In this document: positions 1 to 32,000 of the stretch, piece by piece
Numbering within the stretch: the stretch's first letter is position 1
Layout: the number at the start of each line of letters is the position of its first letter
Origin: Erysipelotrichaceae bacterium
Lineage (GTDB): Bacteria; Bacillota_I; Bacilli_A; Erysipelotrichales; Erysipelotrichaceae
Direction: 5' to 3'
Assembly (NCBI GenBank): GCA_963663995.1
Contig: OY760660.1
Span: 1,916,505 to 1,948,504 of the forward strand
Length of the DNA stretch: 32,000 nucleotides
Translations under genes and position numbers: made by a program
The notes under the pieces: model-generated
Database searches by the model: none
The model's input: the letters and a program-made list of their open reading frames with translations, nothing else
Told to the model about the DNA's origin: nothing

Positions 1-3000
1 GTTCCTGCATTAGCAACTGGAGCTGTATTCAAGGCAGCTAGAGGAGTAGGTGTAGGAACGACTGTAACTGTAACTGGAGGTGTAGTAGGAGGAGTGGTTG
101 GAGGTGTAACTGGAGGAGCAGGAGGAGCAGTAACAGTAATCGTAACTGTAACTACATTAGAATCATCTTCACCATCATTGGCATGATAAGTAAAGGTATC
201 TGTTCCAACAAATCCAGCAGTAGGTGTATAAGTAAATGAACCATCAGCGCCTAATACTAAGGCACCATTGACAACATTAACATTTAGAACAGCTGTTAAT
301 GAATCACCTTCAACATCAGTATCATTAGCTAAGACACCAGCAGCAGCGATACTTAAGCTTGCAGTATTAACGACTGTATAAGCTTCAGCAACGGCTACAG
401 GGGCATCATTCACTGGAGTTACTGTAATATAAATTGTAGCAACTTCAGAAGTATCAACACCATCACTTACGGTGTAAGTGAATTGATCGTCCCCAACGTA
501 ATTAGCGTTAGGTGTATAAGTAATTGCTGATCCTGTTCCACTTAGAACACCATTGGTAGGAGCAGTTGTGAGGAATGTTAATTCATCTTCATCAACGTCT
601 TCACCAAAGAGGGTAATAAGAAGTGCTGTATCTTCAGGAGTTGTTAACTCTTGACCTTCAGCTACAGGAACATCATTGATAGGATTAACAGTGATTTCTA
701 CAGTTGCGCTAGCACTAATGTTTCCATCAGTAATGCTGTAATCGAAACTATCTAAACCATTGAAATTAGCAGCAGGTGTATAAGTGAAAGAACCATCAAT
801 ATTCATGGATACACTACCACCATTAACACTTGTTGCATCATATGCACTAATTTCTAATGCATCACCATCAACGTCTGAATCATTGTCTATGACTCCATTA
901 ACAGCCAATACAACCAGAGGCGTATCTTCATCAGTTGAATATTCATCATCAACAGCAACAGGAGCATCATTAATGTTTGTTACATTAATGGTAATCGTAG
1001 CTGCTACTGAACTTAGAACACCATCAAATGTTGTAAAGGTGAATGAATCTTGACCGACAAAATCAGTGTTTGGAGTATAAGTAATTTGATCATCATTTAG
1101 AATGCTTAAAGTACCATTTGTAGGTTGAGAAGCGATAGCGAATGTAATGCTATCCCCATCAATATCTGAACCAGTTAAGGTAATGAGTAAAGCTGTTTCT
1201 TCAGCTGTATCTACAGTTTGATCATTAGCAGTAGGAGCATCATTTATTGGGTTAACAGCGATTTCAACAATTGCTATATCCGTTAAACTACCATCACTAA
1301 CTGTGTATGTGAATGTATCACTATCTAATCCCACTCCATTAAAGTTTGCAGCAGGTGTATATGTAAATGTACCATCTAAAGCCATCGATACAGTACCACC
1401 GTTGGTTGTTGTAGTGTCATAAGCACTTACAAATAAACTATCACTATTAGCATCAGTGTCATTGGCTAGAACACTATTAGCAATAAGTACTGTTAATGGA
1501 GTATCTTCATCAGTAGTATATTCATCATCAACTGCAACTGGAGCAGTATTATTAACTGAAATATAAACAGTAGCTATGTTGGAGTTACTTGTTCCATCAT
1601 AAGCCATATATGTGAAATGGTCTGTACCATTGAAACCTGAATTTGAAGTATAAGTGAATGATCCATCAGCATTTAATGATAATGTACCATTTGAAACATT
1701 ATCAACTAATATAGCAGATAGAGAACTACCTTCAACATCAGTATCATTTCCTAAAATACCAGGAGCTGCTATTGATAGTTCAACAAGTTGAGCAGCAGTA
1801 TAATTATCATCTGTGGCAACAGGAGCATCATTGACTGCATTAATAGTAATATTGACAGTCGCTGTATCACTTCCACCATTTCCATCACTGATTGTATAAG
1901 TATAAGAATCAGTACCATTAAAATCAGAAGCAGGTGTAAAAGTAATTGTATTATCAGCATTAATTACTACTGTACCGTTTGATCCTTGTGTTACTGAAGA
2001 GATTGTTAAAACATCACCATCAATATCAGAATCATTAGCTAATACATTAGTTGTAACTGCAGTATCTTCATCAGTAAAATCTGAATCATCTACAGCAACA
2101 GGAGCATCGTTAATCGGTGTAACTGTAATGTTTACAGTACCAGTAACTGATGTTGTACCATCGCTTAATGTGTATGTAAATGAATCATTCCCATTAAAAT
2201 CATCAAAAGGTTCATAACTAAATGATCCGTCAGATCCTAAATAAGTTAGGTCACCATGACTTGGATTAGTACCAGCACTTATTGTTAAAGGATCACCATT
2301 TGGATCACTGTCATTAATTAATAAATGATTTACATCAGAATTTGTAACTTTTAATAATCCATCTTCGTCTACGGTATAAGTATCTGTGCCAGCCACAGGA
2401 CTGTTGTTTGTAACAAGAATAGTAACAGTTGCTTCATTAGAATCAGCAGTACCATCATTTGCTATATATTTGAAAGTAACAGTTCCGTCAAATCCCACTG
2501 AAGGAGTATAATCAAAAGAACCATTACTATTAAGTATTAATGTTCCATTTGCGGGATCACTTACTTTTGTCGATGTAAGTACTGTTCCTAAATCAACATC
2601 ACTATCATTTCCTAAAACACCACTTGCAACAATTGATAATGTTGTGTTTTTAACCAATGTGTAAGAATCATCAACAGCTACTGGTACATCATTTACAGGT
2701 GTTACTGTAATTGTGACAGTAGCAGTATTTGAATCGACATGTCCATCATTTGCTGTGTATGTAAAACTATCTGTTCCATTATAATTTGCGTTTGGTGTAT
2801 ATGTGAATGAACCATCAGCATTTAATGACAAACTACCATTAGTGGTATTGCTAACAAGAACCGCTGTTAAAGGGTCAACATCTCCACTTACATCATTAGC
2901 TAGAACACCTGGCATAGAAATTGTTAATGGAGTATCTTCAAGTGTTGCATACGTATCAGGATTAGCTATCGGAACTGTATTTATACGATAAACTGCTGAA

Positions 3001-3365
3001 ATACCAACGAATTTCACATTAGTATTTGCAGGTTGTTCATATATTACAACCTCGACAAAGAATCCCAAAAATACATAACCTGAATATTCAAGTGCTGTAA
3101 CTTCTGGGAAATTATCTCGAACGAAATTATCGGCATTTGATCCAACAGTTAGACCAGAACTTGTCCATAAAGTATCTAGTTCATTTAAATAATGATATTC
3201 ATAATTGCCATTTCCTTGACCATTATTTATTGAGTCATCAATACTAATATGAATTTCTAATGTTGGAGAATTTTGAGAAGCTAATATTGGTGTTATGTTC
3301 CAGGAACTAAACGTAAGTGTGAAAACCATTAAGATTTTCGAAATTCTAGTAATTGTTTTTATCAT
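1..3365 (-). CDS. Large secreted tandem-repeat surface protein (tandem-95 / cadherin-like Ig repeat adhesin), 3' end outside window
   Basis: Missing from the ORF track because it has no stop inside the window. The reverse strand reads AAGGAGGAcaatttt-ATG (ATG = complement of 3363-3365), then MIKTITRISKILMVFTLTFSSWNITPILASQ (signal-peptide-like) and a ~100-aa unique domain. Ten ~90-100-aa repeats follow (NDAPVAVDD.YTTDEDT.L.V...VLANDTD.DGD.L....T.NG.V....GSFTYTP..NFNG.DSFTYT..DG..S..ATV.I.V), then a Pro/Thr linker (TAPPAPPVTPPTTPPTTPPVTVTVVPTPTP, ~25-135). My hand translation found no in-frame stop down to position 3. Confidence 0.85.
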   Translation of the reverse strand, partial: MIKTITRISKILMVFTLTFSSWNITPILASQNSPTLEIHISIDDSINNGQGNGNYEYHYLNELDTLWTSSGLTVGSNADNFVRDNFPEVTALEYSGYVFLGFFVEVVIYEQPANTNVKFVGISAVYRINTVPIANPDTYATLEDTPLTISMPGVLANDVSGDVDPLTAVLVSNTTNGSLSLNADGSFTYTPNANYNGTDSFTYTANDGHVDSNTATVTITVTPVNDVPVAVDDSYTLVKNTTLSIVASGVLGNDSDVDLGTVLTSTKVSDPANGTLILNSNGSFDYTPSVGFDGTVTFKYIANDGTADSNEATVTILVTNNSPVAGTDTYTVDEDGLLKVTNSDVNHLLINDSDPNGDPLTISAGTNPSHGDLTYLGSDGSFSYEPFDDFNGNDSFTYTLSDGTTSVTGTVNITVTPINDAPVAVDDSDFTDEDTAVTTNVLANDSDIDGDVLTISSVTQGSNGTVVINADNTITFTPASDFNGTDSYTYTISDGNGGSDTATVNITINAVNDAPVATDDNYTAAQLVELSIAAPGILGNDTDVEGSSLSAILVDNVSNGTLSLNADGSFTYTSNSGFNGTDHFTYMAYDGTSNSNIATVYISVNNTAPVAVDDEYTTDEDTPLTVLIANSVLANDTDANSDSLFVSAYDTTTTNGGTVSMALDGTFTYTPAANFNGVGLDSDTFTYTVSDGSLTDIAIVEIAVNPINDAPTANDQTVDTAEETALLITLTGSDIDGDSITFAIASQPTNGTLSILNDDQITYTPNTDFVGQDSFTFTTFDGVLSSVAATITINVTNINDAPVAVDDEYSTDEDTPLVVLAVNGVIDNDSDVDGDALEISAYDATSVNGGSVSMNIDGSFTYTPAANFNGLDSFDYSITDGNISASATVEITVNPINDVPVAEGQELTTPEDTALLITLFGEDVDEDELTFLTTAPTNGVLSGTGSAITYTPNANYVGDDQFTYTVSDGVDTSEVATIYITVTPVNDAPVAVAEAYTVVNTASLSIAAAGVLANDTDVEGDSLTAVLNVNVVNGALVLGADGSFTYTPTAGFVGTDTFTYHANDGEDDSNVVTVTITVTAPPAPPVTPPTTPPTTPPVTVTVVPTPTPLAALNTAPVANAG
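140..2990 (-). repeat. Ten tandem coding repeats, period ~260-305 nt (~95 aa), diverged at DNA level
   Basis: The repeat junction motif (I/V)ND(A/V)P(V/T)A recurs on the minus strand near 2975, 2690, 2400, 2105, 1830, 1545, 1240, 965, 675 and 415, and the last repeat ends near 140. Two subtypes are visible: VDD.YTTDEDTPL.V, and A.DQ..T.E.TALLITL.G.D.D.D..TF (the repeats at ~965-1240 and ~415-675). Confidence 0.8.
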
Positions 3366-3383
3366 AAAATTGTCCTCCTTTTT

Positions 3384-3490
3384 GAAAATAAAATGACCGG
3401 TTTTCTGCTAAGTGCAGTTGACCGGTCATAGATTACTCTTTAGACGCCTAACTTTGTGCCCCAAGTTTTCACTTGGTTTACCTTTTGACA
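3384..3490 (-). promoter_or_regulatory. Proximal c-di-GMP-I (GEMM-I)-like riboswitch candidate with intrinsic terminator, directly upstream of the adhesin RBS
   Basis: Minus-strand RNA: UGUCAAAAGGUAAACC-AAGU-GAAA-ACUU-GGGGCACAAAGUUAGGCGUCUAAAG-AGUAAU-CUAUGACCGGUCAA, followed by the terminator AUGACCGGU(CAA CUGC ACUUA GCAG AAA)ACCGGUCAU-UUUAUUUU. Features are a GAAA-capped hairpin, a CUAAAG/CUAUGA tetraloop-receptor-like internal loop and GGUAAACC/CACAAAG junction strands, which resemble Vc2 GGCAAACC...ACGCAAAG. The 3' part of the aptamer is the 5' arm of the terminator. Confidence 0.55.
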
Positions 3491-3559
3491 AAGACGATTT
3501 ACTTTTTAATACCTTTTCTCAAATAATAATCTCCTTTAGAGGAATTAAGACATTCTTTT

Positions 3560-3668
3560 TTAATAAAAAATGACCAGTCCTCTGCTATGTGCAGTTGACC
3601 GGTCATAGATTACTCTTTAGACGCCTAACTTTGTGCCCCAAGCTTTCACTTGGTTTACCATTTTACAT
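3560..3668 (-). promoter_or_regulatory. Distal c-di-GMP-I (GEMM-I)-like riboswitch candidate with its own intrinsic terminator (tandem copy)
   Basis: Direct repeat of 3390-3490, offset by 177 nt. The differences preserve pairing: the tetraloop stem U-A becomes U.G (3467 t vs 3643 c), and a terminator stem G-C becomes G.U (3399 g vs 3576 a). Terminator: AUGACCGGU...ACUGGUCAU-UUUUUUAU. Confidence 0.55.
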
Positions 3669-3760
3669 ATTGGTGTTTACATGATACACGATATATGTTC
3701 TTATATCAATTTATCATTAATTTCTATGCATAAATACATTGATATATACTATGTACTTAA

Positions 3761-3788
3761 ATTATAGAACTTTAAAATTCTAAGTCAA
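3761..3788 (-). promoter_or_regulatory. Sigma-A-type promoter for the adhesin leader
   Basis: Minus strand TTGACT (3788-3783), 16-nt spacer, TATAAT (3766-3761). The predicted TSS near 3754 gives a ~390-nt leader. Confidence 0.5.
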
Positions 3789-3841
3789 TAATACTGCTCA
3801 TGAACTTTTTGTCACAAACATATTAGATTAATAAAAATCAA

Positions 3842-3868
3842 TAAAATAAAAAAGCCAATTGGCTTTCA
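3842..3868 (-). terminator. Rho-independent terminator downstream of tRNA-Trp
   Basis: Minus strand GAAAGCCAATTGGCTTTTTTATTTTAT: a palindromic GC-containing stem followed by a T-run. Confidence 0.7.
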
Positions 3869-3878
3869 AATCTAATAA

Positions 3879-3952
3879 TGGCAGGGGTAGTAGGAGTTGA
3901 ACCCACATTATTGGTTTTGGAGACCAGTGCTCTACCATTGAACTATACCCCT
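3879..3952 (-). tRNA. trnW: tRNA-Trp (anticodon CCA), CCA end encoded
   Basis: Minus strand AGGGGTA-TA-GTTC-AATGGTA-GAGC-A-CTGGT-CTCCAAA-ACCAA-TAAT-GTGGG-TTCAACT-CCTAC-TACCCCT-G-CCA. This is a 74-nt cloverleaf with U33, anticodon CCA, A37 and a TTCAA T-loop. Confidence 0.9.
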
Positions 3953-3966
3953 ATAGGTGCTAAAAC

Positions 3967-3995
3967 ATAATAGCATAGCACTATAGTGTTTTCAA
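3967..3995 (-). promoter_or_regulatory. Promoter for tRNA-Trp
   Basis: Minus strand TTGAAA (3995-3990), 17-nt spacer, TATTAT (3972-3967), ending ~14 nt upstream of the tRNA 5' end. Confidence 0.5.
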
Positions 3996-4023
3996 TATTA
4001 AACTGTTTCTCTATACTTAAATT

Positions 4024-4824
4024 ATGGAAATTATAATAATAATATTGCTTATCTTTATATTTATTATGATGTATAGACAATTTGTCCCTCGATATCGCAT
4101 TTTTAACAATCCTTGGATGAATGCACATTTTGCCCATCGTGGCTTATATGCAAAGGATCAAAGTATTCCTGAGAATTCAATGGCTGCTTTTAAAGAAGCT
4201 ATTAAATATAGTTATGGAATAGAATTGGATATCTCTTTAAGTCTTGATGATAAATGCATGGTCTTTCATGATGATGATCTATCAAGAATGTGCAATATTA
4301 ATAAGAAGATAAATGAACTTAGAGCTAAGGATTTAAAGTGTTTGAAACTTAAAGATACTAATGAGCCTATTCCACTATTAGAGGATGTCTTAACTTGTGT
4401 AAATGGACAAGTTCCTTTAATGATTGAGTTAAAGACATCTAAATATCCAAAGAAATTAGTTTTATTATTTAAAGAAGCTATTAAAGACTATCATGGAAAT
4501 TATTGTGTTGTAAGTTTCGATCCAATGATTTTGTTCTATATAAAACTTGAAATGCCAGAAGTATTACGTGGCCAAATTGTGATGAATTTTAAAAAGAAAA
4601 AAGAATACTCGTTTTTAGTCCGACTGATACTTCATTATTCACTTCTCAACTTTTTAGTTCGACCAGATTTTTTGAGTTTTCATTATGAAGCAATTAATAA
4701 GTTATATAAGATTCATCGTCATTTGAAAGGTTTTGGTTCAATTTGGCCATTAAATTCGACAAATCTTGAAAAAAATTTCCAAAATGAAGCAAATTGCATT
4801 ATTTTCGAATATTATCGTCCGTAG
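4024..4824 (+). CDS. Glycerophosphodiester phosphodiesterase family protein with N-terminal membrane anchor
   Basis: GDPD signature HRGL...IPENSMAAFKEA...GIELDISLSLDDKCMVFHDDDL, with the N-terminal hydrophobic helix EIIIIILLIFIFIMMY. There is no SD; TATACT (4012-4017) lies 6 nt upstream of the ATG. Confidence 0.8.
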   Translation: MEIIIIILLIFIFIMMYRQFVPRYRIFNNPWMNAHFAHRGLYAKDQSIPENSMAAFKEAIKYSYGIELDISLSLDDKCMVFHDDDLSRMCNINKKINELRAKDLKCLKLKDTNEPIPLLEDVLTCVNGQVPLMIELKTSKYPKKLVLLFKEAIKDYHGNYCVVSFDPMILFYIKLEMPEVLRGQIVMNFKKKKEYSFLVRLILHYSLLNFLVRPDFLSFHYEAINKLYKIHRHLKGFGSIWPLNSTNLEKNFQNEANCIIFEYYRP

Positions 4825-4851
4825 GAATTTTAGAGTGCTATACTTTTACTC

Positions 4852-6264
4852 ATGAAGTTATATAATGCAGTCTTGAATTTGTTTAGAGTGGAGAATTTAA
4901 TTCCCCAAAAACACCAAACACATCCATTACCATCTTCGAAAGAAGTTTATAAAAATACCATAAATACAGCTTGGCCATCAGCGGTTGAATCCCTTTTAAT
5001 TGCACTTGTTTCAATAGTTGATATGATCATGGTTTCATCCATTGGTACAGAAGCTATTGCTGCAGTAGGGATTGTTACACAACCTCGTTTTATTGTGATG
5101 TCATTTGTTATGGCACTTAATGTTGGGACTACCGTAGTTGTAGCAAGACGAAAAGGAGCTAATGATAAAGAAAGTGCTAATGTCGCATTAAAAAATGCAT
5201 TCATGCTAAGTATCATCTTTTCTTTGCTTACTACCATCATTGGTGCGATATTTGCGCCACAAGTATTAATCTTTGCTGGGGCAACAGCTGATTACATGGA
5301 TTATGCGGTAGGTTATTATCGCATCATTCTAATCGGTGCCTTTTTTCTTTTAATATCACTCACCATTTCATCAGCCCAAAGAGGGGTAGGAAATACTCGT
5401 GTATCAATGGTGATTAACATTACTGCAAACTTAGTTAATGTCCTATTTAATTATTTATTAATCAATGGTATATGGATTTTTCCTAAACTTGGCGTGATTG
5501 GGGCTGCGACGGCAACTTCTATTGGTAATTTTATCGGTTTTCTTTTAGCGTTATATAGTCTACTTCATAAAGATCGTTTTCTATCATTTGTTTCGCATAA
5601 GAATTGGAAAATTGATATTCCTTCGATTCGTATTTTATGGGATATAAGTTTTCCTGCCTTTGTTGAACAAATCTTTATCCGCTTTGGCTTCTTAATGTAT
5701 CAAAAAGCTGTGGCTGGCCTTGGTACACTTCAATTCGCAACACATTTTATTATTATGCAAATGATGCAGTTAAGTTTTAGTGTCGGAAATGGATTATCGA
5801 TTGCGACCTCAAGTTTAGTTGGTCAAAGTTTAGGAGCTAAACGAAAAGACTTAGCTTTATTATATGGAAAAGTATCACAGCGCATTGGTTTAATTGCAGC
5901 CATTTCTCTATCATTATTAATCGTTATCTTTAGATCACAATTTGTTGGTTTCTTTACGGATGATTTAGAAATCATCGCATTAGGATCGAATATCATGTTG
6001 ATTTTAGCAGTCATCGTAAATTTCCAAATATTACAGGTCATCACTATAGGTTCACTTAGAGGTGCAGGCGATGTAAAATTTGTTGCTAAACTATCAATGT
6101 TTAGCGTCACTCTGATTCGTCCAGCATTAACTTATGTGCTTGCATATAGCTTTGGACTTGAGATTTATGGAGCGTGGTTCAGTGTAATTCTTGATCAAGT
6201 TATACGATATACAGTCAGTCGAATACGCTTTCATAATGCTGAATGGATGGCGATAGAAGTCTAA
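4852..6264 (+). CDS. MATE family efflux transporter
   Basis: 470 aa and polytopic. The MATE-typical N-terminus is TAWPSAVESLLIALVSIVDMIMVSSIGTEAIAAVG, and a second half-repeat reads FPAFVEQIF....LGTLQFATHFI. Confidence 0.85.
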   Translation: MKLYNAVLNLFRVENLIPQKHQTHPLPSSKEVYKNTINTAWPSAVESLLIALVSIVDMIMVSSIGTEAIAAVGIVTQPRFIVMSFVMALNVGTTVVVARRKGANDKESANVALKNAFMLSIIFSLLTTIIGAIFAPQVLIFAGATADYMDYAVGYYRIILIGAFFLLISLTISSAQRGVGNTRVSMVINITANLVNVLFNYLLINGIWIFPKLGVIGAATATSIGNFIGFLLALYSLLHKDRFLSFVSHKNWKIDIPSIRILWDISFPAFVEQIFIRFGFLMYQKAVAGLGTLQFATHFIIMQMMQLSFSVGNGLSIATSSLVGQSLGAKRKDLALLYGKVSQRIGLIAAISLSLLIVIFRSQFVGFFTDDLEIIALGSNIMLILAVIVNFQILQVITIGSLRGAGDVKFVAKLSMFSVTLIRPALTYVLAYSFGLEIYGAWFSVILDQVIRYTVSRIRFHNAEWMAIEV

Positions 6265-6338
6265 AAGAAATTCTTTGAAAGAGTCACGGAAATTTTTTAC
6301 ATTTTGGAGTATAATTAATAAGTCTATAGGAGGATTCC

Positions 6339-9300
6339 ATGTCTGAGAAAAAATATTTATCGATGGATGGTAACCAAGCAACCGCTCATGTAGCGTATGC
6401 TTTTACAGAAGTTGCTGCCATTTATCCAATCACACCTTCTTCTCCAATGGCTGAACATGTTGATGCTTGGGCTAACCAAGGCCGCAAAAACTTGTTTGGT
6501 GATGTTGTGAGAGTTGTTGAAATGCAATCTGAAGGTGGTGCATCAGGTGCCGTTCACGGTGCTTTACAAGGCGGAACATTAGCCGCTACATTTACCGCAT
6601 CTCAAGGTTTACTTTTGATGCTACCTAACTTGTATAAATGGGTTGGTGAATTATTACCAGCTGTTATGCATGTATCCGCACGTTCATTAGCTACACGTGC
6701 ATTATCTATCTTTGGTGATCACCAAGATATCTACGCGGTTCGTCAAGCTGGCGCAACCATGATTTCAGCACACTCTGTCCAAGAAGCAATGGACTTAGCG
6801 GGTGTTGCTCACTTAACAGCGATTAAATCAGAAGCTCCAGTTATTCATTTCTTCGATGGTTTTAGAACTTCTCACGAAATTCAAAAAGTTGAAGTTATTG
6901 ATACAGATGAGCTTTTTAAAATGATTGATTTAGAAGCATTAGAACGTTTCCGTGCTCGTGCTTTAAATCCACATACAAATCCAGTCACACGTGGTGGTGC
7001 AGAAAACGATGACGTTTACTTCCAAGCACGTGAAGCACAAAATGAACACTATAACCAAGTTCTTCCAATTGTTGAAGATTACATGGCTAAAGTTTCAAAA
7101 TTAACAGGTCGTCATTATGCTCCATTTACATATTATGGTGCGCCTGATGCTGACCGCGTTATTATCGCAATGGGTTCAGTAACTCAAGCGACTGAAGAAG
7201 TGGTTGATGCCTTAAATGCTGGTGGTGAAAAAGTTGGGCTTGTTAAAGTTCACCTCTATCGTCCATTTGCTAAAGACCGTTTAATTTCAGTACTCCCAAA
7301 AACAGTTAAAAATATTGCTGTTTTAGACCGTACTAAAGAACAAGGTGCAGAAGACCCTCTATTCTTAGATGTTTATGTTGCTTTAAAAGGTGTTAATGCA
7401 ATTGAAAAAATTGTTGGTGGACGTTATGGTCTATCTTCAAAAGATACTCAACCTGCAGACATCAAAGCAGTTTACGATAATATCAAATTAGCTGAACCTA
7501 AACATAGCTTCACTATTTCTATTATTGATGATGTTACTAACTTATCTCTTGCATCTGACGAAAGTTTCAGAGTTAAAACAGATTACACATCTTGCTTATT
7601 CTACGGATTAGGTTCAGATGGTACAGTTAGTGCAAACAAAAATGCAATTAAAATTATCGGTGATAACACAGATCTTTACTCACAAGCTTACTTTGCTTAT
7701 GACTCAAAGAAAGCTGGTGGTGTTACTCGTTCTAACTTGCGTTTTGGTCCATCTCCAATTAAGTCTACCTACTATATTAAGAATGCTGACTTTATTTCAT
7801 GTTCAATGGATTCATTCTTACTCAAGTATGACATGCTTAAAAACTTAAAAGAAGGTGGTACATTCTTACTTAATACTTCCTTTACACTAGAGGAAATTGA
7901 AAATCAATTACCTAATCGTGTTAAAAAACAATTAGCAGAAAAGAAAGGTCGTTTATTCATTATTGATGCGACTAAGATTGCTGAATCTATTGGTATGGGT
8001 CGTCGTACAAATACCATTCTTCAATCTTCATTCTTTGCTCTAAATGAACAAATACTTCCTTATGATAAAGCACTTGACTATATGAAAGGTGCTGCTAAAA
8101 AATCATATTCTAAAAAAGGTGAAGAAGTTGTTAAACTCAACTACGAAGCAATCGATAACGGTAAAGCTGGTTTAGTCGAAGTTCCTGTTAAAGCAGAATG
8201 GGCTAACTTAACTGTTGCGAAAACTCGTGTTACAACAGGCGATGAGTACTTTGATACTCACGTTGATCCAATCAATGCATTAGATGGCTATGATGTTCCA
8301 GTTTCAGAATTTATGAAATACGGATTACTTGATGGTTCATTTAGAAATAACGTTGCTTATCAAGAACATAGACAATCTGCGACTCAAGTGCCAATGTGGC
8401 ATCCAGAAAACTGTATCCAATGTGGATTCTGTTCAATGGTTTGTCCTCATGCAACAATTCGTACATTTGTATTAACTGATGAAGAAGTTGCGAACGCTCC
8501 AATGGAATTCGAAACATTACCTGCTATGGGTAAAGGTCTAGAAGCACTTAAATACCGCGTTATGGTTTCACCTGACAACTGCGTAGGTTGTAACCTATGT
8601 GTTGTTGAGTGTCCAGGAAAAGGTGGCCAAAAGGCTCTTACAATGGAAGATGTCAAAGAACGTCTATTCGAAGCTCCTTTGGCTGACTATATGTACAAAC
8701 ATACTGAATACAAGACTGACCTAGTTGATTCAGGTACTATCAAAGGTTCACAATTCTTAGAACCTTACTTCGAAGTATCTGGTGCTTGTGCTGGTTGCGG
8801 TGAAACACCATACTACAAACTTGCATCACAACTATTCGGTAAAGATATGTTAATTGCGAATGCAACAGGTTGTTCATCAATCTATTGTGGTTCTGCTCCT
8901 TCATCACCATTTGTTACTGACAAAAACGGTGAAGGTATTGCTTGGGGTAACTCATTATTCGAAGACAATGCTGAATACGGTTATGGTATGAAAGTGGCTC
9001 AAGAATTCAAGGCAAAACGCGTTGTTGAATTAGTCACTGCTGCTAAAGCTGAAGATGCATCTTTAGCGAATGTTGTTGATCGTTATGTAGCTGTTAAAGG
9101 TGATCGTAATGAAGAACGTTTAGTTGTTAAAGAACTTGTTAAAGCGCTTAAAGCATCTAAATCTGTAAGTGCAGCAACAGCTCTTGAAATGGAACGTGAT
9201 TTCGTTTCTAACTCAGTCTGGATCGTTGGTGGTGATGGTTGGGCTTATGACATCGGTTACGGTGGCTTAGACCATGTTATCGCTAATAACTTAGACGTTA

Positions 9301-9845
9301 ATATTCTTATTTTAGATACAGAAGTTTACTCCAACACTGGTGGTCAATCTTCTAAAGCTTCTCAAACAGGTTCGATCGCAAAATTCGCAGCTGGTGGTAA
9401 ACCAACAGCTAAGAAAGACATCGGCCAAATCGCAATGGCTTATGGTCATGTCTATGTAGCTTCCATTTCGATGGGTGCTAACCGTATGCAAACGATCAAA
9501 GCTTTCAAGGAAGCTGAGGCGTACAAAGGTCCATCCATGATCATCGCTTACTCACCATGTATCGAACACGGTATTAAAGGTGGCTTAATGAACCATCAAG
9601 CGGTTCAAAAGAAAGCGGTAGAATCTGGTTACTGGACACTATATCGTTACAATCCAGAAGCTGAAAATCCTCTCACTATTGATATGAAAGCACCTAACTT
9701 TGATTTATTCAGAGACTTCATTATGAATGAAACTCGTTTCAATCAATTGCCAAATGCTAACCCAGAAATGGCTGAGGAACTCATTCGATTATCAGAAAGA
9801 GATGCTAGACGTCGTTACGATCGTTTAGTTAAATTAGCTGCTTAA
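6339..9845 (+). CDS. nifJ: Pyruvate:ferredoxin (flavodoxin) oxidoreductase
   Basis: 1168 aa single-chain PFOR. It has two 4Fe-4S ferredoxin motifs (CIQCGFCSMVCP, CVGCNLCVVECP) and the TPP-binding region GGDGWAYDIGYGGLDH. Strong RBS ataGGAGGattcc-ATG. Confidence 0.95.
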   Translation: MSEKKYLSMDGNQATAHVAYAFTEVAAIYPITPSSPMAEHVDAWANQGRKNLFGDVVRVVEMQSEGGASGAVHGALQGGTLAATFTASQGLLLMLPNLYKWVGELLPAVMHVSARSLATRALSIFGDHQDIYAVRQAGATMISAHSVQEAMDLAGVAHLTAIKSEAPVIHFFDGFRTSHEIQKVEVIDTDELFKMIDLEALERFRARALNPHTNPVTRGGAENDDVYFQAREAQNEHYNQVLPIVEDYMAKVSKLTGRHYAPFTYYGAPDADRVIIAMGSVTQATEEVVDALNAGGEKVGLVKVHLYRPFAKDRLISVLPKTVKNIAVLDRTKEQGAEDPLFLDVYVALKGVNAIEKIVGGRYGLSSKDTQPADIKAVYDNIKLAEPKHSFTISIIDDVTNLSLASDESFRVKTDYTSCLFYGLGSDGTVSANKNAIKIIGDNTDLYSQAYFAYDSKKAGGVTRSNLRFGPSPIKSTYYIKNADFISCSMDSFLLKYDMLKNLKEGGTFLLNTSFTLEEIENQLPNRVKKQLAEKKGRLFIIDATKIAESIGMGRRTNTILQSSFFALNEQILPYDKALDYMKGAAKKSYSKKGEEVVKLNYEAIDNGKAGLVEVPVKAEWANLTVAKTRVTTGDEYFDTHVDPINALDGYDVPVSEFMKYGLLDGSFRNNVAYQEHRQSATQVPMWHPENCIQCGFCSMVCPHATIRTFVLTDEEVANAPMEFETLPAMGKGLEALKYRVMVSPDNCVGCNLCVVECPGKGGQKALTMEDVKERLFEAPLADYMYKHTEYKTDLVDSGTIKGSQFLEPYFEVSGACAGCGETPYYKLASQLFGKDMLIANATGCSSIYCGSAPSSPFVTDKNGEGIAWGNSLFEDNAEYGYGMKVAQEFKAKRVVELVTAAKAEDASLANVVDRYVAVKGDRNEERLVVKELVKALKASKSVSAATALEMERDFVSNSVWIVGGDGWAYDIGYGGLDHVIANNLDVNILILDTEVYSNTGGQSSKASQTGSIAKFAAGGKPTAKKDIGQIAMAYGHVYVASISMGANRMQTIKAFKEAEAYKGPSMIIAYSPCIEHGIKGGLMNHQAVQKKAVESGYWTLYRYNPEAENPLTIDMKAPNFDLFRDFIMNETRFNQLPNANPEMAEELIRLSERDARRRYDRLVKLAA

Positions 9846-9854
9846 TTAAACTAA

Positions 9855-9881
9855 CAGGGCTTAAAGAGCCCTGTTTTTTTT
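9855..9881 (+). terminator. Rho-independent terminator after nifJ
   Basis: CAGGGCT-taaag-AGCCCTG followed by T8. Confidence 0.85.
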
Positions 9882-9882
9882 A

Positions 9883-9891
9883 TGGTATAAT
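9883..9891 (+). promoter_or_regulatory. Extended -10 promoter (TGgTATAAT) for the glycosyltransferase operon
   Basis: TGgTATAAT lies immediately after the nifJ terminator and 14 nt upstream of the ATG at 9906. There is no SD in between. Confidence 0.5.
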
Positions 9892-9905
9892 TGTGACTGT
9901 ACAGT

Positions 9906-10913
9906 ATGAAAATTTGTTTATATTTTGAAGCAGAGAGAATCATATCTGGATCAGGCATTGGCAGGGCACAACTTCATCAAAAAGTCGCTTTAGAAAGTGC
10001 TGGTGTATCATACACATTAGATCCAAATGATGAATATGATTTACTGCATATAAATACAATCGGACCAATCTCGATGGCAACCATTGCTCAAGCAAGAAGA
10101 CGCGGTAAAGCCATTCTTTTTCATGCGCATTCAACTGAAGAAGATTTTAGAAATTCTTTTGTTTTCTCTAATCAAGTTGCACCCTTATTTAAAAAACATT
10201 TAATTTCAATGTATACACAAGCTGATGCGATTGTGACACCAACACCATACGCTAAAAAATTGCTTGAAGGATATGGGATTGATATTCCCATTACCGCAAT
10301 TAGTAACGGTATTGATTTAGATAAATACAAATATGATGAAGATAAAGCATATGCTTTTAGACGTTATTTTGGTTTAGAAAAAGACCAGAAAGTTGTGATT
10401 GGTGTTGGATTATATATTAAACGAAAAGGTATTCAAGACTTTCTTGATCTTGCGACCCATTTTCCTAATATTACCTTTATTTGGTTTGGACATTCATCGT
10501 CACTCACTATTCCAAGTGACTTAAAAACTAAAATTGAAAATCATGCACCGAATGTGATATTACCAGGTTATGTAAAAGGCGCAATAATAGAAGGTGCATA
10601 TATGGATAGTGATTTATTCTTCTTTCCTTCCTATGAAGAAACAGAAGGAATTGTTGTCTTAGAAGCTTTAGCTGCGAAATGTCCTGTTCTAGTTAGAGAT
10701 ATAGGCGTATATGAAGACTGGTTAGAAGATAATGTTAGCTGTTATAAAGGTGAAAATAATATTGATTTTATGACTAAGATTAAAGCTTTCTTCGCTCAAG
10801 ACTGTGTTGATACAAGAGAAAATGCGTATCAACTCGCACAAGAAAGAACTTTGGATAAAGTAGGACAAGAATTAAAGGCTTTATATATTAAAACTTTGGA
10901 GGAACATAAATGA
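9906..10913 (+). CDS. GT4 glycosyltransferase, diglycosyl-diacylglycerol synthase-like (alDGS/CpoA-like)
   Basis: 335 aa with the GT4 C-terminal EX7E-type region FFFPSYEETEGIVVLEALAAKCPVLVRD. Its size and its pairing with an MGS-like neighbour fit the glycolipid synthase pairs of Acholeplasma and streptococci. The ATGA stop/start overlaps the next gene. Confidence 0.7.
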   Translation: MKICLYFEAERIISGSGIGRAQLHQKVALESAGVSYTLDPNDEYDLLHINTIGPISMATIAQARRRGKAILFHAHSTEEDFRNSFVFSNQVAPLFKKHLISMYTQADAIVTPTPYAKKLLEGYGIDIPITAISNGIDLDKYKYDEDKAYAFRRYFGLEKDQKVVIGVGLYIKRKGIQDFLDLATHFPNITFIWFGHSSSLTIPSDLKTKIENHAPNVILPGYVKGAIIEGAYMDSDLFFFPSYEETEGIVVLEALAAKCPVLVRDIGVYEDWLEDNVSCYKGENNIDFMTKIKAFFAQDCVDTRENAYQLAQERTLDKVGQELKALYIKTLEEHK

Positions 10914-12886
10914 GAATCGGATTATTTAGTGACACTTATGCTCCAGAGATAAATGGTGTTGTTTCCTCGATTGTCACTCTTCAACAGGGATTAGAAGCTT
11001 TAGGTCATGAAGTATATATCATTACCACCAATAATTCTATTATGAAGTTATCCTATGAAGATCATGTTTTAAGATTGCCCGGCATTGAGCTTAAGAAAAT
11101 GTATGGCTATGTATTAAGTTCGCCTATTCATATTCGAGCTCAAAAAGTTGTTAAAGAAATGAACTTAGATATCATACATGCTCATACTGAATTTGGAATT
11201 GGTATCTTTGCCCGTATACTTTCACATCAACTCGTTTTGCCTTTAGTGATTACATATCACACAACCTATGAAGACTACACACATTATGTAAATGTTTTTA
11301 ATTCTAAACAATTTGAAAAGATTGCTCGTAAAACGGTATCTAAATTGTCACGAATTTATATTGATACATCAGATGCGATTATTTCACCTAGTGAGAAAAC
11401 AAAAGTAATGTTGGAAGGATATGGCGTAAAAAAAGATATTCACGTAATTCCTACAGGACTTGATTTAGATCGATTCAATCCAAAACATTCAAGTGCTGAA
11501 GATATCATGAATTTAAAGCGTGATTTAGGAATTAAGGAAAAAGAAAAAGTCATTCTTTATGTAGGCCGTGTTGCTAAAGAGAAATCAATTGATTTAATTT
11601 TAGATGGATTTGAGTCAATTAACTGTGATCAAATAAATTGTCATTTAGTTATTGTTGGAGATGGTCCTGAACTAGAGCAACTTAAGAAACATGCAAAAAA
11701 ATTGAAAACAGTCGATTGTATTCATTTTGTTGGCAAGAAAGCTAGTGTTGAAGTGCCTCTTTATTATCATATGTGTGATGTCTTTGTTTCAGCATCCTTA
11801 ACGGAAACGCAAGGGATGACCTTTGTTGAGTCCTTTGCTTCCCATACACCTGTCTTTGCCCGCGAAGATGATGTATTAAAAGAATTAATCAAAGAAAATG
11901 AAACGGGTTATTTCTTTGATAGTGCTAAAACACTTGCTCAAAAAATTGAAAATTACTTTTCATTAGATGAAAATAGTCAATTTGAAATTCAAGAAAAATC
12001 AGCCATCATGGCTCAGCCATATGAACGTGATGCCTTCATTGAAAAAGTTTTAAAGGTATATCAAAATGCCATTATGGATGTCAAAGAGTCAATGACTCTA
12101 GAATCAGTTGTTAGTGTTGATAGTGTGGTTGAATGTCATTTAGTTAATCGTAAGCGTGAACTAGATGTTGTTGTTTCAAAAGAACTCTTTGTTGAAGAAG
12201 GTTTAAGAAAGGGGAATCTTGTGACAAAAGAAACAATCGAAAGTTTGATGAAGAATGAGCAGTTTACAAAAGCTTATCAAAAATGCATACGTAAGCTAGC
12301 CAGTAAAGATCGATCGATAAAAGAAATGTATGATTTTCTCATTGAACAAAGTACTTTAAGTATTGCCCAAGTGAATAAATTGATTGATTATTTAGAAGAA
12401 AAGGGTTACCTAAATGACGAAGAATTAGCTCAATCAATGGTTAATTCTTATCGATCCCTTCTACAAGGACGCCATAAAGTTGTTCGTAATTTAAGGAAAA
12501 AAGGCATCCCACAAAAGCTCATTGATCAAGCCATGAATGAAGATGTCCTTGAAGATGAAGTAGAACATGCGATTGCCTGGGCTAATAAAGTTAAACCGAC
12601 TTTAAAAGACAAATCACTTAGAGAAGTTAAACAGAGTCTAAATCAACGAATGGTAACTCAAGGCTATGACTTCGATGTTATAGAATTAGTTATGAATTCT
12701 TTATCTTTTGCCGATGAAGAACAAGTTGAATTAGATAATTTAAGAAAAGCAGCAATCAAAGCGCGTAAGCGTTACAGTAGTAAACATAGTGGAACAGCTT
12801 TAAGAAATGCTATCTTTACCTACTTAGACCATAAAGGTTATGCTTTAGATGATATTTATGTTGTATTAAATGAAATGGAGTTTTAA
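10910..12886 (+). CDS. Fusion protein: GT4 monoglycosyl-diacylglycerol synthase-like domain (aa 1-~390) plus full-length RecX-like domain (aa 395-658)
   Basis: The N-terminus MRIGLFSDTYAPEINGVVSSIVTLQQGLEALGHEVYIIT and the region VSASLTETQGMTFVESFASHTPVFA indicate GT4. From the ATG at 12092 the sequence aligns with Firmicute RecX repeats recalled from memory (YLNDEELAQSMV, LRKKGIPQKLIDQAM, QRMVTQGYDFDVIELVM, YLDHKGYALDDIYVVLNE). No stop codon separates the two parts. Confidence 0.75.
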   Translation: MRIGLFSDTYAPEINGVVSSIVTLQQGLEALGHEVYIITTNNSIMKLSYEDHVLRLPGIELKKMYGYVLSSPIHIRAQKVVKEMNLDIIHAHTEFGIGIFARILSHQLVLPLVITYHTTYEDYTHYVNVFNSKQFEKIARKTVSKLSRIYIDTSDAIISPSEKTKVMLEGYGVKKDIHVIPTGLDLDRFNPKHSSAEDIMNLKRDLGIKEKEKVILYVGRVAKEKSIDLILDGFESINCDQINCHLVIVGDGPELEQLKKHAKKLKTVDCIHFVGKKASVEVPLYYHMCDVFVSASLTETQGMTFVESFASHTPVFAREDDVLKELIKENETGYFFDSAKTLAQKIENYFSLDENSQFEIQEKSAIMAQPYERDAFIEKVLKVYQNAIMDVKESMTLESVVSVDSVVECHLVNRKRELDVVVSKELFVEEGLRKGNLVTKETIESLMKNEQFTKAYQKCIRKLASKDRSIKEMYDFLIEQSTLSIAQVNKLIDYLEEKGYLNDEELAQSMVNSYRSLLQGRHKVVRNLRKKGIPQKLIDQAMNEDVLEDEVEHAIAWANKVKPTLKDKSLREVKQSLNQRMVTQGYDFDVIELVMNSLSFADEEQVELDNLRKAAIKARKRYSSKHSGTALRNAIFTYLDHKGYALDDIYVVLNEMEF

Positions 12887-12887
12887 G

Positions 12888-13829
12888 ATGGATCGTATTC
12901 AAATTAAAGATTTAGTAGAAGGTGAAAAAATTCAAACTAGCCTTTTAATAACACAATTAACCAAAGGAGTTACCACTTCAGGTGCCCCTTATGCCTCCTT
13001 TGTTTTAAGTGATAACACCGGAACAATAGATGGTAAGTTATGGGATATTAAAGAAGATCAACTTGCTAATATTGATGCTGGTAAAGTTGTCAATGTTAAT
13101 GCTGAAGTTCTCAAATATCGCAATGCTTTACAGCTGCGTTTATATTCATTAAGTGCTTTAGATCCTTCAGAGTTTGATGCTCAAGATTATGTTCGTGCGT
13201 CACATCTATCACAATTAGAAATGAAGAAACAAATCGGGCAAATTTTATCATCGATGAAAGATCCAATCTATCATGATATCTGTGTCGCGATTGTTTCAGA
13301 GTTTGAAGATCGTTTATATGTGTCACCTGCTGCTTCAAAGAATCATCATGAATTTGCCGGTGGTCTTGCGACACATATTATAGCGATGTGTGATTTAGCG
13401 GATGCAATCTGTAAACTATATCCAAAACTTAATCGTGATTTATTAATTGGTGGTGTACTCCTTCATGATATGGGTAAAACAATTGAATTGTCCGGTCCAA
13501 TTTTAACTGAATATACACTTGAAGGAAAATTGATTGGTCATATCTCAATAATGGAATCAAAGGTTTCAGAAATTGCAAAAACATTAAATGTCGGTGATAG
13601 TGAACAAGCGCTATTATTAAGACATTTAATTCTTTCTCATCACGGTCAACTTGAGTATGGTTCACCGGTTAAACCAATGGTTATGGAAGCAGAAATATTG
13701 AACTATGTTGATAATATTGATGCACGTATGAATATGTTTGATAAAGCTTTAGATAACGTGAATGATGGTGAATGGACAGGTCGTATATTTGCCCTTGAAA
13801 ATCGTTCCTTTTATAAGCCAAAGAAATAA
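12888..13829 (+). CDS. yhaM: 3'-5' exoribonuclease YhaM (OB-fold + HD domain)
   Basis: The N-terminal OB fold reads APYASFVLSDNTGTIDGKLWD, and the HD domain reads HHEFAGGLATH...LLHDMGK...SHHG. I prefer the ATG at 12888 (GGAG 8 nt upstream, just after the preceding stop) over the ORF-track start at 12870. Confidence 0.85.
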   Translation: MDRIQIKDLVEGEKIQTSLLITQLTKGVTTSGAPYASFVLSDNTGTIDGKLWDIKEDQLANIDAGKVVNVNAEVLKYRNALQLRLYSLSALDPSEFDAQDYVRASHLSQLEMKKQIGQILSSMKDPIYHDICVAIVSEFEDRLYVSPAASKNHHEFAGGLATHIIAMCDLADAICKLYPKLNRDLLIGGVLLHDMGKTIELSGPILTEYTLEGKLIGHISIMESKVSEIAKTLNVGDSEQALLLRHLILSHHGQLEYGSPVKPMVMEAEILNYVDNIDARMNMFDKALDNVNDGEWTGRIFALENRSFYKPKK

Positions 13830-13849
13830 GCGAAATTTCGCTTTTTTTC
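13828..13849 (+). terminator. Rho-independent terminator after yhaM
   Basis: AAGCGAAATTTCGCTT followed by a T-run. Confidence 0.75.
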
Positions 13850-13862
13850 TTGAGCATCCATC

Positions 13863-13890
13863 TTGTCTATATACCCCTAATGGGTATATT
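13863..13890 (+). promoter_or_regulatory. cop operon promoter with embedded CsoR-type operator
   Basis: TTGTCT (13863-13868), 16-nt spacer, TATATT (13885-13890). The spacer holds the inverted repeat ATATACCC-ctaat-GGGTATAT (13869-13889), the type of GC-core pseudo-palindrome that CsoR repressors bind. Confidence 0.65.
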
Positions 13891-13910
13891 ATATATTTGG
13901 AGGCAATCTT

Positions 13911-14117
13911 ATGATCAAAACCTATCGAGTGGAAGGCATGTCATGCATGCACTGTGTGCACCACGTAAAAGAAGCACTCACAGAATTAGAAGGCGTAAAA
14001 GACGCTAAAGTTTCCTTAGAATCTAAAACTGCCGTTGTCGACTCAGAAAAAGAAATTGCTTTTGATACTATCAAAGCAGCTGTTGAAGAAGTCGGCTATG
14101 AAGTTTTCGAGAAATAA
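13911..14117 (+). CDS. copZ: Copper chaperone CopZ (HMA domain)
   Basis: 68 aa with the GMSCMHC metal-binding motif. RBS GGAGG. The stop overlaps the copA start. Confidence 0.9.
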   Translation: MIKTYRVEGMSCMHCVHHVKEALTELEGVKDAKVSLESKTAVVDSEKEIAFDTIKAAVEEVGYEVFEK

Positions 14118-16564
14118 TGGAAAAACAATTTAGAGTAAATGGGATGACGTGTGCTAGCTGTAGTGCTGCCGTCTCCCGTTCTCTTAAGAAAATTGAAGGT
14201 GTAGAAAAAGCTGATGTGAATTTAACCACAGAAAAAGTGTTGGTTGAGTTTGATCCAAAGATCAGTTTTGACACCTTGAAGTCAGCTGTTGAAAAAGCCG
14301 GCTATGGACTCGAGGAAATCAATAATCATCGCGAGATTGTCTTAGATGTTGAAGGTATGACTTGTGCGTCCTGTTCAGCTGCAATCGAGCGAAAATTAAG
14401 TAAACAAGAGGGTGTAGAAAAAATCCAAGTGAACTTGGCAACTAACACTGCATCTTTAAAATATGATCCTTCAAAAGTTAAATTATCTGAACTTGAGAAA
14501 GTGGTCGATAAAATTGGGTATCACATTAGTGAACAGGAAAAGAATAAAGATTTAAGTGAAGAAGAACGCAAAAAAATAGCTCACTATAAAGATATGACTT
14601 TCCGTCTAATCTTAGCCGTAAGTTTTGCAGTACCACTTCTTTATTTAACTTTTGGGCATATGGTGCCTTCTGTTAAAGTACCATTACCAGACTTTCTTAA
14701 TCATCATATGTATCCATTGAATTTTGCTTTAGCACAAGTAGTTCTATCAATCCCAATTTTATATGCGGGTCGTAAGTTCTTTAGTGTAGGATTTAAAACT
14801 TTGAAGAGTTTATCACCAAATATGGATAGTCTAGTTGCGATTGGGACAGGTTCTGCTTTTCTGTATGGATTATACGCAACGATCCAAATCGCTAGTGGAA
14901 AAGTTGAATGGGTTAACTCACTCTACTTTGAATCAGCTGGTGTGGTCATTACCTTAATATTACTTGGGAAATGGTTAGAAGAAAGATCTAAAGCTAAAAC
15001 ATCACAGGCGATTCAAAAATTAATGGAGTTATCACCAAAGACAGCTCATTTAGTTAAAGGTGATGAAGTCATTGATGTTCGTTTAGAAGAAATTTTACAC
15101 GATGATATTATTTTAGTTAAACCTGGTGAAAAGATTCCTGTTGATGGATTTGTTATAGACGGACTGTCATCTGTTGATGAAAGTTTAATCTCAGGTGAAT
15201 CACTACCAATTGAAAAAACAATCGATTCTAAAGTATTAGGTGGATCGATTAACACATATGGTTCCTTTAAATTTAAAGCGAGTGCTGTAGGTGAAGAAAC
15301 AGCTTTAGCTCAAATTATTAAGTTAGTAGAAGATGCGCAAGCTCAAAAAGCACCAATTGCTGCTTTAGCTGATAAAATCTCTGGTGTTTTTGTTCCAGTG
15401 GTTATGGTTATTGCCCTCATTAGTGCTGGAATTTGGTTTATGGTTGGCAAGGATTTCAATTTTGTTTTGAATATCTTTGTATCTATTTTAGTTATTGCTT
15501 GTCCATGTGCCTTAGGTTTAGCAACTCCAACTGCTATTTTGGTTGGTTCTGGTCGTGGAGCTGGTTTAGGAATCCTCTTTAAAGGCGGTGAAGCTTTAGA
15601 GAATACACAAGCCGTCGATACGATTCTATTAGATAAAACAGGTACTCTTACGGAAGGTAAGATGAGATTAACTGATCTAATTTCAAAAAACTTAGATGAT
15701 CAACTATTCCTACAACTTGTTGCTTCAGCTGAAGTAAATTCTGAGCATCCTATCGCAAAAGCAATTGTTAATGCAGCTAAAGAAAAAGACATTAAAATGA
15801 TTAAAACGGATTCCTTTGAAGCTGTTGCTGGTAAAGGTTTAAGTGCGAAAATTAATGGTCAAACTATCTTTATTGGTAATGATAAATTGATGCTAGAAAA
15901 TGATATCAAATTAGATTTAGAAGCTGATACTCTATCAAAGCAGGGTAAGACGGTCTTACATGTTGTGGTTGATAATCAATATGCTGGTTATATGGCTGTC
16001 GCTGATACACTAAAAGAAAATAGTGCGAAAGCAATTGCTGAATTAAAACGTTTAGGCTTACAAACCATTATGGTAACAGGTGATAATAAACAAACAGCTG
16101 AACATATTGCTGCACAACTGAATTTAGATAAAGTTTACGCAGAAGTATTACCACAAGATAAAGCTTCTGTAGTCGAAGAATTACAAGCTGCTGGTAGAAA
16201 TGTTGCCATGGTTGGTGATGGCATCAATGATGCGGTTGCCTTAACTTTAGCGAATGTTGGTATCGCGATTGGAACAGGCACAGATGTGGCGATGGAAAGT
16301 GCTGATGTAGTCTTGATGCATTCTGATGTCTTTGACATCGTTGATGCAATTCATCTGTCAAAAGCAACTCTTAGAAACATTAAGCAAAATTTATTCTGGG
16401 CTTTCATATATAATATTATTGGCATTCCATTTGCAGCAGGTATATTTTATGCTTTAGGTGGAGTATTATTGAACCCTGTTATTGCTGGAAGTGCAATGGC
16501 TATGAGTTCAGTTTCAGTGGTAAGTAATGCCTTAAGACTACGTACCTTAAAGTGGAGGAAATAA
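14117..16564 (+). CDS. copA: Copper-translocating P1B-type ATPase
   Basis: Two N-terminal HMA domains (GMTCASC twice), the TM CPC motif (ACPCALGLATP), DKTGTLT phosphorylation site and the GDGINDA hinge. Confidence 0.95.
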   Translation: MEKQFRVNGMTCASCSAAVSRSLKKIEGVEKADVNLTTEKVLVEFDPKISFDTLKSAVEKAGYGLEEINNHREIVLDVEGMTCASCSAAIERKLSKQEGVEKIQVNLATNTASLKYDPSKVKLSELEKVVDKIGYHISEQEKNKDLSEEERKKIAHYKDMTFRLILAVSFAVPLLYLTFGHMVPSVKVPLPDFLNHHMYPLNFALAQVVLSIPILYAGRKFFSVGFKTLKSLSPNMDSLVAIGTGSAFLYGLYATIQIASGKVEWVNSLYFESAGVVITLILLGKWLEERSKAKTSQAIQKLMELSPKTAHLVKGDEVIDVRLEEILHDDIILVKPGEKIPVDGFVIDGLSSVDESLISGESLPIEKTIDSKVLGGSINTYGSFKFKASAVGEETALAQIIKLVEDAQAQKAPIAALADKISGVFVPVVMVIALISAGIWFMVGKDFNFVLNIFVSILVIACPCALGLATPTAILVGSGRGAGLGILFKGGEALENTQAVDTILLDKTGTLTEGKMRLTDLISKNLDDQLFLQLVASAEVNSEHPIAKAIVNAAKEKDIKMIKTDSFEAVAGKGLSAKINGQTIFIGNDKLMLENDIKLDLEADTLSKQGKTVLHVVVDNQYAGYMAVADTLKENSAKAIAELKRLGLQTIMVTGDNKQTAEHIAAQLNLDKVYAEVLPQDKASVVEELQAAGRNVAMVGDGINDAVALTLANVGIAIGTGTDVAMESADVVLMHSDVFDIVDAIHLSKATLRNIKQNLFWAFIYNIIGIPFAAGIFYALGGVLLNPVIAGSAMAMSSVSVVSNALRLRTLKWRK

Positions 16565-16565
16565 G

Positions 16566-16844
16566 ATGAAACATACGCATCGAGATGATTCGATTCAGAA
16601 AGATTTAAATGTTCGTTTAAATCGTTTAGAAGGACAAATTCGAGGTATTAGAGGCATGCTTGAAAATGAAGCGTATTGTGATGATATCTTAGTTCAAGTC
16701 GCAGCGATAAAATCAGCCTTAGATGCGTTTGGTATGAAATTATTTGAAGACCATGTCCATCACTGTGTTGTTCGTGATATAAAAAATGATGACCCTGAGA
16801 TCATCGATGAATTATTCACTAGTATTAAACGTTTAAGCCGTTAA
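16566..16844 (+). CDS. csoR: Copper-sensing transcriptional repressor CsoR
   Basis: 92 aa CsoR/RcnR family protein: RLNRLEGQIRGIRGM, with Cys (YCDD) and His/Cys (HVHHC) ligand positions. Confidence 0.9.
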   Translation: MKHTHRDDSIQKDLNVRLNRLEGQIRGIRGMLENEAYCDDILVQVAAIKSALDAFGMKLFEDHVHHCVVRDIKNDDPEIIDELFTSIKRLSR

Positions 16845-16867
16845 GTCCTCAATGAGGACTTTTTTTA
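16844..16867 (+). terminator. Rho-independent terminator after csoR
   Basis: AGTCCT-caatg-AGGACT followed by T7. It overlaps the stop of the convergent HIT gene. Confidence 0.8.
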
Positions 16868-17263
16868 TAGCTTTATACTTTCTTTTTGTTCTTGTGACAA
16901 TTTATAGTCATCATTTGGATTGAAGTGACAATCTAAACCATCACCTGAAATATATCTTGGAATAAGATGGAAATGTACATGGAAAACTGATTGACCTGCA
17001 ATCTCTTTCGCATTAGATAAGAAATTATAACCATTTGGTTTGAGTTCTTCATCATATTTCTTAACCAATAACTTAGCCACACCATGACAGCGTGCTGTTA
17101 ATTCACTAGAAACTTGCGTAAAGTCATCATAATGTTTTTTAGGAATAATCAAGGTATGCCCCTTTGAAGTAGGGTTAATATCCAAGAAAGCTAAAACATG
17201 TTCATCCTCATAAACACTATCACTTGGTATTTCATGATTGGCAATTTTACAAAATAAGCACAT
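16865..17263 (-). CDS. HIT (histidine triad) family protein
   Basis: 132 aa with the histidine triad HVHFHLIPR and the N-terminus CLFCKI. Confidence 0.9.
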   Translation of the reverse strand: MCLFCKIANHEIPSDSVYEDEHVLAFLDINPTSKGHTLIIPKKHYDDFTQVSSELTARCHGVAKLLVKKYDEELKPNGYNFLSNAKEIAGQSVFHVHFHLIPRYISGDGLDCHFNPNDDYKLSQEQKESIKL

Positions 17264-17286
17264 AAGTAGATCCTCGCTTTTAACTA

Positions 17287-17694
17287 TTATACATGTGTTT
17301 TTCGCATGAAATAGAGATTATCAAATTTTTCTGTAAATCCCCATTTTTCATAAAAAGGGATCATTTCGTCAGTACATACGAGTTCAACATGTTTAATATC
17401 TTTAATTTTAGGATGAGTCACGATTGAATTAAATAAGCTATGTCCTAAGTTTTTCTTACGAAACTTTTCATCAATCACAACATCCATAATTAGTGCTTTG
17501 AAGACACTATCAGTTAATACCCGAGAAAAGCCAAGAAGGTCATTTGAATCATTGACAAGTCCAAATACTAAACAGTTCGTTAATGACTTTTTTACATCTT
17601 CTATGGATCTGTTTTTAGCCCACCAACATTGTTGATAAAGATCCATTAATTGATGGAAGTGATGTTCATCTAGTTTTTCGATAACTTGAAACAT
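17287..17694 (-). CDS. GNAT family N-acetyltransferase
   Basis: 135 aa with a motif-A-like region VVIDEKFRKKNLGHSLF. RBS AAAGGAG. Confidence 0.7.
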   Translation of the reverse strand: MFQVIEKLDEHHFHQLMDLYQQCWWAKNRSIEDVKKSLTNCLVFGLVNDSNDLLGFSRVLTDSVFKALIMDVVIDEKFRKKNLGHSLFNSIVTHPKIKDIKHVELVCTDEMIPFYEKWGFTEKFDNLYFMRKTHV

Positions 17695-17737
17695 AATATG
17701 ACTCCTTTATTTGGTTCAATTTTAACAAAATTTGCGA

Positions 17738-17763
17738 TAAAAAAACCGTGTATGAACACGGTT
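17738..17763 (-). terminator. Rho-independent terminator after the lipoprotein gene
   Basis: Minus strand AAACCGTGT-tcat-ACACGGTTT followed by a T-run. Confidence 0.8.
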
Positions 17764-18617
17764 TAGTCTGCTAAGTAATTTGGGAAAGAAAGAATGAATT
17801 GATCATAAATGCTCTTGTCATAAAGGGTGAAACCATTTCTGATAAAGGCATCTTCTAAAGCCATTTCAATAAATGTTGTATCGAAACCAAAAGCACTTAC
17901 AACATCATCTTCAATCTTATTTGGATCAGCTACAGTGATTTGTACAATATAGTTTGTCGCATTATCAGTATCTGGAAGGATAGGTGATAAAGTTGGAGAA
18001 ACCTGTGTATTCATCCAAGTGAGGACGACAGATGGTAAATCAGAAGCAGTATACACTAGTTCTTCATCTCCAGGATAAGCGCTTGTTGTATATTGGCTAG
18101 CAACAGTTGTAAAGTCACTACCAGATTGGATAGCTGCTAAGGCAGCATCGGCTAAGTCTGAATCAGATACTTCAATAAGTCGAATCATTTTTGGTAAGTA
18201 GTTATTGCTGATTTCAACATAATTATCTCTTAAATATTTTTCAACTAAGATATCTTGTTGAAGGGTAGGAAGAATACCGTTATTGTAGTAATCATCCATA
18301 TCTTTATAACCATAGTATTGAAGATATACATCAGCATTCTCACCCATGGTTTCTTGGAAATTTGATAATTCAAGTTGTGCTTCAGCAATCATTTCAGCTG
18401 TTTGTTCAACTTCTGCATTTAAGATGACTTGAGTGGCCATTTGTTTAACAATTCCAGCTGCATCTTGAGCAATTAAAGCGGTATAGACTTCTTCATTTGT
18501 AATCTCAGTACCACCAACACTAATGAGGGCACTGTCTTTATCACTGACTTCAGTTGTGACATTACCACAAGCTGTTAAAGTTAATGAAACGAGTAGAGTT
18601 AATAATAGTTTTTTCAT
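17763..18617 (-). CDS. PrsA/SurA-like lipoprotein with degenerate parvulin-like domain
   Basis: Lipobox signal MKKLLLTLLVSLTLTAC-G. The N-terminal region is paralogous to the upstream gene (ISVGGTEITNEEVYTALI vs VFSVAGTDVSTDEVYGQLY). The parvulin-like segment (MIRLIEVSD...SGSDFTTVASQY...) lacks the conserved His/GYH residues. Confidence 0.6.
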   Translation of the reverse strand: MKKLLLTLLVSLTLTACGNVTTEVSDKDSALISVGGTEITNEEVYTALIAQDAAGIVKQMATQVILNAEVEQTAEMIAEAQLELSNFQETMGENADVYLQYYGYKDMDDYYNNGILPTLQQDILVEKYLRDNYVEISNNYLPKMIRLIEVSDSDLADAALAAIQSGSDFTTVASQYTTSAYPGDEELVYTASDLPSVVLTWMNTQVSPTLSPILPDTDNATNYIVQITVADPNKIEDDVVSAFGFDTTFIEMALEDAFIRNGFTLYDKSIYDQFILSFPNYLAD

Positions 18618-18619
18618 GA

Positions 18620-19603
18620 TTATTCAGCCTCCTCAATACCCATATAAGTTAAGATTTCTGCTTTTAATTCATCATTACCGCCAAAATCAACGCCGATTTC
18701 TTGAGCTTTATCCCATAAAACAGTTTGGGTAAGGCTTGTATCAGAATTAATAATCGCATCATAGAATTCTTGGTATTCTTTGAAGGTATCAATAGACATT
18801 GAATCTAAACGAATGAGGTGATAACCATAAGATGTTTGTACCCATTCACTCACTTGACCTTCTTCAGATAGTGTTAAAGCGGCATCTAAGAACTCAGTGA
18901 CAAATTGAGTTGTGGAATCCATATAACCTAAATTCCCACCTAAAGCATTGTTGGATGTATCATCTGAATAAGTTGTGACCATTTCCTCAAAACTTAAGCC
19001 ATCTTCCCAAGCTGTTTTCGCTGCTTCGAAACGTTCTGTTTCTTCAGCAGTTGGATTAGCTGGATCATCCATCATCACAAGTACATGTGAAATAACACGT
19101 GGTTGATAGGTTTCTGCAAATGCATCATAGAGTGTATCTAAGTTAGCATCTACATAGTCATTCATCAATTGTTGGTATTTATAAGTAAATACAAAGTAGT
19201 CTTCTAAATCATCAAGTGAGTCATAACCCATTGTTTTTAAAGCATCTAATAGATACTCTTCGTAAAGGGTCTCACCATAATAATCTAAGAAGTTGGCTTT
19301 TACACCATCAATATCAACTTCAGCTTTTGTACGCATAACATCAGTTGTATCAAGTGCTGCATGGACAACAGCTCTTTCAAATAACATGTATACAACATCG
19401 ATTCCTGCTTGTTGATATAGTTGACCATACACTTCATCAGTGCTTACGTCAGTGCCTGCCACACTAAAAACGATATCTTTACCATCGACAGACTTGGATG
19501 GTAAATTATCCTTATTTTGATCATAAACAAAATAAACAACGGTTGAAACAAGTAATAAGCCAATTAAGCCAATAAACCATTGTTTCTTTAAAAAGTCGAG
19601 CAT
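18620..19603 (-). CDS. Membrane-anchored parvulin-type peptidyl-prolyl isomerase (PrsA-like foldase)
   Basis: Parvulin signature GGNLGYM...F..AA..L...GQVSEWVQTSYGYHLIRL with an N-terminal TM helix. I place the start at the ATG at 19603 (AGGAGGAG 7 nt upstream). A TTGTGT-17-TATAAT promoter lies inside the longer track ORF (start 19687). Confidence 0.8.
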   Translation of the reverse strand: MLDFLKKQWFIGLIGLLLVSTVVYFVYDQNKDNLPSKSVDGKDIVFSVAGTDVSTDEVYGQLYQQAGIDVVYMLFERAVVHAALDTTDVMRTKAEVDIDGVKANFLDYYGETLYEEYLLDALKTMGYDSLDDLEDYFVFTYKYQQLMNDYVDANLDTLYDAFAETYQPRVISHVLVMMDDPANPTAEETERFEAAKTAWEDGLSFEEMVTTYSDDTSNNALGGNLGYMDSTTQFVTEFLDAALTLSEEGQVSEWVQTSYGYHLIRLDSMSIDTFKEYQEFYDAIINSDTSLTQTVLWDKAQEIGVDFGGNDELKAEILTYMGIEEAE

Positions 19604-19631
19604 GTAAACTCCTCCTAAAACTAACATTCCT

Positions 19632-19660
19632 ATTATAATCGCGATGCCCAAAAGACACAA
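19632..19660 (-). promoter_or_regulatory. Promoter for the PrsA-like/lipoprotein/GNAT/HIT minus-strand cluster
   Basis: Minus strand TTGTGT (19660-19655), 17-nt spacer, TATAAT (19637-19632). Confidence 0.45.
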
Positions 19661-19702
19661 GGTAAACAGTGGGGCATGATGTCCCAATAAGGACTTTAAG
19701 CA

Positions 19703-19711
19703 TGTTATAAT
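19703..19711 (+). promoter_or_regulatory. Extended -10 promoter (TGtTATAAT) for the suf operon
   Basis: TGtTATAAT lies 37 nt upstream of the sufC ATG. The RBS AAAGGAG follows. Confidence 0.5.
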
Positions 19712-19748
19712 ACAAACGTTTCACAAGTATAAAGGAGACTACAAACAT

Positions 19749-20588
19749 ATGGCTTTATTAGAAATTAAAAATCTACATGTCGAAATCGAAGGCAGAGAGA
19801 TTTTAAAAGGTATAAATTTGTCCTTAAATGAAGGAGAAATTCATGCCATTATGGGACCTAATGGTCATGGTAAATCAACTTTACTAGCCGCTATCATGGG
19901 CCACCCTAAATATACAGTAACTCAAGGTTCAGTAACGTTTGATGGAAAAGATGTTTTAGCCATGGAAGTTAATGAACGCGCACAAGCAGGTTTATTTTTA
20001 GGGATGCAATATCCAATGGAAATCTCTGGTGTCTCAAATTCAGATTTTATGAAAGCTGCATTAAACACTAGACGCGCAGAACCTATTCCACTCTTTAGTT
20101 TTATTCGTAAACTAGAAGGTGCTATCAGTGAATTAGAAATGAAATCAAACTTAGCTCATCGTTATGTCAATGAAGGTTTTTCTGGTGGTGAGAAGAAACG
20201 TAATGAAATTTTACAAATGATTTTACTAGAACCGAAACTAGCGATGTTAGATGAAATTGATTCAGGGCTAGATGTAGATGCATTAAAGATTGTCGCAAAA
20301 GCAATTAATGAACAAGCTAAAAAAGCGAATACAACTTTAATGTTAGTATCCCATTATGAACGTTTCTACCAACTTGTTCAACCGACCCATGCCCATATCA
20401 TTATTGAGGGTGTAATTGTCTATGAAGGTGGAAAAGAACTTGTTACTAAGATTGATGAACAAGGTTATAACTGGCTTCAAGATGAATTAGGGATCGAAAT
20501 TAAAGATCAAGAAGCAGAAGTAACAACAACTACAGTCGGTTCATTAGGAACATGTGCCGTTAAAGATTGGGGAGATGCGAGTGTCTAA
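19749..20588 (+). CDS. sufC: Fe-S cluster assembly ATPase SufC
   Basis: Walker A GPNGHGKST, ABC signature FSGGEKKR and Walker B LAMLDEIDSGLD. It also has a C-terminal extension that looks ~25 aa longer than the ~260-aa B. subtilis SufC I recall. Confidence 0.95.
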   Translation: MALLEIKNLHVEIEGREILKGINLSLNEGEIHAIMGPNGHGKSTLLAAIMGHPKYTVTQGSVTFDGKDVLAMEVNERAQAGLFLGMQYPMEISGVSNSDFMKAALNTRRAEPIPLFSFIRKLEGAISELEMKSNLAHRYVNEGFSGGEKKRNEILQMILLEPKLAMLDEIDSGLDVDALKIVAKAINEQAKKANTTLMLVSHYERFYQLVQPTHAHIIIEGVIVYEGGKELVTKIDEQGYNWLQDELGIEIKDQEAEVTTTTVGSLGTCAVKDWGDASV

Positions 20589-21357
20589 TTCAATTGAAAA
20601 ATTGACACATGTAGTTGATGGGAATAGTCCGTTAAATATTGTTTCTTTAAAAGATGCTCAACAAGATTTCATTGTTGAAATATCTGGTGAAGGTGAATGT
20701 GATATTGATTTAACCATTAGTGATCATTCAAAAGTAAATCTATTCTTTATCAATACAGGTCAAAACTTAAAACTAAAGGAAACGATTACGCTAAAACGTG
20801 ATAGTGAACTCAATATCTCTTATGCGGATTTTAATGATGCTCAATTAGAAAGAGATGCCAATTTTATCTTTGAAAAAGAAGGTGCTGTCTGTCATCTAAA
20901 AAGTGCTGTCTTAGTTCAATCTGACAAACGCATTAAATATAATTTTGATCATGTTGCTCGTAATACCTATGGGGACATGGAAAATTTCGCGGTTACGTTT
21001 GATGAAGGTAGTTTAGTCATGCATGCAGCTGGTCATATTGGCAAGAATGCAGCATTATCAGAAACGCATCAAAGTACGCGTGTATTAAATTACAACTCAA
21101 CTAAAAAAGCTCAAGTATTTCCTGAACTAATTATTGAAAACAATGATGTTAAGGCAAGTCACGCAGAAAGTAGTGGTCAAGTTAACTCTGATCATTTATA
21201 TTACATGCAATCACGTGGTTTAAGTACTGGTGATGCTGTTCGATTAATTGTAAAAGGTTATTTATCAAGTATATTAGATGCCATCAAAGATGAAGAATTA
21301 CATGATAAACTCATGTTAGAAATAGATCAAAAGGTGGAGCGCGTATGTTCGATGTAA
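20554..21357 (+). CDS. sufD: Fe-S cluster assembly protein SufD (short form)
   Basis: SufBD C-terminal core: ...VKASHAESSGQVNSDHLYYMQSRGLSTGDAVRLIVKGYL. The start is uncertain. GTG at 20580, with GGGGAG 6 nt upstream, is a plausible alternative to the ATG at 20554. Confidence 0.8.
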   Translation: MPLKIGEMRVSNSIEKLTHVVDGNSPLNIVSLKDAQQDFIVEISGEGECDIDLTISDHSKVNLFFINTGQNLKLKETITLKRDSELNISYADFNDAQLERDANFIFEKEGAVCHLKSAVLVQSDKRIKYNFDHVARNTYGDMENFAVTFDEGSLVMHAAGHIGKNAALSETHQSTRVLNYNSTKKAQVFPELIIENNDVKASHAESSGQVNSDHLYYMQSRGLSTGDAVRLIVKGYLSSILDAIKDEELHDKLMLEIDQKVERVCSM

Positions 21358-22577
21358 ATAAGATAAGACAAGATTTTCCAATGTTAAAGAAAGCAGATGC
21401 ATCTGAGAATGCAGTTGCTTATTTAGACAATGCTGCCACAACATTAAAACCACAAGTGGTTGTTGATGCGATGGTTTCATATTTGACTGAAAAATCAGTC
21501 AATATACATCGTGGAGATTATGATTTGTCTTATCAAGTTTCAGAAGAATACGAACAAGCCCGCAAAACAATCGCTCGTTTTTTAAATGCTGAAGAAAAAG
21601 AAGTTGTTTTCACTTCTGGTGCTTCAGCTTCTTTGAATTTAGTTGCTTATGGTTGGGGACAAACTTTCTTAAAAGAAGGTGATGTCATTTTGTCATCTGA
21701 AGCTGAACATGCTTCTAACATCCTTCCATGGATGAAAGCAGCTGAAGAAACAGGTGCGATTATTGAATATATTGAACTCACTGAAGAAGGTGAGTTAACC
21801 ATTGAAAACTTTAAGAAAGCTATGCATGACAAAGTCAAAGTGGTCGCGGTTGCACATATTACTAATGTTTTAGGTTTTATTGCCCCAATCAAGGAGATGG
21901 CAAAAATTGCTCATGAACATGGGGCGATTATTTCAGTTGATGGTGCACAATCCGTTCCTCATATTAAAACGGATGTCAAAGATTGGGATATTGATTTCTT
22001 AGCTTTCTCAGCTCATAAAATGATTGGACCAACTGGCGTAGGAATTCTATTTGGTAAATTTGAATTACTAGAAGAAATGAAACCATTTATGTTAGGTGGT
22101 GGATCGAATGCACGCTTTGACATTTGTGGGAATATCCAACTTAAAAATGCTCCCTTTAAATTTGAAGCAGGAACACCAGCAATTGAAGCTGTCTTAGGTT
22201 TCAAAGCCGCAGTTGAATACTTAGAATCCGTTGGTATGGATGTCATTGAACAAAGAGAACATGAACTGAGAGTGTATCTAGTTGAAGCACTTAAGAAGAT
22301 GGATCATGTGATTATCTACAATGAACATGCAGCAACTGGAATTGTTACCATCAATGTTAAAGATATCTTTGCACAAGATGTGGCTGTCTATCTTAACTCT
22401 AAAAATATTGCGGTACGTGCAGGTAACCACTGTGCCAAAATCTTAGTTGAACTTATTCACACAGGTGAAACTGTTCGTATTTCAATCAATTTCTACAATA
22501 CTAAAGAAGAAATTGATCGAGTCATTGAAGCACTTAAAACCATTTCATTAGAACAATGTATTGATTTGTATTTATAA
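21345..22577 (+). CDS. sufS: Cysteine desulfurase SufS
   Basis: PLP-lysine region FSAHKMIGPTGVG and the catalytic Cys loop RAGNHCA. 410 aa, class V aminotransferase. Confidence 0.95.
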   Translation: MFDVNKIRQDFPMLKKADASENAVAYLDNAATTLKPQVVVDAMVSYLTEKSVNIHRGDYDLSYQVSEEYEQARKTIARFLNAEEKEVVFTSGASASLNLVAYGWGQTFLKEGDVILSSEAEHASNILPWMKAAEETGAIIEYIELTEEGELTIENFKKAMHDKVKVVAVAHITNVLGFIAPIKEMAKIAHEHGAIISVDGAQSVPHIKTDVKDWDIDFLAFSAHKMIGPTGVGILFGKFELLEEMKPFMLGGGSNARFDICGNIQLKNAPFKFEAGTPAIEAVLGFKAAVEYLESVGMDVIEQREHELRVYLVEALKKMDHVIIYNEHAATGIVTINVKDIFAQDVAVYLNSKNIAVRAGNHCAKILVELIHTGETVRISINFYNTKEEIDRVIEALKTISLEQCIDLYL

Positions 22578-22591
22578 AAGGAGGGTAAGCT

Positions 22592-23032
22592 ATGTCAGAT
22601 TTATTGAAAGACCCAATGATTTTAAGATCAATCATCATGGATCACTATAAATACCCCCATCATCACAAACTCGTTGAAGATGAACACTATCACAGTGTAC
22701 ATATGGCTTCTGAGTCTTGTATTGATGATATTACAGTAATGGCTGAAGTTGAAAATGGAGTCATCAAAGATATTGTTTTTGATGGGGTTGCTTGTACCAT
22801 CTCGACTGCATCTACTTCGATTATGACCGATTTACTTCGTGGTAAAACGGTTGAAGAAGCACAAGCTTTAATTACTGAATACTACAACATGATTGATCTT
22901 AAATCTTATGATGAAGAAAAACTGCAAGAAGCAGTGGCTTTTTATCAAGTAGGAAAACAAGCAAACCGCATAAAATGCGCAACCATTGGTTTTAAAGCCA
23001 TGGAACAAATCTTAAAGGAGGTTGAAGAATGA
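22592..23032 (+). CDS. sufU: Fe-S cluster assembly sulfur-acceptor/scaffold SufU
   Basis: 146 aa NifU N-terminal-like protein with conserved Cys in ESCIDDI, GVACTIS and IKCATIG. RBS AAGGAGGG. Confidence 0.9.
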
Positions 23033-24432
23033 GTCAAAAAGACCAACTACCTGAGTTAGAGTATCAATACGGCTTTAAAGATAAAGACGTCTCAATATAT
23101 AGAACTAAGAAAGGGATTAATCCTGAAATTGTTAAGGAAATCTCTGCGATTAAAAAAGAACCTGAATGGATGACTGAATTCCGTTTAAAATCTTATGAAA
23201 TGTTCATGAAAAAAGATTTACCAAAATGGGGTCCTGATTTAACAAGTTTAAACTTTGATGATTATACTTATTACATTCGCCCATCTGAAAAGATGATGAA
23301 TGACTGGAATGATGTACCTGAAACCATTAAAAATACTTTTGATCGTTTAGGATTACCTGAAGCTGAAAAGAAATTCTTAGCAGGTGTAGCTACTCAATAC
23401 GAATCAGAAATGGTTTATCACAATATGTTAGAAGAAGTTGAGGAAAAAGGTGTTATCTTTACAGATCCGGATACTGGACTTAGAGAACATCCTGAAATTT
23501 TCAAAAAATACTTTGGGACTATTGTGCCTTATTCAGACAATAAGTTTGCCGCATTAAATTCAGCTGTTTGGAGTGGTGGATCCTTTATCTATGTTCCACC
23601 TGGTGTAAAACTAGATAAACCTTTACAATCTTATTTCCGTATTAACTCTGAACAAATGGGTCAATTTGAACGTACGCTTATCATCGTTGATGAGGGTGCT
23701 GATGTTCATTATGTAGAAGGCTGTACTGCGCCTGTTTACTCAAAAGACAGTCTACATGCAGCAGTTGTTGAAATTATTGTCCATAAAAATGCAAAATGCC
23801 GTTATACAACGATTCAAAACTGGTCAAACAACGTTATGAACTTAGTAACCAAACGTGCATATGTTGAAGAGAATGGTGTGATGGAATGGATTGATGGAAA
23901 CATTGGTTCTCATGTCACAATGAAGTATCCAACCTGTATTTTAGCGGGTGAAGGCGCACGCGGTATGACCATTTCGATTGCGGTCGCATCAAGCATTAAC
24001 CAAATTCAAGATGCTGGCGCAAAAATGGTACATTTAGCTCCCAACACCCATTCAAATATTATTTCTAAATCAGTCGGTCGTCATGGTGGAACAGTTAACT
24101 ATCGTGGACTCGTCCAACATAGTGGTAAAGCAATAGGTGCATTCTCTAAAGTAGAGTGTGATACCTTGCTTCTAGATACTGAATCAAAATCAGATACATT
24201 ACCAAACAACATCACTTATACACCAAGATCAACCATTGAACATGAAGCGACTGTTTCAAAAGTATCTGAAGATCAACTCTTCTACTTAATGAGTCGTGGA
24301 TTAAATCGTTCTCAAGCATTAGAAACGATTGTTATGGGCTTCTTAGAACCATTTACACGTGAACTTCCAATGGAATATGCAGTTGAGTTAAATCAACTGA
24401 TGAGTCTAGAAATGGAAGGTAGTGTTGGTTAG
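23029..24432 (+). CDS. sufB: Fe-S cluster assembly protein SufB
   Basis: 467 aa with the SufB core [23 protein letters not shown]...[21 protein letters not shown]. Confidence 0.95.
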
Positions 24433-24950
24433 TGGATAAAAAGTCACTCCGACACAAACATAAAAAAATCAGAAATGAAAAAGACCGCTTTGAACTTTTA
24501 GAGCGGTCTTTATCGATAACTCAACAAGTGATTGATTTCATCATGCCATATGAATCAGTTGGTATATATATTTCAGTTGATACTGAGGTGAATACACGAG
24601 CGATTATTGAATATTGTTTAGAAAACAATAAACGCGTATGTGTTCCTAAAGTTATTCAAAAAGAAATGATTTTTGTAGATTTAAAATCAATTGATGATTG
24701 CGTTGAAAATAGAGGTCTTATAGAACCTGTTTCAAATGTAAAAGCTGATGATCCTGAGATACAAATTATTCCGATGTTAGCTTTTAATAAGAAACTATAT
24801 CGCTTAGGCTATGGAGGTGGTTATTATGATAAATACCTTTCAAATTATGAAGGATTTAAATGTGGTGTCTGTTATAGTTTTGGAAAAGATGAAACACTGA
24901 TTGAAAGCGATTACGACATTTCTTGCCAAAAAATCATTACAGATAAATAA
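24432..24950 (+). CDS. 5-formyltetrahydrofolate cyclo-ligase
   Basis: 172 aa with the MTHFS C-terminal motif RLGYGGGYYDKYL. A GTG start overlaps the sufB stop by 1 nt. Confidence 0.8.
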   Translation: MDKKSLRHKHKKIRNEKDRFELLERSLSITQQVIDFIMPYESVGIYISVDTEVNTRAIIEYCLENNKRVCVPKVIQKEMIFVDLKSIDDCVENRGLIEPVSNVKADDPEIQIIPMLAFNKKLYRLGYGGGYYDKYLSNYEGFKCGVCYSFGKDETLIESDYDISCQKIITDK

Positions 24951-24964
24951 GACTCCTAGCACAG

Positions 24965-24973
24965 TGCTATAAT
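24965..24973 (+). promoter_or_regulatory. Extended -10 promoter (TGcTATAAT) for the MFS gene
   Basis: TGcTATAAT overlaps the track ATG at 24972, which argues that the real start is the SD-preceded ATG at 24996. Confidence 0.5.
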
Positions 24974-24995
24974 GCATGAAAAGGGGTTTTTTTAT

Positions 24996-26156
24996 ATGAT
25001 AAAACGCAACAACTACTTAATGTTAAAAGTTATGATCTTATTCTTTGTTGTTTTCTTTGGAGCTTATATTCCACTGACACAACGTATTCCATATTTAGCT
25101 TCTATTGGCTACAACTACACTGAAATGAACTTAATCTTTGCAATTCAAGCGGGAGTAGGATTTGTTTATCAGTTTGTTGTTGGATTTATGTGTGACAAAT
25201 ATAAAACAATTAAAAAATTTGTTTTTGGTGCTCAAATTATTGGAACAGTTGGTATTTTCTTAATGTTTACATATACTCAACACCAATTCTTTTATCATTT
25301 AATCTTCATTGCGCTAATTGCGGCATTTATGAATGTTGTTATTGGATTACTAGATGCTTGGGCATTAGAACTCGATCCTGAAATCAAAGAACACTATGGT
25401 GTGGTTCGTGGTATGGGAACCATTGGTTGGATTGTAGGTGGTTTTGTTGTCACTAGAATTCTTGAGAGTTTTGGTTACTCAGCTTTAGGTTTAACTTATA
25501 CAATTATTTCTCTTGTTTTATTATCAACTGCATATTTTGTACGTGATGCAGTTAAAGCACAACATAGTGAACCAATTACCTTAAAAGATATTAAATTACT
25601 CTTGACGAATAAACGTTATGTTTTAATCGTGATGATTTTATTCTTTACCTTTATTTTAACCAATAGTGATGGTTTAATTGTGGTCACTAAGATGGAAGAA
25701 TTTCAAGCCAATGATATGGAAAAGTATCTTCGTTTTGCGATTCAGGCAGTTGCTGAACTTCCGGTTATGTTTTTAGGGGCTTATTTCATGAAGAAATATA
25801 AAGCCATCAATTTATTAATGTTTGCGATTATTATGTATTTTATTCGTTTTGTAGCGTATGCTTTCTCAGATACACCAACACTTATGATTGCGGCATCTTT
25901 AATGCAGTTATTAACTTTCCCGTTTGTCATGATCACATCAAAAGTTTTAGTCTTTGATAATTCACCTGAACATCTAAAATCTTCCGGTCAAATGTTAGGT
26001 ATGGGAATCTATATGGGGATTGGCGCAACAGTTACCCCTTTAATCACTGCATTCTTTATTGAAATGGGTGGTATTGATTTCTCAATGTTAGCTTTAGCCT
26101 CTATTCTAATCATTCCAATTGCGCTGTCTTTTATCTATAAGAAACTAGATGCTTAA
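24996..26156 (+). CDS. MFS transporter (12-TM, LacY/nucleoside-symporter-like)
   Basis: Polytopic hydrophobic protein with two six-helix halves. The start is taken at 24996 (AAAGGGG 8 nt upstream). Confidence 0.75.
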   Translation: MIKRNNYLMLKVMILFFVVFFGAYIPLTQRIPYLASIGYNYTEMNLIFAIQAGVGFVYQFVVGFMCDKYKTIKKFVFGAQIIGTVGIFLMFTYTQHQFFYHLIFIALIAAFMNVVIGLLDAWALELDPEIKEHYGVVRGMGTIGWIVGGFVVTRILESFGYSALGLTYTIISLVLLSTAYFVRDAVKAQHSEPITLKDIKLLLTNKRYVLIVMILFFTFILTNSDGLIVVTKMEEFQANDMEKYLRFAIQAVAELPVMFLGAYFMKKYKAINLLMFAIIMYFIRFVAYAFSDTPTLMIAASLMQLLTFPFVMITSKVLVFDNSPEHLKSSGQMLGMGIYMGIGATVTPLITAFFIEMGGIDFSMLALASILIIPIALSFIYKKLDA

Positions 26157-26214
26157 TCACAAAATTTCACACACTTAAGACACGAATTAGACATATTAAA
26201 TTGTTAAATTATAG

Positions 26215-26344
26215 GTGCAAGATAATTACTTGCCTGTACGAAGAACTCTTCTCTTCAAATAATAATCTCCTTTGAATTAATCGTACAGTATCCTTTCCCC
26301 TTTTGAAAAAGCAGATGAAAAAAGACGTTACAAGCGTCTTTTTT
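26215..26344 (+). ncRNA. Candidate small RNA (orphan structured, terminator-ended intergenic region); strand uncertain
   Basis: 5' hairpin GCAAG-ataatta-CTTGC (26217-26233). Long hairpin CTGTACGA (26234-26241) / TCGTACAG (26281-26288) with a 39-nt CU-rich loop. Single-stranded UAUCCUUUCCCCUUUUGAAAAAG, then a terminator. Only a weak candidate promoter was found: TTAGAC-17-TATAGG at 26187-26215. Confidence 0.3.
26318..26344. terminator. Bidirectional-looking rho-independent terminator
   Basis: AAAAAAGACG-ttacaag-CGTCTTTTTT: a 10-bp stem flanked by A and T runs, 160 nt downstream of the MFS stop. Confidence 0.75.
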
Positions 26345-26414
26345 CATATCTGTGGGTATATCTAGTGTGAAAAGGTAAGTAATGTTTTAAAATGTTGGAA
26401 AAGGAGTTAATCAT

Positions 26415-27041
26415 ATGAAAATAGCTGTTATTGGTGCCAACGGTAGAGTTGGTCAACTCATAATTAATGAAGCATTAGATAAACAATTAGATGTCATTGC
26501 GATTGTTAGAAATGAAAATAAAACGGTATCGAAAGATGCAATCATCAAAGACCTCTTTGATTTGAATAAAGAAGATATAAAAGATGTTGATGTGTTAGTA
26601 AATTGCTTTGGGACTAAAGATGAATCAAAATTTGATGATTTTAAAAATTCGATCGTACATTTGTCAAATCTTATTGAAAATACAGACAAGAGATTAATTG
26701 TTGTAGGTGGAGCAGGTAGTCTTTATTTAGATGAAACATTTAGTAAACAACTTTACCAAAATGATGATTTTCCAGATTTTGTTAGACCAACAGCTGAAGC
26801 TGCTGCAAAAGCATTAGCATACTTAAGAGATAGAAATGATGTTCTATGGACATACATTAGTCCAGCGATAACCTTTGATCACAAAGGAAATAAATTAGGT
26901 ACATATAAAGTGGCAGGAGAAGTCCTAACGTTTAATGATAAAGGTGCAAGTTATATCTCATATGCAGATTATGCTTTAGCATTAGTCGATGAGATCATAA
27001 ATGCTAAATACATCCAAAAACGCATTTCTTTTTATCAATAA
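26415..27041 (+). CDS. NAD(P)H-binding protein (atypical SDR / NmrA-like, YwnB-type)
   Basis: N-terminal Rossmann motif MKIAVIGANGRVGQ. 208 aa. RBS AAAGGAG. Confidence 0.8.
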   Translation: MKIAVIGANGRVGQLIINEALDKQLDVIAIVRNENKTVSKDAIIKDLFDLNKEDIKDVDVLVNCFGTKDESKFDDFKNSIVHLSNLIENTDKRLIVVGGAGSLYLDETFSKQLYQNDDFPDFVRPTAEAAAKALAYLRDRNDVLWTYISPAITFDHKGNKLGTYKVAGEVLTFNDKGASYISYADYALALVDEIINAKYIQKRISFYQ

Positions 27042-27080
27042 CGAAATCTAAATATAGTCATATATTTTAAATCATATATG

Positions 27081-27109
27081 TTGACAAATAATTTAGATAT
27101 TTGTAATAT
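27081..27109 (+). promoter_or_regulatory. Strong sigma-A-type promoter in an intergenic region
   Basis: TTGACA (27081-27086), 17-nt spacer, TAATAT (27104-27109). Confidence 0.6.
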
Positions 27110-27115
27110 AAAGAT

Positions 27116-27237
27116 GGGTTCAGACCCCGAGCATGATTGATTTTCTAATTAACTTCCCCCACCCATCAATTAGAAAATGATCCCCCGATACAATCATTGC
27201 TCTAGCAAAGACATCTTTCCCTAGGTGTCTTTTTTTA
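27116..27237 (+). ncRNA. Candidate ~120-nt C-rich structured RNA (independent sRNA or cis-leader of the Nudix gene)
   Basis: It lies between its own promoter and a terminator (AAAGACA-12 nt-TGTCTTT plus T-run, 27208-27237). Extended hairpin: AUGAUUG (27133-27139)/CAAUCAU (27191-27197) plus UUUUCUAAUU (27141-27150)/AAUUAGAAAA (27169-27178). The 5' GAUGGGU (27113-27119) is complementary to the loop ACCCAUC (27161-27167). There are four C-runs (27125-28, 27156-60, 27182-86, 27219-21). Confidence 0.4.
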
Positions 27238-27252
27238 TGTATAATAAAGTTC

Positions 27253-27768
27253 ATGAAAATTATTGCTGTATATGATGACCCATTTTGGCAAGGTGAGAAA
27301 TTATCAAGTATCCGTTTCACATCACGTGTTTTTCTTCGCAATAAGGATAAATACGCTTTTTTAAAGATTGTTGGTGAAGATGCACTAGGGAAAAGAAACC
27401 ACCTAGAAACTTTAGGTGGTGGTGTTGAAGAAAACGAATCGTTTTTAGAAGCAGCTCATCGAGAAGTCATGGAAGAAGCTGGTGCAATCGCTGAAAATTA
27501 TCGTTGTATTGGTGCAATTATTGATCGCTTAAGTCCAATTGAACGTTTAACTTATAGTTGTTTCTATGTGGCTGAATTAAAATCATTTGATCATGGTTTT
27601 AGTCGTACTGAAGAAGAAAAAATTCTTATCGAAGATATAGTTTGGTTAAGTGCTAAAGAAGCTTTTGAAATTCTAAATAAAGCGGCAAGTGCAGTCGATG
27701 CCTATGTGCATCGAAGAGATTTAACAGCCTTTTTAGAGCTTTTGAAAGATGAGCAAGATAGGGCTTAA
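27253..27768 (+). CDS. NUDIX hydrolase
   Basis: Nudix box GGGVEENESFLEAAHREVMEEAGA. There is no SD, and TG-TATAAT (27238-27245) ends 7 nt upstream of the ATG. Confidence 0.85.
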   Translation: MKIIAVYDDPFWQGEKLSSIRFTSRVFLRNKDKYAFLKIVGEDALGKRNHLETLGGGVEENESFLEAAHREVMEEAGAIAENYRCIGAIIDRLSPIERLTYSCFYVAELKSFDHGFSRTEEEKILIEDIVWLSAKEAFEILNKAASAVDAYVHRRDLTAFLELLKDEQDRA

Positions 27769-28263
27769 ATCATCATCTTCATATTTAAATGATTCAACCA
27801 GTTTAATCGAGTCTTGTTTAAATAAAAAGTCTGAACATGCTAAGTATTCTTCATTACCACCCTTATGTTTGCGATAGAAACATAAAACAAGGTAAGCATT
27901 TTTATTTAATAAAGTAATAGATTTAGTGAAAGCAGTCATACTGCTTTTTGTTTGGGTAATGACATTTGACTTTGAATGCGGTAAATAACCACTATTAAAC
28001 ATAAATGCATCGCAGTTTTGATAGATGTATTGATCAATAAATTCATGTGATTTATTTATAAATACAATATTTTTATAGCCACTACATTTTTCTTTAGCAT
28101 TTATGATTGCTTCTTTTTGGATATCAAAAGCAATGACTGATTTAAAATGTTGTGCACAAAAAAGGGTATCGTTTCCATTACCGCAGGTTAAATCACAGAT
28201 ATTAGCACCTGAGTTTAAATGTGACATTAAGAATTCATGTGCGAAAGTTGTGACACGTTTCAA
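27733..28263 (-). CDS. mnmM: Class I SAM-dependent methyltransferase, YtqB/MnmM-like (tRNA mnm5s2U34 methyltransferase family)
   Basis: Motifs match B. subtilis YtqB as recalled from memory: DLTCGNGNDTLF (DATMGNGHDTQF), FDIQKEAI (FDIQESAV), NKSHEFI and FNSGYLPHSKSNVIT (FNLGYLPGGDKSITT). It is adjacent to a ytqA homologue, as in Bacillus. Confidence 0.75.
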   Translation of the reverse strand: MKRVTTFAHEFLMSHLNSGANICDLTCGNGNDTLFCAQHFKSVIAFDIQKEAIINAKEKCSGYKNIVFINKSHEFIDQYIYQNCDAFMFNSGYLPHSKSNVITQTKSSMTAFTKSITLLNKNAYLVLCFYRKHKGGNEEYLACSDFLFKQDSIKLVESFKYEDDDLSPILLIFQKL

Positions 28264-29258
28264 AGTTTATCTCCTTGATAACGATTATCTTGTGCCATTT
28301 TTTTATCTATATCATTCAATACTTGTGTTTTATTTAGAATCCACTTAGGGGCCAGTAAATGTTCTTTATCATAGTCACCAGTTAAGCGTAAGATGACAAC
28401 TTCTTCTGGGATATGTGCTAATTGTTCTACAATTACATCAACATATTCTTCTTCACTCAATATCTTAAAAGGATTTTTCAAATAATCTTTACCTAAAGCA
28501 GAATCATCTAAAACATTAAGCATATGTAGTTTAATGCCGTATGGTTTTAATTGACCCACTTTCTTTGCATTTTCAATCATCATCTCAACTGTTTCATTTG
28601 GATACCCATTCATTAGATGGACAACAATTTTCAATTTTGAGTTTTCTAGACGTTTATAACCAGCTAGGAACTCATCATATGTGTATCCGCGATTCATGTT
28701 TTTTGCGATTGAATCATGTGTTGTTTGAAGACCAAGTTCTAAATAAACATCTTTGTATTCTGTTAATGATTCTAAATAAAGAATAATTTCATCGTCTAAA
28801 CAATCTATACGAGTCGCAATTGATAAAGCTATCGCATCATCATTGTAAATAAATGGTTCAAAAAGTTCCTTAAGATGGCTTAACGGAGCATAAGTATTGG
28901 TATAGGCTTGAAAGTATGCAATTGCTTTGGCATTTGGCCACTTTTTACGTTGAATATCGATCCCATTTTTAAACTGTTGAAGTAAAGATTCTTTTGTATT
29001 ACCCTGGAAATCACCAGATCCTAAAGCATTACAAAAACGACAACCACCATAGCCTTTTTTTCCATCACGATTAGGGCAGGTAAAGTCAGCGTTTAAACCA
29101 ACTTTGAAGACTTTTTCTTGGTATCGATTCTTTGTATCAAAGCTAAAAGTATGATAGCGTTTGTTGTCATTTGAGTATTTAAACAAGTTCACGCACACAT
29201 TGTAGCATGCATGCTTGCAAAAGTTTGTGCTCATGCGTATACTTGAGTGCGTAAGCAT
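28260..29258 (-). CDS. ytqA: TIGR01212-family radical SAM protein YtqA (MnmL-like); true start probably downstream of 29258
   Basis: Radical-SAM cluster motif CPNRDGKKGYGGCRFCN after the family-typical YSNDNKRYHTF N-terminus. The first ~20-24 codons of the track ORF overlap the divergent leuS promoter and have no RBS. Alternative starts are GTG 29198, GTG 29192 and TTG 29186. Confidence 0.8.
   Translation of the reverse strand: MLTHSSIRMSTNFCKHACYNVCVNLFKYSNDNKRYHTFSFDTKNRYQEKVFKVGLNADFTCPNRDGKKGYGGCRFCNALGSGDFQGNTKESLLQQFKNGIDIQRKKWPNAKAIAYFQAYTNTYAPLSHLKELFEPFIYNDDAIALSIATRIDCLDDEIILYLESLTEYKDVYLELGLQTTHDSIAKNMNRGYTYDEFLAGYKRLENSKLKIVVHLMNGYPNETVEMMIENAKKVGQLKPYGIKLHMLNVLDDSALGKDYLKNPFKILSEEEYVDVIVEQLAHIPEEVVILRLTGDYDKEHLLAPKWILNKTQVLNDIDKKMAQDNRYQGDKL
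29215..29243 (+). promoter_or_regulatory. leuS T-box leader promoter
   Basis: TTGCAA (29215-29220), 17-nt spacer, TATACT (29238-29243). Confidence 0.6.
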
Positions 29259-29468
29259 TGATAGACCTAAGTAAATAAGCGCTTAATAAAGAGAACTGTG
29301 GAAGTGCTGTAACACAGATAAGCAACGATTGAAACTCAGTCTTGAGCATAAAAGTGAAAAGCTTTTACGGATATCGCCGTTAACGATTCAAGTGTATACA
29401 CAAACTGTGTATAAATTAAGGTGGTACCGCGGAGCTCTTCGTCCTTTGTTATGACGTGGAGTTTTTTT
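29250..29468 (+). promoter_or_regulatory. T-box riboswitch leader, Leu specifier (CUC)
   Basis: Conserved T-box sequence AAUUAAGGUGGUACCGCGG (29413-29432). Stem I has the AGAGA motif (29290-29294) and a specifier-loop GAAA-CUC-A (CUC at 29335-29337). Terminator GAGCUCUUCGUC...GACGUGGAG plus U7 (29432-29468). The downstream gene is leuS. Confidence 0.85.
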
Positions 29469-29487
29469 ATTAAAAGGAGAGTATGAA

Positions 29488-31878
29488 ATGAAAGACCATA
29501 GTTCAATAGAAAAAAAGTGGCAAAAATTTTGGGAAGAGAATGAAACATTCAAATGTGATGTTTATGATTTCGATAAACCAAAAGCTTATATCTTAGATAT
29601 GTTTCCATACCCTAGTGGTAATGGACTACATGTAGGGCATCCAGAAGGGTATACCGCGACCGATGTCTTATCAAGAATGCGTCGTATGCAAGGCTATAAT
29701 GTTTTGCATCCAATGGGATGGGATGCGTTTGGTTTACCAGCTGAACAACATGCATTAAATACTGGTAATCATCCTGCAGAATTTACGAAGAAAAATATTC
29801 AAACTTTTAAAAACCAAATTAAGAGTTTAGGTTTATCTTATGATTGGTCAAAAGAATTTGCGACCACAGATCCAGATTATTACAAATGGACCCAATGGAT
29901 ATTCTTAAAACTTTATAATCAGGGCTTAGCATATGTGGATGAAATCCCTGTAAACTGGTGTCCTGAACTTGGGGCTGTTTTAGCCAATGAAGAAGTCATT
30001 GATGGAAAGAGTGAGCGAGGGAATTTCCCTGTTTATCGTGTTCCTATGCGTCAATGGGTTTTGCGTATTACTGAATATGCTGAAAGACTTCTAGAAGATC
30101 TAGAACTCGTTGATTGGCCAACTAGTACAAAAGAAATGCAAATCAACTGGATAGGTAAATCAGTTGGTGCAAATGTTAACTTTAAAGTTAAAGATCATAA
30201 TAAAGAATTCACAGTATTTACAACTCGTTGTGATACTTTATTTGGCGCAACATATTGTGTTTTATCACCTGAACATCCATTTGTTAAAGAGATTACGACA
30301 GCCGATAAAATATCTGAAGTTGAAGCTTATATCAAAGCAGTTTCTACTAAGTCTGATTTAGAAAGAACAGAACTTAACAAAGATAAAACGGGCGTCTTTA
30401 CTGGTGCTTATGCGATTAATCCAGTGAATCAAAAAGAAGTGCCTATTTGGATTTCTGATTATGTCTTAGTTTCTTATGGAACTGGGGCTATAATGGCCGT
30501 TCCTGCACATGATGAGCGAGACTATGAGTTTGCGAAAAAATTTGATTTAGAAATTATTCCTGTTTTGGATGGTGGAAATGTTGAACTTGAAGCTTTTGTA
30601 GGGGATGGATTACATATTAATTCAGATTTCTTAAATGGGTTAAATAAAGAAGATGGTATCGCAACCATGATTGAATGGTTGAAAAAAGAAGGTAAAGGTG
30701 AAGCGAAAACGTCTTATAAGCTTCGTGACTGGATTTTCTCTCGCCAACGTTATTGGGGAGAACCGATTCCTGTTATCTTAATGGAAGATGGGACCCAACG
30801 AACCGTTGATATTGATGAATTACCATTAGAATTACCACTTGTTGATAACTATAAACCAGCTGATACAGGTGAGTCACCACTTGCCAATGCAGGCTCGTGG
30901 TTAGATGTAGAAATTGATGGTGTTAAAGGTCACAGAGAAACCAATACCATGCCTCAATGGGCTGGAAGTTGTTGGTATTACTTGCGCTACTTAGATCCTA
31001 AAAATGATAAAGCAATTGCTGATCCAGAATTGATGAAACATTGGTTACCTGTTGATTTATATGTCGGTGGTGCAGAACATGCTGTGCTTCACTTACTTTA
31101 CTCTCGTTTCTGGCACAAGGTTTTATATGATTGCGGTGTAGTTCCAACAAAAGAACCATTTGGTAAACTCTTCCATCAAGGAATGATTCTGGGTGAAAAT
31201 GGTGAAAAAATGTCGAAGTCACGTGGTAATGTAATTAACCCTGATGATATTTTAGTTACCCATGGTGCAGATGCATTACGTGTCTATGAAATGTTTATGG
31301 GACCACTTGAAGCAACACTACCTTGGTCAAATTCTGGACTTGACGGAACACGTAAATGGATTGAAAGAGTTGAACGTGCCTTTGTTGAACAAGGAAAGCT
31401 TTCAGACACAAATGATCATTCCTTAGATAAGGTTTATCATGCGACCGTTAAGAAAGTTACTCATGATATTGAAACACTGAACTTTAATACAGCTGTCTCA
31501 CAAATGATGATCTTTATTAATGAGTGCTATAAAGTGGAAAGTATTTATAAAGAATATGCCTTAGGATTTGTTAAGATGTTTAACTGTTTTGCCCCTCATA
31601 TGGGTGAAGAGTTATGGTCAGTATTAACTGGCAAAGAAGGGATCACTTATGAACCTTGGCCAAGTTATGATGAGAAATTCTTGATTGAAGATGAAGTTGA
31701 AATGGTGTTCCAAGTCAATGGAAAAATCAAAGCTAAGGCAACCGTTGCCTTTGATGCAGATCAAGCTAGTGTTGAAGAAATTGCGAATAACATAGAAGCA
31801 ATGCAAACAGCATTAGAAGGTAAAACAATTCGAAAGATTATTCACGTTAAAAATAAATTAATTAACTATGTTGTATAA
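29488..31878 (+). CDS. leuS: Leucine--tRNA ligase
   Basis: 796 aa with the HIGH motif ([10 protein letters not shown]), KMSKS (KMSKSRGN) and a CP1 editing domain. RBS AAAGGAGAG. Confidence 0.97.
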
Positions 31879-31926
31879 GAAAAGAGGCTGTAACGAATAA
31901 ACAGGCTCAAGAATAGAAGTAAAGGA

Positions 31927-31959
31927 AAAGGTCCAGGCATTACGCTTGGACCTTTTCTT
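31927..31959 (+). terminator. Rho-independent terminator after leuS
   Basis: AAGGTCCAGG-cattacg-CTTGGACCTT followed by TTTCTT. Confidence 0.75.
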
Positions 31960-32000
31960 AGATATAATTTAGTCATGGAAAATATAAATATTCGTCATGA

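Follow-up and report, generated by a model that had tools for sequence, protein, structure and literature searches.

An adhesin gene of a low-GC bacterium is preceded by a series of two predicted class I c-di-GMP riboswitches and their intrinsic terminators

Why should the leader of a single bacterial surface-protein gene carry the same structured element twice, and how would two copies act on the gene that follows? The question is raised by two near-identical direct repeats on the minus strand near one end of the 32-kb stretch of DNA analysed here (the window). The answer we arrive at, and hold to be very probable, is that the leader comprises two complete, independently acting class I c-di-GMP riboswitches arranged in series, both of them transcriptional ON switches.

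The gene in question is a surface-protein ORF (1-3365, minus strand) of at least 1121 codons that runs off the window. Its product starts with a signal-peptide-like N-terminus (MIKTITRISKILMVFTLTFSSWNITPILA/SQ, by inspection), followed by a region of approximately 100 aa for which no homologue was detected, 10 Big_9/Cadherin_4/Cadherin_5 stretches (Pfam Big_9, E = 1e-208), and a Pro/Thr-rich linker; residues 1-139 have no detectable homologue in a collection of 5.8 billion proteins. Adhesin is a reasonable reading of these domains, and the term is used below. At the far end of the leader, a tRNA-Trp gene (3952-3879) and a terminator-like hairpin (3867-3850), both within a minus-strand boundary region at 3850-3952, isolate the adhesin promoter from upstream transcription.

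An earlier examination of the letters and reading frames (the sequence-only reading) had described two direct repeats of approximately 100 nt, offset by 177 nt, between a TTGACT-16-TATAAT promoter and the adhesin ribosome-binding site (RBS). A repeat finder returned them as one direct-repeat family (3378-3490 and 3555-3667; 113 nt, 91% identical) with the same offset, and both flanking signals were located as described. The sigma-70-type promoter (3761-3788, minus strand) consists of a -35 element TTGACT at 3788-3783, a 16-nt spacer, and a -10 element TATAAT at 3766-3761; with 11 of 12 consensus matches it is the best in the region. The RBS AAGGAGG (3380-3374) and the start codon ATG (3365-3363) form the adhesin's translation start (3363-3380, minus strand). 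Read along the minus strand from 3800 to 3360, the order is promoter, an A/U-rich segment of approximately 85 nt, unit 1, spacer, unit 2, RBS, and ATG. Transcription would start near 3754, approximately 85 nt upstream of the first aptamer, to judge from the position of the promoter, or possibly near 3674, as a second promoter-like site lies at 3709-3681. Each copy displays the same succession of minus-strand motifs, namely GGUAAACC, the hairpin CCAAGU-GAAA-(G/A)CUUGG, GGGGCACAAAG, and GUCUAAAG...CUAUGAC. Differences between the copies keep the pairing intact, as had also been noted earlier: the closing pair of the GAAA hairpin is U.G in one copy and U-A in the other, and a pair in the terminator stem is G.U in one and G-C in the other.

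To establish what the repeats are, the whole 32-kb window was scanned with the covariance models of Rfam 15 (4227 families) at gathering thresholds. Four matches were obtained, two of them to the c-di-GMP-I family (RF01051); the remaining two, in other parts of the window, were the tRNA-Trp and a T-box. The sequence-only reading had likened the layout to the Vc2 c-di-GMP-I aptamer and had named RF01051 as a family for Infernal comparison on the minus strand; both c-di-GMP-I matches lie on that strand and span the model from end to end (1-87 of 87). Aptamer 1 (3587-3669, minus strand) scored 62.0 bits (E = 5e-10) and aptamer 2 (3410-3492, minus strand) 61.6 bits (E = 6e-10), both approximately 27 bits above the gathering score of 35. 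A covariance model of our own, built from 22 related aptamers, gave 86.4 bits for aptamer 1, 86.5 bits for aptamer 2, and no other site in the window. At permissive E-value thresholds, Rfam revealed no further RNA family in the leader or spacer. The aptamer cores of the two copies are 97% identical.

The resemblance to Vc2, the structural reference from Vibrio cholerae, extends to individual residues. With Vc2 numbering anchored by PMC3764141 and PMC4744006, each copy has in the RF01051 alignment a G opposite the unpaired G20 (3659 and 3482), an A opposite A47 (3632 and 3455), and a C opposite C92 (3591 and 3414), so that the three ligand contacts of Vc2 are retained. Both copies also keep the G21-C46 pair, A47-A49, and the interhelical pair between C44 (the C of GGC) and the bulged G83 (the G of CG). 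P2 is a 6-bp hairpin with a GAAA tetraloop in each copy, and P3 contains the internal loop UCUAAA/UAUGA. The earlier description of this loop as the classic 11-nt GAAA receptor stands in part: a receptor is present, as in Vc2, but it is a close variant rather than the exact motif, with an A-U for the G.U closing pair and a U-A for one C-G. Further departures from Vc2 are the C22-G45 pair, replaced in both copies by a compensated U-A pair, the change of A43 to G, the short GA-GUAA-UC hairpin that caps P3, and an expression platform formed by an intrinsic terminator. From this pattern of residues we expect parallel helices joined by the tetraloop-receptor interaction and the C44-G83 contact, the three-dimensional contacts themselves being predicted from the aligned positions. 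The C44, G83, and C92 equivalents do not vary among the 22 related aptamers, 21 of which have a G at the G20 position. The two copies also differ in P1, for which aptamer 1 offers a possible 5-bp pairing of UAUGU with ACAUA and aptamer 2 shows two U.U mismatches in the same register; given these mismatches, the affinity or switching efficiency of unit 2 may differ.

Retention of G20 had been taken earlier to favour c-di-GMP over cGAMP, and the accompanying conservation of A47 and C92 bears this out. The conserved binding-site residues thus point to c-di-GMP as the probable ligand. That the GEMM-I folds are real and yet bind 3',3'-cGAMP, or belong to a variant with another ligand, is very improbable. 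It is true that Rfam keeps cGAMP-sensing GEMM-I members within RF01051 (PMC9481103), that unit 2 of one related locus (L093, introduced below) has an A at the G20 position, and that copy 2 was displayed under the variant family RF03167 (c-di-GMP-I-GGC) in the permissive E-value scan. However, both window copies bear the G20/A47/C92 signature of c-di-GMP binding and the A20 of the GEMM-Ib subtype is absent. The display of copy 2 under RF03167 arose because of clan competition and is not a reassignment, its RF03167 score of 53.2 bits being below the gathering score of that family (59), whereas its RF01051 score of 61.6 bits is above that of RF01051 (35). Copy 1 is best matched by RF01051, and the binding-site triplet in both copies is G/A/C.

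The aptamer fold was also evaluated in related leaders, which were recovered by DNA-pattern scans of genome contigs and metagenomes. Tandem RF01051 aptamers scoring 61-63 bits each were found in two Erysipelotrichaceae genome bins (L049 and L093) and two metagenome contigs (L120 and L121). In all four loci, as in the window, a terminator with an ATGACCGGTCAAyTGC overlap follows each unit, and the doublet immediately precedes the gene for a homologous repeat adhesin. The window adhesin shares 42-45% amino acid identity with those of L049, L120, and L121 and 34% with that of L093. The sequence-only reading had called the adhesin giant, a size that the 1121 codons within the window do not establish; of the homologues, the complete ones have lengths of approximately 1390 and 1719 aa, and one truncated by the end of its locus reaches at least 1372 aa. 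The TTGACT -35 element also occurs upstream of the doublets in L121 and L093. In an alignment of 10 units from four lineages, a small set in which some sequences are closely related, 89.6% of cells were paired and 13 pairs had changed on both sides; none of 500 shuffles reached as high a value, and sliding the partners by 1-3 columns lowered pairing to 24-40%. Covariation among the relatives thus supports the predicted aptamer fold.

The leader contains two complete units on the minus strand, aptamer 1 with terminator 1 (3669-3562) and aptamer 2 with terminator 2 (3492-3385), so that each aptamer has its own expression platform and a single ORF lies downstream, which is the arrangement of a same-ligand tandem. 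Intrinsic terminator 1 (3562-3606, minus strand) reads AUGACCGGUC-AA-CUGC, loop ACAUA, and GCAG-AG-GACUGGUCAU, followed by the U-run UUUUUUAUU. Intrinsic terminator 2 (3385-3429, minus strand) reads AUGACCGGU-CAA-CUGC, loop ACUUA, and GCAG-AAA-ACCGGUCAU, followed by the U-run UUUUAUUUU; its outer stem is 9 bp long and its arms form an inverted repeat (3393-3408 with 3414-3429). Folded alone, the two hairpins reach -22.7 kcal/mol (z = -6.9 against dinucleotide shuffles) and -19.7 kcal/mol (z = -6.5), respectively. Each repeat therefore has its own predicted terminator, as the sequence-only reading had maintained. A simple terminator scanner flagged neither of them because their stems contain internal loops; folding confirmed both.

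The relationship between aptamer and terminator gives the expected direction of switching. The 5' arm of the terminator (AUGACCGGUC..CUGC in unit 1) comprises the 3' strand of aptamer P3 (GAC-CG-GUCAACU) together with the G81 and C92 equivalents, and the loop of the terminator hairpin coincides with the 3' strand of the candidate P1; the overlap has the same layout in both units. Since the terminator takes its 5' arm from the aptamer's own strand, the two folds are predicted to be mutually exclusive, and the units therefore to be ON switches, in agreement with what had been proposed from the shared strand. For unit 1 the predicted energies are -14.6 kcal/mol for the aptamer fold (Rfam) and -30.4 kcal/mol for the terminator plus P2, and for unit 2 -14.2 and -27.8 kcal/mol. 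As a purely thermodynamic prediction, the terminator fold thus exceeds that of the ligand-free aptamer in stability by 14-16 kcal/mol. When the RNA ends just before the 3' arm of the terminator, the minimum-energy fold is the aptamer in both units. Such predicted folding, with the aptamer first and the terminator later, is the signature of a kinetically driven ON switch.

It should be noted that class I c-di-GMP riboswitches include OFF switches, Bc1 being an example (PMC11218506), and that some members of the class act on translation. For the present units, however, either mode is hardly credible. The terminator's 5' arm takes up the 3' strand of P3, the C92 equivalent, and the 3' strand of P1, so that the terminator is incompatible with an aptamer stabilised by its ligand. 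An anti-terminator, which an OFF switch would require, is not seen. The RBS (3380-3374) and the start codon are outside both hairpins, and control is therefore expected to be exerted on transcription rather than on translation.

The transcriptional ON reading would operate as follows. Transcription probably starts at the TTGACT-16-TATAAT promoter, and each aptamer would fold as it emerges from the polymerase. With c-di-GMP bound, P1 and P3 would be locked and AUGACCGGUCAACUGC held inside the aptamer, leaving the downstream complementary arm unable to form the terminator, and the polymerase would read through; for this, the ligand must keep the aptamer closed against strand invasion by the terminator 3' arm. 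Without ligand, the more stable terminator hairpin and its U-run would displace the P3 3' strand and transcription would stop. Termination is predicted at both units. A full-length adhesin mRNA would then need read-through at both checkpoints, which should reduce basal leakage and make the c-di-GMP response sharper, and the adhesin would be made only at high c-di-GMP, that is, in the sessile, attached state. A steeper, more digital response of the doublet is suggested by analogy with characterised tandems; as each unit is complete, this series arrangement fits the published work (PMC4759541, PMC9481103). We assume that c-di-GMP signalling operates in the host genome. No GGDEF, EAL, or HD-GYP gene occurs within the 32-kb window, a span that says little about the genome as a whole; one HD protein (12870-13829) was considered as a candidate HD-GYP protein and set aside, since it is of the HD plus OB-fold type instead.

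Whether both units work can be approached through their divergence. The 91% identity over 113 nt, and 97% in the aptamer core, indicate recent duplication or gene conversion, and unit 2 is without a good P1 in the register of unit 1. Such features would suit a leader with one working unit, the other being a duplicate of recent origin, perhaps in decay, which either terminates part of the transcripts constitutively or has no effect, with no two-checkpoint logic. We judge this quite unlikely. The copies score equally (62.0 and 61.6 bits), keep every binding-site residue, and differ at few positions, where pairing is preserved. The doublets of relatives have diverged to 91% and 72% identity, and yet both units score 61-63 bits; doublets that have diverged and remain intact argue for selection on both units. 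As for the weak P1 of unit 2, P1 is generally short and variable in this lineage (62.5% paired in the 10-unit alignment). Within-genome identity of the units is 0.97 in the window, 0.91 in L049, and 0.72 in L093, and units from one genome resemble each other more than they do those from another. The genes flanking the relatives' doublets are not syntenic with those of the window, and this, together with the within-genome similarity, indicates that the regulatory unit has been duplicated or converted repeatedly; in relatives whose units have diverged, both are still intact.

Duplication may also account for a small feature of the spacer. Between the units there is no ORF with a plausible start except a 7-codon TTG mini-ORF, which lies with a Shine-Dalgarno (SD)-like AAAGGAG in the spacer at 3537-3499. 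As a functional leader peptide it was rejected, the spacers of L121 and L093 being without an SD-preceded counterpart, and it is probably fortuitous or a remnant of duplication.

A further possibility is that both units work and are not simple independent checkpoints, because of cross-talk between their arms, a two-threshold response, or both. All four terminator arms contain a self-complementary ACCGGU core, and the arms at 3393-3429 and 3570-3606 are 73% complementary. After ligand-dependent read-through at unit 1, the 3' arm of terminator 1, left without its partner, might base-pair with the terminator 2 arm on the 5' side, and such pairing would link the two termination decisions. Secondly, the weakened P1 of unit 2 may shift its affinity or kinetic window, in which case the doublet would respond at two thresholds instead of simply more steeply. 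We consider such behaviour unlikely, and retain the reading of two independent checkpoints.

Tandem c-di-GMP-I riboswitches are the commonest same-class tandems; the survey of Sherlock et al. 2022 (PMC9481103) counts 347 doublets along with 12 triplets and classes them as 'pseudo-cooperative, multiple expression platforms'. Like the window, the catalogued doublets have two same-class aptamers, each with its own expression platform (PMC9481103). Among the closest known systems is Bc3-5, a triple-tandem c-di-GMP-I riboswitch of Bacillus thuringiensis CT-43 located upstream of cspABCDE (Zhou et al. 2016, PMC4759541), which is annotated as a cell-surface protein operon; in experiments on Bc3-5, doublets and the triplet gave a lower background and a more digital response than single units, with a gain from each further unit (PMC4759541). 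As in the window, Bc3-5 has highly similar complete class I aptamers in series, with their own terminators, all ON and with surface-protein genes downstream, and the 5' arm of the terminator overlaps the C92-equivalent residue, the P1 3' strand, and part of P3. Bc3-5 differs in having three units rather than two and in preceding a five-gene operon rather than a single Big_9/cadherin-repeat adhesin. Its behaviour was shown by experiment; the window doublet is predicted from sequence and comes from another low-GC lineage, with Erysipelotrichaceae genome bins nearest.

Other systems share part of the arrangement. Bc2, the riboswitch that precedes cap, a collagen adhesion protein gene of B. thuringiensis BMB171, is an ON switch (Tang et al. 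2016, PMC4933901). It resembles the predicted window units as a class I c-di-GMP ON switch that relieves termination before an adhesin gene, giving adhesin at high c-di-GMP, and differs in being a single unit with another adhesin family. In Paraclostridium and its relatives, genes for surface-anchor proteins (COG4932) are preceded by tandem c-di-GMP-II riboswitches (PMC9481103). These riboswitches share with the window several c-di-GMP riboswitches in series, a surface protein, and a low-GC Gram-positive host, and differ in consisting of class II aptamers, which have an unrelated fold.

Tandem TPP riboswitches of Bacillus anthracis, the subject of Welz and Breaker 2007, reportedly act independently and yet give a steeper response. 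They are like the window doublet in being two complete same-ligand units in series, and differ by ligand and by being OFF rather than ON. The same report is cited as the source of the dose-response equations in the Bc3-5 study (PMC4759541).

The literature thus already covers the riboswitch class, its tandem arrangement, the ON logic, and the connection with surface proteins; the locus leaves the current understanding of riboswitches unchanged and will not surprise a specialist. Its value is as a clean, well-conserved example of predicted two-checkpoint control of an adhesin by c-di-GMP in a poorly studied low-GC lineage, from which it may be predicted that these bacteria turn on attachment abruptly when c-di-GMP is high. 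With near-identical units that show only five or six pairing-preserving differences, it would also be a convenient natural system for gauging how far a second unit sharpens the response.

Doublets of this kind were also encountered beyond the closest relatives. The DNA pattern applied to genome contigs, from which L049 and L093 were obtained, is very general and matched at least 119 c-di-GMP-I aptamers in many phyla. Among the 119 genome loci listed, each with at least one such aptamer, a second same-strand aptamer lies within 400 nt in approximately 15, and the genes downstream of the sampled tandems encode secreted or surface proteins.

The tandem arrangement recurs before homologous adhesins elsewhere, and in one case the two aptamers may not share a ligand. 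In the doublet of L093, an Erysipelotrichaceae genome bin, the position corresponding to Vc2 G20, a ligand-contact residue, is G in the upstream aptamer but A in the downstream aptamer (unit 2, 3751-3835, plus strand; AAAAAGUAAACC). An A at position 20 is the hallmark of the cGAMP-sensing GEMM-Ib subtype. Judged from these aptamer sequences, the L093 doublet could constitute a natural c-di-GMP AND cGAMP gate before an adhesin gene.

Other tandem c-di-GMP-I loci were found in different settings. Back-to-back aptamer pairs at L020 (4570-4751, plus strand) and L051 (2286-2473, plus strand) have a start-to-start distance of 94-100 nt, leaving no room for an intervening terminator, and are followed on the 3' side by subtilisin-like secreted proteases (GHGTH[VI]AG motif). 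These pairs have a different kind of tandem architecture and may each be a dual aptamer sharing a single platform. In several Bacillota genome bins, tandem riboswitches are directly followed by small secreted proteins that belong to one conserved family (L009, L110, L119, and L054; 155-159 aa; motif ...VRVQSNANWAL.V...); the upstream unit of the L009 tandem belongs to the c-di-GMP-I-GGC variant family (RF03167).

Within the window, the leader between the main adhesin promoter and aptamer 1 carries two further elements. The first is a 13-nt palindrome (TATATCAATGTAT / ATAAATTGATATA; 3702-3714 and 3734-3746), located 3' of the promoter and 5' of the aptamer, whose arms are 92% complementary and separated by a gap of 19 nt. 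The second is another promoter-like site (TTGATA-17-TATCAT; 3709-3681, minus strand), the -35 element of which is overlapped by the palindrome and the predicted start of which lies just upstream of aptamer 1. The palindrome (3702-3746) may serve as the operator of a protein regulator or as a stabilising hairpin at the 5' end, or it may be a chance occurrence in A/T-rich DNA. Directly preceding the adhesin promoter is a lone tRNA-Trp (CCA) gene (3879-3952, minus strand), with its own promoter-like site of the extended TG type (3995-3967) and a terminator-like hairpin (3850-3867, minus strand).

The spacer between the two aptamer-terminator units contains a 7-codon TTG mini-ORF (LRKGIKK*; 3537-3499, minus strand) with an SD-like AAAGGAG at a spacing of 8 nt. 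No SD-preceded counterpart was found in the spacers of L093 and of L121, a metagenome contig with a similar doublet, and the mini-ORF is probably either fortuitous or a leftover of a duplication that took in the ribosome-binding site.

While the repeat region of the adhesin is 34-45% identical to its relatives, and the N-termini of these relatives are mutually alike (..DKF.V......NW..), the N-terminus of the window adhesin is unlike them; residues 1-139 (3000-3365, minus strand) had no detectable homologue in a collection of 5.8 billion proteins. This region is probably the ligand-binding tip.

Elsewhere in the window, a T-box leader (RF00230, 116.9 bits; 29249-29449, plus strand) lies upstream of a leucyl-tRNA synthetase gene (29488-31878; Pfam tRNA-synt_1_2 editing domain), and a CsoR-family metal-sensing repressor comes after a copper-type P1B ATPase that carries two HMA domains (14117-16844, plus strand); the former is an ordinary arrangement and the latter an ordinary cop-like pair. 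A single 658-aa ORF (10910-12886, plus strand) joins an N-terminal GT4/GT1 glycosyltransferase to C-terminal RecX three-helix domains (HTH1-3), and is either an unusual fusion or two genes joined by an ORF-calling or sequencing artefact.
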